DNA of 61,459 bases, filler included, from Nitrospinae bacterium RIFCSPLOWO2_12_FULL_45_22 (GTDB lineage: Bacteria; 2-12-FULL-45-22), in NCBI GenBank assembly GCA_001803565.1. It is 4 parts of 4 records of this genome, joined end to end, with 100 filler letters (N's around TTAATTAATTAA, not from the genome) between each part and the next. Parts side by side here need not be neighbours in the genome. Positions count along the whole stretch, not along the records: positions 1 to 29,101 come from MHDQ01000287.1; 3 more parts are not named here. One strand, 5' to 3'. The notes below the pieces were generated by a model that did not search any database, was not told the origin of the DNA, and was given only the letters and a program-made list of their open reading frames with translations. Shown here in pieces: positions 1-61,459 of the stretch; within the stretch, counting starts at the first letter, position 1, and the number at the start of each line of letters is the position of its first letter. The translations under genes and the position numbers were made by a program.

Positions 1-2
1 AT

Positions 3-122
3 AAACAGCTCCAGGGCAAGGTTGGGAAACGGCAGGTAAAGGACCCCAGACTGGGCCTGACCAGTAATCTGGGTGGTGAGCCCCCAGGCTGCTGTGTCAG
101 CACTATTATAGTGGGGTTATAG
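3..122 (+). CDS. C-terminus of a thiolase (SCP-x type acetyl-CoA acetyltransferase), partial
   Basis: Manual translation KQLQGKVGKRQVKDPRLGLTSNLGGEPPGCCVSTIIVGL* matches the typical thiolase C-terminal 'QL.G..G.RQV....GL..NLGG' motif. Confidence 0.7.
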   Translation, partial: KQLQGKVGKRQVKDPRLGLTSNLGGEPPGCCVSTIIVGL

Positions 123-123
123 A

Positions 124-573
124 ATGATAGAAGGTGCTCGCTGTATGGTGAAGATCAAGCGATTGAAGCCGGCGGCTCAGATCCCACGATATGAATATCC
201 AGATGATTCGGGGGCAGATATCTATGCCATAGAAGAGTGTACGTTACAGCCGTTAGAAAGAAAGGCCATCCCTACAGGGCTCTGTGCCGAAGTGCCGGTG
301 GGCTTTGAGTTGCAAGTCCGGCCAAAGAGTGGGTTGGCGTTAGAGAGCGGGATAACTGTCCTGAACACTCCAGGGACTATTGATTCTGGCTACCGTGGAG
401 AGATAAAAGTTATATTGATAAATTTGGGCTCTGAGTCGTATCAGATAAGAAAGGGTCAGAAAATTGCCCAACTGGTGGCCGCTCCTGTTGTCCGTGTTGA
501 CTTTAGAGAAGTAGAGAGATTGTCTGAATCAGGGCGGGGCATAGGAGGGTTCGGCTCTACCAGTGGAGGGTAA
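124..573 (+). CDS. dut: dUTP diphosphatase
   Basis: dUTPase motifs SGADI, RPKSGLA, PGTIDSGYRGEI, AQLV, RGIGGFGSTS; the real start may be a few codons downstream. Confidence 0.95.
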   Translation: MIEGARCMVKIKRLKPAAQIPRYEYPDDSGADIYAIEECTLQPLERKAIPTGLCAEVPVGFELQVRPKSGLALESGITVLNTPGTIDSGYRGEIKVILINLGSESYQIRKGQKIAQLVAAPVVRVDFREVERLSESGRGIGGFGSTSGG

Positions 574-581
574 TATCAGGA

Positions 582-740
582 GTAACAGTTCACGGGGTTC
601 AATTAACAGGGCTCAGGTAAAGACTTTAAATTTTGTATAGTTATAGATAGTTGTAACTAGCGCGAAGGTTTAATAGCCCGGAGAGGTCTTTGAGTAAAAG
701 CATGTCTGACAACTGATCCCTGATCCCGGTGAACTGTTAC
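582..740. mobile_element. MITE copy 1 (GTAACAGTTCAC terminal inverted repeats)
   Basis: Perfect 12-bp TIRs; body closely similar to copies at 20558, 29247 and 47947; flanks TATCAGGA/TGTCAAAA match 5/8 (possible decayed TSD). Confidence 0.85.
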
Positions 741-742
741 TG

Positions 743-1888
743 TCAAAATATATTTTTTTCTTTTATTAATGTCCCATGGGTGAATCTTTCTGGGCTTAAA
801 GGAGAGATATCCAGGGTAGAGGTCTGGCCGTCTACGACTAGCTCAGCGATGAGCTGCCCGGTAATAGGGGCATGCATGAACCCATGGCCACTGAAACCCA
901 CGGCACAGATAAACCCTTCTACCCCAGGAACTGGGCCTAAGATGGCATGATTATCGGGTGTGATACTCCGCAGGCCAGCCCAACCCCCTACAATGGGGAC
1001 TTCTTCAAAACCGGGAAGACGGTGAATAACGGTAGGGGCCACCTGAGATAATGAGTTCCAATCCAAATTCTTATTAAAGCTGCTCTCTTCCTCGATCTTT
1101 TTGCATAACAGGAACCTATCTCCCTCTTGCTTGAAATAGAACTCCGCCTCCAGGTCAACTACCAGGGGCAACGAGTTGGGATAAGCCCCTGGTGGCTGGG
1201 CGATAAATACCTGTCGGCGATAAGGGGCTACCGGTAGCTCAATCCCTACCATCCTGCTTACTCTGGCGGCATAAGGCCCCGCAGCATTGATTACTAATGG
1301 AGTTGATAGCCGGCCGCTATTAGTTACTACTCCCCTGACTTTCCCCCTTTTTACCTCAATACCAATCACTTCTTTTTCGGTAAAGACCTTTACCCCTAGC
1401 TGCCTGGCTGCCCTGACATATCCCTGGGTAACCAGATAAGGGTCGGCTGAACCATCCTGCCGGCAAAAGGATGCCCCCAAGAGGTCTTCAGTATTTATTA
1501 TCGGGACTAACTCCTGCGTCTGCTCCGGGGTAAGCATTTCGGTCTTTACCTGGAGACGACGCTGCAGTGCTACTCTTTCTTCTAATGCCTTTAATTCCTG
1601 TGGTGATGTGGCCAGGAATAAGTACCCATGTCCTTTATAGTCAATAGGGGTGCCGATCTCATCCTCGAAGACCTGGAACTTACGACTACTTTCCCGGGAT
1701 AGCCGAATATTGATCTCCGTAGAGAATTGGTGCCGGATACCGCCTACACAATCACCGGTAGATTCCGAGCCCAGGAGGGGATTCTTTTCCAGCAGATATA
1801 TTCCGACTACCCCTTTTCTAGCTAAGTGGTAGGCAATACTGCAACCCACTACCCCACCACCAATAATTACTACCTCTGCCGTATCCAT
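743..1888 (-). CDS. FAD-dependent oxidoreductase (DAO / sarcosine oxidase beta-like)
   Basis: GGGVVG FAD motif at the N-terminus, GFSGHGFM at the C-terminus; likely start MDTAEV at 1888. Confidence 0.9.
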   Translation of the reverse strand: MDTAEVVIIGGGVVGCSIAYHLARKGVVGIYLLEKNPLLGSESTGDCVGGIRHQFSTEINIRLSRESSRKFQVFEDEIGTPIDYKGHGYLFLATSPQELKALEERVALQRRLQVKTEMLTPEQTQELVPIINTEDLLGASFCRQDGSADPYLVTQGYVRAARQLGVKVFTEKEVIGIEVKRGKVRGVVTNSGRLSTPLVINAAGPYAARVSRMVGIELPVAPYRRQVFIAQPPGAYPNSLPLVVDLEAEFYFKQEGDRFLLCKKIEEESSFNKNLDWNSLSQVAPTVIHRLPGFEEVPIVGGWAGLRSITPDNHAILGPVPGVEGFICAVGFSGHGFMHAPITGQLIAELVVDGQTSTLDISPLSPERFTHGTLIKEKNIF

Positions 1889-1906
1889 CAGACTTTGTAT
1901 CTTTCG

Positions 1907-1965
1907 GCAGGGCAAGGCCCTGCAGCTACAATCCCAATACCTGTAGCCGCAGCGTCTTACGCTGC
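1907..1965. repeat. Pair of GTAG-type REP-like palindromes
   Basis: TGTAGCTGCAGGGCCTTGCCCTGC (minus strand) and TGTAGCCGCAGCGTCTTACGCTGC (plus strand); a related copy lies at about 29457-29480. Confidence 0.6.
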
Positions 1966-1975
1966 TTAGCCGCTA

Positions 1976-4132
1976 CTAGCCCAACTGAATCAAGGCATCA
2001 ACGGCCTTGACCCCTTTGCCCTCTTCCAGGACTATCAAGGGGTTAATATCTACTGCCAGGACCAGGTCACTTAGGTCACGAGCCAACTGCGATAGCTTCC
2101 AGATTACCTCTACCGTGGCCTTAATATCACCTTTCGGTCTACCCCTGGCCCCAGCCAATATCTCGTAACCTCTGATCTCCTGGACCATCTCGTGTGCCTC
2201 ATCCCGACCTATCGGTACCACCCTTAACGATACATCCTTCAATATCTCTGTATATATCCCTCCCAAACCAAACAGCACCGTGGGACCAAAGGATGCATCC
2301 CGGGCTATTCCCACTATAATCTCTGTACCACCCAGAATCATTTCTTGAATCAATACCCCTTTTATCTCTACCTGGGTATGGTATGCCCGGGCCTTCTTTA
2401 AGAGCGGCTGATAATACTGTTCCAACTCTCTCTCATTGGCCACATTCAGTTGGATAACCTGGGCTTCGGTCTTATGAGGAATCTGGGGGGATATAACCTT
2501 CATAGCTACCGGGTAGCCAATGTCTTTCGCCAGTTGCCTGGCCTCATCCAGCGAATTAGCCAGCCCTTCGCGGGTCATTGGGATATCATATTTAGCCAGT
2601 AGGGACTTGCTCTCCTCTTCAGTCAGGACCCCTCTTTTCGCCTTGAGCCCTTCTCGCACTAATTCTAGGTCTACCGGAGAAAATATTTCTTCCGGTTTTC
2701 GCTCCTTTTGAGACTTCTCCCCTTCCCACTTTTCTTTAAAGCGGGCATAATCAGCTACCGCTTTTATAGACCTCAGACACTCATAGAAACGTCTGAAAAT
2801 CGGCAGCGGGCCCTTTTCGGCTGGCTTTATACAGTCATCAGTCATGCTACCGCCAGTAACCATACCGATTATAGGTTTTTTTGCTATGGGCAGCAGTTCC
2901 CCGATGGACTCCAGTATCCCTTTACCTAAATTGCCGAATATATTGGTAAAGATCAACAACAAAGCATCTATATTGTCATCCTGAAGGAGGAGATCCAGGC
3001 ATTTCTTATAGAGTTTCGGGTCGGATGCGACTTGACCTGTGAGGTCTAAGGGGTTTTGGGGGGTACCAAAGGTTTGTAACTTCCCTATCTCTTCCTGGAT
3101 GGGGGGTGTGAGGTGGGGAATCCTTATCCCCACAAAGGCACAATTATCGGCCATAACCGCTGCGGAGCCACCCGAGGTGGTCATGATTCCCAGCCGATCT
3201 CCTTTTGGTAGCTTAGTTTTTGCTAATATTTTTATTATTCCTACCAGATCATCATAGCTCTGGGCCATTATGACCCCTTTTTGTTTAAGGGCTGCTTTGT
3301 ATACCTGACTGGAACCCGCTAAGGCGCCGGTATGGGCCAGGATAGCACGGGCACCCTCCTCTGAGTTGCCTGCCCGCAGGATAACCAAAATTTTCTTCAA
3401 TGCTATGGCTTGATCGGCCAGCGCCAGGAATCTTTTAGGATTTTTGAAGCTCTCAATGAAAGCCCCTATAATGTCTATATTAGGATCATGCAGCAGGTAT
3501 TCCAGGAAGTCGCACACCTCTAAATCGACCTCATTCCCGGTAGAGATAAGGTAACTTGAGCCTACACCTTTATCCAGGAGCCTGTTTACTAGCGAAATGG
3601 CCAGGGAACCGCTCTGGGCAATCACACCTACCCTTCCTGGGATCAAGTTTAGATCATGCACCGGGGCAAAGGTGGCAAAGATTCCATCAGACAAATTAAC
3701 TATCCCGAGACAGTTAGGGCCCATGACCCTTATCCCGGTACGACACACAATCTCTCTTATCGTTTCCTGTCTGTTTAGCCCATCATTTCCCACTTCCGCG
3801 AAGCCCCCAGCGCCAATAATAGCTGCCTTTACCCCGCATCTGCCACACTCTTCCAAAACCTCGATGACCCGCCCATAAGAGAGGAGGATAAAGGCCAGAT
3901 CAAGGTCTTTTATCGGGATATCTGAGACTGAGGGGTAGCATCGTAAGCCCCATACTTCTTCATATTTAGGATTTATAGGGAAGATCTTACCCGGGTAACC
4001 ACTCTTTTGTAAAAGATGCAGCGGCATATTCACAATTAAATTCCCTGAGTCAGGCGAACAGCCATAGATAGCTATAGATTTTGGCCGGAATATGGCCTCC
4101 AGGTGGTGGGGGATTAGATACGTCTTGTCCAT
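1976..4132 (-). CDS. Acetate/acyl--CoA ligase (ADP-forming), fused alpha-beta
   Basis: CoA-binding domain, GPNCLG, QSG, HTGALAG phospho-His motif, C-terminal ATP-grasp (HKTE, DINPL). Confidence 0.9.
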   Translation of the reverse strand: MDKTYLIPHHLEAIFRPKSIAIYGCSPDSGNLIVNMPLHLLQKSGYPGKIFPINPKYEEVWGLRCYPSVSDIPIKDLDLAFILLSYGRVIEVLEECGRCGVKAAIIGAGGFAEVGNDGLNRQETIREIVCRTGIRVMGPNCLGIVNLSDGIFATFAPVHDLNLIPGRVGVIAQSGSLAISLVNRLLDKGVGSSYLISTGNEVDLEVCDFLEYLLHDPNIDIIGAFIESFKNPKRFLALADQAIALKKILVILRAGNSEEGARAILAHTGALAGSSQVYKAALKQKGVIMAQSYDDLVGIIKILAKTKLPKGDRLGIMTTSGGSAAVMADNCAFVGIRIPHLTPPIQEEIGKLQTFGTPQNPLDLTGQVASDPKLYKKCLDLLLQDDNIDALLLIFTNIFGNLGKGILESIGELLPIAKKPIIGMVTGGSMTDDCIKPAEKGPLPIFRRFYECLRSIKAVADYARFKEKWEGEKSQKERKPEEIFSPVDLELVREGLKAKRGVLTEEESKSLLAKYDIPMTREGLANSLDEARQLAKDIGYPVAMKVISPQIPHKTEAQVIQLNVANERELEQYYQPLLKKARAYHTQVEIKGVLIQEMILGGTEIIVGIARDASFGPTVLFGLGGIYTEILKDVSLRVVPIGRDEAHEMVQEIRGYEILAGARGRPKGDIKATVEVIWKLSQLARDLSDLVLAVDINPLIVLEEGKGVKAVDALIQLG

Positions 4133-4174
4133 TTATTGTCCCTCCTAATTATGGGGTATGAAATTAGTAACCGT

Positions 4175-4531
4175 TTACCGCAGAGCACGCAGAGAAAACA
4201 GAGTTAAAAGGCAAAGCGCAAAGCTAAGGAATTATTCCTAAGTGCATCATTTCATAAATACAGTTACGTATTATGCCTATTTTTTGCCTTCTTTTTTATT
4301 AGGAAACCAAGAGGCCAGGAAATTAACCCCGTCTAAGCGGCGGTTAACATCCCCTATTTTTAACCTCTCCTGTATTCCTGGTTTCTTTATCATAAGCGCT
4401 TTCTCTCAAATACGTCACCGTAATTATGGATTAGAGCACTTAGCTTTACATTAGCTTTACATTAGCTTTACCTTTTGCCCTTTGTCCTTTTAGCTTCCTT
4501 ATATGTCTCATCCCGGCGTTCTCGGCGGTAA
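4175..4531. repeat. Nested multi-layer palindromic intergenic element
   Basis: Four concentric imperfect inverted-repeat pairs around a central hairpin (see findings). Confidence 0.7.
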
Positions 4532-4616
4532 GATATTATGCTTAATTTAAAAACTTCTTGACCTGTTGTCAAACAACTTGCCTACTATTGTCATTCCTTG
4601 GCAGGGGCCATGGGGG

Positions 4617-5726
4617 TCATAAGGACATCTTTTGTAAGATGAGGTCCTGGAAGGCTTCCTGATCCGTTATTAATTCCATGCTGAGCTTGAGGTACCAGAG
4701 GGGGAAGTCCAACGGTTGATAAGGAATGAGCCTTACGTAGTCTTTTTGTGTAGTCAAGACCATATCGGCTGATAAAGCCTTACTGTCTTGAGCGATCTCC
4801 TTTAATTGGGAGATTCTATACCTATGATGGTCTTTAAAAGCCTTAAAGAGAACCAGATTACCACCCAGCTCCTGAATCAACCCTTTGAAAGAGTCAGGGT
4901 TAGCTATACCACAGAAGGCCAGGACTTTTTTATCCTTTAAATATTCAACGTCTTTATCTTCGCCTGTCAAGGTATTTATTAGTCTTTGCCCTTGTTGGTG
5001 GCTCTGGAATACCGGGATAGATAGCCCAAGCGTCTGGTAGTGATAAAAGATTTCTGGATTAGGTTCTCTCTGAACCCGGGTCAGGAGCAGGGCATGAGCC
5101 CTTCGGATGCTATTTACCGATTCCCTTAGCAAGCCCCGGGGTAAGACCTTATGGTTGCCAAAGGGCCTGGAGGCATCCAGTAAGAGGATGTTTAAATCCC
5201 TTGCTAGAGCCAGGTGCTGAAAACCATCATCCAGGATAACTAAATCAATAGCAAAATTTTGCCAGGCATATTCTCCAAGCCTATACCGGTCTTTGCCAAC
5301 CAGCACCGGGGTATTTTTTAAGTTCCGGGCCAGTAAATAGGGTTCATCCCCCGCTTGCCCTGGCTCCGCCAATATCTTTTCACCGTCAGAGACGACCACA
5401 ACTTTTTTACGACCCTGTCTCTTATAACCCCGGCTCAGGACTGCTACCTTAAAGCCCTGGTTTTGTAAAAACCTTACTAATAGCTCCACTACTGGCGTCT
5501 TGCCCGTACCACCACTGGTTATATTGCCTACACTGATAACTTTGCAAGGTAGCTTCCGGGTCCTCATTATGCCCGTTGCATAAAGTTTTACCCGCAGTGC
5601 CTGAATTAGTTGATATAGTATGGAGATCAGCTCCAAGGGGAAAAGTATAATATCCCATGGCCGGCCAACTTCTTCCCTCAACGGGCGCCACTGCCCCACT
5701 CTACCAATCATAGAGATACCCTCCAA
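4617..5726 (-). CDS. lpxK: Tetraacyldisaccharide 4'-kinase
   Basis: VGNITSGGTGKTP, SRGY, GDEP, LDDGFQH, PRGLLRE, GIANP, FKDHH, TQKD motifs. Confidence 0.95.
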   Translation of the reverse strand: MEGISMIGRVGQWRPLREEVGRPWDIILFPLELISILYQLIQALRVKLYATGIMRTRKLPCKVISVGNITSGGTGKTPVVELLVRFLQNQGFKVAVLSRGYKRQGRKKVVVVSDGEKILAEPGQAGDEPYLLARNLKNTPVLVGKDRYRLGEYAWQNFAIDLVILDDGFQHLALARDLNILLLDASRPFGNHKVLPRGLLRESVNSIRRAHALLLTRVQREPNPEIFYHYQTLGLSIPVFQSHQQGQRLINTLTGEDKDVEYLKDKKVLAFCGIANPDSFKGLIQELGGNLVLFKAFKDHHRYRISQLKEIAQDSKALSADMVLTTQKDYVRLIPYQPLDFPLWYLKLSMELITDQEAFQDLILQKMSL

Positions 5727-5829
5727 GGGCTTTATTCTCGTGTTATCTTAAATGAAAATTACTATACGCTCAAAATAAACGGTTGTCATTTCGTTCTACC
5801 TGGATTTAGCTCCCACCGTTCGACCTACT

Positions 5830-5984
5830 TCGTAATGCGGGTCGCCTTTTCGATCATCCAAATTGTGCAGACCGGTAGACTAACCCCAAGCCAACCATTT
5901 AGATTTATCGTTCCTTTTCCGTGAAGCCAGCAAATACTTTGTCAGCTTCTCATGAGAAATAAGTGTATTTTCCGGCAGCTTCAT
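5830..5984 (-). pseudogene. Decayed cassette ORF, DUF6883-like
   Basis: MKLPENTLISHEKLTKYLLASRKRNDKSKWLAWG* followed by an out-of-frame 'TIWMIEKATRITK' fragment; starts just after the R' end of attC-4. Confidence 0.5.
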
Positions 5985-5998
5985 TTATTTCTTCACCA

Positions 5999-6127
5999 CG
6001 GTAACGATAGAACTCACCAGCCTGCGGGTAAGAGGCACAACCCGTGCAAACCAAAGACATAGAACGAAGCCAGGAACTCTCGATTCAACACTAGGGTAAG
6101 CAGGTCTGGTGCAGTGAATTGTTATGC
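5999..6127 (-). other. attC site 4 (129 bp)
   Basis: Minus strand GCATAAC-aattcactgcaccagacctgc ... gcaggctggtgagttctatc-GTTACCG; complementary arms with R''/R' boxes. Confidence 0.8.
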
Positions 6128-6132
6128 CTTTT

Positions 6133-6365
6133 TTATAGATTAAGCTCTTTAGCAACCGTATCAAGAGGAGCAGTAGGCAGATCCTTTGATTCTTCTTTTT
6201 CTTTTCTAAGCTCTTTTATATCTTCAAAATCTTCTAATGCCTCTTCGATTTGCAAAAACTCCTCCTCACATTCTATACTCTGGGGTATGATTGGTCAATT
6301 TCTTTACGTCTCCCTGAAGATTATCTTCAAGAAGCTTCAGCTTTTCAACTATCCTTTTTCCATCC
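6133..6365 (-). pseudogene. Remnant RelE-like toxin fragment plus antitoxin C-terminal fragment
   Basis: Manual translation DGKRIVEKLKLLEDNLQGDVKKLTNHTPEYRM* (RelE/ParE-like) then EEEFLQIEEALEDFEDIKELRKEKEESKDLPTAPLDTVAKELNL* (antitoxin tail), ending just before attC-4. Confidence 0.65.
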
Positions 6366-6415
6366 TGACGCAAACGCGCCAGCGTTTAGCGGTCAGGTGG
6401 AGCGTCATGTTCGGC
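6364..6415 (-). other. attC site 3, truncated (L'/R' end deleted)
   Basis: Minus strand GCCGAAC-atgacgctcca then hairpin cctgaccgctaaacg..cgtttgcgtcagg; GCCGAAC is the exact complement of the GTTCGGC core that opens this cassette at 7082. Confidence 0.7.
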
Positions 6416-6631
6416 TATACGTTCTCTTGAATCTTTTATAGCCTCAAGAATATCCTTAGTGGTTGCTTTGGTTTTTATGCCAGGGATATCAAAAGGAGAT
6501 TTTGGATTTTTTTTAAAGACAATTGCAAATGTTTCTCCACCTCGCCTTTTTATTATCACTTCTTCCTCACGTGCGATATTAAGAACCTCAGCGAACCGCT
6601 GTCTTGCTTCGGAATATGTATAGACTTTCAT
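6386..6631 (-). CDS. Phd/YefM-family antitoxin
   Basis: MKVYTYSEARQRFAEVLNIAREEEVIIKRR Phd signature; paired with a PIN toxin. Confidence 0.85.
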   Translation of the reverse strand: MKVYTYSEARQRFAEVLNIAREEEVIIKRRGGETFAIVFKKNPKSPFDIPGIKTKATTKDILEAIKDSRERIAEHDAPPDR

Positions 6632-6636
6632 AATAT

Positions 6637-7039
6637 TTACTCCATAACTTGAATGCCAATTTTCTGGGCAATTTCTTTCATCCGCCGATCAAGAGTCAAT
6701 AATGGGCTGCGCAAGTTAAGAGCACATTCCAAAAAATAGGCATCGTATGCATATATGTTACACTCAGTTGCAATATTTAAAGCCGCTCGTATATCGATCC
6801 GCCTTAATTCAACCGGTATATGCTGAACCATATCCCAGGCGAAAACGACCTCATCAGTCTTCAACGCATTTTTTTTCATCATCGTCGTTAAGGCGTTACC
6901 AATTTCAAAAGGCAATACTTCGGGTGCTACCAGATCGTATCCTTCGGTAAGGCGTATTATCATATCCTTTTCGGGCTCATTTAAAGCTACAGCNNNNNNN
7001 NNNNGCAATAAAAGTATTTGTGTCAGCAATAACTTTCAT
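6637..7039 (-). CDS. VapC/PIN-domain toxin
   Basis: True start MKVIADTNTFIA at 7039 (the 10-N gap shifts the frame artificially); PIN motifs FEIGNAL, YAYDAYFL, LLTLD. Confidence 0.85.
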
Positions 7040-7075
7040 ATGTACAATTGTGCTTTAGAATTTAATTTTTGTCAA

Positions 7076-7138
7076 GCCGAACGGCTCGGATGAGGGGCGC
7101 GCGCTTTTTGCGCGTCCCTCTCGAGCCGTTAGTTATGT
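7076..7138 (-). other. attC site 2 (63 bp)
   Basis: Minus strand ACATAAC-taacggctcgagagggacgcgc-(A-rich loop)-gcgcgcgcccctcatccgagcc-GTTCGGC; classic short attC starting 8 bp after the upstream stop codon. Confidence 0.9.
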
Positions 7139-7145
7139 GTTCTTT

Positions 7146-7916
7146 TCATTCCGTGATCGCCCCTCTCAAAATACTTTTGAATAAATCGCTCCATGTTAAC
7201 CAGCCCATATTGGCTGCAACGGTCTGAATAGGTGGAATATCTATTCCTTCAAGTGCTTTCCTCAGAGGACTTAAACTGTAGTTTCTTCCAAACTTATAGT
7301 AATTGGATAGCCAAGCGCTTTTCCATTTATCATCAAATCCTTTTTGTACTGGTGCAAGCGCTTCAGATTTATTTTTTCTTTTAGTCAGTTTCTCAAGCGG
7401 TGCTATATCAAGAAAGATAAAAAAGAATTCCCTTGTGTCGTTCAAGGGAGAATCAAGACCGATTCGTAGTTTTCTGGCAATTTGATCATGTGGCTTAGTC
7501 GGTAGCGACGCCATACTCATTGGGCTGTATAATTTTGCTTCAATGAATATCAATTTTCCCGGTAATTCTATGCTCGCATCTACTTCGGTTGATTCCTTTG
7601 TGGAAGAACCGGTATATTGTTTGCCAATATAAATTTGGATTTCATTTTCTTTAAATTTGCCATCCTTGAACAAGAATTTGTTCTGTCCTTGGTACGCGTC
7701 CTCAAATATTTCATCCAATACAGATACTTTCTTCTTTATAGGTAAGCTGTATAGCACATCGAAACAGGACCATGTTAATGCATCCTCGCTGTGAGAATTG
7801 AACCCATTATTCCACTTGTGCTGCATTCCTTTATAGTCTTGTTTGAGAAAGGCTTCCAAAGCTTTTTCTCTGCCAGGCAAAATTACATGGTTACGTCGAT
7901 AGTCTTTATAGATCAT
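7146..7916 (-). CDS. Putative PD-(D/E)XK nuclease
   Basis: SEDALTW motif and TEVD...IFIEAK (D...EAK) active-site-like pattern. Confidence 0.6.
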   Translation of the reverse strand: MIYKDYRRNHVILPGREKALEAFLKQDYKGMQHKWNNGFNSHSEDALTWSCFDVLYSLPIKKKVSVLDEIFEDAYQGQNKFLFKDGKFKENEIQIYIGKQYTGSSTKESTEVDASIELPGKLIFIEAKLYSPMSMASLPTKPHDQIARKLRIGLDSPLNDTREFFFIFLDIAPLEKLTKRKNKSEALAPVQKGFDDKWKSAWLSNYYKFGRNYSLSPLRKALEGIDIPPIQTVAANMGWLTWSDLFKSILRGAITE

Positions 7917-7983
7917 TGGCTATTCCGCTTTTGCCGATAGCTTTGACGTAACCATCTTTCCCTAAAAAAGAGCAAGAAAAGGG

Positions 7984-8012
7984 TTGACTCATTTGGTAAA
8001 CCCCAGTATATT
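7984..8012 (+). promoter_or_regulatory. Sigma70 promoter of the MTase gene, probably leaderless
   Basis: TTGACT-N17-TATATT with ATG 7 bp downstream at 8020; imperfect inverted repeat GGGTTGAC/GTAAACCC over the -35. Confidence 0.55.
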
Positions 8013-8019
8013 ACCCATC

Positions 8020-9348
8020 ATGAAACGAACAAAGCATCCCATCATCGTCAACGAGGACCTGGACATGCACCAGTTTGGACAACACCTGAGGGCTATCCGT
8101 ATTGGGTGCGGCTTGACCCAAGCCGCAGTCTCGAAACAACTGAATGTCTCTAAGGGATATATTTCCCGCCTTGAGGGAGGCAAGGCTCGCCCGTCGGAAT
8201 CGGCGGTTCGGCGACTTGCCGAGGCATGTGGGACTGATCCTGGTTCTCTCCTGATCCTGGCAGGTTACTTGCCTGGAGACATCCGAGATATTTTCAGGCA
8301 ATACCCCACGAAAGCGCCAGCGGTCTTGCGAGAAACATTCCGGGACAATGGTTATGAGACGGAAGAAAGAACCGGAATTGCAGCGGCTGTCGCCGAACCA
8401 CATGCGGTCTTTCAAGCAAATGAAGCAACCTACGATCTTGTCCAGGGAGATTGCTTCGAGTGGATGGAGCGCCATCAAGCCGATAGTATTCATGCCATTG
8501 TCACGGATCCGCCCTACGGCTTAAAGGAATACACGGACATTGAGAAATCCAAACTCAGGCGCGGCCGTGGGGGCGTTTGGCGAATCCCTCCTGCTATTGG
8601 TGGATGCGTCCGTCGTCCGCTGCCGAGGTTCACAGTTCTCAACAACGATGACAAACAAGAACTCGCAGAGTTTTTTCGGAAGTGGGGCGAGCGTGCATTT
8701 GCGGTTCTCGTTCCGGGGGGGCACGTGTTCATAGCCACCAACCCGCTTCTCTCTCAGTTGATTTACACAGCCCTCCTTGAAAGCGGATTCGAAAAGCGTG
8801 GCGAGATCATCCGCTTGGTTCAGACTCTTCGCGGCGGAGACCGTCCCAAGAATGCGCACGATGAGTTCAAAGACGTCACTGTCATGCCTCGATCCTGTTG
8901 GGAACCATGGGGTCTCTTCAGAAAACCTTGCGAGGGTCGAGTCCAGGACAACCTCCGTAAGTGGAAGACGGGGGGGCTTCGTAGGGTTGGCTTGGATCAA
9001 CCGTTCTGCGATGTTATTAGAAGCTCTCCGACGCGCTCCATTGAGCGCGAGATTGCTCCACATCCGTCCCTCAAACCACAGGGGTTTATGCGCGAGATAG
9101 TGCGTGCGGCATTGCCCCTTGGGGAAGGTATCGTCCTTGACCCATTCATGGGCGGAGGTTCGACCGTTGCTGCCGCATTGGCAGTCGGCTACACAAGCAT
9201 TGGAATCGAAAACGATCCACAGTTCTTCGCGATGGCAAAAGAGGCAATCCCGAGGCTGGCAGCTCTGGTGCCTAATGGGCAGCCCAAGGAGCGATCTTCC
9301 CGTATTTCGAGGGGCACCGCAAGCACCCAGCCGACCCTGTTTGATTGA
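8020..9348 (+). CDS. XRE-HTH fused N6/N4 DNA methyltransferase (beta class)
   Basis: N-terminal XRE HTH (LTQAAVSKQLNVSKGYISRLEGG); DPPY catalytic motif precedes HPSLKP and the DPFMGGGST SAM motif. Confidence 0.9.
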   Translation: MKRTKHPIIVNEDLDMHQFGQHLRAIRIGCGLTQAAVSKQLNVSKGYISRLEGGKARPSESAVRRLAEACGTDPGSLLILAGYLPGDIRDIFRQYPTKAPAVLRETFRDNGYETEERTGIAAAVAEPHAVFQANEATYDLVQGDCFEWMERHQADSIHAIVTDPPYGLKEYTDIEKSKLRRGRGGVWRIPPAIGGCVRRPLPRFTVLNNDDKQELAEFFRKWGERAFAVLVPGGHVFIATNPLLSQLIYTALLESGFEKRGEIIRLVQTLRGGDRPKNAHDEFKDVTVMPRSCWEPWGLFRKPCEGRVQDNLRKWKTGGLRRVGLDQPFCDVIRSSPTRSIEREIAPHPSLKPQGFMREIVRAALPLGEGIVLDPFMGGGSTVAAALAVGYTSIGIENDPQFFAMAKEAIPRLAALVPNGQPKERSSRISRGTASTQPTLFD

Positions 9349-9371
9349 AGTCAGTATCATGATCTAGCGCT

Positions 9372-10019
9372 TCATGCTCTCGGGTTTGCTAGGATGTCTC
9401 GGTGCCGCCCTATCCCGACACCGGGAAGGCGGTAGAGAAAGTTGCTCCGAAGCTTCTCAACTCCTGTCGCCGTTATAGATGCAGTGGGCGTCCTTCGAGA
9501 TGCACCCTTCCGTCCTGAAAACGACCAATCCGTGCGCACGAGCTTGGCACACAGAATCTCAAGAAACGTCAGGGGAACAGTTTCACCATTATCCTGCTCC
9601 CCTATCCCGTAGCGAAACACCATCAGCCAGCAGTCCTCTGGATTATGGCCCTGCCAACCTCCACGTTGAATGGACGATTTGACTTCTATTCCCTCGTCAC
9701 CTTTCAAGACAAGATTCGAAGAGTAATGGCCTTTGGGGAGAAGGTCGGGATGGCCCCCGACCTTCATGTTGGCCTCCAGCGTTTGTGACGCGCGAGCAAT
9801 ATTCTTCACCAGGAACTCCGAGATTATACCTGAGAGTGAGTTCCCGAGCAGGAGTTCTTCGAGAGGTCGAAACCCACCCTGAATAAGGAAGTCGTTGAGA
9901 CCGTGGAATAGCCTATATGTCTCTGCGACACCCTTCTCAACCTCGATAACCTGCAAACCATATGGTAACTGAACGCGACGATTGACGTATGTAATATCAA
10001 GCTGAGTAGGTCGTGTCAT
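9372..10019 (-). CDS. Putative Type II restriction endonuclease (PD-(D/E)XK)
   Basis: HPDLL...GIEVKSS motif; convergent with the MTase in the same cassette. Confidence 0.65.
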   Translation of the reverse strand: MTRPTQLDITYVNRRVQLPYGLQVIEVEKGVAETYRLFHGLNDFLIQGGFRPLEELLLGNSLSGIISEFLVKNIARASQTLEANMKVGGHPDLLPKGHYSSNLVLKGDEGIEVKSSIQRGGWQGHNPEDCWLMVFRYGIGEQDNGETVPLTFLEILCAKLVRTDWSFSGRKGASRRTPTASITATGVEKLRSNFLYRLPGVGIGRHRDILANPRA

Positions 10020-10053
10020 GTCTGCTCCCTTATTCTGTCGCCGCGTTTTGGTC

Positions 10054-10126
10054 GGCTAAAGGTACGGCTAAGCGGTTGCAATGGAGCGTAGCGGAATTGC
10101 AATCCGACTTGATCCGATTGTTAGAA
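10054..10126 (-). other. attC site 1 (73 bp), R' box mutated
   Basis: Minus strand TTCTAAC-aatcggatcaagtcggattgcaattccgctacgctccattgcaaccgcttagccgtacc-TTTAGCC (TTT where GTT is expected); starts 6 bp after the upstream stop. Confidence 0.85.
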
Positions 10127-11156
10127 ACAAATCATATATCAATTGGTTGCCAAATGAATTTATTCTTAAATTTTCCGGGTGCATATAAAAAACCGTCCAA
10201 AAAGCTTGTTACGTTATAATAGTACGTCTGGCTTTCAATATAAGAGTTCAAAATAGTCTCAAGTTGATTCCTGCCGAGGTCCCTCGAAAGTATTTGGGCT
10301 ACTAACAGACGAATCTTGTCATGTTCAGAATGTAATAATTTGGTTGCGAGAGGAATTCTATCCTCCCGCGACAGTAAATGAATCTGTTCAGCAGCTATTT
10401 CGGAAATATTTTTGTCTTTTCCGTAAACCAAATCTTGAATCACTTTCAACTGATTGCCACTAAGTTTAATGGCTACAATTACGGCCTTTCTCTGGGTGTA
10501 ACCATAAGTATCTTTAGCTAGATTGATGAGGCGTTCGATGTCTGTATGATCACCGTGTCTTTCAATTATTGAAATACAATCATCATTACCCCTCCCGTGC
10601 TTGAGATTCCCCATATACTGTCTTGCAAATTGAATATCAGCTTTATCATTTAACATTGACAGTCCTTTCAATGCCGCTTCTGTAAAAGAATCCTTAAGGA
10701 ATTGTTCTATGCCTGGCTTATATTGCGCTAAAAGCAATGAAGCATTATCACCATATTCTGCCTTTAACTTGTCAATAGAATTCCTTTTGATATCTTCGAA
10801 GTTATTATTCAAATCTGATCTAATTTTTTCTGCCATAGTTGAAAAGTGCAAGATTAACAAAGCTTCATAAGCCTCTTTGCCGTACCCAGAATAAAAATCA
10901 ACCATGTTTTCAAGTTCTTCTTGTGTCCGTCTCGAAAGAACCAACGGAATGATATCATCCTCTGTAACGTGAGGACTTGATAGACCTAGTAATGTCGGTC
11001 GCCCTTCTTTTGGCGTAGGAAATAGTTTAGAAATTTCACTGAGACTAAATTTTCTGCCGTTGTTAATTAACCAAATGAAGCCGATTTTTCTAACAAATGA
11101 ATCAGTATCAGCGAGGATTTTTTCTGAAATATCAGCCGTCAATGCGCTTATTCTAT

Positions 11157-12829
11157 CCGTAAAATAGCGATTGATTTTTGAGCAAGGATATTTTTAGTCC
11201 TGCTCTGAGCTTTTCTCTTACTCAGGTATTATTTTTATGTTAATTAACATTAATTACTGATTTGAAAGCCTCAATTATTATTAACCAGGCCAAATAGAGG
11301 CTATTTCTAGGCGGACTTCCCCTCTGCCTTCTCGAAGAAGGCCAATGATTATGAGATAGCTCCCTTAGACTAGGTAAATATCCTGGGCTATCCAGGTCGA
11401 CATAGGGCAGAGATGTTCTCACGAATCTCTCTAAAGAGGTTATATTTCTCTAGGCCTGCAGCAATCTTAAGGATAATACTTCTGCCATGCTTAACCACCC
11501 GGGCGGCGGTTTCAAACAGCCTCCAGCGAAGGGTGGCTACGGTATGATACATCCACTCTGGGGGACAGCACAGGCGTTTAAAACCAATCAACACATTGTA
11601 AGCAATGCTGCCCAAGCGATACCATACCGCATTGGCATAGCTTTCCCCACAGGGCAGGGTCTCTAAGCCAAATCCGATCTTGGATTCTTTGATATAATTC
11701 TCTGCATTCCCCCGGCCATTATGCCACTCTAATACCTTCTCTGCATCCCATTTCTCGGGGAAGTTGCTAGCAACGGCATGATAACGCTCTTTGGGACCCT
11801 CTCCCCATAAACTTAACTGGAGTTCTCTCTCCTTTAGCACAATCAGGCGGAAGGCCTTCTTGGTATGCTCCATGCTGTGCACCGTCTCTGCTATCCAGGC
11901 GCCATCCCTATCCTTCATGGGTTTCCAATCCTCAGCCGTGATAGCCTCTATGGCTTTTTTAACCGCACTATCCTGATCTGCCGTAATGGTATATTCTATC
12001 TGATCCTCCTCGCAGTGATTTATAATCCCTGCCTGATAAGCAGCGCTGTCACTGCGGAATCTCTTAATCTTCTTGCCCTGAGGCATCCGCCTCTGGCATT
12101 CCTTCAGGGCCTCCAACAACCCCTTGGAAGGACTCTCATTGCCCTCCCGAAATTCCTCATAGATCTTTAGCCCGTTCTCTGCTAGATACCCCTCCAAAGG
12201 CATATAGCCCTTAAAGCCCTTATAGGTCATCTGGGCCTCTCTCTTGTTGGCCTCAATAGCCGTGGCATCTAAGTCCAAAGTGTATTCACTAAAAGGCTCC
12301 CGCCTCATCACTTGATGACAGTGGGCTATCTGAACCCTCTCCAATCCCTTAAGCCCTTTTGCTCTCTTAGCAGGATTCCCCATCCGGCGCAACCAGTCCC
12401 CCGTAGCCGATACCGAAGGAATTTCATACTTCAAGACCTTCTTCAATCCCTTATCCCCCTCCAATATCCGCAAATCCTCTATACACCTACCCCCTCCTAG
12501 CTGCATCAGGATTATGGGTTCGGCATAGACTACTGCCTTCCTGCCTCGCCCACTCCCAGGCTCGGGAAGCTCCCGCGCTAAAGCCCGGTGCAATCCAAGC
12601 CCATGCAGGTATTCTCCTACCAGGGCTAATCCCGCCCTGGGAGTTAATACCTCATCTGTCATCTCTAGCTTGAATGGCAAAACGGTTTGTTGTGTCATTT
12701 TCTTCTGAGCCCTCCTTGGTTTAGGGTTTCACCCGCATGGTGATGGTTTTTTAACCATTATACCTGGCTGAAACCCTTATTCCAAGGAGATTTTTCCATT
12801 TGAGGCTATTTTTAATCACTATTTTTAGG
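11157..12829 (-). mobile_element. IS1380-family insertion sequence (1673 bp)
   Basis: IRs CCTAAAAATAGTGATTAA / CCGTAAAATAGCGATTGA; flanking direct repeat TTCTAT (11151-11156 and 12830-12835). Confidence 0.9.
11388..12698 (-). CDS. IS1380-family DDE transposase
   Basis: LTPRAGL, LDLDAT, RSDSAAY, RGNAENYIKESK, TLRWRLF motifs. Confidence 0.9.
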   Translation of the reverse strand: MTQQTVLPFKLEMTDEVLTPRAGLALVGEYLHGLGLHRALARELPEPGSGRGRKAVVYAEPIILMQLGGGRCIEDLRILEGDKGLKKVLKYEIPSVSATGDWLRRMGNPAKRAKGLKGLERVQIAHCHQVMRREPFSEYTLDLDATAIEANKREAQMTYKGFKGYMPLEGYLAENGLKIYEEFREGNESPSKGLLEALKECQRRMPQGKKIKRFRSDSAAYQAGIINHCEEDQIEYTITADQDSAVKKAIEAITAEDWKPMKDRDGAWIAETVHSMEHTKKAFRLIVLKERELQLSLWGEGPKERYHAVASNFPEKWDAEKVLEWHNGRGNAENYIKESKIGFGLETLPCGESYANAVWYRLGSIAYNVLIGFKRLCCPPEWMYHTVATLRWRLFETAARVVKHGRSIILKIAAGLEKYNLFREIRENISALCRPG

Positions 12830-14228
12830 TTCTATTAAGGTAATCTGCTGCATATTCCCTGACACGGGGCGCTGCCTCAAATATTGCTGAAACAATCAAA
12901 TCAACACTCACTTTGATGTCAAGGCTCTCCAGTGAGGCTTTATACACATTTGTTACTTCAGTTGACTTTTCTTTGAGAAGAATAAATGACTGTTCCGGTT
13001 CAAATAAATATAACAAGTCTATGTAAGTAGCCATAGCAACATTTCTTATATTTTCATTTTCATGAGTAAGTAGTGGTTCTAAAAGGGCTAGAAATGTTTT
13101 TTCTTGACAGTATTTTATTAGACTAATTGCCGCGATAATGATGTCATCGTCATCGTCCTCCAGTAGATCACTCATTATTTCTAGTGGAGGAGTAGTATTG
13201 GAATAATTCAAAGCCGCCAATGCACCTTTTCTGACTGCACCATTGCGATCATTTCGCGACAAGTAAAAAAGTATGTCTTCTATGTCGTTAACATCTTTAC
13301 CAGAAAGCCAATACCATCCCGGTATAACACCAGAAAAATCACCAAAGTAGGTTCTCATTAGGAACGATTTTTCATTAAAGGATAAATTCCACTCATTTCT
13401 TTTTCGATATACTAAGTTAGTCTCATGTGTTCCGAAAAGTTCTCCTATATGTGATGAGGAAAAAAGGGCGCTGGCAGAAAGATAGGCACGAATACGTTCC
13501 CAGTAATCTATCTCTTCCTCATTACCATCTCCTAAACATTTTCCAATCTTAGTGAAAACGTCAATGAGTTCATCGTTCTTATTATCTCGATAATTCGCTT
13601 GTTCTAGTTTTGCATATGGAACAGCGTTGGAGGTAGGCGGCTCGGTTTCTAAATCGGAAGACGTTTTCTGGGAGCTATTATTAATATCTAACAAGTATGC
13701 ACTTAGATCTTCAAAAGCTATATCCCTAAATGCACTTATGTCTTCAAATTCCTTAAATAAAAGCTCCTTGCCTTCTATAAGTTGCTTCTTGAAATGAATA
13801 CATTTTTTTAGCTGTTCTCCTGGATCTTTGAATAGCTCTTCTTCAATTCGCTTGAAAAACATCCATATTTCTGGCTTGTCACCATTGATCCTCCTGCTAC
13901 GAGCAATAGAAAATTCTTCTTCGAAGCCAGAACTATACTCACCGCTTTCCGTACCCCAGCGCTTCCATAGCATGCCAATAAATAAATCGCAATTTTCAAC
14001 ATCCTTGTTTATTAAGGTTTGCGGCCTAGAAAAGCCAGCTAGGGTATCTTCCCATCCCAATAGCTCTATTTGCCATCCAATGCGCTTTCCATATATTTTA
14101 TTTAATCTTTCAACTACATCTCTTAGAGTTTTTCTCTCGTCACTCAAATCACTGGGAGATGCGACAAAAACTGATAAAATCTTCCGTTCCAAGCTATTGG
14201 TCCTTTCTTTCTATTGAGCAATTCTATT

Positions 14229-14247
14229 TTCTAACTACTAATTATAT
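14229..14247 (-). other. attI site (simple site)
   Basis: Minus strand ATATAAT-TAGTA-GTTAGAA (L-like box, 5-bp spacer, R box); GTTAGAA is the exact complement of TTCTAAC closing the first cassette; no attC-like hairpin. Confidence 0.75.
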
Positions 14248-14334
14248 AGAAAAAAATTCTGCATTTTCCGGTAAAATGCAGAAAAATTTCTGTTATAATC
14301 CAAATATTATCGTTTTTTACAGAATTCTACCCTC

Positions 14335-14363
14335 ATTATAAAAACTAAAGAGCTATCTGACAA
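14335..14363 (-). promoter_or_regulatory. Cassette promoter Pc
   Basis: TTGTCA-N17-TATAAT on the minus strand, directly after the intI stop and pointing at attI. Confidence 0.7.
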
Positions 14364-14365
14364 TG

Positions 14366-14509
14366 TCAATGATCTAATGGGCTTTTTATACTTATCCCGG
14401 GCTTATTTAACACATGGGTGTAAATCATAGTGGTTGAGACATCGCTATGACCCAGCAACTCTTACACCGTCCTGATGTCGTAGTTTGCCTCCAGTAGATG
14501 GGTGGCATA
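14366..14509 (-). pseudogene. intI: Integron integrase C-terminal remnant with internal stop
   Basis: Manual translation [46 protein letters not shown], the IntI C-terminus with catalytic H and Y; conserved Q is now TAA (14462-14464); everything upstream is deleted. Confidence 0.9.
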
Positions 14510-14519
14510 AAATCCCTGG

Positions 14520-15845
14520 TTAGGGATTATTTTTATTCAATAATTCTTTTATTAGCTCAAGATAGCGGGAGACGGCCCCCTGGTTAGCAAAGACCACTTG
14601 TTGGGCCTTTTCTCCTAGTTCTTCTATTTTCTGGGGCTGCTGCAACAGCTCCAGCATCTTATTGGCCAGTCCTTGACCATCCTGGATCTGGATACCACCA
14701 CCGCTCTCTATCAGTATCCGGCCTATCTCTTCGAAATTAAATACCGAGGGGCCAAAAAAGACCGGCTTTTTGTGCACCGCTGGCTCCAGCAGGTTCTGGC
14801 CCCCGGTCGGGACTAGACTCCCACCTACAAAGACCAGGGTGCCTAAGGCATATAGAGAGGCTAATTCCCCTAAAGTATCCAATATAATGATGGGCTTTTG
14901 ATCTTTCTGGGGCGCTGATCCCTCTGCCAAAAGCTTAGTCCGTCTGATGCTGCGCAAGCCCTTTCTTTTTATCAGCTCCTCTATCTCCTCCGCCCGTTCA
15001 ATATGCCTGGGGGCTATTATCAAGACCAGTGATGGGTAGTGGAGCCTCAATTGCCCATACACTTCAACTATTATCTCTTCTTCACCACGATGGGTACTAC
15101 CAGCGATAATTACCTGTTCCTGCCCGTTTAAGCTAAGGGATTGGCGCAGAGTATGTAATTCTTCTTTTGAAATGGCCGTTAAAGAAGTAGCCCGGTCAAA
15201 TTTTACATTGCCCAGTACCATTACCCTTTCTGGTGGGGCCCCCAGTTGCTGGATACGGTAAGCATCTGCGTCTGTCTGCATCCCGAAAAGGTCTATCTGA
15301 CTAAGGACATGCCGCATAAAAAATCTTACCCGCCGATAGCCTTTATAAGATTTGGGTGAGAGGCGGCCGTTGATAATAGCTGACGGGACACCTTTTTGGG
15401 CCAGGTAATGGAAAAAATTGGGCCAGAGCTCGGTCTCCATAGCCAGGAAGAGCCTGGGCTGGACGAAATCTATCACCCGCTTCACCGACCAGGGATAATC
15501 AAAAGGGAAAAAGATAAACTGATCTGCCCAGGGTATTTTCTCCTGGGCCGTGCGGTATCCGGTTACCGTTACGGTAGAGAGCAGGACTTTCAACTGGGGC
15601 CAGGTCTTCTTCACTTCTCTTACGATAGGCACCGCTGCTATTACTTCACCTACTGAGACGGCATGGAGCCAGACCCAATCTCCTGGTTCCCAATCAGACC
15701 GGATATGTTGGGGTAGGAGGCCAAGGCGCTCTTTAAGGCTGATCTGGTATTTAGCAGTAGTGCTTAGTTTATACAGGATAACTGGAAATCCTAAGCCTGT
15801 GCCTATATGGAGCAATAAATTATAGATGATAAAGCCTGGTTTCAT
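14520..15845 (-). CDS. waaA: 3-deoxy-D-manno-octulosonic acid transferase
   Basis: WLHAVSVGE, ETELWPN, GSTHRGEE, APRH, GGQNLLEPA. Confidence 0.95.
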   Translation of the reverse strand: MKPGFIIYNLLLHIGTGLGFPVILYKLSTTAKYQISLKERLGLLPQHIRSDWEPGDWVWLHAVSVGEVIAAVPIVREVKKTWPQLKVLLSTVTVTGYRTAQEKIPWADQFIFFPFDYPWSVKRVIDFVQPRLFLAMETELWPNFFHYLAQKGVPSAIINGRLSPKSYKGYRRVRFFMRHVLSQIDLFGMQTDADAYRIQQLGAPPERVMVLGNVKFDRATSLTAISKEELHTLRQSLSLNGQEQVIIAGSTHRGEEEIIVEVYGQLRLHYPSLVLIIAPRHIERAEEIEELIKRKGLRSIRRTKLLAEGSAPQKDQKPIIILDTLGELASLYALGTLVFVGGSLVPTGGQNLLEPAVHKKPVFFGPSVFNFEEIGRILIESGGGIQIQDGQGLANKMLELLQQPQKIEELGEKAQQVVFANQGAVSRYLELIKELLNKNNP

Positions 15846-15932
15846 ATAGGTTCACAGCGTAAAGTGCAAGATGTAAAGCTATGGTATTATTACTTAGCTT
15901 TGCGCTTTTAGCTTTAAGTTTTACGCCTCTTA

Positions 15933-16739
15933 TTAGATACCTACAATGGCAATATTTGCTTGATTGGCCTGATAGATCATCTTTGCCAGGTCAACGATCA
16001 GGGTCTTTCCCGCTTCTAAGGCCAGGACAGATGCCCTTCCTTCCTTCATGGTCTCTATGGTTTGGCTCCCTACGGTTGGTGCATCTAAAAGAAAATCCTG
16101 ATGGGGTCGGCTAACCTTTACCACCACTGCATTGCCATTACTAAAGTGACATCCTCTCCTGATGGCTTCATCCGTTCCTTCAATAGCCTCTACCGCCAGT
16201 ACCGTTCTATCCTTTACTACTATAGTCTGACCAATATCTAATCTGCCAATCTCTTTAGCGATCTGGAAGCCAAACTCCACATCCTGCCATTCTTTATTAG
16301 TAGGTCTTCGGCTGGTCAGTACCCCTTTCTTTGCTAAATAATCTTGCAGGAACAGGGTCTGATCAAGCAGTTTTAATCCGTCTTTACCCAGCTCTTCTTT
16401 GATGGCAGAAAAAAGGGATTCATCACTCCCACTCCTGATCCGCCCGAGAGATTTTAAGGCCCTCCAGTCGAAACTAAATTTATTAAAAATAATCCCTTTA
16501 TCTACTTTGCCCAGGATAATTACATACTCAACCCCTTCCTGTTTTAAGGTATTTATAATCTTTTCTGCCTGGCCTACGCCATAATGATATACTTTTTGCG
16601 AAAAGGGTCTTAGCTCATCGCCTATCTGTTCAGTAAAGGCTATAGAGATTATTTCTATAGCCTTTTCTTTAGCAGCATTGGCAACTAAAACAGGTAATTT
16701 CCCTTTACCAGCAATCAGTCCCAGTTTCTTAATATCCAT
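15933..16739 (-). CDS. lpxI: UDP-2,3-diacylglucosamine diphosphatase LpxI
   Basis: LGLIAGKGKLP, DIGQTIVV, AVEAIEGTD motifs; lies in a lipid A cluster. Confidence 0.9.
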   Translation of the reverse strand: MDIKKLGLIAGKGKLPVLVANAAKEKAIEIISIAFTEQIGDELRPFSQKVYHYGVGQAEKIINTLKQEGVEYVIILGKVDKGIIFNKFSFDWRALKSLGRIRSGSDESLFSAIKEELGKDGLKLLDQTLFLQDYLAKKGVLTSRRPTNKEWQDVEFGFQIAKEIGRLDIGQTIVVKDRTVLAVEAIEGTDEAIRRGCHFSNGNAVVVKVSRPHQDFLLDAPTVGSQTIETMKEGRASVLALEAGKTLIVDLAKMIYQANQANIAIVGI

Positions 16740-17718
16740 TATAACAATCCCCTGGGATAATCTTCTCCTCTTTCATCATATTTATAATTTTTAGGGCTAT
16801 TTCTAAGGAATATAGTTCTTCCTCGACAGAGATATTCCTGGCAACCCCATTAGTAGCACAATCCAGCAAGTGCATAATTTCCAATTTTAAGGGGTTATCC
16901 TTATGGACAAAGATCCTTTCTACAAAGGATTCTTGTTTATAGCGCAGCTCTTTTCTGGTAAGGATATGCTCAGAGGCGGCATTTCGATGGATATGGATAT
17001 CTTGATCGGTATAATTTAAGAAGAGATAAGCATCTCGCTGGGTGACGGCCAGGGTACGGATCTTATGCTGGGTTGCTCTACTAGCCGTTATACTGGCCAG
17101 GCAGCCATTCTCGAAGGCGATCTGGACATTAGCCAGGTCTTCATACCCAGAATAGAGGGAGTAACCCACTACATTTATTTTTTTTACTTTAGAATTAACT
17201 AAACTGAGGACAATATCCAGATCATGGATCATCAGATCCAGGATCACTCCCTCATCCTGTATCCTGGGGGTATAAGGCCCTAAGCGGCGGCTTTCTAAGA
17301 ATATGGGTTGGTTAACCAGCCGCTTTAATTCTTGCACTGCCCCATTAAATCGCTCCACATGGCCAATATGGAGTATTGCACCATGTTTGTCGGCTATATG
17401 AAATAGTTCCCGGGCATGCTTCAGGTTTTGGGTAATAGGTTTTTCTAATAAAACATGAACGCCAGCTTCTAAGAAATCCTTAGCTACTTGATAGTGCTGA
17501 GGAGTAGGGACGGCAATGCTTACTATCTCTACCTTGCCTATTAGCTCATGGGCATGATGGTAAGGAGTGGTATTATACCGCTGGGCAATTTCATTGGCCC
17601 GGGCTTTATCAGTATCTGCTATCCCCACCAGGTCTACCTGGTGGAGCTCGGAATAGACCCCTACATGATACTGTCCCATGTGGCCTACACCTACTACCCC
17701 GGATTTAATAGCTGGCAT
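16729..17718 (-). CDS. Gfo/Idh/MocA oxidoreductase (GnnA-like)
   Basis: GVGHMG, EKP, GHVERFN, DLMIHD motifs; overlaps the lpxI start; AGGAGG RBS before ATG 17718. Confidence 0.85.
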   Translation of the reverse strand: MPAIKSGVVGVGHMGQYHVGVYSELHQVDLVGIADTDKARANEIAQRYNTTPYHHAHELIGKVEIVSIAVPTPQHYQVAKDFLEAGVHVLLEKPITQNLKHARELFHIADKHGAILHIGHVERFNGAVQELKRLVNQPIFLESRRLGPYTPRIQDEGVILDLMIHDLDIVLSLVNSKVKKINVVGYSLYSGYEDLANVQIAFENGCLASITASRATQHKIRTLAVTQRDAYLFLNYTDQDIHIHRNAASEHILTRKELRYKQESFVERIFVHKDNPLKLEIMHLLDCATNGVARNISVEEELYSLEIALKIINMMKEEKIIPGDCYNGY

Positions 17719-17940
17719 AACCTCCTCCCTGGTCTTCATTATGGTCTCAGGAAAAATTGATAAAAACTATCAGATAAATACTCAGCCGTTAGAGGCTTAT
17801 ACCGGGGCTTACCTCTGCCCACGGATTTATCCTATTTTACCACAAAAACGTCCTCTACCCAAAAATTTTGTCAACCAGCAGCCAATATTTGCCTTGCCCA
17901 TTCGGATAGCATCTGCTATAAAATAACCGTATCGAAATAG

Positions 17941-19876
<1,936 letters not shown>

Positions 19877-19892
19877 AGCACTGCTTTATCGC

Positions 19893-20534
19893 TCACAGAC
19901 CCAGCGATTCACCAATGAGCACAATCTCCAGGTCAGTGCTTCGAGGTTTCTTCTCAATGATTACCGTCACATTACACATGCTCTCGGGAGGTTTGCATTC
20001 AACGCATTGCCCTAATTCAACACAGGGGGTTTTATACCCCAGCCTCCGGGCATTCATAGGGGCGGCAATCTCTTTTATTCGCCTCCGGGCATCGGTAACA
20101 TCTTTTACGATCTTGTTTGTACCGGCAACGACGAGTACTTTTTGGGGGCCAAAAAACATAGCCCCTACCCGGTTCCCACTGGCATCAATATTATAGATAT
20201 GGCCATCTTCCGTCAGGGCATTGGTACCAGTAAGGAATATATCGGCGGTTAAGGCCTGACGTCTTAAATTATAGGCCTCTTCCCGGGATAATTTTTTAGA
20301 GGATGGATTTATGAGGTTGATTTGCAGGTTGCGCAATCCCTCAAAAAGGCCTATTTCTCCCAGGGTCAAAGAACCTCCAATACCGACGGTTGCATGTTGA
20401 GGGATCTGGCTCAGGATATATTCCCGGGCCTGTGATTTCTCAGGGAAATAGCGTACCTGAAAGCCATTTCCTTGCAATGCCTTAATGGTTCTCTCTACTT
20501 GCTTTTCCTTTAGCCATTCTTTCAATTCCTTCAT
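19893..20534 (-). CDS. LUD-domain (lactate utilization-like) protein
   Basis: GGSLTL, NALTEDG, NIDASGNRV, Cys cluster TPC...C.EC...MC. Confidence 0.85.
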   Translation of the reverse strand: MKELKEWLKEKQVERTIKALQGNGFQVRYFPEKSQAREYILSQIPQHATVGIGGSLTLGEIGLFEGLRNLQINLINPSSKKLSREEAYNLRRQALTADIFLTGTNALTEDGHIYNIDASGNRVGAMFFGPQKVLVVAGTNKIVKDVTDARRRIKEIAAPMNARRLGYKTPCVELGQCVECKPPESMCNVTVIIEKKPRSTDLEIVLIGESLGL

Positions 20535-20557
20535 TTTTTCTCTCCCTTCCCATATTT

Positions 20558-20740
20558 GTAACAGTTCACGGGGTTCAGTTAACAGAGATCAGGAAAAGAC
20601 TTTAAATTTTGCATAGTTAGCGATATTTGGAGATTGCGCGAAGGATTAATAGCCCCTAGATGCCTTTGAGTAAAATCTTACCTGACCTGTCTGCCAAGGC
20701 ACAGGCAGGCAACTGATCCCTGACCCCTGTGAACTGTTAC
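20558..20740. mobile_element. MITE copy 2 with 8-bp TSD and inserted mini-hairpin
   Basis: TIRs GTAACAGTTCAC; TSD CCATATTT on both sides; extra CCTGTCTGCCAAGGCACAGGCAGG at 20686-20709. Confidence 0.9.
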
Positions 20741-21156
20741 CCATATTTTTCCCAAAGGTCTGGCCGTTGTTGCTTGATGAAAGGGATTACCCACTGGAAC
20801 AGTTCCTTGTGTGCTGGATCAGACAGGGTTTTAAGCATAATTCCTAACTTATGTTCACTTAAATGGAGACCATATTCCAAGGCATATCTGATCTGGAGAA
20901 CGATTAGCAGATGGGAGACTAGAACATCAGAATTCTTTTGACCCCGCAACCATTCCAGTATTGCCTGGCTCTCTTGCCGGTCACCAGTGCCCTTGAACCA
21001 TTTCTGGGACTCCATGAGAGCTGAAGGGAAACCCTCCGGTCCCTTGAAGCTATGCAGGGTCATCTCCACACCCAGGGGCCAGGCAAAGGCATCCCCGCAG
21101 GGACTGGTATCTTTCTCTATCAGTGCATACAACCGATCTGCAATATTACTCACCAT
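20737..21156 (-). CDS. Hypothetical protein
   Basis: 139-aa ORF with GAGG RBS, co-oriented with neighbours; its stop codon lies within the MITE TIR. Confidence 0.65.
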   Translation of the reverse strand: MVSNIADRLYALIEKDTSPCGDAFAWPLGVEMTLHSFKGPEGFPSALMESQKWFKGTGDRQESQAILEWLRGQKNSDVLVSHLLIVLQIRYALEYGLHLSEHKLGIMLKTLSDPAHKELFQWVIPFIKQQRPDLWEKYG

Positions 21157-21245
21157 TATTTATCCTCACTCCCTTTCGTTAATAACCTTCCCCACCAATT
21201 TTTCTTACGGGGCATGTATCAGGGCTCTTGGTTGGGCAAAATTTG

Positions 21246-21292
21246 AAGTCTTTTCCTGAACCCTGTTACCTGAGAACCCCGTGAACTGTTAC
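21246..21292. mobile_element. Partial MITE end
   Basis: AAGTCTTTTCCTGAACCCTGTTACCTGAGAACCCCGTGAACTGTTAC matches the reverse complement of the MITE left end. Confidence 0.75.
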
Positions 21293-22821
21293 TTGATATC
21301 TTTGAGGCGTTTTTGGAGGTCTTCCTGGGCCCATTCAGGGATCATCCTATAGTAGTCGTCGGGTTTTGCCTTACTGAGTCCTTTATGGTTGGCCTTTATC
21401 AATGATATCGTTTCTGGTCGGGAGCGATATAGACTAACCAGTCCTTCTTTTTCTAATCCCAGGAGGGCTGTTTTTAAGCGCTCCTCATCTTCTATACCCA
21501 GTCTATACTTGAGGTCTTCTTTATCAGTAAAGAGACCAGGATGAGCCAGGTAGTCTTCGGCCAATAATTCCAAAATTGCCCTGGGCAAATCGGCTTTAGT
21601 TTCTTTCCCGGGCATCATTGATTTCCTTTCCTGTCTGAGATCTCGATACCGGTTAAGGGCCTGCCGCCAGATAAGTAATCGCTGAATCTGGTTACTGCCA
21701 GCCGATATTTCTCTTACTTTGGCATCGCGGAATGCCCGCTCTACTGGGTAGTATTTGGTATAGCCATCACCACCATGTAATTGTACTGCATGATGGGCCA
21801 CCTTCATCATACATTCCGAGGCATAGAGCTTAGAGACCGAAGCCTCCAGCACCGGGTCTTCACCCTGGTCTATCAGATAAGCCGTGGAATAGATCATCGT
21901 TCGGGCCATAGTCCACATAGTTACCATATCCGCAATCATAAATTGTAGCCCTTGATTCTCATTAATAGGCCGGCCAAACTGGATACGGTGTGCGGTATAT
22001 TCCAGAGTAGACTCGATAGCCGTCCTGGTAGGGCCCATCTGGCCGGCTGCCCCAATAACCCGCTCGGCATTGAGGGCACCGGTCATGACTTTCCAGCCCT
22101 CACCTTCTTGGGCCAGGAGGTTTTCTTTAGGCACCCGGACATTATCGAAATTTAATACCCCATTCAACACACCATCTAATCCACATAGTTCGTGGACCTT
22201 CTCAATAGTAAATCCGGGGGTATCAGCCTCCACAATGAATCCGGACAAATGCTTATATTTAGCCTTAGCCTCGGGCGAGAGGTCAGTGCGGCAATACACA
22301 GTATATAGGTCAGCTACTCCGGCATTGGATATGAAACGCTTCTTCCCATTAAGAATGTAACAGTCACCATCTCGATGAGCGCTGAGCTCCATAGATGCAG
22401 CATCAGAACCACTCTGGGGCTCAGTAAGGCAAACCGCTCCCAGGATCTCTCCCCGGGTGAGTTTGGCCAGGTATTTTTCTTTTAAGTATTCTGAGCCGAA
22501 GTGGGTAAGGGGTGATCCCAGTCCATAAACGGTTGTCCCGTAAAAGGTGATCATACCAAAACCTATCCGACCCAATTCTTCATTCACAATACACTTACCT
22601 ACCGTACCATAGTCCTCTCCTGATCCCCCATATTTTTCCGGGAAGCCAATAGAAAATAGTCCTTTGTCAGCGACTTTCCTGGCTATCTTCCAGGGAAATT
22701 TGAGGCTCCTTTCATATTCTCTACTCAGTGGGAACAACTCTTCATCCACAAACTGCGCCAGGTCTTCTGCAAGCCGTTTCTGTTTCTCTGTCCACCAGGG
22801 GAACATCCGCGCACCATACAT
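21289..22821 (-). CDS. Acyl-CoA dehydrogenase with C-terminal extension
   Basis: CLTEPQSGSDA, LNGKKRFISNA, RIQFGRPI, QLHGGDG, RDAK..EI.AGSNQIQR; about 120 extra C-terminal residues. Confidence 0.92.
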   Translation of the reverse strand: MYGARMFPWWTEKQKRLAEDLAQFVDEELFPLSREYERSLKFPWKIARKVADKGLFSIGFPEKYGGSGEDYGTVGKCIVNEELGRIGFGMITFYGTTVYGLGSPLTHFGSEYLKEKYLAKLTRGEILGAVCLTEPQSGSDAASMELSAHRDGDCYILNGKKRFISNAGVADLYTVYCRTDLSPEAKAKYKHLSGFIVEADTPGFTIEKVHELCGLDGVLNGVLNFDNVRVPKENLLAQEGEGWKVMTGALNAERVIGAAGQMGPTRTAIESTLEYTAHRIQFGRPINENQGLQFMIADMVTMWTMARTMIYSTAYLIDQGEDPVLEASVSKLYASECMMKVAHHAVQLHGGDGYTKYYPVERAFRDAKVREISAGSNQIQRLLIWRQALNRYRDLRQERKSMMPGKETKADLPRAILELLAEDYLAHPGLFTDKEDLKYRLGIEDEERLKTALLGLEKEGLVSLYRSRPETISLIKANHKGLSKAKPDDYYRMIPEWAQEDLQKRLKDIK

Positions 22822-22909
22822 ATTGCCTTCCTCCTATCATGATATTTTTACGCCTTTTTCGGGGTTTTCGTTGGAGCCCATTATAGCAAAAATGCCCTAA
22901 ATGCAAAGA

Positions 22910-23104
22910 TAATTTAAGGGTATAGGAATTTTCATTTTTTTGACAGGATTTACAGGATGAAACAGGATAAAGACAAAAGTCTCTAACCCTGCGGACTGGA
23001 AGCCTGTCGGGCCTTTTGGCCCGGAAGGATAAAAAATTGTAAATCCTGTTAATCCTGTCTAAAAAGTCCAGCCGAAGGCGGTTAATTTAAGGGTATAGGA
23101 ATTT
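22910..23104. repeat. Palindromic element flanked by 22-bp direct repeats
   Basis: TAATTTAAGGGTATAGGAATTT at 22910 and 23083 encloses GACAGGATTTACAGGAT...ATCCTGTTAATCCTGTC. Confidence 0.75.
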
Positions 23105-23172
23105 AAGCAGTGAGGGGTTAAAAAAGAGAAATTAACTCTTGCTATTAGAAGATAGCTCTGGTAAAATAAATC

Positions 23173-23295
23173 GTAATAGTTCAGCCCCTATCGAAAATGA
23201 ATGTCATTCCGACCGAAGGGAGGAATCTTTATTTACCTCGGGTCTGGGAAAGATTTCTCGCTGTGCTCGAAATGACAAAGAAACTGAACTGTTAC
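23173..23295. mobile_element. MITE-type TIRs enclosing a GTCATT...AATGAC palindrome
   Basis: GTAATAGTTCAG...CTGAACTGTTAC; flanks AATAAATC/CATAAATT (6/8); cargo GTCATTCCGACCGAAGGGAGGAATCT...AGATTTCTCGCTGTGCTCGAAATGAC. Confidence 0.75.
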
Positions 23296-23837
23296 CATAA
23301 ATTTTCAATAAGCTCAAAGAGGTTCTTTACAACAAGCTCTTCCCTGAAGGTGGGATGAGGCTTTGGAATATCGGGGTATACATTCTAGAGAAGGTATGTT
23401 TTCTGCTGGGTAATCTTGCGGAAGGTAACAAAAGGGTGGTTTAAGAGAGGGAAAATTATAAAGAATCATCTTTCTTTACGGGAAGAAAGAAGAGGCAGTT
23501 TATAAATAGACGGACCAGCAATTAAAAAAGACAGAATAGGATCAGCACTAAATCTCACTGAGGCATTACCCCATGAGGAGAAAGATTCTCAAGTGGATGT
23601 GAAGCGATCTATAATAACTCTTAATAAAAAGTTGATTAACCAAGGGTTATTTTCGTTACTGATGAGGAGAAAGTGGATTATCCTGGAGTGAATGCCTGGT
23701 TAGTTTCTGTCTTTTCCCCCCTAAATTTCTCTCTTAGGCCATAAGGCCATGATACCCATCCGATAAAGATCCTTCTCTATCCCTAACTTCCGTGAGGCAA
23801 AGTAAAACCCTGTTTACTGAAGGCTTGAAGAGGGTTA

Positions 23838-24452
23838 GTGACGGTGAGTAGTGTTCAGGTAAGGGAAACAGATATAGAATCTATTAAAGCCCGGATAAGA
23901 GAGGCTATCTTAGCCAAGCGGAACTCTCAGTCCTTCTCTGAATGTTTGGGGAAGAGCCATAAGATCAAAGAGAAACTATTTAGCTTGCCCGAGTTTAAAG
24001 AGAGCAGCAGGGTAGTATTTTATCTGGCCTTGCCCCAAGAGGTACAGACTAAAGATATGGCGAGAGAAGCGATAGGATTAGGTAAGAAGGTTATCTTGCC
24101 CCGTGTAGCTTCAACCGGTGATACCCTTGTGCTCTCTGAAGTTAGGGATATAGAGAGGGAGTTAGAGCCGGGTATGTTCGGCATATTAGAGCCAAAGGAG
24201 GGGTTTTATCGGCCCGTTACTCTGGCTGAAGCCGAGCTAATTATATTGCCTGGTATCGCCTTTGACCTTCAGGGCCATCGGATAGGTTTTGGCAAGGGTT
24301 TTTATGACAAATTATTAAGCCAGGCCAATGCCCCCATTTTTACTTTTGGGCTAGCCTTTGAGTTTCAACTTGTACCAGAGATACCTGTGGTGGGGCATGA
24401 TGTAAAGATGTGTAAGATTATTACAGAAAAAAGGATTATCTCCTGCGATTAG
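23838..24452 (+). CDS. 5-formyltetrahydrofolate cyclo-ligase
   Basis: FGILEP, PGIAFD..GHRIGFGKGFYD, HDV motifs. Confidence 0.92.
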   Translation: MTVSSVQVRETDIESIKARIREAILAKRNSQSFSECLGKSHKIKEKLFSLPEFKESSRVVFYLALPQEVQTKDMAREAIGLGKKVILPRVASTGDTLVLSEVRDIERELEPGMFGILEPKEGFYRPVTLAEAELIILPGIAFDLQGHRIGFGKGFYDKLLSQANAPIFTFGLAFEFQLVPEIPVVGHDVKMCKIITEKRIISCD

Positions 24453-24462
24453 AATATTCATA

Positions 24463-24606
24463 ACCGCAGAGACGCGAAGGGCGCAAAGAAGATAATGGGT
24501 TATTGGGTCATTAGGTCATTGGGTGACTACGTTATTGCGCCATTACTTAATAACCTAATAACCCAATAACGTAATGACCTATTGGCGGTCTTTGCGCCTT
24601 TGCGGT
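24463..24606. repeat. Two-layer palindromic element
   Basis: Outer ACCGCAGAGACGCGAAG/CTTTGCGCCTTTGCGGT; inner 9-mer arrays (GGGTTATTG-like / AATAACCYA-like). Confidence 0.7.
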
Positions 24607-24659
24607 GCATAATTTAGTCTAATACTAATGACTAGACATATAGGAGGTGAAACCTAAAA

Positions 24660-26228
24660 GTGGAAACCACTATGATCATTACCATAATTATAGCAACAAT
24701 TTCTTTGCTTATAGGGGCAGTTTTTGGCTCTTGGGCAGGGAAGAAACTTATGGGAAAAAAGATGGGTAGAGTAGCGGATATTGCCCGCGAGACTATTGAG
24801 AAGGCCAAGAAGGAGGCCGAGACTAAGCGGAAGGAGCTGGCATTAGAGGCTAAAGAGAAATGGTATAAAGCCAAGACCGATTTCGAGGAAGAAACCAGAG
24901 AAAAACGACAGGAAGTGCAGAAGCTAGAAAAGAGATTAGCCCAAAAAGAAGAGAATATTGAGAGGAGGATGGGCTTCCTGGAGGCAAAAGAACGGGAAGT
25001 CCTTGGGAAGGAAAAGAAGCTCATGGGGCAGGTGGAGGAGCTAAATGCCAAAAAAACAAGAGTTGACCAGCTTATAGATGAAGAACTGAAAAAGCTGGAG
25101 GCTATTGCGGGGTTAAGTGCGGCGGAGGCTAAAGAGGAATTAAAACAAAAACTAAAAGGTGAGGCCAGAATAGAAGCAGCTAATATAGTAAAAAAGATCA
25201 CAGAAGAAGCTAAAAGTGATGCCGAGAGCAAGGCCAAGGAGATATTAAGCCTGGCTATTCAACGCTGTGCGGCTGATCATATCACCGAGAGCGCTGTTAC
25301 CGTTGTAGATCTACCTAGTGACGATATGAAGGGCAGGATTATTGGCCGCGAGGGCCGCAATATCAGGGCCTTAGAAATGGCTACCGGGATTGATTTGGTT
25401 ATTGACGATACTCCAGAAGCCATTGTCCTTTCCGGCTTTGATCCCATAAGGCGGGAGATAGCCCGTATATCATTAGAGCGATTGATGGCCGATGGGAGGA
25501 TACATCCCGGAAGGATTGAAGAAGTGGTAACCAAAGTAAAGAAGGATATGATCAATATTATAAAGGCTGAGGGGGAACAAGCTGCCCTGGAAGTGGCGGT
25601 AGATGGCCTGCATCCCGAAGAGATCAAGCTCTTAGGTAAATTACGATACCGTACCAGTTATTCCCAAAATGTCTTGCAACATTCTAAAGAAGTGGCTAAT
25701 CTTTGTGGGATAATAGCCGCAGAACTGGGGGCAGATATTAAGCTTGCTAAGCGGGCCGGACTGTTGCATGATATTGGTAAAGCCGTTGATCATCAAACCG
25801 AAGGGACTCATACGCAGATAGGGATGGAGCTGGCCGCAAAATATAATGAACCCAAGATAATAGTTGATGCTATAGCCGCTCATCATGAAGATGTAGAAGC
25901 TACCTCTATAGAAGCAGTAATCCTTCAAGCAGCCGATGCCTTATCCGCGGCCCGGCCTGGTGCCCGGCGCGAGATGGTAGAGACCTATATAAAGCGATTG
26001 GAAAAACTGGAAAATATAGCCGATTCTTTCAATGGTGTAGAGAAGGCATTCGCTATTCGAGCAGGCCGGGAGATCAGGATTATTGTCCAACCAGAGAGGA
26101 TAGGCGATGCCCAGATAGTCTACCTTTCCCAGGATATCGCGAAGAAGATTGAGGAAGAATTAACCTATCCCGGTGAGATTAAAGTTACCGTTATTAGAGA
26201 AACCCGATCTATCGAGTATGCCAGATAA
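24660..26228 (+). CDS. rny: Ribonuclease Y
   Basis: N-terminal TM, coiled coil, KH ([12 protein letters not shown]) and HD (LLHDIGK) domains. Confidence 0.97.
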
Positions 26229-27030
26229 GGTGGAGAGGTTACGGGTCTTATTTGTGGGTGATATTGTGGGCCGGGTGGGCCGGAGGATGATCAAGGAAAA
26301 CCTCCCCTCAATTATTTCTGAGTACCAGATAGATTTTTGCCTGGCGAATGGCGAGAATGCCGCAGGCGGCCTGGGCATAACCCCTGAGATTGGCCAACAA
26401 CTCTTAGCCACTGGTATCCATGTCCTTACTTCTGGTAATCATATCTGGAGCAAGAAAGAGGTAATGGAGTATATCGCCCGCGAGCACCGCCTCTTAAGAC
26501 CCGCTAATTACCCACCGGAGGCGCCAGGAAGCGGTAGTATACTTACTGTCACACCCGGGGGTACCAAAATTGCCGTCATAAACCTCCTGGGCCGAATCTT
26601 TATAGACTATCTGGATTGCCCATTTAAGGCCGTGGAGCGAGAGATTGCCAGGGTAAAAGAGGAGACCCGGGTTATTATTGTTGATATGCATGCCGAGGCT
26701 ACCTCAGAGAAAAGCGCTATGGGTTGGTATCTGGATGGGAGAGTAAGCGCCATGATAGGGACTCATACCCATATCCAAACCGCGGATGAAAAGATCCTTC
26801 CCCGGGGCACAGCTTTTATTAGCGATGCAGGGATGACCGGGCCAGCGGAGTCGGTCATAGGCATGGAGCGGGATATGGCTATTCATGGCTTAATTAGCCG
26901 GATACCTAAAAAGGTTGAGCCTGCTACAGGCCCCGGGCAGTTAGAAGCAGTCATAATTGATATAGACCCCTTGCCCGGGAAAGCCCTGAGTATACAACGA
27001 TTACAGATCAAGGAAAGGAAACAAGATTAA
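26218..27030 (+). CDS. YmdB-like (TIGR00282) metallophosphoesterase
   Basis: [37 protein letters not shown]. Confidence 0.93.
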
Positions 27031-27336
27031 ATGAAAGAGCTAACCCTGGCCCAGGTCAGCCCGGCCTCGTCCATCTTGGTTAATTTTATACCGTTGATAC
27101 TGATTGTCCTTATCTTTTATCTGCTGGTCTTTTTACCTCAGATAAAGAAGCAAAAGCGCCATAGGGAAATGATGAACAGCCTAAAGAAAGGGGATAAAGT
27201 AATTACTACAGGTGGCATTCATGGGATAGTATCTAAAGTAAAGGATGATATAGCAGTTCTCCAAATAGCGGAGAATGTGAGGATCGAGGTATCTAAGAGC
27301 GCTATTGCTCAAAGAACGGGAGGGAGTAGCGAATGA
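27031..27336 (+). CDS. yajC: Preprotein translocase subunit YajC
   Basis: Single TM segment, LKKGDKVITTGGIHG. Confidence 0.95.
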   Translation: MKELTLAQVSPASSILVNFIPLILIVLIFYLLVFLPQIKKQKRHREMMNSLKKGDKVITTGGIHGIVSKVKDDIAVLQIAENVRIEVSKSAIAQRTGGSSE

Positions 27337-28883
27337 AAAAAGATATAATCCGCTGGAAGATCCCATTAATAATCCTGATAGTTGGCGCCGCCCTATTCTA
27401 TTCCTTCCCACTGAAAGATAAAATCAAATTAGGTTTGGATTTACGTGGGGGGGTACATTTGGCTCTAGAAGTAGAAGCAGATAAGGCAGTAAGTAGTGCG
27501 GTAAAAAAATATGCCTCAGAAATAAGGGAGCTTATGAATAAGAAAGAGATTGATTACGATTCAGTAGCTAGCAGAGATAGTACCTTAATAATTAAGCTCT
27601 TTGATGACAAGGCTTTATCCGCTGCGAAAGATATCATGGCTGAATACGCTATCTTTCAGGCGCAGGGTTGGAACAAAGATACCCGGGAGCTAGCGTTTAG
27701 CTTAAAAGAAGCGGCTATAACCGAAATAGAAGGAAATGCCATAGACCAGGCCCTGGAGACCATACGCAGCCGCATAGACCAGTTTGGAGTAGCAGAACCC
27801 TCCATCCAGCGGGAAGGCAATAACCGGATCATTGTCCAACTCCCAGGCATAGAGGATCCTGAAAGGGCCATGAAACTCATTGGTAAAACCGCCCTGCTGG
27901 AGTTCAAATTGGTGGATGAAGAACATAACATACAGGAGGCACGGGAAGGAAAGATACCCCCGGGCAGTGAAATCCTTTACGAAAAAAAGGTAGATAAAGA
28001 GACGGGCGAGATTACCAAAACTCCTTATCTGTTGAAAAAAGAGGCCCTCCTTACCGGTGATTTTCTTACCGATGCCCATATAAGTATTGACACCCAGTAT
28101 AACGAACCTTATGTCTCGATTAGTTTTAATAAGGCGGGCAGTAAGATATTTGCCCGCATTACGGAGCAGAATGTAGGTAAGAGACTGGCCATCATCCTGG
28201 ACAATAATGTCTATTCTGACCCGGTCATAAGGGAAAAGATCCCTAGCGGAAAGGCCCAGATAACTGGTAATTTTACCGAGGAAGAAGCCCGTGATCTGGC
28301 TATTGTATTGCGGGCCGGGGCACTACCCGCACCGATAAAAGTTCAGGAAAACCGCACCGTCGGCCCTTCCCTCGGCCAGGACTCGATTAGCAAAGGATTT
28401 AAATCAGTAATTATTGGAGGCTTATTGGTCGTTGTTTTTATGGTAGTCTATTATCGGGTCTCGGGATTAGTAGCCAATATAGCCTTACTCTTAAACATCA
28501 TCCTGCTCGGTGGGGTGCTGGCTTATTTCCGGGCTACCTTGACCCTGCCTGGCATTGCGGGTATTATCCTGACTATAGGCATGGCGGTAGATGCCAATAT
28601 CTTGATCTTTGAAAGGATAAGGGAAGAATTGAGGCAAGGCAGGCCGGCGCGGGTAGCAATAGAGAACGGGTTTGCCAAGGCATTTTTGACCATTTTGGAT
28701 GCTAACCTGACTACTATCATTGCTGCGATAATCCTTTTTCAATACGGTACTGGGCCGGTAAAGGGTTTTGCCATCACCTTAACCATTGGTATCCTGGCCA
28801 GCATGTTTACTGCTATCTTTGTCTGTCGGGTAATATTCGACCTACGCCTGGCCAGAAAAGGGATGAAAAAACTGAGTATTTGA
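27333..28883 (+). CDS. secD: Protein translocase subunit SecD
   Basis: LGLDLRGG, RIDQFGVAEP, LRAGALPAP, GMAVDANILIFERIREE. Confidence 0.97.
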   Translation: MKKDIIRWKIPLIILIVGAALFYSFPLKDKIKLGLDLRGGVHLALEVEADKAVSSAVKKYASEIRELMNKKEIDYDSVASRDSTLIIKLFDDKALSAAKDIMAEYAIFQAQGWNKDTRELAFSLKEAAITEIEGNAIDQALETIRSRIDQFGVAEPSIQREGNNRIIVQLPGIEDPERAMKLIGKTALLEFKLVDEEHNIQEAREGKIPPGSEILYEKKVDKETGEITKTPYLLKKEALLTGDFLTDAHISIDTQYNEPYVSISFNKAGSKIFARITEQNVGKRLAIILDNNVYSDPVIREKIPSGKAQITGNFTEEEARDLAIVLRAGALPAPIKVQENRTVGPSLGQDSISKGFKSVIIGGLLVVVFMVVYYRVSGLVANIALLLNIILLGGVLAYFRATLTLPGIAGIILTIGMAVDANILIFERIREELRQGRPARVAIENGFAKAFLTILDANLTTIIAAIILFQYGTGPVKGFAITLTIGILASMFTAIFVCRVIFDLRLARKGMKKLSI

Positions 28884-28919
28884 AGCTGGTATATCGTTCA
28901 GAAATTAACGTTGCAGTGT

Positions 28920-28995
28920 TGTCATTTCGAGCGAAGCGAGAAATCTTTTTAAAACCAAAGGGTTATTAAGATCTCTCCCTTCGGTCGAGATGACA
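28920..28995. repeat. GTCATT...ATGAC palindromic repeat
   Basis: TGTCATTTCGAGCGAAGCGAGAAATCT...AGATCTCTCCCTTCGGTCGAGATGACA; same family as the cargo at about 23203 and 35901. Confidence 0.75.
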
Positions 28996-29101
28996 TGCTA
29001 ATTAAGAAACGCTCTACTAGTGTGACGTTTCATTAAAATGTTTGCAATGCGTAACCAAGTCTTTGCCACGAAGTCACAAAGACACAAAATTTCTAATTCA
29101 T

Positions 29102-29201
29102 NNNNNNNNNNNNNNNNNNNNNNNNNNNNNNNNNNNNNNNNNNNNTTAATTAATTAANNNNNNNNNNNNNNNNNNNNNNNNNNNNNNNNNNNNNNNNNNN
29201 N
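29102..29201. other. Artificial contig linker
   Basis: N-run + TTAATTAATTAA + N-run (stops in all six frames). Confidence 0.95.
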
Positions 29202-29246
29202 AGTGTATGCCAGAGGTGATGAAGGGATAGGGAAGATAAGGGAGAT

Positions 29247-29378
29247 AGGGTTCAGGAAAAGACTTTAAATTTTGTATAGTTATCGCTAGTTGTAAATAGC
29301 GCGAAGGTTTAATAGCCCGTAGAGGTATTTGGGGAAGAGCCTCCTGACAACTAATCCCTGACCCCGGTGAACTGTTAC
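29247..29378. mobile_element. MITE copy 3, left end missing
   Basis: Body closely similar to the 582-740 copy, ends GTGAACTGTTAC. Confidence 0.85.
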
Positions 29379-29556
29379 ATGATGCCAACATTTTTTCAGA
29401 AATTGAAACCAATGTGGTATAATACGCTCCTAAGCTAAGAAAGGTGAGCCTTTTTGGCAGAGTAAGGCTCTGCTGCTACAATTAATAATAGATTTCTGAG
29501 AGAAAATAGCCACACCCAAGTCAATTTGATTGAAGGCTAAGGGAAAGGGGTAAAGG

Positions 29557-30669
29557 ATGAAGGCATTGGTTATCGGCGGGACAGGACCTACAGGACCATA
29601 TCTAGTCGAGGGATTAATTAAAAGGGGATATGATGTAACTATTTTCCATCGCGGTACTCATGAGATAGATCTACCTGAAGGGGTAGGGCATATCCACGGT
29701 GACCCGCATTTCCTGGAGACAATAGGAGAAGCTTTAGGCGAGCGGCAATTTGATCTGGTAATAGCTACCTATGGGCGGTTACGTTATATAGCTGAATTCA
29801 TGAGATTCCGTACCCAAAGGTTTATTGGCATTGGTGGGGTAGGCTTATATAAAGGATATATGGATCCCAACCATAACCCCCCTGGGGGGCTGAAAATTCC
29901 GACCTCTGAGGATGACCCCCTGGTTACTGACCCTGAGCTTATGCATTTTTCTTATCTGATGTATGTAAGCGAACAAGCAGTTATGCAAGCTCATAATGAA
30001 GGTTGCTACAATGCCACCATATTTCGTTATCCGGCGGTCTATGGGCCAAGGCAAATAATACCTATAGAATGGAGTATTATTAGACGAATTATAGATGGTC
30101 GAAAACATATCATTATTCCAGATGGGGGCTTAACTATTGATACTAGAGGATATGCAGAGAATATGGCTCATGCAGTCCTGCTGGCTGTAGATAAGCCTGA
30201 GAAGGCCTCGGGCCAGATATATAATAGCGGTGATGAAGAGCTCTTTAGCCTTTATGAATGGATAATGCTGATTACCGAGATAATGGGCCATGAATGGGAG
30301 ATAGTAAATATGCCCAGGGAAATTGCCTTGCCCTGCCAACATTTCCTGGGTCTTAGCTGCTCAACTCTGCATAAGGTCTTTGATATTACCAAAATAAAGA
30401 AAGAGCTTGGATACAAAGACCTGGTCCCTCCCAAGGAGGCATTAAGACAAACGGTAACGTGGTATTTAGAGAACAAGCCTGAGCCCGGAGGAGAGATAGA
30501 AAAAAGACTCAGGGACCCATTCGCTTATCAGGCTGAAGACCAGATTATTAAGGCATATAGAGAAGCCACCGACCGAATTTTACAGATCCCTTATCGGGTT
30601 GAGAATCCATATCATCCTTATGCCCATCCTAAAGAATCAAAGAGGGCAAGGGACCATCGTGAGAGATAA
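29557..30669 (+). CDS. NAD-dependent epimerase/dehydratase family protein
   Basis: GGTGPTG Rossmann motif, RYPAVYGP. Confidence 0.85.
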   Translation: MKALVIGGTGPTGPYLVEGLIKRGYDVTIFHRGTHEIDLPEGVGHIHGDPHFLETIGEALGERQFDLVIATYGRLRYIAEFMRFRTQRFIGIGGVGLYKGYMDPNHNPPGGLKIPTSEDDPLVTDPELMHFSYLMYVSEQAVMQAHNEGCYNATIFRYPAVYGPRQIIPIEWSIIRRIIDGRKHIIIPDGGLTIDTRGYAENMAHAVLLAVDKPEKASGQIYNSGDEELFSLYEWIMLITEIMGHEWEIVNMPREIALPCQHFLGLSCSTLHKVFDITKIKKELGYKDLVPPKEALRQTVTWYLENKPEPGGEIEKRLRDPFAYQAEDQIIKAYREATDRILQIPYRVENPYHPYAHPKESKRARDHRER

Positions 30670-30681
30670 TTAATAAAGGAA

Positions 30682-31770
30682 TTATTTCCTGATTACATGG
30701 ATGGCAGTGGCCTTGAAGGAGGCTACGACTTCTCGCCCGATATCTAGATGGAGGATTCCCAGGGATTTTTTAGTAATATAAGCAACCAGGGGGAAGCCAC
30801 AGTCCAGGGTAACCTTACAGTAGGGGCCTATAAAGCCTATCTGGATAACCCTTCCTGGGAAGGTATTCCTGGCACTGGATGGCAAGGAGGCAAGGCCGCT
30901 TCCCAATAGCGTTACCTCTTCTGGCCGGATGCACAAGAATACCTCATCTCCTACCTGGGCTTCCCCTGCTACCTCAATCTTCTTCCCCTGTACATCTACC
31001 AAAAAGGTCTCATGATTAAAGACCATGACCCGCCCAGGGAGGATGCTCTCTATGCCAATGAAATTAGCCACCACTTCGTCTGCCGGATAGTTTATGACCC
31101 GTTCGGGTGAGCCTATCTGGATGATCCTCCCCTGGTGCATGACCCCTATCCTATGGGCTAGTTGTAGGGCCTCTGAACGGTCATGAGTCACAAAGACAGT
31201 GGTAATTTTAGTCTCGTGAACGATCCTCTCCATATCCCGGATAAGCCTCTCGCGGGTAGGTGGGTCCAGGCTAGCAAAGGGCTCATCCATAAATAGGATA
31301 TTGGGATTCAGGACCAGGGCCCGGGTGAGAGTCACTCGTTGGGCCTCCCCGCCAGAAAGGGTTCGGGCAGCCCTTTTTGCCAGGTGGGCAATACCAAATT
31401 GATCCAGCCAGGTGAATACCCTCTGTTTCAGCTCACGCCCCCTGATCCCCCTTACTCTCAGGCCAGAGGCTACATTCTCATAGACACTGGTATCAAAAAG
31501 CAGGGGTTCTTGGAAGACTACGGCAAATCGCCTCCTGAGGTTTATCAGACCCTTCCCATAACTTATGGATTTTCCCTCAAATTTGATCTCCCCAGCAGAA
31601 GGGGTATAGAGCAGGGCCAGGGTAAGCAGAAGGGTAGTCTTGCCAGCACCGTTGGGGCCAACAAGGGCCAGGACCTCTTTATCCTCTACCCGTAAGTGCG
31701 GTATATCCAGGATCAAGGAATTGTCCCGTCTAACTTCGAGAGCTTTAGCCTCTAAAATGGGCTCGGCCAT
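30682..31770 (-). CDS. tupC: Tungstate ABC transporter ATP-binding protein with TOBE domains
   Basis: GPNGAGKT, LSGGEAQR, DEPF, C-terminal SSARN/FKATAI TOBE. Confidence 0.85.
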   Translation of the reverse strand: MAEPILEAKALEVRRDNSLILDIPHLRVEDKEVLALVGPNGAGKTTLLLTLALLYTPSAGEIKFEGKSISYGKGLINLRRRFAVVFQEPLLFDTSVYENVASGLRVRGIRGRELKQRVFTWLDQFGIAHLAKRAARTLSGGEAQRVTLTRALVLNPNILFMDEPFASLDPPTRERLIRDMERIVHETKITTVFVTHDRSEALQLAHRIGVMHQGRIIQIGSPERVINYPADEVVANFIGIESILPGRVMVFNHETFLVDVQGKKIEVAGEAQVGDEVFLCIRPEEVTLLGSGLASLPSSARNTFPGRVIQIGFIGPYCKVTLDCGFPLVAYITKKSLGILHLDIGREVVASFKATAIHVIRK

Positions 31771-32464
31771 AAAATGCTTCTCTTTGCTGGATAATGGTTA
31801 AGGTGAAATTTATGCTATAGGCCAAGAGGAGCAGGAGGAGACCCAGGGCAATAGCGGTGTCAAAATTACCCTTACTCGTCTCCATCACTGTGGCGGTGGT
31901 AAGGACCCTGGTATGTCCTAATATATTACCACCCACCATAATCGAGGCGCCTATTTCAGATATTACCCCGCCAAACCCAGCCATCATTGCGGCTAAAAGG
32001 GGTAATCGGGCCTCTCGCAAGAGAAACCATCCCATCTGGAGTCTGCTTGCTCCCAGGGCCTTGATCTGTAAGAGGAGTTTGGGGTCCAGTTGCTGTATGG
32101 CAGCCAGAGAAAGCCCGGTTATAATAGGGGCGGCTATAATGGTCTGGGCAATAACCATAGCTGATGGGGTATAGAGAAGGTGAAGAACTGCCAGGGGCCC
32201 ACCCCGCCAGAGCATGATAGTCACAAAAAGGCCCACTACCACCGGTGGTAAACCCATGCTGGTGTTTACCAGGCTTATGATTATACCCCGGCCGGGGAAG
32301 CGGGAAAGGGCCAAAACAGTCCCCAGCGGTATACCCAGCGCCAGGCTGATAAAGGTTGCCAAGCCGGAGACCTTCAAAGAGAGCAGGGTTATTCTCATTA
32401 CCTCGTTGTCCATATGTATTAGTAGCCAAAAGGCCTTTTTTATCCCTTCCAGGATCAGGTCCAT
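31745..32464 (-). CDS. tupB: Tungstate ABC transporter permease
   Basis: GLPPVVVGL, SEIGASIMVGGNI, TRVLTTA motifs. Confidence 0.9.
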   Translation of the reverse strand: MDLILEGIKKAFWLLIHMDNEVMRITLLSLKVSGLATFISLALGIPLGTVLALSRFPGRGIIISLVNTSMGLPPVVVGLFVTIMLWRGGPLAVLHLLYTPSAMVIAQTIIAAPIITGLSLAAIQQLDPKLLLQIKALGASRLQMGWFLLREARLPLLAAMMAGFGGVISEIGASIMVGGNILGHTRVLTTATVMETSKGNFDTAIALGLLLLLLAYSINFTLTIIQQREAFYGRAHFRG

Positions 32465-32487
32465 GTCTTCTGAATTCCTCCTTTTTA

Positions 32488-33339
32488 CTATTTGCCCAGA
32501 GCCTCCTCCCTCTTCCCGGCATCGGGAAAAAATAGGGGCTGGCCAAATTTATCCTTCCCAAAACCCTCTATAATCCTCTGAGCCTCTTTAGATACCATAA
32601 ATGCCCTAAAACTCTTTGCTCCATCACTATTGACCTTAGGCCATCTGGCAGGATTGACCTCTATTACATGATATATGTTCAGGAGGCTCTTATCCCCTTG
32701 TAGGAGGATGCTGAGGTAGAGGTTCTTTTTCAGGGCCAGGTAGGTTGCCCTATCTGTTAGGCAATACCCCCCTTTTTCTGAGGCTACAGCAAGGGTCTGG
32801 CCCATACCCAGGCCGGTCTGCTGATACCATTTTTCTGTTGAAGGATCAATACCAGCCAGTTTCCATAGAGACTTTTCTTTGGCATGGGTCCCAGAGTTAT
32901 CTCCCCGGGAGAGAAATAATGCCTTTGCCTCTGATATGTGCTTAAAGGCCATCGGAGCGGATTTTAACCCCTTTATCCTGGCCGGATCTTTTGCCGGACC
33001 CACAATGATAAAGTCATTGTGCATAACCAGTCTGCGGTTGATACCAAGACCCTGGGCTAAAAATTTCTCCTCTGCCTCAGGGGAATGCACCAGAAGCACA
33101 TCGGCTTCACCCCTCTCTCCCATGGCCATGGCCTGGCCTGAACCTACGGCAATGGTCTTTACCACATAGCCTGCCTCCTTCTCAAAGACCGGGATCAGGA
33201 CATCTAGCAGGCCAGAATCCTGGGTACTGGTGGTGGTAGCCAGGATGATATCCTTTACCTTCTCTGCACTTAAAACCGGCCCAGATAATATTATGGATAA
33301 TACTAATGCTATAAAAACCAGGATCTTTTTCTTCATCAT
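32488..33339 (-). CDS. tupA: Tungstate-binding periplasmic protein
   Basis: ATTTSTQDSGLL TupA signature, SRGDNSGTH. Confidence 0.92.
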   Translation of the reverse strand: MMKKKILVFIALVLSIILSGPVLSAEKVKDIILATTTSTQDSGLLDVLIPVFEKEAGYVVKTIAVGSGQAMAMGERGEADVLLVHSPEAEEKFLAQGLGINRRLVMHNDFIIVGPAKDPARIKGLKSAPMAFKHISEAKALFLSRGDNSGTHAKEKSLWKLAGIDPSTEKWYQQTGLGMGQTLAVASEKGGYCLTDRATYLALKKNLYLSILLQGDKSLLNIYHVIEVNPARWPKVNSDGAKSFRAFMVSKEAQRIIEGFGKDKFGQPLFFPDAGKREEALGK

Positions 33340-33354
33340 ACCCTCCCTTAAAAA

Positions 33355-34692
33355 TTAAAAATCTACCTGGAATCTGCTAAGGATAAGGTCTTCCTGGTCA
33401 TCACCTTTTAGATCGGAGAGGTTATCATCAAATTCATTCCGGACATAATTGAGGCTGACCCGGAACATATTGTGGGGATACCAGTTGGCACCCAGCGTGA
33501 AGGAATTTACCCTATCCGTACCCGTAGCAAACCCTTGCTTAAATATCCCCTGGTCTACGTCTAGGGATTCATACCTGGCGGCCAGTTCTAATGCCCCCCA
33601 GCCACCCCTGGCAGGGTTAAAGTTATGTTTGGGTTTGACCCGGCCAAATACCCCCTCTTTCAGGTTCTCTTTCTCACCGGTAAGAAACCAGCTCACACTG
33701 CCATACCAACCAGCTACATCCAGGTCATGTCGCTTGCCAGAAAACTCCAGATCAGCCCACTGGGTCCTCATCCATTCCCCTTTCAGGGATAATGGGCCCA
33801 GTAACCAGGCCAGTTCTGCGCCGGAACGTAACCGACGGCTGTCATTCCTGACCCCTTTTGTCCAGGTAACAATACCGGTTTCTGAGCCAGGTACTACCAG
33901 ATTCCCCGGGGTACCTTCCTGGTTCCCCCAGGTAAAGGCGCCACCAAGCTGGAGCCCTTTCAGAAACGGCATCCCACTCTTTATAAAGGGGCGGAGATAG
34001 ACCCTGCTAGCAACATCTTTATCATCATTCTCGTCCCTCTTTTTGTTCCGTCCATTGCCATTAAAAATCCCTACCCCATAACCCAGCATGCCATTAAATA
34101 GGTTGGCATGGAGCATTGCCCCAATATCGCGTCCCGGGGCAATATTGTTAGCGATGATGGAGCGTTCCACAAAATCTACGAACCTGAACGACGTGAGTTG
34201 CTCTAGACTAAATGGCTCTTTGTATTGTCCTAGCATTATCCTGGCAAAGGGCAGATGGGTAAGGTTGATATAACCATCAGTCAGGTTGGCATCTTTACCC
34301 TCCCCGAAATCTATCTCTGCCTTGAACTCAGTGTTTTTGAATAGCGTACCCGCTGCATTGATCCTGGCCCGTTTAATAGCAAAAGAGCTATCTTCTCGAC
34401 CATTGTTATCCAGGCCCAGATAGTCCATGTGGGCCCTGCCACCGATAGTCATCTTAAAGGCATTATCCGGGGTAGCAACATGAAAACCATCCTTATAATA
34501 AGCTTTAAGGGCCCCGCTCTTCTTTTCTTTCTCTTTAACCCGTGCCAGGAGTTGATCTACTTCGGTCTGGGTAAGGATACCTTTGTCCTTCAGCAACATA
34601 ATCAATTCTTCATCCGCACCATAACTAGCCATAGGATAAATACAGACAGAAATAAGTAAATAAGCCAATACCCTGCCAATTTTCTTCTTCAT
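33355..34692 (-). CDS. OprO/OprP-like anion-selective porin
   Basis: Signal peptide, RARI, GQYKEPFSLE, GAWELAARY-like GALELAARY, TLGANWY, C-terminal aromatic (FQVDF). Confidence 0.85.
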   Translation of the reverse strand: MKKKIGRVLAYLLISVCIYPMASYGADEELIMLLKDKGILTQTEVDQLLARVKEKEKKSGALKAYYKDGFHVATPDNAFKMTIGGRAHMDYLGLDNNGREDSSFAIKRARINAAGTLFKNTEFKAEIDFGEGKDANLTDGYINLTHLPFARIMLGQYKEPFSLEQLTSFRFVDFVERSIIANNIAPGRDIGAMLHANLFNGMLGYGVGIFNGNGRNKKRDENDDKDVASRVYLRPFIKSGMPFLKGLQLGGAFTWGNQEGTPGNLVVPGSETGIVTWTKGVRNDSRRLRSGAELAWLLGPLSLKGEWMRTQWADLEFSGKRHDLDVAGWYGSVSWFLTGEKENLKEGVFGRVKPKHNFNPARGGWGALELAARYESLDVDQGIFKQGFATGTDRVNSFTLGANWYPHNMFRVSLNYVRNEFDDNLSDLKGDDQEDLILSRFQVDF

Positions 34693-34807
34693 TTACCACC
34701 TCCATTGGTTTTGCTCTGTTCAGATTCATTCTTCCCAAACATTCCAGTTTATCGAAAACCAATATCCTTTTATCTCACCCCCTCTCCCAAATTATGGGGT
34801 GCAAGCT

Positions 34808-35707
34808 TTATCCCCTCTGGATTATTGTGCCGGAATCAGTAGTATCATAACCGCCTAATTCCTGTACCCTTTCCCGGAAATCCTTAGAGCCCAGCAGTGC
34901 CAGCAGGGATTGTATTTGGGGGGCAAAAAAATACTCTTCCGGGATCAGCAAGTCAAAGCGCTCTTTAGTAAGGGGAATAAAATCTAAACCTAGATAGCGA
35001 GCTACCGATAATACCCCTAAACCTGCATCGGCCTTACCCCGTAAGATTTCAATCCCCACTTCTAAATGGGTAGCTACTTCTTTCTGATATCCCACTACTT
35101 TGGCAGGCCCGATCTTCGAATCCTGCAAAAGGCTATCCAACAGCAGCCGGGTGCCAGAGCCCCCCTGGCGGTTGATGAACCTGGCTTTTTTGCGAACCGC
35201 ATCCAGCAGGCCTCGAATTTTTAAGGGATTGCCCGGGCTGACCATAAGCCCCTGGTCCCGGTATACCAGGTTTACTAACACGAGTTTCTCCCCCTTAAGA
35301 TAGGGGAGGTTATACTGGCCGGTTCTGGAGTCCAGCAGGTGTATGGCAGACAGATGGGCCCTGCCCTCTTTCAGGGCTTGTAACCCAGCCATACTACCAA
35401 CATTACCGGAGACAATAATACTTTCGGGGAAACGCTGTCTCAATCTAGTCAGCAGGTAGTCCAGGCTTAAGTCATTACTGCCGAGGACAATCATATGATC
35501 GCTCAGAGAAGCAGGGGAAGGGGTAAGGGTCAGGTTCTCTTTGGCCTTGGTCTCTATCCATTCGTCAATAAGCCTCTTAGGGAAAAGCCACTTACCCGTT
35601 ATCCGGGTCGCTGGTATCCTTCCTTTCTTAATGAGATGATAGACCTGTTTCTCATTAATATTCAGGTAGTTTGCTACCTCTTTGGTATCCAACAAATCTT
35701 TGGTCAT
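34808..35707 (-). CDS. Excisionase-like HTH + PBP oxyanion-binding transcriptional regulator
   Basis: LLDTKEVANYLNINEKQVY HTH; GSND, GSMAGL, FINRQGGSGTR PBP domain. Confidence 0.88.
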   Translation of the reverse strand: MTKDLLDTKEVANYLNINEKQVYHLIKKGRIPATRITGKWLFPKRLIDEWIETKAKENLTLTPSPASLSDHMIVLGSNDLSLDYLLTRLRQRFPESIIVSGNVGSMAGLQALKEGRAHLSAIHLLDSRTGQYNLPYLKGEKLVLVNLVYRDQGLMVSPGNPLKIRGLLDAVRKKARFINRQGGSGTRLLLDSLLQDSKIGPAKVVGYQKEVATHLEVGIEILRGKADAGLGVLSVARYLGLDFIPLTKERFDLLIPEEYFFAPQIQSLLALLGSKDFRERVQELGGYDTTDSGTIIQRG

Positions 35708-35869
35708 CTCCTTGCCAGAAAGATGGGAGAATCTTCCAGGCCCTCCCCTGTCTATAGTTCAATAAAAGGTCAAAAAATATTCTACCGAAAAAAAAGATAT
35801 ATGTAAAGAAAAAAAATAACAAAAATAGACAAAAAATAACTTTTTATAACTTATGGCCCCATAAAAAAG

Positions 35870-35982
35870 GTAACCGTTCACCCATTTATTCCATCGTATT
35901 GTCATTCTGAGCGATAGCGAAGAATCTTTTTCTTTTAAGACCCCTCGCTCTGCTCAGGGTGACAGATCCAGTGAACGGTTAC
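35870..35982. mobile_element. MITE-type TIRs enclosing a GTCATT palindrome
   Basis: GTAACCGTTCAC...GTGAACGGTTAC around GTCATTCTGAGCGATAGCGAAGAATCT...CCCCTCGCTCTGCTCAGGGTGAC. Confidence 0.75.
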
Positions 35983-36151
35983 CTTTAGTTTACTATCTCC
36001 TTATATTAGATCTTTTCTTCATTCGTGCCATTAGTCTATTCGTGTAATTCGTGTCCCCTTTTTCAACCCACTACAAATTATTTCTGGCCTTCTCGAAAGG
36101 ATGCGGAATGTAAGATAAATGATTATTCCAGAACACAGAGAGATTAAATCT

Positions 36152-36181
36152 TTGACATTGTTTAGAAATTTATATTATAAT
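36152..36181 (+). promoter_or_regulatory. Sigma70 promoter of the RRM gene
   Basis: TTGACA-N18-TATAAT. Confidence 0.6.
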
Positions 36182-36337
36182 TAATTCCAAGATAATCCTG
36201 GCATCAGGGTTATTAAATCAAGGGATAGCTTAAAGTCTTATTAGATTGTTTTTGTTGGTTTTCCATTAACCCTCAAGGACCTTCTATAAAGTCTTTGAGG
36301 GTTTTTTATTTTCAGACCTTTTAAGGGAGGTAAGCAG

Positions 36338-36697
36338 ATGGCAAAGACGTTGTATGTAGGGAATGTTTCTCCCCAAGCAAGTGAGAATGATTTATTAGAA
36401 CTCTTCCAACAAGCTGGTCCAGTAGACTCTATCCGGGTACTAAAAGATCCCCATTCTGGTATATCAAGGGGGTTTGGTTTTGTGGAGATGGCTAACCAGG
36501 AAGATGCCCAAAGGGCAATTAGCATGTTCAACAATCATCGTTTAAAAGATAAAGAACTGATCGTCAATGAGGCCCGGCCTAGGCGTCCTGTTGACCGACC
36601 CGGTCGCAGCAGCGGTGGTGGTGGCCGGAGGGATTATTTTTCTGGGGGTGCCGGTCGCAGCAGCGGTGGTGGTGGTGGTGGCCGGAAGAGATACTAA
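36338..36697 (+). CDS. RRM RNA-binding protein with Gly-rich tail
   Basis: LYVGN (RNP2), RGFGFVEM (RNP1), VNEARP. Confidence 0.95.
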   Translation: MAKTLYVGNVSPQASENDLLELFQQAGPVDSIRVLKDPHSGISRGFGFVEMANQEDAQRAISMFNNHRLKDKELIVNEARPRRPVDRPGRSSGGGGRRDYFSGGAGRSSGGGGGGRKRY

Positions 36698-36852
36698 TAA
36701 ACTACGGTTAATTGTAAATATCCCTCGGCCGGCAAGACTTTTACCTTCCCGGTTGACCATGAGAAATGCTGCGGAGAGCTACTCCCGAAGAATTGGCTGA
36801 AGGGTTTATTAGATAAAATAGGATATTGTGTGATATAGATAAGGGAGGAATA

Positions 36853-37029
36853 ATGGGTAACCCATTAGAAGTCAAGGTATATGATGATCTGGAGAGGGCT
36901 TTAAGAAATCTTAAAAAGAAGGTTATCCAGGAAGGGGTCTTTAAGGAACTGAAAAAAAGGCGCTTCCACGAGAAACCCAGTGTAAAGCGAAAGAGGAAGA
37001 AGTTAGAGGCTTCCAGGAAACGGCCTTAG
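36853..37029 (+). CDS. rpsU: 30S ribosomal protein S21
   Basis: LERALRNLKKKV...ELKKRRFHEKPSVKRKRK; GGAGG RBS. Confidence 0.92.
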   Translation: MGNPLEVKVYDDLERALRNLKKKVIQEGVFKELKKRRFHEKPSVKRKRKKLEASRKRP

Positions 37030-37271
37030 TAAGAAATAGATCATGATAGCTCTTGAACTATACCTTTTCTAGAAAGTACTCACCCAACTACCAACCTCTT
37101 AAACTCTTGTCGCAGAGAACGCAGAGAAAAATGACCTTTTTTACCTCTGCGGACTCTGCGTCTGTTGCGGTTAATTTCCACTTTTTCTGCACCTAAAAAC
37201 CATCTCATATCCTGCCTCTATCCTTGCTAAAGGATAAAATTTTGGGACATGTCCAAATATATCCCGAATGG

Positions 37272-37318
37272 TTGACAGAGGGGTTGATTTAGTGGTACAA
37301 TTTATTTTTTGGTAACAC
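37272..37318 (+). promoter_or_regulatory. nikR promoter with overlapping candidate NikR operator
   Basis: TTGACA-N18-TACAAT with extended -10 TG; GTGGTAC-N13-GTAACAC pseudo-palindrome at 37292-37318. Confidence 0.6.
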
Positions 37319-37344
37319 CTAAGGGGGACAATAGGGAGAGAATA

Positions 37345-37764
37345 ATGGGGGGATTAGTCAGGTTTGGTGTTTCTATAGACTCAAAGCTACTGACCCTTTT
37401 TGATAAATTAATCGCCGAAAAGGGCTATACTAACCGCTCCGAAGCTATCCGGGATTTGATCCGAGACCTCCTGGTGGAGACTCGGTGGGAGAAAGGGGAT
37501 GAAGAGGCTATTGGGATTATCAGTATTGTCTATAGTCACGAGGTAAGGGAGTTGATGGAAAAATTGGCGGATTTGCAGCACCAGAACTATGCCGCCATCG
37601 TCTCTACCTTACATCTCCACCTGGACCAGCATAACTGTCTGGAAGTCCTTATTGTAAAAGGGAAGAACCAAGAGATAAGAAAAATTTCTGATGGCCTCAT
37701 TGCTACTAAAGGGGTAAGGCATGGTCGGCTGACCCTTGCTAGCACCGGTAAGGATCTGTACTGA
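37345..37764 (+). CDS. nikR: Nickel-responsive regulator
   Basis: VRFGVS ribbon, NRSEAIRDLIR, HLHLDQHNCLE. Confidence 0.95.
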   Translation: MGGLVRFGVSIDSKLLTLFDKLIAEKGYTNRSEAIRDLIRDLLVETRWEKGDEEAIGIISIVYSHEVRELMEKLADLQHQNYAAIVSTLHLHLDQHNCLEVLIVKGKNQEIRKISDGLIATKGVRHGRLTLASTGKDLY

Positions 37765-37922
37765 ATAAATAATAGAGAATTTGTGATTACCTGGCCACGA
37801 AGGGACACGAAAGGGGCACTAAAAAGAAACTCAGCCTCTTTGGTAATTGAACAGTCACAAAAAATTTTCTCTTTTTAGTAACACAATTTTCCCTTTTTGC
37901 CCTGCTACTATCTGTTATTTTT

Positions 37923-38696
37923 ATGGGAAAAGTATTATTAACCGCTGATTATCCTTACCCAGAGAAATTGGGCTGCCTGGCCAGACTGAGACCCCGGAGC
38001 CAGATAGTGGGCCTGTTAGGTTATGTCATCTCCGTAGTCTCGGTTCCTACCGCAGATTTTTTTGGGCTGAGCAGGCATTTTCTATTGCTCTGCATCATTA
38101 TTGCGCTAGCCCGGGTATCTATCCCTTTTCTTTTAAAGAGGTGCCTGGTCTTATTCCCTTTTGTCTTTCTGGTAGCGGCCTTCATCCCTTTTCTCAAGGA
38201 AGGAAGGGTATTGGTGGAGTTCGACCTCCCAGTTATCAAGCTGGGGCTGACTGAAGAAGGCCTCTTGCTCTTCCTTACGGTTTCTTTTAAGGCCCTTTTG
38301 TCCTTTTTGGCCCTGACGACCCTGATGGCTATCTGCCCTTTTCCCCAACTCCTCAAGGCATTGGAGAGGCTGAAGATACCCCGGATATTGCTTGTGATGC
38401 TCTCGATACTCTACCGCTATCTCCTGATCCTCCTGGAAGAGGGGCAGAGGATAATGCTGGCCCGCGATATCCGATATTTTGGTGGCCACTACAAAGAACA
38501 GCCCCGCATATTGGGAAATATGCTTGGCAGTATATTTATAAGGACTTATGAGCGGGCCGAGCGGGTCTATGGCGCTATGCTAGTACGGGGTTACCAGGGG
38601 CGGGTAGTGATTTTAGAAGAAAACAAGGCCACCTATAGAGATTTTATCTTTTTGCTGATCATTCTAACTACCCTTATATGCATCCAGCTATGGTAA
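37923..38696 (+). CDS. Ni/Co ECF transporter T component (CbiQ/NikQ)
   Basis: YRYL, RTYERAERVYGAMLVRGY. Confidence 0.9.
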   Translation: MGKVLLTADYPYPEKLGCLARLRPRSQIVGLLGYVISVVSVPTADFFGLSRHFLLLCIIIALARVSIPFLLKRCLVLFPFVFLVAAFIPFLKEGRVLVEFDLPVIKLGLTEEGLLLFLTVSFKALLSFLALTTLMAICPFPQLLKALERLKIPRILLVMLSILYRYLLILLEEGQRIMLARDIRYFGGHYKEQPRILGNMLGSIFIRTYERAERVYGAMLVRGYQGRVVILEENKATYRDFIFLLIILTTLICIQLW

Positions 38697-38773
38697 CAGT
38701 TCACGGAGTTCAGGTAACAGGGTTCAGGAAAAGACTTCCCGACAACTGATCCCTGAACCCAGTGAACTATTAC
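38693..38773. mobile_element. Internally deleted MITE (81 bp)
   Basis: GTAACAGTTCAC...GTGAACTATTAC; left and right ends of the 160-bp element fused; flanked by a 16-bp duplication. Confidence 0.85.
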
Positions 38774-38786
38774 TAGGCATCCAGCT

Positions 38787-39602
38787 ATGATAGGTGTGAA
38801 ACCGGCTATAAAGGTCACTAACTTGAGGTATTCGTATCCAGATAAGACATTGGGCCTGAATGGTATAACCTTCGAGATAACAGAGAAAGAGCTTGTTTGC
38901 TTCATTGGTACCAATGGATCGGGTAAGACCACTTTACTGCTGAATCTAATGGGTATATTGGTAGGCGAAGGCGAGATAGAGATATTGGGGAGTCGGCTGC
39001 AAAAGAAGAACCAGCGCGAGATCTGGCGCCAAATGGGATTCTTATTCCAGAACCCGGACGATCAACTGTTTTCCCTTACGGTTCAGGATGATGTGACCTT
39101 TGGCCCTTTGAATATGGGCTGGCCCCGAGAAAGGGTTTTACAAGCCTCAGCAAAGGCCCTGAGTCAGGTAGGGCTGGATGGTTTTCAAGGGCGATCTCCC
39201 CATCGGCTCAGCTTCGGAGAGAAGAAAAGGGTAGGATTAGCTTCTATCCTGGCTATGGAGCCCAGGATTCTTCTGCTTGACGAACCTACAGCCGGTTTAG
39301 ACCCCCGCAGCTCTACAGAATTCATTGATCTCCTGGATGATCTTCATCACCAGGGTAAGACTATCCTGGTGGCCACTCATGACCTACACCTGGTCTATGA
39401 AATAGCCCAGCGGGTTATGGTTTTGGGGGAGAATAAAACGATAGTAGCCGAGGGTGACCCTCGAAAACTGCTGCGAGACTCTGAGCTTCTCCTAAAAAAT
39501 AATCTGATCCATCAGCACCGCCACGGGCATCGCCGCACAACCCATATCCATCACCACTACCACCTGGGACATGAGCATCATTTAGAAGAGAGAACAGAGT
39601 AA
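38787..39602 (+). CDS. Ni/Co ECF transporter ATPase (CbiO/NikO) with His-rich tail
   Basis: GTNGSGKT, FQNPDDQ, LSFGEKKR, DEPT; C-terminal HQHRHGH...HIHHHYHLGHEHH. Confidence 0.92.
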   Translation: MIGVKPAIKVTNLRYSYPDKTLGLNGITFEITEKELVCFIGTNGSGKTTLLLNLMGILVGEGEIEILGSRLQKKNQREIWRQMGFLFQNPDDQLFSLTVQDDVTFGPLNMGWPRERVLQASAKALSQVGLDGFQGRSPHRLSFGEKKRVGLASILAMEPRILLLDEPTAGLDPRSSTEFIDLLDDLHHQGKTILVATHDLHLVYEIAQRVMVLGENKTIVAEGDPRKLLRDSELLLKNNLIHQHRHGHRRTTHIHHHYHLGHEHHLEERTE

Positions 39603-40234
39603 TGCATATACCAGATGGTTTTTTGGATACTAAGACCTGGGTATCCCTCTATCTGGTCTCGGCAGGGGCAATAGGCATTTCCGTTAACCGGGCTAACCGT
39701 CAGATGGAAGATAAAAGGATACCGCTCATGGGGGTGATGGCAGCCTTTGTCTTTGTGGCGCAGATGCTGAACTTCCCGGTCGCTGGTGGCACCAGTGGTC
39801 ATTTTGTTGGGGCTGCGTTTATTGCTATCCTATTGGGTCCTTGGGCTGCCCTCCTGGTTATAACCAGTATACTCCTGGTACAATGTTTACTATTTCAAGA
39901 TGGGGGCCTTACGGCTCTAGGAGCCAATATTTTCAATATGGGGATAGTGGGTGGCTTTATTGGTTTTTATAGCTATCTAGGGATTAGTTATCTCTTCCCA
40001 AAGAAAGGTTTGTTGGCAGCCGCATTTCTGGCAGGGTTTTTGTCTGTCCTGACCTCAGCTACGGCCTGTGCCTTGGAGCTGGCCTTTTCCGGGACGGTTC
40101 CTCTAATGCCTGGGTTAATAGCTATTAGTTTTGTCCATACCCCCATTGGTCTGGGAGAAGGTTTGATCAATATAGGGGCTATCCTATTCCTCCAGAAGAC
40201 TAGGCCAGACTTACTAGAGCTAGATCGCATGTAG
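39602..40234 (+). CDS. Ni/Co ECF transporter S component (CbiM/NikM)
   Basis: N-terminal MHIPDGFL signature, GTSGH, DGGLTALGAN. Confidence 0.93.
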   Translation: MHIPDGFLDTKTWVSLYLVSAGAIGISVNRANRQMEDKRIPLMGVMAAFVFVAQMLNFPVAGGTSGHFVGAAFIAILLGPWAALLVITSILLVQCLLFQDGGLTALGANIFNMGIVGGFIGFYSYLGISYLFPKKGLLAAAFLAGFLSVLTSATACALELAFSGTVPLMPGLIAISFVHTPIGLGEGLINIGAILFLQKTRPDLLELDRM

Positions 40235-40265
40235 ATGTGACACTAAATAGGAGGAGGAAAGGCCA

Positions 40266-40544
40266 TTGCCTAACAAGGCATCCTGGCCGTTTTGGCTGCT
40301 CATAGGTATTCTTATTCTGCTGACACCCTTTGCCTCTGAGCTCCCGGATGGCCTGGAAAGGGTAGCACATGACCTGGGTTTTATGAAGCAGGATAAAACC
40401 GGGGCTATTATCAGCAGCCCCCTGGCCGACTATAGCATCTCCGGCCTGGCTAAGAATAAGCTATCTACTGCGCTCGCCTGCGTAGTCGGAGTGGTATTGG
40501 TTTTTCTTATTAGTTGTAGCATTGCAAAATGGCGATCTTTGTAA
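40266..40544 (+). CDS. PDGLE-domain protein (NikN-like)
   Basis: ASELPDGLERVA between two TM segments. Confidence 0.88.
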   Translation: MPNKASWPFWLLIGILILLTPFASELPDGLERVAHDLGFMKQDKTGAIISSPLADYSISGLAKNKLSTALACVVGVVLVFLISCSIAKWRSL

Positions 40545-40615
40545 ATGACTTTTTATCTATTAAGGTTAGAGCGGGGGTATGCTCATTACTAAAGTAAGGA
40601 GTAATAATATTTAGT

Positions 40616-40644
40616 TTGACTTCCGAAAAGGACATTTATATAAT
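40616..40644 (+). promoter_or_regulatory. Sigma70 promoter
   Basis: TTGACT-N17-TATAAT upstream of the radical SAM gene. Confidence 0.6.
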
Positions 40645-40756
40645 ATGAACTATAGTTCATTTTTTAATTGCTTGATAGGCCGATGGAGATACCGAAGGCG
40701 AGAGAAAAGTTTGCTTCCGAGTAATTTGTAGAATGAAGAATTAGGGAGGAGAATTT

Positions 40757-42035
40757 ATGACCAAGGTATTGTTCACTACCCCATGCCAGCCATTTCCTGT
40801 CCAGTTTAACAACGTCTCTCTTACTGACCAGGCATCTCAGCGATTTACTCAGCAGCAGGATATCTTTACTATGAGTGGTCACGTGCATTGTTATGGAATG
40901 CACCTGATTGCCCAGAATATCTCAGCTCCTTCAATATATCTAGAATACCCTACCTGGGACTATTTTGAGAAAGAAGTCCGGAAGGGATACGACTTTGTAG
41001 GGATAGGGTTCTTCCAGACGTGTACCGATATCGTGCTAGATATGTGTAAGATGATCCGCAAGTTATCTCCCCAGAGTAAGATCGTCCTGGGCCATTATGG
41101 CGCCCTGGCCTTTAATGCGTACTATCCAGAGGATTTTAAGAAGGAGCATTGTGACTATATCTGTATTGGTGAAGGGGTATACTTTTTCCGTCAGCTCTTA
41201 GGGGAGCCGGTAGATGCCCCGATCAGCCAGCGCTTCTTCCCTCGCTGTGGAGATGGCTTCCCCTGGCTCGATAAGCACGCCAAGGGTAATACCACCTTTA
41301 TTATTGCGGGCTTAGGCTGCCCATCTGGATGTGATTTCTGCGCTACTACGGAAATGCATGCCAATCAGCGGGTACAGCTCTTTACTCCCGATAAGATATT
41401 TGAAACCATGAAGAATATCTTTCGGACCCAGCCAGATACGCTATGCGTGATAGTTTATGATGAAGACTGGCTCAAGTATCCCGAGGAGGTACGAGAGGTA
41501 GGCCGGCTGATCCAGGAAGATACCGAATTTGGGCTGAGGAAACTCAACTGGCTAGGCTTGAGCAGCATTGAATCCTTGAGCCAGTATGATTTTGATGAGC
41601 TTCCGCTGACTGGTTTTAAAAACACCTTTATTGGCATAGAATCCAAGTTTGCTCCCCAGGAGGGCTACCAGAAGCGAACAGCAACCCTAGGCGCCAAAGA
41701 GACTATCCATACCCTGCAGGATCGAGGTATAGCTACTACCGGTGGGCTGATGCTGGGGTTTGATTTCCATGACCGGGTAAATATCCAGGAAGATATTAAC
41801 TACTATGTCGCCTGTGGGTTGACTACCCACCAGATCAGTCAGGTAGTGCCCTTCCCCGGTACCCCTCTATGGTACCGGCTAAAAGAAGAGGGCAGGGTAT
41901 TTGATGTTCCCTGGATCGAGGTAGGGTTTTATGGTGGTGGGGGTTATAAGTATAAGAATTTTGAGAACCATGAGCTCCAGGCCCTGATCTTAGAAGGCTA
42001 TCGGCGTTTTTATGAGACCTGGGGGCCATCAGCAA
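40757..42035 (+). CDS. B12-binding radical SAM protein (truncated at contig end)
   Basis: GCPSGCDFC (CxxxCxxC), GEG, PFPGTPL; N-terminal cobalamin-binding-like domain. Confidence 0.88.
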
Positions 42036-42135
42036 NNNNNNNNNNNNNNNNNNNNNNNNNNNNNNNNNNNNNNNNNNNNTTAATTAATTAANNNNNNNNN
42101 NNNNNNNNNNNNNNNNNNNNNNNNNNNNNNNNNNN
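42036..42135. other. Artificial contig linker
   Basis: N-run + TTAATTAATTAA + N-run. Confidence 0.95.
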
Positions 42136-42651
42136 AAGGTTGTTATAGGTTTTTTTCCTGAGCCAGATCAAGCTACCAGGGCGATAGCTGGTTTAATAGA
42201 AAATGGTCTCTGCCGTGAGACGATCAATGCCTTATCGTCTGTGCCGTACCCAGAGGGGCATTTCGGCACTGATAACAGAAAATCTTTCCTGCCGTTTTTC
42301 CCCCTGGTGGGTGGCGTCCTGGGTGCTATATCAGGGTTTTTATTGGCGGCTGGTACGGCCTTACTCTACCCATTACCTACTGGAGGTAAGGCCATAGTAG
42401 CCCTTCCGACGGTAGGTATCATAACTTATGAAGTGATGATGTTGGGTGCTATAGTAGGGACAGTGATAGGGCTATTAATTGATAGCCGGCTGCCCCCCAT
42501 TAAGACCCGGGCTTATGATAAGAGGATTAGTGAGGGGCAGATCGGTGTGTTGGTGGGGTGTGACACCGAGGAAGAAATTAATCTGGTTCGAGAGCTCCTT
42601 ACCCGCCATGGGGCTAAAGAAACTGAAAGGATTAATGGAGTAAAGTTGTAG
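42136..42651 (+). CDS. DUF3341 / ActD-like membrane protein (5' partial)
   Basis: Frame open from the contig edge (KVVIGFFPEP...); YPLPTGGKAIV..P...ITYE motif between two TMs. Confidence 0.75.
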   Translation, partial: KVVIGFFPEPDQATRAIAGLIENGLCRETINALSSVPYPEGHFGTDNRKSFLPFFPLVGGVLGAISGFLLAAGTALLYPLPTGGKAIVALPTVGIITYEVMMLGAIVGTVIGLLIDSRLPPIKTRAYDKRISEGQIGVLVGCDTEEEINLVRELLTRHGAKETERINGVKL

Positions 42652-42794
42652 TGGGGGGTAAATTACTGAGTAGCTGCAGGGCCTAAAACTTTTCGTAACC
42701 GTGCAAGGGGTTTTCTAACAGGGATAAACAGGATAGAAGCAAATAGGACATCCTGTCTATCCCTGTTTAAATTTCTATTACAGGATAAAATTCA

Positions 42795-43289
42795 ATGTCT
42801 ATTTACAGAGCTAAAAAGGCCATAAACAAAATCCCTGTATGTCTGAGTGGGATTATGCTGGCTATAGTTTTAGCCGGTTGCCCCACGGAGATGACAGAGC
42901 AACCTTCCTATAAGCCTCAGGAGGCCCCACTACTTACACCACCTGCCTCTTCGGTGTCTACCCAGGGAAGAGCAGGGGGGCTCAGAGATTTGGCCTCGCC
43001 TACAACTGCTACACCAAAATCTATTGAGGAAGGGCGTTATCTATTTCAGATTTATTGCACTATGTGTCACGGAGAAAAGGGCCGGGGTGATGGCCCGGTA
43101 GGGCAGAAATTTATCCCTAAGCCAGCCGACTTGACCAGTGCCCACGTACAACAATTGGGTGACGAAGAGATATTTCTTAGGATAACTAACGGTTTTCAGA
43201 CTATGCCGTCCTTTAAGAAAGACCTGACCCCTCAGGAGCGTTGGCACATAGTAAATTATGTCAGAAGCCTGGGGGTCAAGGGTGGTTAA
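42795..43289 (+). CDS. Monoheme cytochrome c lipoprotein (ActE-like)
   Basis: LAGC lipobox, M..QP..KPQE, CTMCH heme motif, distal MP, RWHIVNYVR. Confidence 0.85.
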   Translation: MSIYRAKKAINKIPVCLSGIMLAIVLAGCPTEMTEQPSYKPQEAPLLTPPASSVSTQGRAGGLRDLASPTTATPKSIEEGRYLFQIYCTMCHGEKGRGDGPVGQKFIPKPADLTSAHVQQLGDEEIFLRITNGFQTMPSFKKDLTPQERWHIVNYVRSLGVKGG

Positions 43290-43301
43290 CAAATCTGGGG
43301 A

Positions 43302-43658
43302 TCAAGATTTTTTGCCTTTACTCTTTACCTCAGCCTTTTTATTGCCTTGAGTATAAAGGGTCATGGTGTATTCCTTGCCACAACTACGGCACATACCATG
43401 TACCGGGGTGGGTTTACCATTATTGGAAGGGACCTTTTGCACAAAGTTGAAATCCCCCCCGCACTCGGGGCACTTATAGGGGATAAATTTGACTGTCTGG
43501 GCTTCATTATCTTCTGTTTGAATCAGGTCCAAAATGGTCAAATCCCGATAATGACCGTTCCAACAACGGAGAGACCGCACCTTATAGCCATTAGTATCTA
43601 CATCAATATTCCAAAACATAGGTGCCCCGCACCTCTTACACTGGCCTACTATATCCAC
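43302..43658 (-). CDS. Double zinc-ribbon protein
   Basis: CKRC...CWNGH and CPEC...CRSC; GAGG RBS. Confidence 0.7.
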   Translation of the reverse strand: MDIVGQCKRCGAPMFWNIDVDTNGYKVRSLRCWNGHYRDLTILDLIQTEDNEAQTVKFIPYKCPECGGDFNFVQKVPSNNGKPTPVHGMCRSCGKEYTMTLYTQGNKKAEVKSKGKKS

Positions 43659-43683
43659 CTCTTATAACCCCCCTCAGGTTTTT

Positions 43684-43890
43684 TTATGATAATAAGATTT
43701 TAATCCCGATGGAAAGAAAGTCGCAAAATTTTATGCCTGCAATCTCCAAGATATTCTTTACCACAAAAAGGCTTATGGCGCCTAGCAATAAGATGAATAC
43801 CCAGCCCCCTTTTTTAATATAAGTCCATCCGGAGGCTAAATCGTGCAAGATATTATCTGTCTCTAGACCTAAATGATCTGGCTCTTTCAT
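43684..43890 (-). CDS. Small putative membrane protein
   Basis: 68-aa ORF with one hydrophobic segment, directly downstream of the tRNA. Confidence 0.35.
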   Translation of the reverse strand: MKEPDHLGLETDNILHDLASGWTYIKKGGWVFILLLGAISLFVVKNILEIAGIKFCDFLSIGIKILLS

Positions 43891-43900
43891 AAAGGATTTG

Positions 43901-43987
43901 TGGTGCCGAAGAGGGGACTCGAACCCCTACGGGAATACACCCACCACCCCCTCAAGATGGCGTGTCTACCAGTTCCACCACTCCGGC
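43901..43987 (-). tRNA. tRNA-Leu(GAG)
   Basis: GCCGGAGTGGTGGAACTGGTAGACACGCCATCTTGAGGGGGTGG...GGTTCGAGTCCCCTCTTCGGCACCA; 87 nt, long variable arm, encoded CCA. Confidence 0.97.
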
Positions 43988-44184
43988 CCCTTTTAAAAAC
44001 CTTTTGCTTTGATAAATAACTTCACTATAATAATAAGGGTCAGTTCTCGGCGAGTCAGCTTTCAGCCCATAGCCATTAGAGGCTGATGGCTTATAGCTCA
44101 TTAGCCTATTCGTATATAATAGTTAATAGCAAAGCATATTTTATATCTAGAATTGATCTTGTCAAGACCATCTAGGAGAGAAAG

Positions 44185-45636
44185 TTGCGAGAATTAGCAG
44201 AGCTAGCTCTAGATGTAACCCGGATAAAAGGGGCTGTTTATGCCGATATAAGGATTATTGCGGTTAAAGGGGAATCCTTAATAATCAAGAATGGCCAGGT
44301 CAGCCATATTCATTGTTCCGAAGATAGGGGTTTTGGTGTGAGGGTCATAGTAGATGGGGCCTGGGGTTTTGCTAGTAGTGATGAGCTTACCCGGAATGAG
44401 ATCAAGCGGGTAGCGGCACAGGCCGTAAAGATAGCTAAAGCCAGCGCCCTTTATAAGGGCAGGGGTGTGGTTTTAACCCCGGTAGTAAAGGCTGTAACTC
44501 ATTGGTCCACACCCTTTGAAATAGACCCTTTCACAATATCGTTGAGCGAGAAGATAGACTTATTGTTATCTATAGATAAGGCTTTGCGGCAGGTAAAAGA
44601 GGTAAAGATAGCCCGTGGTAATATGGAATTTCAGAAAAAGAGCCAGCTCTTTGCCAGCACCACCGGGTCTTTTATTGAGCAGGAGTCCTTATCGTCGGCA
44701 GCGGGTTATGCTGCTATTGCTATCAATCAAGATGATCTCCAGATAAGGTCTTATCCCTCGTCTTTTGGTGGGCAATATATGACCAGGGGCTATGAACTAA
44801 TCCAGGAATTGGCCTTAGAGGAGAATGCCAGCCGGATTGCCGAAGAAGCAGCGGCTTTGCTAAAGGCCCCCCAATGTCCTACTGGCTACAAGGATATTAT
44901 CCTGGATAGCTCACAATTGGCCCTGCAAATCCATGAATCTTGTGGTCACCCGGCGGAACTGGACCGGGTTCTGGGTACCGAGGCAGATTTTGCTGGCCGT
45001 AGTTTCCTCACCCCGGATAAGCTCCATTCTTTTCTCTATGGGTCTCCGGTGATAAATATAGTGGCTGATTCGCTAACCCCGGGTGGTATGGGCACTTATG
45101 GTTTTGATGACGAAGGGGTGCCGGCCCAGAGGTGGTATCTGGTCAAAGAGGGGCTCTTTTGTGGCTATCTGACTTCCCGACAAACAGCCCCAGAGATAGG
45201 GTTAAACCATTCTCAAGGGGCAATGCGGGCCTGCAACTGGAATCGGCTGCCCCTTATCCGGATGAATAATGTTAGTCTGGAGCCGGATCAATGGAACCTG
45301 GAAGACCTCATAGCGGATACTAAAGATGGTGTCTTTATGGAGACCAATCGGAGTTGGAGTATAGACCAGTTGCGCTACAATTTTCAATTTGGCACCGAGA
45401 TAGGTTGGGAGATAAAAAACGGCAAGAAAGGTAAAATGTTGAAAAACCCTACCTACCAGGGTATCACGCCCCAGTTCTGGCAGGCCTGTGATGCCGTATG
45501 TAACGATAATTACTGGGTCCTGTGGGGGGTGCCTAATTGCGGCAAGGGCCAGCCTGAACAGATCATCGCTACTAGCCATGGGGCTGCACCAGCTCGCTTC
45601 AGACAAGTTATGGTGGGGGTGGGATATGTTAAATAA
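44185..45636 (+). CDS. tldD: TldD metalloprotease
   Basis: HESCGHPAELD zinc motif, DDEGV, CGKGQP. Confidence 0.92.
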   Translation: MRELAELALDVTRIKGAVYADIRIIAVKGESLIIKNGQVSHIHCSEDRGFGVRVIVDGAWGFASSDELTRNEIKRVAAQAVKIAKASALYKGRGVVLTPVVKAVTHWSTPFEIDPFTISLSEKIDLLLSIDKALRQVKEVKIARGNMEFQKKSQLFASTTGSFIEQESLSSAAGYAAIAINQDDLQIRSYPSSFGGQYMTRGYELIQELALEENASRIAEEAAALLKAPQCPTGYKDIILDSSQLALQIHESCGHPAELDRVLGTEADFAGRSFLTPDKLHSFLYGSPVINIVADSLTPGGMGTYGFDDEGVPAQRWYLVKEGLFCGYLTSRQTAPEIGLNHSQGAMRACNWNRLPLIRMNNVSLEPDQWNLEDLIADTKDGVFMETNRSWSIDQLRYNFQFGTEIGWEIKNGKKGKMLKNPTYQGITPQFWQACDAVCNDNYWVLWGVPNCGKGQPEQIIATSHGAAPARFRQVMVGVGYVK

Positions 45637-46972
45637 AGAACAGGCCAGGAATATATTGAATAAAGTGCTAGAGTATTCCCGGGCGGATGAAACCGAGGTG
45701 AGCCTGGGTGGAGGGACGTTTGCGTTAACCAGGTTTGCTCAGAATATTGTTCACCAAAATACTATGGAGAGGGGTTATGAAGTATCGGTCAGGACAGTGC
45801 TGGGGAAAAAGACCGGCCGGGCCTCTACTAATCGCCTGACGGATAAAGACCTCAAAAGGGTAGTAGAAACAGCCCTGGATATTACCCGTCATATACCCGA
45901 TGATCCAGAGTTATTGCCTGTCTTAGAACCACAGGAATATCGCCGGTTAGAAACTCCAGCCAGGAATACGGTAATTTTCAGCCCGGATAAACAATTAAAG
46001 CTCGTAGGTAAAATTATCAACCTGGCCCGGGGACATGGCCTGAAGGCTTCTGGTAGCCTCAGCCATACTCTTGGCAGCCTGGAAGAGTATGGAGAGAGGG
46101 GTATTTTTGCCGTGGCTAATTCCAAAGGTCTCTTTGCCTACTATGGCCGGCAACTCTCATCTTTGTCTGTTACTATTGAGGGTGAAGATAGTTCGGGCTG
46201 GGCCCGCCAGGAAGGCCTGGGGCTGGCAGAGCTTAATCCCGAAACCCTGGCCGCTACTGCTATAGACAAGGCCATAAAGAGCCAAAACCCCCGACTTATT
46301 GACCCGGGTGAATATACTGTTATCCTTGAGCCCGCTGCGGTAGCCAGCCTGGTCTGGTTCCTGGTAGATGGGTTCAATGCCTTAGCCTATTACGAAGGCC
46401 GTAGTTTTCTGAAAGATAAGCTAGGGCAAAAACTGGCAGGGGAAAACTTCACCATGCTGGATGATGCCTACCACCCTCTTTATAGCGAGAGACCTTTTGA
46501 CGATGAGGGTATCCTGAAGAAGAAGGTTATTCTATTTGACAGAGGAGTAGCGGCTAATCTGGTCTATTCTCGCAAAGAGGCCAGGAAGCATAAAGCGGAG
46601 CCGACGGGGCATGGCTTACAAGTCCCTAATCCCTGGGGTGCCCGGGCCGGTAATATTGTGGTTATGGGGGGCGAAGAGACCCTGGAAGAGATGATCAGGA
46701 CAACAGAAAAGGGGCTCCTGGTTACCCGCTTCTGGTACAATCGCCTGGTAGACCCCATGCGAGTTATTGTTACTGGAATGACCCGGGATGGCACTTTTTT
46801 GGTCGAGAAGGGTAAGATTAAATATGGGGTAAAGAACCTCCGGTTTAATCAATCCGTACTGGAGATAGCAAAAAATATTCGTGCCTTGAGCTCCCCTATC
46901 AAGATAGAAGGTATGGTAGTGCCGGCCATGAAGGTAGACCATTTCAATTTCACCAGCACTACCGAATTTTGA
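45626..46972 (+). CDS. TldE/PmbA family protein
   Basis: TRFAQN, PGEYTVILEP, FDDEG, TGMTRDG; no HExxxH; start MLNKEQ overlaps the tldD end. Confidence 0.9.
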   Translation: MLNKEQARNILNKVLEYSRADETEVSLGGGTFALTRFAQNIVHQNTMERGYEVSVRTVLGKKTGRASTNRLTDKDLKRVVETALDITRHIPDDPELLPVLEPQEYRRLETPARNTVIFSPDKQLKLVGKIINLARGHGLKASGSLSHTLGSLEEYGERGIFAVANSKGLFAYYGRQLSSLSVTIEGEDSSGWARQEGLGLAELNPETLAATAIDKAIKSQNPRLIDPGEYTVILEPAAVASLVWFLVDGFNALAYYEGRSFLKDKLGQKLAGENFTMLDDAYHPLYSERPFDDEGILKKKVILFDRGVAANLVYSRKEARKHKAEPTGHGLQVPNPWGARAGNIVVMGGEETLEEMIRTTEKGLLVTRFWYNRLVDPMRVIVTGMTRDGTFLVEKGKIKYGVKNLRFNQSVLEIAKNIRALSSPIKIEGMVVPAMKVDHFNFTSTTEF

Positions 46973-46978
46973 CTATAG

Positions 46979-47095
46979 GCGGTCAGCTATCAGCCGTCAG
47001 CTTTCAGCTAAAACCAGGGGGGTCAGGGTATAGAGATCAATAAGCTGACCCATCACACCTGATCCCTGTCGCTGACCGCTGATTGCTGAAAGCTT
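46979..47095. repeat. Inverted heptamer arrays with inner palindrome
   Basis: GGTCAGC-TATCAGC-CGTCAGC-TTTCAGC ... GCTGACC-GCTGATT-GCTGAAA-GCT. Confidence 0.7.
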
Positions 47096-47099
47096 ATTT

Positions 47100-47873
47100 T
47101 TAATGGCCCTTAAAATTGGGTTTGCGCTTGTTTAAGAAGGCATCCATACCCTCTTTCTGGTCTTCGGTAGCAAAGAGTTTAGCCGTCGCCTCGATACAAA
47201 ATACCATATCATCACCCCCTAGTTCCCGATTAGCGGCCGTTTTAAGCAAGCTAACAGCTAAAGGGGCGCTTTCCATAATCTTCTTAGCTACCTCTACCGC
47301 CTTTCCCATCAACTGGTCATGAGGTACTACCAGGCTAATTAAGCCAATCCGCTCAGCCTCTTCGGCAGATATAGGCTCCGCTGTCATCATAAGATAGGAG
47401 GCCTTATTTCTGCCTAGCAGATCGAATAAACGGCCAATAGCAAAACCGGGCACCAGCCCGATCCTGGGCTCTGGCACCCCAAACTTGGCCTTATCGGAAG
47501 CAATGACAATATCAGAGGCAAGGCATAATTCCAGGCCACCACCCAGGGCTAGGCCACTCACGGCTGCTATTATAGGTTTAGGGAGCTTTTCCATACGATT
47601 AAACAAGGTCATAACATCCCGGGCAAAGCGTTCCACATCAACCATGGTCTTGATCTGCTGGAAACCACTAATGTCTCCACCAGCACAGAAGGCCCTCCCA
47701 GCGCCAGTAAGGATCATTACCCGTACCTGCTCATCTTGTTCCACTAAATCCATAGCTGAACGCAGACCCTTTCTGATACCATGGCTCAAGGCGTTGAGCC
47801 GCTCTTCATAATTCAAGGTTACGTATGCAATACCATCCTTCGCTTCATACAGAACCTGATCCAATTGCTGCAT
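47100..47873 (-). CDS. Enoyl-CoA hydratase/isomerase
   Basis: AFCAGGD, GGGLE, PEPRIG. Confidence 0.92.
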   Translation of the reverse strand: MQQLDQVLYEAKDGIAYVTLNYEERLNALSHGIRKGLRSAMDLVEQDEQVRVMILTGAGRAFCAGGDISGFQQIKTMVDVERFARDVMTLFNRMEKLPKPIIAAVSGLALGGGLELCLASDIVIASDKAKFGVPEPRIGLVPGFAIGRLFDLLGRNKASYLMMTAEPISAEEAERIGLISLVVPHDQLMGKAVEVAKKIMESAPLAVSLLKTAANRELGGDDMVFCIEATAKLFATEDQKEGMDAFLNKRKPNFKGH

Positions 47874-47946
47874 AACTTTCTCTCTCCTCCTCTTTAACCA
47901 GTAAATATGAATTTATAACCTCTAAACACACTAAGATAAAAGGCAG

Positions 47947-48105
47947 GTAACAGTTCACCGGGGTCAGGGATCAGTTGTCAGGTATGCCTTTCCTCAAGGA
48001 CCTCTACGGGCTATTAACCCTTCGCGCTATCTACAACTAGCGATAACTATACAAAATTTAAAGTATTTTCCTGACCCCTGTTAACTGAACCCCGTGAACT
48101 GTTAC
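47947..48105. mobile_element. MITE copy 4 (reverse orientation) with 8-bp TSD
   Basis: Perfect TIRs; TSD AAAGGCAG at 47939-47946 and 48106-48113. Confidence 0.92.
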
Positions 48106-48255
48106 AAAGGCAGTTGCCTGCAGGGCAAGAGCTTATCATTGATTGATTTCGATTTCAAGCCAAGAATTGACATAGCCCATTCCTTTTGTTATTTTCAAGG
48201 TTAAGAAACAGATGTTTATTAGCGATAAAAATTTGGCCGTTAGGAGGAGAGAGGA

Positions 48256-49527
48256 ATGAAGACTATCATTGAGGCAAGAGATACTATGGAGGCTGTTTGC
48301 GCTGCCCTGGAGAAAATTTTAGCGCACCGTAAATCCCGACCTACGGTACCTAGTGAGACATTGTATTACCAATTGGTGCTGGATTATTTCCAAAAGATCC
48401 TTAATGCCAGGGAAGAAGGGAAATTTATTGTGGGCCATACAGTCATGGCCCCTACCGAAATTTTTTATGCCATGGACCTGGTGCCTATGTCTTTAGAAAA
48501 TGTATCCAGCATGATGGCCATCCTTCTTAATAAATATGGAGAATTTCTGGGCTCTGCCTCAGCCTTTGGATTAGCGCCAGAGACCTGCTCGGCCCATCGG
48601 ATGTTGGCTGGCGCCGTTTTACGGGAAGCTGTTACCAGCCCTGACTGCATCGTCTGGAGCAGTCAGGTATGTGATAATACCTCTAAGAGTGGTGATGCCT
48701 TGCTGGATTTATATGGGATACCGGGATTTTTTTTGGACCGGCCCTATAAATATACCGCCGAGGCCGTTAGATACTATACCCGGCAGATGGAAGAGCTGGT
48801 AGAGTTCCTGGAGGATCAGAGCGGGAAAAAGCTCAATCAGGATAAGTTAGCTGAGGCGGTAGACTTATCAAATCAGGTAATCAATATCTATCGCGAAATA
48901 TATGAGCTAAGAAAGGCCATCCCAGCACCTATGCGGAACCGTAATCTGGTCAACCAGAGTACTATTGAAGGTATTTATTCTGGCACCCAGCAAGGGGTTC
49001 ACTTCCTTGAAATGGTGCGCGATGAAATCAGACAGAATGTAGTGGCTGGCAAAGGTGTAGTTCCAGAAGAGCGATATCGCTTACTTTTTCTCTTCTTACC
49101 TCCATTTTATGAGATGAAGATATTGGACTGGCTAGAGAAGGAGCAGGGGGCAGTATCGGTCATGGAGCCGTTCATATCGTATTTTTCTCCTGGGCAGATG
49201 GACCCCCAAAGACCACTAGAAAGTGTAGCTGCTAAAACTTTTTATCGTTGCTTAGCAAAGCCTATGCATGGGCCAGCCGATCCCTTTATAGATGATGCAT
49301 TAAAGATTGCCCATGAATTTAAGGCTGACGGTGCGGTCTACTTTGCTCATATTGGTTGTCGGCAAGCCTGTGCCCTTATCCGAACATTAAAAGATAGGTT
49401 GAAAGAAGAACTAGATATGCCTACCCTGGTTATTGATGTGGATATCATGGACCCATCCCTTTCTTCGGGCGAGGAATTGAGGGATAAGTTTGAGAGGTTT
49501 TTTGAAATCCTGGATGAGAAGAAATAG
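48256..49527 (+). CDS. 2-hydroxyacyl-CoA dehydratase subunit (HgdA/B family)
   Basis: Three Fe-S Cys (ETCS, VCDN, GCRQ) and DGAV motif. Confidence 0.88.
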   Translation: MKTIIEARDTMEAVCAALEKILAHRKSRPTVPSETLYYQLVLDYFQKILNAREEGKFIVGHTVMAPTEIFYAMDLVPMSLENVSSMMAILLNKYGEFLGSASAFGLAPETCSAHRMLAGAVLREAVTSPDCIVWSSQVCDNTSKSGDALLDLYGIPGFFLDRPYKYTAEAVRYYTRQMEELVEFLEDQSGKKLNQDKLAEAVDLSNQVINIYREIYELRKAIPAPMRNRNLVNQSTIEGIYSGTQQGVHFLEMVRDEIRQNVVAGKGVVPEERYRLLFLFLPPFYEMKILDWLEKEQGAVSVMEPFISYFSPGQMDPQRPLESVAAKTFYRCLAKPMHGPADPFIDDALKIAHEFKADGAVYFAHIGCRQACALIRTLKDRLKEELDMPTLVIDVDIMDPSLSSGEELRDKFERFFEILDEKK

Positions 49528-49747
49528 GTAACAGTTTCTTTATTTCCCAAAAATCACTATGGGCGAACAATTATCCCCAGTAGGGATAAAATTTTGGGGA
49601 ACATCCAGAAATGTTTTGCCTTGACAACCAGAAATGTTTTTATTGACTTTTACCAGATATTTTGTTAAGGATGAAAAATAGGGAAAGGCTTTAGGACAAT
49701 CCAGTAGAAGAGGTGCGGCTAATTTTTCAGAAAGGAGATGAGGCAGA

Positions 49748-50680
49748 ATGGGTAAGAAGTTAGCGAATAAGGCGGCGGTAGTAACAGGTGCGGGTCGGGG
49801 TATTGGCCGAGAGATAGCCTTGTTCTTAGCAGGGGAAGGGGCCAGGGTTGTAGTCAATGACCCAGGGGTAACAAGGGATGGGGCAGGCCAGGACAGTAAG
49901 CCAGCGGATGAGATAGTAGCGGAAATAAAGAAGCGGGGTGGAGAAGCGGTTGCTAACTACGATTCGGTAGTAGATTTTGCCGCAGCGGAAAGGATTATTA
50001 ATTCCTGTGCAGAGAAATTTGGCCGGATAGACATCCTGGTAAATGTAGCCGGGATATTGAGAGATCGGATGATCTTTAACATGTCCGAAGAAGAATGGGA
50101 TGCAGTACTGGATGTCCATCTCAAAGGTACTTTTAATTGCTCCCGCTATGCTTGTATCCTTATGCGGAAGCAACGGGCTGGCCGGATAATAAATATTACC
50201 TCTGATGCCTGGCGCGGTACCGTAGGTCATGTGAACTATGGGGCAGCAAAAGCTGGCATTGTTGGCCTTACCCGCTCTATTGCCCGGGAAATGGGTCGCT
50301 ATAACGTGACTTGTAATGCCGTTGCCCCGGTAGCGGCTACCAGGATGACCCTGGATGAGGATGTAAAACAGGGGATAAAGAAACGTTATGAAGCCGGGCT
50401 GGTCAGTAAGGAACAGTTGGATGCTATCTTAAATATGCCGGGACCGGAGTACGTACCACCCATTGTAGCTTATTTAGCTACAGATGAAGCCTGGAATATT
50501 AATGGGCAGGTATTCCATGCTGAGGGGGGGAGGATATCGGTCTATTCCGAGCCGGTAGAAACCAAGGCTGTTTATAAAAAAGAAGGTATTTGGAAAGTAG
50601 ATGAGCTGATAGATATTATCCCCCAGACCATAGCTCAGGGCTTAGTAAATCCAGCACCACCACAACCGGCAGAAAAATAA
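49748..50680 (+). CDS. SDR oxidoreductase (3-hydroxyacyl-CoA dehydrogenase-like)
   Basis: TGAGRGIG, VVVND, AGILRD, YGAAK. Confidence 0.92.
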   Translation: MGKKLANKAAVVTGAGRGIGREIALFLAGEGARVVVNDPGVTRDGAGQDSKPADEIVAEIKKRGGEAVANYDSVVDFAAAERIINSCAEKFGRIDILVNVAGILRDRMIFNMSEEEWDAVLDVHLKGTFNCSRYACILMRKQRAGRIINITSDAWRGTVGHVNYGAAKAGIVGLTRSIAREMGRYNVTCNAVAPVAATRMTLDEDVKQGIKKRYEAGLVSKEQLDAILNMPGPEYVPPIVAYLATDEAWNINGQVFHAEGGRISVYSEPVETKAVYKKEGIWKVDELIDIIPQTIAQGLVNPAPPQPAEK

Positions 50681-50728
50681 AAAATAAAACATAAACCTAT
50701 CCTATAGGAAAAAGAGGAGGTAAGGAAC

Positions 50729-50935
50729 ATGGCAGTAGCAAGAGTCACCAGAGTAACGGCATCATCTACCATTGGCTTTGAGGATGCTATACGGAAGGGG
50801 TTAGATAGGGCTAACAAAACTTTGAGGGGGATCACTGGTTTAAGAATTGTGGAGCAGAAGGCCAAGGTTGAGAATGGGAAAATAAGCGAATACCGGGTCA
50901 CAATGGACATAAACTTTATACTGGAAGGAACTTAA
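50729..50935 (+). CDS. Dodecin family protein
   Basis: ASS..GFEDAI..G..RA.KTLRGI...I.EYRV pattern, 68 aa. Confidence 0.9.
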   Translation: MAVARVTRVTASSTIGFEDAIRKGLDRANKTLRGITGLRIVEQKAKVENGKISEYRVTMDINFILEGT

Positions 50936-50967
50936 GATAATTATTACCTTAGAAGGAGGGTAATATT

Positions 50968-51267
50968 ATGTTTACCAGGATAGTTAGGGGGAAGTTAAAT
51001 CCAGCCAACAAAATGGAGGCTCAGGAAGTTATTGACAGTGCCATACTTAAGATAAAAGAACAGGATGGATTTCTCTTCCTTCAATACCTTGAAGGGCAAG
51101 ATGACTTTATTACCATTACCACGTGGGCTAGTCAGCAAGATATGGAGGCTTTTGCTAACAGTAGCTTAATCAGAGAGATTCGTGAGAGTCTGAAACCATA
51201 TCTAACCGAGGAGCCTATAGTCAGGTCATATGCCGTCAAGACCAACATAAATGCCATGTGGGCATAA
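50968..51267 (+). CDS. ABM (antibiotic biosynthesis monooxygenase)-domain protein
   Basis: 99 aa, DGFL...ITTWASQQDMEAF ferredoxin-like pattern. Confidence 0.7.
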   Translation: MFTRIVRGKLNPANKMEAQEVIDSAILKIKEQDGFLFLQYLEGQDDFITITTWASQQDMEAFANSSLIREIRESLKPYLTEEPIVRSYAVKTNINAMWA

Positions 51268-51359
51268 AGCTTTGAAGAAAAATAGTAATCGTTCACTAGC
51301 TTTACATTTTGCGCTTTTAGTTTTCTTTCTGTGCGTGCTCTGCCACGCAAGGTTAGATG

Positions 51360-52373
51360 CTATTTTCTTGAGAAATGATTATATCCTCTGGGCTCTAATA
51401 AATACTTCCTCCCTTCTTCTTCGACCAGAAGGATATCCTGGCCCGCAACTATTATCCCAATTTTAGTAATGGGCAGGCGAAATGTCTCCTCAAAATCCTT
51501 TACTATGTAATCCAGTACCCCTTTTTCTGCCGTAAGGCAGAGCTCAAAGTCCTCCCCTCCGTTCAAAGCCCAATCATAGGGAGATATCCCCTGATTTTTG
51601 GCCAGGGTTTTAGCGCCAGAAGAAATAGGCAGGAGAGAGCATGTAATCTCTGCCCCTACCCTGCTGGCCTGGCAAATATGCCTGAGATCGCTAGAGAGAC
51701 CATCGCTAATATCAATCATACTATTTATCATAACTCTCTCACAAAGGTAGCGTGCTTCTTCTATCCGCGGAACCGGTTGTAGGAAGCGATCTATTACCGG
51801 GGCAACAATTTCTTTGTTTAGAGAGGGCTTATGGCGGAGATATTCTAACCCTGCCCGAGAATCCCCTAACCATCCCGTTACCCATATCTCATCCCCCAAT
51901 TTTGCATTACTGCGGCGCAAGGCCCTGCCCCGATCCACCTCTCCTATAACCGTTATATTGATAAACAAGCCCCGAACTGAGCGAGTAATATCTCCCCCGA
52001 TAAGGGGACACCGATAGCGCTCACCCAGGGTAGTGATCCCCTTAAGCAAAAGATCAAACTCCTCCCTCTGGCGATTAGCGGGTAAAGAACAGGCCAGCAA
52101 TGCCCCTAAAGGTTCCCCGGCCATGGCCGCTATGTCACTGAGGCTGGCAGCCATAGCCCGCCCGCCTATCTGATAATAATCCATCCAATGGGTATTAAAA
52201 TGGATATTTTCTACCAATGTATCCGTCGTAATTATAAGGTCTTTTTCCGCCGAGGGGCACAAAACCGCACAATCATCCCCTATCCCCTCGATAACCTGGG
52301 GAGGGTATTTGTTGGCCATATTCCGCTTTATTCCTTCTATCAGGATAAACTCACCTACTCTTGCCAGCCTCAT
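51360..52373 (-). CDS. thiL: Thiamine-monophosphate kinase
   Basis: GIGDDCA, SDIAAMAG, GGD, DISDGL, GGEDFEL. Confidence 0.95.
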   Translation of the reverse strand: MRLARVGEFILIEGIKRNMANKYPPQVIEGIGDDCAVLCPSAEKDLIITTDTLVENIHFNTHWMDYYQIGGRAMAASLSDIAAMAGEPLGALLACSLPANRQREEFDLLLKGITTLGERYRCPLIGGDITRSVRGLFINITVIGEVDRGRALRRSNAKLGDEIWVTGWLGDSRAGLEYLRHKPSLNKEIVAPVIDRFLQPVPRIEEARYLCERVMINSMIDISDGLSSDLRHICQASRVGAEITCSLLPISSGAKTLAKNQGISPYDWALNGGEDFELCLTAEKGVLDYIVKDFEETFRLPITKIGIIVAGQDILLVEEEGRKYLLEPRGYNHFSRK

Positions 52374-52475
52374 CCTTGTCCCTCCCCTCCACTTCTGCTA
52401 TACTTTCCCCAGCCTTTAGCCGGGACCATTTTACTAATATCTCCTTTTCTTGTAACTTATCAAGTTAAGTTTATT

Positions 52476-52637
52476 ACCACAAAGACACCAAGGACACAAA
52501 GAATTTAATTTGGGTTATTAGGTTATTGCGTCATTAGGTGATTGGATTATTGCAATATCAGGGTTCCCCATGTTCTAATACCTAATTACCCAATGCCTTT
52601 ATCAGCCTTTTCTTCGGGTTCTTTGTGGCTTTGTGGT
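52476..52637. repeat. Two-layer palindromic element
   Basis: Outer ACCACAAAGACAC/GGCTTTGTGGT; inner 9-mer arrays as at 24463. Confidence 0.7.
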
Positions 52638-52728
52638 TCATTAGCGTATTGATCCAGAATCATCTTTCTGGCTCCTTGGGATTGATACCCTGAAAAACCG
52701 CATTATTAAAATGAAAATTCCTATGCTA

Positions 52729-52945
52729 TTAAAGGCATCTTTCATTTTCCAGTTAACACTTTTAACCCACAATAGTGTAAGCAAAAGGTGATAGGGAGAT
52801 AGGGAAGATAATGGAGATACTGGAAAAACAATGATGTCTCCCTAATCCCCAAGCTCTCCAAATCTCCTTTTCTTACACATATAAACTGTTATACTTTTAT
52901 GAAGTGTTAACTACTTTTGCTAAATATGAAGGATGCCCTATTAAA
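52729..52945. repeat. Nested multi-layer palindromic element
   Basis: GGCATCTTTCAT/ATGAAGGATGCC; AGTTAACACTT/AAGTGTTAACT; GTGTAAG/CTTACAC; purine-rich GGAGATAGG array paired with a pyrimidine array. Confidence 0.7.
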
Positions 52946-52982
52946 TTACTAAAAATAGAAGGGAGGGGAAAAAGGGAAGGAG

Positions 52983-54539
52983 ATGATCAAGATCCAGAGG
53001 GCTATAATCAGCGTGTATGATAAGAGAGGGGTGGTAGAATTTAGCCATAAACTAAAGGAATATGGTGTAGAGATCCTCTCTACTGGCGGCACCAGCCAAC
53101 TATTAGAAACTAACGGTATTAACGTAACCCCTATCGCCCAAGTCATAGATTTTCCTGAGATCCTTGATGGTCGGGTAAAGACTCTACATCCCCGTATCCA
53201 TGGTGGTATCCTGGCCAGGCGCAATAACCCTTCTCATACCCAGGAATTAGCTGCACACGGGATCCAGCCTATTGATATAGTGGTAGTAAATCTCTACCCC
53301 TTTCGCGAAGTGGTCAAGCAGGCAGATGCTGACCTGGAAACCGCCCTGGATAATATTGATATTGGTGGTCCGAGCATGCTCAGAGCGGCAGCCAAAAATT
53401 TTCCTGATGTAGTTATAGTAACCTGCCCGGAAGATTATCCTGGGGTGATTAAAGAGATGGAAGCTAATGCTGGGGCTGTCTCCTGGGAGACCAGGGCCTA
53501 TCTGGCCCAGAAGGCCTTTGCCCATACCGCCAAGTACGACAGTTTTATATCTCATTACTTAGCCCATTACCTCCCCCAGGACAGGCTTCCTGACCTCTCT
53601 CAAGACTTATTGCTACATTATGATAAAGTCCAGGAGCTGCGCTATGGTGAGAATCCGCATCAGAAAGGATATTGGTACCGACAGGCTTTCTCCCCTGATG
53701 GCTCCCTGGCCCAGGCCAGGCAGATTCAGGGTAAAGAATTGTCTTTTAATAATATACTCGATGCTGATGCGGCCCTCAGGGTATTAGCAGATTTTACTGA
53801 GATAACGGCTGGTATAATCAAGCATAACAATCCTTGCGGGGTAGCTTACGGAGCTAGCCCCCTAGAAGCATATAAGCTAGCCCTCGAATGCGACCCGGCA
53901 TCAGCCTTCGGTGGTATAGTAGGCTTTAATTCCCCCTTGGATACTGCTACTGCCCAGGAATTGATAACTAATTTCCTGGAGATCATCATAGCTCCCGGGT
54001 ATACTCCCGAAGCCCTAGCCATATTGAAGCGAAAAACTAATTTGAGGGTATTGGAAGTCCCTGTGGCTAAAAAACACGTGAAAGATTGGGACTTAAAGAA
54101 GATATCCGGAGGAATATTGCTCCAGGAAGAAGATGCCCTGGTATGGGACGAGAAAGGGTTGAAGGTAGTTACCCAGCGGCACCCTACCTCAGAAGAGATG
54201 GAAGCCCTATACCTTGCCTGGCGGGTTGCGAAGCAGGTAAAATCTAATGCTATTGTCTTCGCTAACAAACACCAGACCGTGGGCATAGGTGCTGGTCAGA
54301 TGAGCCGGGTAGATGCCGTGAAGCTGGCTATAATGAAGGCCCGCTTACCACTAAGTGGTACTGTTGTGGCTTCGGATGGCTTCTTTCCTTTCCGGGATAG
54401 TATAGATTTAGCAGCCCAGGCTGGTGCCGGAGCTATTATCCAACCCGGCGGTTCTGTCCGGGATGCGGAGGTCATTGAAGCGGCTAATCAACACCATATG
54501 GCTATGGTCTTTACTGGCTGCCGCCACTTCCGCCATTAA
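52983..54539 (+). CDS. purH: Bifunctional AICAR transformylase/IMP cyclohydrolase
   Basis: [35 protein letters not shown], ends RHFRH. Confidence 0.97.
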
Positions 54540-54570
54540 AGTTCCGCATAAGCGAGATAGAGGGATAAAA

Positions 54571-55017
54571 ATGATCCGTCACCTTGAGATTCTGCATTAC
54601 CGGGCCCTTAAATATATAGATATTAAACTTGCCAACTTTCTCATCCTAGTGGGACCAAATGCGAGCGGAAAAAGCACTTTTTTGGATGTTATTTACTTAA
54701 TCAAAGATATTCTCAATGAAGGTCCGCAGATGGCCGTTGAGAAGAGAACATCTCGTTTTGCTGAACTCTTGTGGAAAAATCAAGGAGATAAGTTTGAAAT
54801 TGCTATAGAACTTGAGATACCCAAGGATATTAGGGAGAGATTAAAGGATAAAGATTTTTCTTCAGTACGATATGAAATATCCCTTCAATTGGAAGATAAG
54901 AAAGGGGTTATCATTGGTGGAGAAAATCTCTGGCTAACAAAGGGATCAGCTACAAGTTCCCAAAAATTTTCTAGCAAAAGTTTGAGACAAATGACTCTTT
55001 TCCCTAGAGAGCCAGAA
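54571..55017 (+). CDS. ABC/AAA-type ATPase (AAA_21-like), truncated at contig end
   Basis: MIRHLEILHYRAL...LVGPNASGKSTFLD Walker A. Confidence 0.8.
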
Positions 55018-55117
55018 NNNNNNNNNNNNNNNNNNNNNNNNNNNNNNNNNNNNNNNNNNNNTTAATTAATTAANNNNNNNNNNNNNNNNNNNNNNNNNNN
55101 NNNNNNNNNNNNNNNNN
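55018..55117. other. Artificial contig linker
   Basis: N-run + TTAATTAATTAA + N-run. Confidence 0.95.
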
Positions 55118-55213
55118 AAGCTCCCCCTATAATCTGATTGTTTAATAAGCAATCAGATTATAGGGGGAAATAAATGATTCGTCAACTATACCTATAAATT
55201 TGTCGTGCACCCA

Positions 55214-55268
55214 TGTAGGCACGAATTTTATTCGTGCTATTAAAAGCACGGATAAATCCGTGCCTACA
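55214..55268. repeat. GTAG-REP doublet (REPIN-like)
   Basis: TGTAGGCACGAATTTTATTCGTGC-TATTAAAA-GCACGGATAAATCCGTGCCTACA. Confidence 0.7.
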
Positions 55269-55567
55269 ATATTTTCATAGCTCACATCGCCCCTTTAGGC
55301 ATGAAGGTTTTTCAGAAGGTGGAATCAATTTGGTATATATTAGTATCGGTAATTAATTACACGGAGATGAGGGAAAATCCGAGGGCTCAGAATGCCCCGG
55401 ATCCCAATATGAACCATCAAGGAGTTGTTTATATATCTATGAAAAAGTATATCCGAATCGAATGATTAAATCATCAAAAATCAATCACCTCCCAAGAACG
55501 GCAAGGATGAAGATGGTTTAAGGCCCCGTTAGATAGCCTATAAACACCAAATAGGAGGAAGGTTGCC

Positions 55568-55787
55568 ATGGGATATGTCATCAAGAGGGAAATATAGTAA
55601 AGGTGTTGTTTGCTTACTAGAAGAAGCCTCCCTCGGTGAAGGAGAGGAGGTATTTATAGTTTCCGAAGACAAAAGTAAAGAAAGTATCTTAGAAAAAACC
55701 TTTGGGATATGGGAAGACCTCCCTGATTTTCTGAAAAAGGTTAGGGAAAATGCGGAGAAGAGAATAAAGGGGCTGAGAATTGATTGA
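55568..55787 (+). pseudogene. DUF104/AF2212-like antitoxin, probably frameshifted near the start
   Basis: RBS-ATG gives MGYVIK then a stop; the adjacent frame carries GKYSKGVVCLLEEASLGEGEEV...TFGIW. Confidence 0.55.
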
Positions 55788-55863
55788 GACAGTTGTTTTG
55801 AACTCAGATGTTCTCATTGACCATCTGCGTGGTTATCATAAGGCGAAGGTATTTTCAAAGTGA
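55780..55863 (+). pseudogene. VapC N-terminal fragment
   Basis: ETVVLNSDVLIDHLRGYHKAK..* resembles the PIN start 'DTDVLIDHLRG'; stops after 27 codons. Confidence 0.55.
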
Positions 55864-56282
55864 TGAAGAAAGAGGAACTGATTACCGTTCTTAAAGAGGT
55901 TATGGAGAAAGATGAAGAAATTCTGTTTGCCTACCTTTATGGTTCTTATGCCCTTGATGCTAGTCATTGGGAGAGTGATATTGATATTGCTGTTTATATT
56001 AAACCCACGGATATAGAAGGATACCTGAAGAAAGAGAAGGAGCTTTGGACTACTCTAATAATTACCTTTCACAATGACCATATCGATCTTAGAATACTAA
56101 ATACCTTACCTCTTTTATTAAAATATAAAGTAATTAAGGAAGGGATACCGATTTTGATAAAGGATGAATCAGAGAGGGCTGATTTTGACACTATGGTTAT
56201 GAATAGGTTCTTTGAATTAAAACCCTATCTGGATGAGTATAACCATATGTTTAGGTTGAGAATGGAGAAAAAAATTGATTAG
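55863..56282 (+). CDS. Minimal nucleotidyltransferase (MntA-like antitoxin)
   Basis: YLYGSYA...SDIDIAVY, IDL..LN..P motifs. Confidence 0.88.
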   Translation: MKKEELITVLKEVMEKDEEILFAYLYGSYALDASHWESDIDIAVYIKPTDIEGYLKKEKELWTTLIITFHNDHIDLRILNTLPLLLKYKVIKEGIPILIKDESERADFDTMVMNRFFELKPYLDEYNHMFRLRMEKKID

Positions 56283-56711
56283 GAAAAATCGGATAATTGA
56301 ATATCTTGATAACATTCAAAGACAGATAGAAGATATTAAATCTATTCCTGTTTTGAATAAAGATTTTTTTCTCGACAAGAAAAACTCAATCCAAATAAAG
56401 GCTATAAAATATAGTTTAGCTTGTGCTATTCAAGATATAACACGAATATCTGTCCATATTGCCTCTGCACTCTCTCTTTGGAGGGTCAGAGAGAGTGAAG
56501 CAGAGGCGCCATCCTAGCCCTTTCAGGTAATGGAATAATTCCTAAGGAGTTTGCCGAGAGGATAAAAGGAATGCCTGCCTTCAGGAATAGGATAATCCAT
56601 GATTATTTACCCAATGAGTTTGATGCCGCCAGGCTCTTTGAGTGTTTACAAAATCTGGATGATTTTAATATCTTTTGCAGATATATCATAGGATGGATTT
56701 CGGAAGTATGA
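56275..56711 (+). pseudogene. HEPN/DUF86 (HepT-like) toxin, frameshifted
   Basis: ORF stops at 56517; another frame continues ILALSGNGIIPKEFAERIKGMPAFRNRIIHDY (RxxxxH) to TGA 56711. Confidence 0.8.
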
Positions 56712-56715
56712 TTGA

Positions 56716-57330
56716 TTATGATTGCAGTTCCAGAAATTTGCTGCGCACGTAAGGATGGAGCTGTTTGGCAAAATCAGCCGTTAAATGATGCTGCTGGATT
56801 AGTCGTTGTACATCCGCTAGATCCTGCAACCGATCCTTTGCGGTCATACCCGAAGAAAGCTTGAGCTCGATGAGCGATTTCAGGTTGATAACCTTGATCC
56901 CTTCGTGGGTCTCTATCACTACCTGCGGATCTGGAAATGCAACCGGCTTTGGCTTCCCGTCTCCGGGGAACTCACCAGTGACCACAAATTCGATCCGTAC
57001 TCCTGTCTCAACATCCCGTAGATTCCGGCTTTCCGGCCCAAGCCGAACATAGCCGCGTCCTATTAGCTCTTCATGCATCTTAGCCAATCCCTCGCCTGAC
57101 ACCAGAAGGTCAATGTCCTCAGTGAAGCGCCGCACCCCATGCAAAACGAGGGCATAACCACCAACGAGGCTGTACGAAACCCCCAACCCATCCAGACGCT
57201 TTGCCAGGCGTTCGTATGTCGTTCTCAACCTTCCCCGCCCTTGGTACAACTGGTCCCCCTCATCTAGTACCAAATCGAAGGAGATTTCAAGTTCGCTTTC
57301 ATACGGACGTATCTTACTCCTTGACACCAT
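56716..57330 (-). CDS. Nucleotidyltransferase-family protein
   Basis: VGGYALVLHGVRRFTEDIDLLV and KDRLQDLADV motifs. Confidence 0.8.
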   Translation of the reverse strand: MVSRSKIRPYESELEISFDLVLDEGDQLYQGRGRLRTTYERLAKRLDGLGVSYSLVGGYALVLHGVRRFTEDIDLLVSGEGLAKMHEELIGRGYVRLGPESRNLRDVETGVRIEFVVTGEFPGDGKPKPVAFPDPQVVIETHEGIKVINLKSLIELKLSSGMTAKDRLQDLADVQRLIQQHHLTADFAKQLHPYVRSKFLELQS

Positions 57331-57812
57331 TTGTCATTACCTTTCCACTCTGCAACCAACTCCCATAATCCATCCCTAAATCACGAAGATGAAATCCTCA
57401 AAGAGGCTAGGTTCAAATCCTGGTGTTTTACCAACTCTTAATTTCAACCAAAATAATACAAAATATATGGCAGTAATGTCAAGCCTATTCGACTCCTAGT
57501 CTACTAGTACCTCCTCAGCTAGCTATCTCAAGCTAGGTAAAATCTTCCTTCCGGAATAGGTTTAAGGTAAGACCTACTCCCCATAGCCTCACTTACAAAA
57601 TTGTCTGTCTGAATTACGTTTTTGTCTTTTCTGCCCATAAAGAAAATCCTTCACCAAAGGGGCTGAACTGTTACGAAAATCCTTCACCAAATAGGCAAAA
57701 GTTACCTACCCAAATCTCCTCTAACCACCCATTTCTATAAGGAGATCTACCCTACTCTAAACCCCTCTACCAATTTCCCCATTAAAGAGCTATCTGCCTT
57801 AATATTTTTGAG

Positions 57813-57829
57813 TTGGCATAATATTTGCT
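57813..57829 (+). promoter_or_regulatory. Sigma54 (-24/-12) promoter
   Basis: TTGGCATAATATTTGCT, GG and GC 12 bp apart, about 95 bp upstream of the ATG. Confidence 0.65.
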
Positions 57830-57925
57830 TGAGTATTGCCGATAAAAGATTTTAGGGCAGATTTCATTATGCCATTTCTGTTCCTCGATAAGAAGAGACT
57901 ATTAAAATTAAAGGAGGTAAATCAG

Positions 57926-60900
57926 ATGAAGAGTCATCTTCCAAAAAATTTAATCTTTTCCTCTACCTTTACCTTTCTAATTCTCTCCCTATTTATATTG
58001 GCCTCCTTTAACCCCATCCAGGCCAGTACCAGCTCAATAAAGCTATCCTGGGAGCCTAATACTGACGCTGATTTAGCAGGATATAAGCTCCATTATGGGA
58101 CTTCCTCCGGGAACTATACCAATACCATAAATGTAGGTAATGTGACCAGCTATGACCTATCTGGTCTGGAGAGTAGCAATACTTACTATATTGCTGCCAC
58201 TGCTTATAATAGCTCTTCCTACGAAAGTATGTACTCCAATGAAGTAAGCGCGACTATTGGTAGTTCTGTCGATATTCCAACCGATGACCCACCCCCGGCT
58301 GATGATCCACCTCCTACTGAAACCCTACCCCCGGCTGATGATCCACCTCCTACTGAAACCCTACCCCCGGTTTCATCCCTAGACCCCTCTGGCAAGCCCA
58401 AATCCCTTACCAATCCGTACGGGGTATATATTTGGCAGGATACCGATGACCTGGAGTGGCACCTCTGGACCACCTATGCCCCTAATGGCTTCAAGGATAA
58501 CTATAAAGGGACAACTATGACCCCGGTATCGGGCAAGATCACCCAGGCCAGCTATTATTCCCCTGAAGATTCTTATGAGACCATAACCTGGGATGCTGCC
58601 AGGGTTCATATAGACAATATGGACGTCAATGGTACCGGTGGTATAGATGGGGTAGACTTCAAGGTAGATGGCTCCGAGGTAAGCTTCAAGATCGTCTTTT
58701 CAGGCTCCATCTCCCCTAAAAACATCTTTATCGGGGCCAATCTTGCTAACCCCGACTCCACCAGCTTTACCCTGAAAGGGCTAGTTACCGGAGAATCACC
58801 TCCTACCAATAGTCCACCCCCGGCTGATGATCCACCTCCTACTGAAACCCTACCCCCGGCTGATGATCCACCTCCTACTGAAACCCTACCCCCGGTTTCA
58901 TCCCTAGACCCCTCTGGCAAGCCCAAATCCCTTACCAATCCGTACGGGGTATATATTTGGCAGGATACCGATGACCTGGAGTGGCACCTCTGGACCACCT
59001 ATGCCCCTAATGGCTTCAAGGATAACTATAAAGGGACAACTATGACCCCGGTATCAGCTAAGATCACCCAGGCCAGCTACTATTCCCCGGATTGGTCGGG
59101 AGAGACCATCACCTGGGATGCTACCCGAATCCATGTTGACAATATGGACGTCAATGGTACCGGTGGTATAGATGGAGTAGACTTTCAGGTAGATGGTGCT
59201 GAGGTGAGCTTTAAGATCGTCTTCTCTGGCTCTATCTCCCCTAAAAATATCTTTATCGGGGCCAATCTTGCTAACCCCGACTCTACCAGCTTTACCCTCA
59301 AAGGACTGGTTGCCGGGGAATCGCCCCCTACGGAGACACCGCCACCAGCTTCATCCATAGACCCTTCGGGCAAGCCCAAATCCCTTACCAATCCCTACGG
59401 GGTATATATCTGGCAGGATACGGATGACCTGGAGTGGCACCTCTGGACCACCTATGCCCCTAATGGCTTCAAGGATAACTATAAAGGGACAACTATGACC
59501 CCGGTATCGGGCAAGATCACCCAGGCCAGCTACTATTCCCCTGAAGATTCTTATGAGACCATAACCTGGGATGCTACCCGCATTAATATCAACAATATGC
59601 AGATCAATGGTACCGGTGGTATAGACGGAGTAGACTTCAAGGTAGATGGCTCCGAGGTTAACTTCAAGATTGTATTTAATGGTTCTATCTCTCCAGATAA
59701 TATCTTTATCGGCGCCAACCTGGCTCACCCTACCTCCACCAGCTTCACCCTCAAAGGTAAGACCTTAACCAGCAATCAATTGTCATCCTTGTCTTATGTT
59801 TACGGGAATGAATTGCCCCTACCTCCTCCTCCCCCTTCCTATAAGAAGAATATTCCCGTTAGTTCCCTGATCTTTCCCTTAGTGATATCAGACAGTCAAT
59901 TCAGCACCACCCTAAGCCTGATAAATCCCTCTGCCTCTACCTCTATTACCATGACCCTATACAGCTCTGATGGGTCCTCTATCTCTACCTCTACCTCTGC
60001 CTTTCCTGCTGGAGAAACCATGGAAGGATCATTGACCGATTTCTTCCCTAATATTCAGCAGCCTACAACACAGAACGTAGAACGTAGAACCCAGAACGCA
60101 GAAGGCGGAATATTCTGGATAATGATAGAATCTACCGAAAAGATTAAGGGTTTTGCAACTATTAGCCAGTCATCAGTCATCAGTCATCAGTCATCAGTTT
60201 ACCAGCTACCTGCAATAGCTTCTGGGGCTAACACCCTCTATTTTCCTCTTGTAATGTCCGATGAAGCATGGCAGACACATTTGTCTATTCTGAATCCAAA
60301 TGATGAAGAAGCCCCTTTGGTACTAACTCCCTATGATAAGGATGGCTATCCCTTAGCAGAGTATTCCAGCGTTGGCTCTTTGAAAGGGAAGGTCCTCTCT
60401 ATTAAATATGTCCAGGAATATTTTGTTGACTCTCTCCCTCCTGGCACAGCCTGGATAAAACTGGAGAGTGATAGTAAAATCATAGGAGTGGAGACAATTT
60501 CCACTATGGATAACCACAATATTTATATGCTCCCAGCCGCAGTCAATGGCTATTCTACCCTGAATTTTCAGCTCCCTGTAATGGCTGTAGGAGAAGATTA
60601 CGCCCAACGCAGAACGTCGAACGTTGAACACCAACAATCGAACGTCGAACGTCAAACGTCGAACGGATATCTTATCCTGTTGAATTTAAGCTTGCAGCAG
60701 GGCGCCACTTTCTCTATAAATGCCTATGATAGCGATGGCAACCTGGTAGGATACAGCTCATCTATTGGCATTGCCCCGGGAGCACTAAAATTTGATACCA
60801 TTTCACACTATTTTGATGGATACTTACCCCCACAGAGTACCGGGATTAAAATAGACTCTGATGGCGCTCTCAATGGATTTGTACTATTCGATGGGAAAAT

Positions 60901-60967
60901 CATTTTCCCCGAAAACCAATTACCCACTCAACTACTCGACAACTCAACCTCAACAGCGAGGAGGTAG
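57926..60967 (+). CDS. Large secreted protein: signal peptide, Fn3 domain, three near-identical ~140-aa domains with Pro-rich linkers, three C-terminal beta-rich repeats
   Basis: AAGGAGG RBS before ATG 57926; LSWEPNTDADLAGYKLHYG...TYYIAATAYN Fn3; internal repeats visible at DNA level. Confidence 0.85.
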   Translation: MKSHLPKNLIFSSTFTFLILSLFILASFNPIQASTSSIKLSWEPNTDADLAGYKLHYGTSSGNYTNTINVGNVTSYDLSGLESSNTYYIAATAYNSSSYESMYSNEVSATIGSSVDIPTDDPPPADDPPPTETLPPADDPPPTETLPPVSSLDPSGKPKSLTNPYGVYIWQDTDDLEWHLWTTYAPNGFKDNYKGTTMTPVSGKITQASYYSPEDSYETITWDAARVHIDNMDVNGTGGIDGVDFKVDGSEVSFKIVFSGSISPKNIFIGANLANPDSTSFTLKGLVTGESPPTNSPPPADDPPPTETLPPADDPPPTETLPPVSSLDPSGKPKSLTNPYGVYIWQDTDDLEWHLWTTYAPNGFKDNYKGTTMTPVSAKITQASYYSPDWSGETITWDATRIHVDNMDVNGTGGIDGVDFQVDGAEVSFKIVFSGSISPKNIFIGANLANPDSTSFTLKGLVAGESPPTETPPPASSIDPSGKPKSLTNPYGVYIWQDTDDLEWHLWTTYAPNGFKDNYKGTTMTPVSGKITQASYYSPEDSYETITWDATRININNMQINGTGGIDGVDFKVDGSEVNFKIVFNGSISPDNIFIGANLAHPTSTSFTLKGKTLTSNQLSSLSYVYGNELPLPPPPPSYKKNIPVSSLIFPLVISDSQFSTTLSLINPSASTSITMTLYSSDGSSISTSTSAFPAGETMEGSLTDFFPNIQQPTTQNVERRTQNAEGGIFWIMIESTEKIKGFATISQSSVISHQSSVYQLPAIASGANTLYFPLVMSDEAWQTHLSILNPNDEEAPLVLTPYDKDGYPLAEYSSVGSLKGKVLSIKYVQEYFVDSLPPGTAWIKLESDSKIIGVETISTMDNHNIYMLPAAVNGYSTLNFQLPVMAVGEDYAQRRTSNVEHQQSNVERQTSNGYLILLNLSLQQGATFSINAYDSDGNLVGYSSSIGIAPGALKFDTISHYFDGYLPPQSTGIKIDSDGALNGFVLFDGKIIFPENQLPTQLLDNSTSTARR

Positions 60968-60970
60968 ACA

Positions 60971-61459
60971 ATGTTAAGAAAGAAATTGTTCTCCATTCTT
61001 TGTCCGTTCTTCATCCTGGGTCTAACGTTGAACGTAGAACGCATAACGTTACCCGTTTCACCTTTATCCGCCTATGCCGCAACCTCAGGGGTCTCTATAA
61101 TAGACGGTGAAGACTGGTCATTACCTTCCTGGGTAACTAGCTGGTCGCCTTATGGGGGGATATACTGGCAGTATCCGTCAAGAATGTCATATGTTACTAA
61201 TCCAAATTTAGATGTTTTTGCGGCTAATTTTAACTGGAAGGACATTCATATAAAAGACGGAACTTATGATTGGTCAACAATAGACAATAAATTAACGCAA
61301 ATAGCAGGTGCCGGCAAAAAAGGAATGTTGATATGGGAACATAGAAGGGTAGAGAATATACCTCAATGGGTTAAGGATAAATACCCATCGACAACTATTT
61401 ACGGCAATTGGCTTTTCGCGTATTGGGAACCTGGTCCTGTTTCAGAACTTAAGAAATTC
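60971..61459 (+). CDS. Secreted glycoside-hydrolase-like protein (3' partial)
   Basis: Manual translation MLRKKLFSIL...NWKDIHIKDGTYDWSTID...IPQWVKDKYP...YWEP; the W..I....G.YDW and P.W pattern is typical of GH-A (GH42-like) barrels. Confidence 0.6.
   Translation, partial: MLRKKLFSILCPFFILGLTLNVERITLPVSPLSAYAATSGVSIIDGEDWSLPSWVTSWSPYGGIYWQYPSRMSYVTNPNLDVFAANFNWKDIHIKDGTYDWSTIDNKLTQIAGAGKKGMLIWEHRRVENIPQWVKDKYPSTTIYGNWLFAYWEPGPVSELKKF

Follow-up and report, generated by a model that had tools for sequence, protein, structure and literature searches.

A probable chromosomal integron relic between waaA and lpxK in a Nitrospinae bacterium

The insert between waaA and lpxK

In the window (the whole stretch of DNA analysed here, 61,459 bases), an 8.8-kb insert separates waaA from lpxK, giving the cluster order lpxI, waaA, insert, lpxK. 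Both flanking genes are confirmed by Pfam, in agreement with an earlier sequence-only reading that had placed the insert within the waaA-lpxK lipid A cluster. The nearest named waaA relatives share only 45-47% identity, the lineage being poorly sampled. G+C content differs from unit to unit along the insert (0.36-0.38, 0.51-0.57, 0.38-0.40 and 0.39-0.42) and is 0.43-0.49 in waaA and lpxK. The features, from waaA to lpxK, are as follows.

14520-15845, minus: waaA (KDO transferase; Pfam PF04413 Glycos_transf_N, E 1.3e-63)
14366-14509, minus: intI remnant, the last 47 codons and stop, beginning inside box II (..ATHLL..)
14335-14363, minus: sigma-70-like motif TTGTCA-17-TATAAT, candidate Pc (11/12 positions)
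14257-14283, minus: hairpin with 11-bp stem and T7 tail, terminator-like or part of the attI region
14229-14235, minus: candidate attI core GTTAGAA, exact complement of the attC 1 R'' box TTCTAAC
12825-14192, minus: 5' half (455 codons) of a ~790-aa DUF4062 and HEAT-repeat gene
11157-12829, minus: IS1380-family insertion sequence, 1673 bp (transposase ORF 12698-11388)
10132-11142, minus: 3' half (336 codons) of the same ~790-aa gene
10054-10126, minus: attC 1 (model R1 19.3 bits, E 0.027; model R2 21.9 bits, E 0.011)
7953-10053, no single strand: G+C-rich (0.51-0.57) R-M block, convergent nuclease-like ORF and methyltransferase
9372-10019, minus: 215-aa PD..EVK nuclease-like ORF, candidate REase
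7984-9348, plus: HTH-fused N4/N6 methyltransferase (PADLOC MTase_II 375 bits; Pfam N6_N4_Mtase, HTH_31)
7076-7952, minus: 256-aa ORF cassette with attC 2 (ORF 7916-7146)
7076-7138, minus: attC 2 (R1 32.9 bits, E 1.8e-5; R2 38.9 bits, E 2.3e-6)
6365-7081, minus: TA cassette, PIN and Phd pair with attC half-site
6637-7037, minus: PIN-domain gene (PIN 29.6 bits, cutoff 23.6)
6386-6631, minus: Phd/YefM gene (Phd 36.6, cutoff 29.8)
6415 to ~6365, minus: attC 5' half-site, R'' GCCGAAC and L''-like CTCCACCTGAC
5999-6364, minus: gene fragments, then attC 3
5999-6127, minus: attC 3, 129 nt (R1 35.8 bits, E 3.7e-6; R2 38.5 bits, E 2.7e-6)
5727-5998, minus: terminal cassette stub without attC (33-codon ORF 5984-5886)
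5761-5789, minus: promoter-like site ahead of lpxK (10/12 positions)
4617-5726, minus: lpxK (tetraacyldisaccharide-1-P 4'-kinase; Pfam PF02606 LpxK, E 1.9e-95)

Integrase stub and attC sites

The intI remnant directly follows the waaA stop codon (14522-14520), itself within a 7-bp-stem hairpin (14511-14528), and its sequence is exactly the one first read there. It contains an in-frame TAA (14464-14462), keeps the catalytic-tyrosine motif IYTHV, and is the sole IntI-like tblastn match at E<0.1 in the window. Contigs of run X17 (14359-14940, 0 differences) and run X5 (14430-14862) span the waaA/stub junction. The stub scores 72.9 bits with TIGR02249, covering profile positions 268-313 of 315, and 53.7, 49.8 and 48.0 bits with Xer-type profiles. 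Integron integrases are defined by an IntI-specific insertion, which falls in the part deleted from the stub. Among its best 120 longer homologues (81-96% identity), most are named integron integrase, and all eight full-length relatives tested score 437-473 bits with TIGR02249 (cutoff 265), as bona fide IntI proteins. The assignment of the remnant to IntI rather than XerC/D is thereby borne out.

The attC sites were scored with two home-made covariance models, R1 and R2, built from arrays of cassettes that neighbour complete intI genes in unrelated metagenome contigs; the seed sites were chosen by our own AAC..GTT hairpin heuristic, and the models are not those of IntegronFinder. Of the 17 consensus pairs in the training alignment, 13 show compensatory changes, and the canonical 5'-arm bulges are present. 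When validated on 80 IntI loci, the models gave 111 matches at E<=0.1. Relative to intI, 82 of these lie upstream in the opposite orientation, 23 downstream in the same orientation, and 6 upstream in the same orientation, five of these last in one locus. The 200 kb of opposite-strand sequence downstream of intI and the 77 kb of intI itself yielded no match. The 84 matches outside the training set were distributed as 58 upstream/opposite, 20 downstream/same and 6 upstream/same strand.

Across the whole window, exactly three attC matches reach E<0.1, all on the minus strand and all inside the insert; no further match has E<1 on either strand, the next-best scores on both strands being 10.8-11.9 bits. 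The boxes are R'' ACATAAC and R' GTTCGGC for attC 2, whose opposite strand scores only 9.8/11.9 bits, and R'' GCATAAC and R' GTTACCG for attC 3. With 19-22 bits (E 0.01-0.03), attC 1 is a marginal match, and its R' box is mutated: R'' reads TTCTAAC and R' reads TTTAGCC, the G of GTT having changed to T. In contigs of runs X1, X2 and X17 the match is limited to the attC 1 core, with divergence to either side (loose ends 10065-10122). Four attC sites had been proposed from sequence; of the four taken to correspond to them, three pass these independent models, whereas the fourth, at 6415-6347, fails with 5.6 bits against the full model. It fits the 5'-arm pattern and looks like an attC 5' half-site, the remainder cut by a deletion. 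Two further expected sites are absent, one after the R-M block (covariance model, best 1.3 bits before the next ORF) and one at the end adjoining lpxK.

The cassette ends pair as proposed in both cases that had been singled out, with 7/7 complementarity between GTTAGAA (14235) and TTCTAAC (10126) for cassette 1 and between GTTCGGC (7082) and GCCGAAC (6415) for the TA cassette; GCCGAAC is one of three AAC words in a 313-nt stretch. Over the four boundaries with an attC downstream, these two are 7/7, one is 6/7 (GTTACGT against ACATAAC) and one, GTTGAAA against GCATAAC, is not complementary.

A defence or mobile island of any kind typically has mixed G+C, an IS, and R-M and TA genes, and the locus could be read as a generic one in which the stub is a phage-type or Xer-type recombinase relic and the hairpins no more than terminators or REP-like repeats. 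This reading, already disfavoured, has a negligible probability: the stub fits IntI ~19 bits better than the Xer profiles and reaches 11 residues deeper into the C-terminal tail specific to IntI (..SPLD), and the three attC matches are strand-consistent and fall within 4.1 kb. The sequence-only reading had named two outcomes that would count against an integron relic, a remnant grouping with XerC/D or phage integrases and attC candidates that do not score; the analysis found the opposite, since the stub groups with IntI and attC sites score with the attC model.

Cassette contents and their erosion

The two ORFs of cassette 1 are halves of one ~790-aa gene with an IS1380-family element between them. 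The 5' half aligns without gaps to residues 1-455 of a 790-aa homologue, P0121 (65% identity), and the 3' half to its residues 458-783 (58% identity); the 3' half has 612 homologues at E<=0.001, and among the 150 listed most are 775-830 aa long and match from about residue 455 on. The stop codon of the 5' half falls inside the IS. The N-terminal part matches Pfam DUF4062 (44.7 bits) and the PADLOC candidate PDC-S60 (99.7 bits, profile positions 2-199 of 906). The element carries a transposase that scores 295 bits with NF033539 (cutoff 180), has imperfect terminal inverted repeats starting with CC, and is flanked by a 6-bp target duplication, ATAGAA, at 12835-12830 and 11156-11151. Contigs of three of the four public runs carry the IS-free junction 11150->12830, in which 1679 bases are skipped and six letters fit both sides. 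Without the IS, cassette 1 is a single gene spanning GTTAGAA to attC 1. The element was absent from the earlier account.

In the R-M block, the nuclease-like ORF has P91 D92 .. E112 V113 K114 invariant across 19 sequences. The next cassette begins near GTTACGT (7952-7946), a 6/7 complement of the attC 2 R'' box, and its 256-aa ORF has a weak REase-ARP match (E 6e-5, under the Pfam cutoff). In the TA cassette, contigs of three runs lack an 11-N run at 6994-7004, omitting 13 letters, so the PIN frame is continuous; the N run had gone unmentioned in the first reading. Contigs of runs X1 and X2 diverge at 6364, the edge of this cassette. The gene fragments ahead of attC 3 match no Pfam family at E<=1, and the 33-codon ORF of the terminal stub has a weak DUF6883 match (E 0.052).

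The proposed load of defence and TA cassettes is recognisable in the type II methyltransferase with its PD..EVK nuclease-like neighbour, the PIN and Phd pair, and the PDC-S60-matching N-terminus. The description of the array as "frozen" does not survive: a polymorphic IS splits the first cassette gene, and of the attC sites one is truncated, one is missing and one is mutated in R'. What is new for this element is the IS-split cassette 1 gene and the R-M block with no attC after it, and because of these two features we regard the element as decaying rather than frozen.

Integrase orientation, proposed history and known integrons

The TTGTCA-N17-TATAAT motif is present where it had been placed, at 14363-14335, and is the best promoter-like site in 5600-14700, a scan that returned 22 sites in total (shuffles 15.4 +/- 3.9). 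The terminator-like hairpin (14283-14257) stands between this candidate Pc and GTTAGAA, one of only two GTT words in the 173 nt from the remnant stop to the first ORF; cassette 1 would start at 14234. The earlier idea of an array that can still be expressed is not supported. A T run at 14250 shows a 1-nt length difference in contigs of run X1. The attI region is not significantly similar to those of same-strand loci: for the best locus, L034, as high a score occurs in 24 of 300 shuffles. The sequence TATAATTAGTAGTT around GTTAGAA resembles TATAGTTAATTGTT of L003, the locus of the closest IntI (89%), a pattern picked post hoc with the sequences already seen.

The layout in which intI lies upstream of the array and is co-oriented with it occurs in 11 of the 37 comparison loci with attC matches. 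The earlier description of an "inverted" integrase holds for the position and orientation of the stub; membership of the phylogenetic 'inverted integrase group' does not follow, since the 46-aa stub is on average nearer to IntIs of divergent-type loci (mean 77.6%, n=25, maximum 84.8%) than to their same-strand counterparts (mean 73.0%, n=11, maximum 78.3%). This identity difference, together with the active IS within the array, would suit an ordinary divergent integron whose intI was flipped by an inversion or rearrangement and then truncated by deletion. We consider such a history unlikely, as it requires two events where a single deletion would do, and 46 residues are too few to resolve clades. 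GTTAGAA follows the stub's stop by 131 nt, in the position where same-strand loci have ..ATTGTTAGRC (~160-190 nt past their stops); L003 has no attC match in the 10 kb upstream of its intI, and its TATAGTTAATTGTT begins 81 nt downstream of the intI stop.

An integrase encoded elsewhere could also have inserted the cassettes into a secondary site on the chromosome, the stub being an unrelated passenger fragment. Cury et al. 2016 (PMC4889954) describe secondary-site integration as one route to a CALIN (a cluster of attC sites without an integron integrase), and of their 279 CALIN only 15 had a recognisable intI pseudogene nearby. Here the stub is directly upstream of the array and co-oriented with it, the attI-like core has the expected spacing and its pairing with the first attC is exact, and an IntI fragment would have had a low probability of landing there by chance; this origin is accordingly quite improbable. 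In our assessment, the 8.8-kb insert is very probably a chromosomal integron relic whose intI gene formerly pointed toward its cassette array.

Such a relic could have arisen by one deletion that began just beyond the hairpin at the 3' end of waaA and ended near codon 350 of intI, which would have left 47 codons that today include a stop as well. Downstream of the stub, the promoter-like motif and hairpin precede the GTTAGAA core marking the start of the first cassette. The array comprises at least five cassette-like units: the single DUF4062-HEAT gene, IS1380-split in this allele; the G+C-rich type II R-M pair, its attC lost; the 256-aa nuclease-like ORF; the PIN and Phd pair with truncated attC; and the gene fragments with the intact 129-nt attC, followed by the stub adjoining lpxK. 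With its own integrase lost, the array is not rearrangeable in cis. Point mutations, deletions and IS insertion are wearing down its recombination sites and genes. An IntI encoded elsewhere could still act in trans on the two well-preserved attC sites; the rest of the genome, beyond the window, may contain such an IntI or additional arrays. That the insert persists by splitting an essential cluster and carrying addiction modules, as once suggested, is speculation.

The element fits a category already known, the "CALIN with an intI pseudogene". It shares with the CALIN of Cury et al. 2016 (PMC4889954) at least two attC sites on one strand and less than 4 kb apart (gaps 2.9 and 0.95 kb), an assignment that rests here on home-made attC models rather than IntegronFinder. 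It also shares the lack of a functional intI nearby, the intI fragment beside the array and the IS inside it (CALIN carry IS in 12% of cases, complete integrons in 23%). Unlike in that account, the pseudogene here is a clean 5' truncation abutting the terminator hairpin of a housekeeping gene, in a same-strand layout.

In Colombi et al. 2025 (PMC12444791), the chromosomal integrons that follow ilvD in Xanthomonas have inactivated intI and stable arrays; the present element is likewise sedentary, at a fixed site beside a core metabolic gene, with integrase function lost and a cassette array without turnover, but it belongs to another, poorly sampled lineage and has another anchor gene. The 'inverted integrase group', named in Domingues et al. 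2012 (PMC3575428), has its parallel here in an intI upstream of the cassettes and on their strand; the 46 surviving residues are not closer to same-strand loci, and membership of that phylogenetic group does not follow from them. Sedentary chromosomal integrons are described as stores of anti-phage and TA cassettes in the preprint by Darracq et al. 2024 (10.1101/2024.07.02.601686), and the R-M methyltransferase, PIN/Phd pair and PADLOC-candidate match agree with this. In contrast to those integrons, the array here is small and eroding, and in this allele an IS interrupts its candidate defence gene.

Genomic setting and the integrase remnant

The cassette array occupies an 8.8-kb insert in a lipid A gene cluster, in which gene identities were assigned with Pfam. 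The minus strand carries, in order:

GFO/IDH/MocA oxidoreductase gene, minus strand
lpxI, minus strand
waaA, 14520-15845, minus strand
8.8-kb insert
lpxK, 4617-5726, minus strand

The DNA is chromosomal, since housekeeping genes such as proS lie close by. The waaA stop codon sits within a hairpin with a 7-bp stem (14511-14528), and a promoter-like site preceding lpxK (5789-5761) is lpxK's own. G+C content is uneven across the insert, with stretches of 0.36-0.38, ∼0.50, 0.51-0.57 and 0.38-0.42 between waaA and lpxK at 0.43-0.49. Public data from groundwater, soil and sediment contain the element in at least 20 runs, which belong to 17 coded studies. The host organism and its lineage are poorly sampled: the three nearest WaaA homologues are 99%, 81% and 70% identical (P0272, P0273 and P0274), and the closest named relatives, all below 70% identity, reach only 45-47%. 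A scan of genome contigs with waaA gave a single match, to Acidobacteriota at 35% identity on a 4.6-kb contig that is uninformative for synteny. The contigs of four runs contain no direct waaA-lpxK joint, which does not show that such a form is absent.

Straight after the waaA hairpin, the minus strand carries a 47-codon remnant of an integrase gene (14509-14366) that reads exactly as the sequence-only reading of this DNA had claimed. With its in-frame TAA (14464-14462) read as X, this stub matches the integron integrase profile TIGR02249 at 72.9 bits over 46 residues (profile positions 268-313 of 315), while Xer-type profiles align only 34-36 residues at 53.7, 49.8 and 48.0 bits. The earlier proposal to weigh IntI against XerC/D is thus settled in favor of IntI (72.9 versus at most 53.7 bits). 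All eight full-length relatives tested score 437-473 bits on TIGR02249, for which the cutoff is 265, and at least 120 longer homologues are 81-96% identical to the stub, mostly 390-430 residues long and in many cases named integron integrase at their source. The alignment shows that the stub covers the protein from the ATHLL of box II to the C-terminus, that the preceding Arg and His and everything upstream are absent, and that the internal TAA replaces a nearly invariant Gln. At 72.9 against 265 bits, with 47 codons and an in-frame stop, the stub is what is left of an IntI-type gene and does not qualify as a functional member of the family. IntI proteins are formally defined by an additional domain near patch III; in the alignment, the part of the gene bearing this insertion is deleted in the window. 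No convincing second IntI-like sequence was found across the 61 kb by tblastn with a full-length IntI query (next best E 0.11).

In three public sequencing runs (X1, X5 and X17), contig depth climbs over 14411-14509, up to six contigs at 14429, and the contigs diverge on their low side; further integron integrase genes from these communities align to the conserved stub. An A>G difference at 14464, which turns the coding TAA into CAA, appears to derive from such contigs, because the window-like contig of X17 retains the TAA. The IntI proteins nearest the stub (P0016, P0023, P0025, P0013, P0049 and P0071) carry an additional ∼80-135 N-terminal residues, in which a WHP..KYWSFP motif is conserved ahead of the TIGR02249 match.

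attC sites, array layout and cassette boundaries

Rfam at gathering thresholds returned only a tRNA in the window and is uninformative on attC. A dedicated covariance model was therefore built from a comparison set of 80 loci with complete or near-complete intI, obtained by a metagenome scan with an IntI alignment. Seed sites came from an AAC..GTT hairpin heuristic that exposes regular arrays, and the first model (R1) was trained on 27 aligned sites from five loci, four with arrays upstream of intI on the opposite strand and one with its array downstream on the same strand. RNAalifold on this alignment gave 17 consensus pairs, 13 with compensatory changes, together with the canonical single-base bulges of the 5' arm. 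Applied to the 80 loci, R1 reported 111 sites at E≤0.1. Opposite-strand sites upstream of intI account for 82 of these, same-strand sites downstream for 23 and same-strand sites upstream for 6, of which 5 share one locus. No site fell downstream of intI on the opposite strand (200 kb searched) or within intI (77 kb). The 84 non-training sites are distributed in the same manner (58, 20 and 6, respectively). This coherence of position and strand owes nothing to the way the model was constructed and shows that false positives are very rare. A second model, R2, was rebuilt on all 111 sites. Both were run over both strands of the whole window with every speed filter off.

Two comparison loci have unusual arrays. 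One (L069:2565-7208) has five attC matches upstream of intI on the same strand, an arrangement of neither the divergent nor the same-strand type, which may be the tail of another integron. Another (L006:576-7846) has 17 highly homogeneous attC sites of 129-130 nt upstream of intI; the 129-nt window site at 6127-5999 has its length and both ends in common with these sites, but not its central part.

R1 and R2 each return exactly three matches in the window at E<0.1, all on the minus strand and within the insert.

Table. attC sites in the window and their covariance scores
10126-10054, minus strand: R1 19.3 bits; R2 21.9 bits, E 0.011
7138-7076, minus strand: R1 32.9 bits; R2 38.9 bits, E 2.3e-6
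6127-5999, minus strand: R1 35.8 bits; R2 38.5 bits, E 2.7e-6

On both strands of the window, the next best scores are 10.8-11.9 bits. The sites at 7138-7076 and 6127-5999, and that at 10126-10054 with R2, fall inside the range of non-training sites found beside real integrases (20.9-65.7 bits). The insert thus holds at least two model-scoring attC sites on one strand less than 4 kb apart and constitutes a CALIN. The model alignments of 7138-7076 and 6127-5999 retain the R and L helices and the bulges of the 5' arm. The orientation of 7138-7076 is fixed, because the opposite strand reaches only 9.8 bits with R1 and 11.9 with R2. A free-energy fold of 7130-7080 had placed the bulges in the 3' arm and suggested the opposite orientation; it is overruled by the covariance models, which place the R'' box at ACATAAC (7138-7132). 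The weakest site, 10126-10054, has TTTAGCC as its R' box, the G of the expected GTT.... being changed to T.

The sequence-only reading had counted four attC sites; the three tabulated ones pass the models, and the fourth, 6415-6347, scores 5.6 bits. Its 5' half is in perfect consensus register, with an R'' box GCCGAAC, a 6-nt spacer and CTCCACCTGAC, which equals the L'' box of sites at comparison locus L022, and it fits a 5'-arm pattern found five times in the window against 1.14 expected. Contigs of two runs part from the window at 6364. We read 6415-6347 as a half-site left behind by a deletion. No attC site was found between the putative restriction-modification (R-M) block and the next ORF (7900-8100, best 1.3 bits) or between 5999 and lpxK. 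Contigs of X1, X2 and X17 match just the core of the site at 10054-10126 and diverge on both flanks (loose ends 10065-10122); other cassettes in those communities are therefore flanked by this type of attC.

The stub and the top strands of the three attC sites all lie on the minus strand, with the stub upstream of the array, so the same-strand layout first proposed from sequence stands. An 'inverted integrase group' of integrons is named by Domingues et al. 2012 (PMC3575428). Among the 37 comparison loci with attC matches, 24 have the divergent layout, 11 carry the array downstream on the same strand, and 2 are irregular. At 11 of 37, the same-strand layout is in the minority but common among the 80 IntI loci that match best. 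Two histories could give this layout: a native same-strand integron cut by one deletion, or an inversion followed by a deletion. The mean identity of the stub (46 aa) is 77.6% to 25 divergent loci versus 73.0% to 11 same-strand loci, a skew that counts weakly against a native same-strand origin; 46 residues are too few to place the stub in or outside the inverted integrase clade by a tree. The closest IntI locus (L003, 89% identical to the stub) has no attC match in the 10 kb upstream of its intI. On balance, a native same-strand integron truncated by a single deletion is the probable history, favored over inversion plus deletion.

In integron arrays, the first six bases of a cassette (TTRRRY) are expected to complement the R'' box of its own attC. 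The sequence-only reading had paired the ends of two cassettes, and both pairs hold. For cassette 1, GTTAGAA (14235-14229), one of two GTT words in the 173 nt following the stub, is complementary to TTCTAAC (10126) at 7/7 positions; for the toxin-antitoxin (TA) cassette, GTTCGGC (7082) matches GCCGAAC (6415), one of three AAC words in 313 nt, likewise at 7/7. For the cassette of the 256-aa ORF, GTTACGT (7952) is complementary to ACATAAC at 6/7 positions. No complementary start was found for the unit ending at attC 6127-5999. Since end complementarity alone is strand-symmetric, the orientation of the array rests on the model scores.

The GTTAGAA at 14235-14229, which pairs with the first R'' box, is the candidate attI core. 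Overall similarity between this region and the 11 same-strand loci is not significant. Several of those loci carry a ..ATTGTTAGRC motif 160-190 nt past the intI stop; the window counterpart, ..TAGTAGTTAGAA, begins 126 nt after the stop of the stub. In L003, TATAGTTAATTGTT begins 81 nt downstream of the intI stop and resembles the window's TATAATTAGTAGTT, a pattern picked post hoc. The motif TATARTTARTWGTT occurs just once in the window and once in L003; it was picked after both sequences had been inspected. A promoter-like site at 14363-14335 agrees with 11 of 12 consensus positions, the best in the region, and is a candidate Pc for the array by its sequence; a terminator-like hairpin with a T7 tail (14283-14257) separates it from the first cassette.

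Cassette contents and the IS1380-family insertion

Cassette 1 contains a single gene split by an insertion sequence. A profile-free search of 1.84 billion representatives with its 336-aa ORF (11142-10132) returned 612 homologues; among the 150 listed, most are 775-830 aa long and align from about residue 455 to their end. The best match, the 790-aa protein P0121, aligns over residues 1-455 with the 455-aa ORF (14192-12825) at 65% identity without gaps, and over residues 458-783 with the 336-aa ORF at 58% identity. The two ORFs are not paralogues, as BLASTP of one against the other found no similarity; they are consecutive parts of one gene. The element between the halves spans 12829-11157 (1673 bp, limits read from sequence). 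It encodes a DDE transposase that scores 295 bits on NF033539 (cutoff 180), has imperfect inverted repeats starting with CC (13 of 16 positions) and lies between two copies of the 6-bp duplication ATAGAA; a transposase above the cutoff, terminal inverted repeats and a short target duplication together assign it to the IS1380 family. The stop codon of the first half sits in the IS end.

In three of four runs, contigs join 11150 directly to 12830, leaving out 1679 bases, with six letters fitting either side. These IS-free joints have side lengths of 24, 24 and 80 letters and occur beside contigs bearing the IS; the insertion is therefore polymorphic, and the gene also occurs intact in nature. 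Once the IS is discounted, cassette 1 measures ∼2.5 kb and consists of one gene plus its attC, which explains the GTTAGAA/TTCTAAC match of its ends. The ∼790-aa product combines a DUF4062 domain with HEAT repeats. Against the PADLOC candidate PDC-S60, its first 200 residues score 99.7 bits (profile positions 2-199 of 906), and the rest is HEAT-like; a role in defense is a lead suggested by this partial match. A low-depth joint from 11180 to 14282 with 19 foreign letters (side 20) was also observed.

The G+C-rich block encodes a methyltransferase of the N4/N6 type with a fused HTH (PADLOC MTase_II, 375 bits) and, convergent with it, a 215-aa ORF (9372-10019, minus strand). Relatives of the latter are 77-95% identical, the few with source names spanning phyla (Roseiflexus, Planctomycetes, Chloroflexota), and a PD..EVK motif is invariant in the ORF and its relatives. 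From this motif and its position, the 215-aa ORF is a putative endonuclease, and its unusually high conservation fits a widely transferred R-M gene. Family and PDB sequence searches with this ORF gave no match; its structure model is of low confidence (pLDDT 58.7), with no Foldseek match at E≤0.001 and NaeI as the best, non-significant fold match (E 0.33). In the Atlas, the ORF falls in unnamed clusters with a weak REase lead (RE_ScaI on 21% of one cluster). The 256-aa ORF has a sub-threshold REase-ARP match, nothing meaningful in a PDB sequence search, and only weak REase leads among unnamed Atlas clusters.

In the TA cassette, a PIN gene (29.6 bits, cutoff 23.6) adjoins a Phd gene (36.6 bits, cutoff 29.8; TIGR01552 29.5 bits, cutoff 20.8), toxin first. 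PIN and Phd domains in neighboring genes characterize type II TA modules, making these two genes putative partners. An 11-N run within the PIN gene (6994-7004) is a record artefact, because contigs of three runs lack 13 letters there and the PIN frame is then continuous. The fragment at 6385-6266, initially read as RelE-like, has no Pfam match at E≤1.

Decay, persistence and neighboring repeats

The array had been described as frozen; the data show erosion rather than stasis. The sequence-only reading also proposed, as a hypothesis, that the array may persist by splitting an essential cluster or through its addiction genes. The locus is a clean, well-delimited case of integron death and preserves a record of decay: an integrase cut to a stub against a housekeeping gene, attC sites ranging from intact to half-deleted, and an IS insertion that is polymorphic in natural populations. 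The locus contributes a same-strand integron of a lineage whose nearest named waaA relatives reach only 45-47% identity, and supplies candidate defense genes for testing, namely the ∼790-aa DUF4062-HEAT protein and the widely shared putative R-M pair. What is known of integrons is unchanged by it, as attC clusters with intI pseudogenes, inactivated integrons with stable arrays, and defense and TA cassettes have already been described. In their treatment of CALIN, a term they define, Cury et al. 2016 (PMC4889954) report intI pseudogenes near 15 of 279 CALIN; insertion sequences occur in 12% of their CALIN and in 23% of their complete integrons. The account of Xanthomonas by Colombi et al. 2025 (PMC12444791) includes widespread intI inactivation and stabilized arrays at a fixed site, and that of Darracq et al. 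2024 (10.1101/2024.07.02.601686) includes defense, R-M and TA genes as common among cassettes, with TA genes stabilizing arrays.

It is conceivable, but in our judgment quite improbable, that in a deep-branching, barely sampled lineage the waaA-lpxK interval is, ancestrally and across all members, the home site of a sedentary same-strand integron. Under this reading, transcripts running on from the cassettes into the essential lpxK, which lies directly downstream of the array and co-oriented with it, would benefit lipid A synthesis, and selection for lpxK expression would help to keep and constrain the array even after loss of the integrase. The parallel under such a reading would be ilvD in Xanthomonas, as the home site of a sedentary integron.

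Repeats were also observed elsewhere in the window. Contigs of X1, X2 and X5 join 4238 to 4451, leaving out 212 bases; the summed contig depth over 4239-4450 is 20-25 times that of neighboring genes (∼374-387 versus 15-18), and a strong hairpin lies at 4301-4387. The segment, between lpxK and an acyl-CoA synthetase gene, resembles a small mobile insertion of the MITE type that is present in repeated copies. Three N blocks (29102-29201, 42036-42135 and 55018-55117), about 12.9 kb apart, are each built of 44 N, 12 letters and 44 N. A near-perfect palindrome of 117 nt (AGGTAACCGTTCAC...GTGAACGGTTACCT) occupies 35868-35984 and has a folding energy of -29 kcal/mol under DNA parameters. Words resembling GGGTCAGGGATCAG occur again near 20.7 kb and at 47-48 kb, and suggest a repeat family of this genome.
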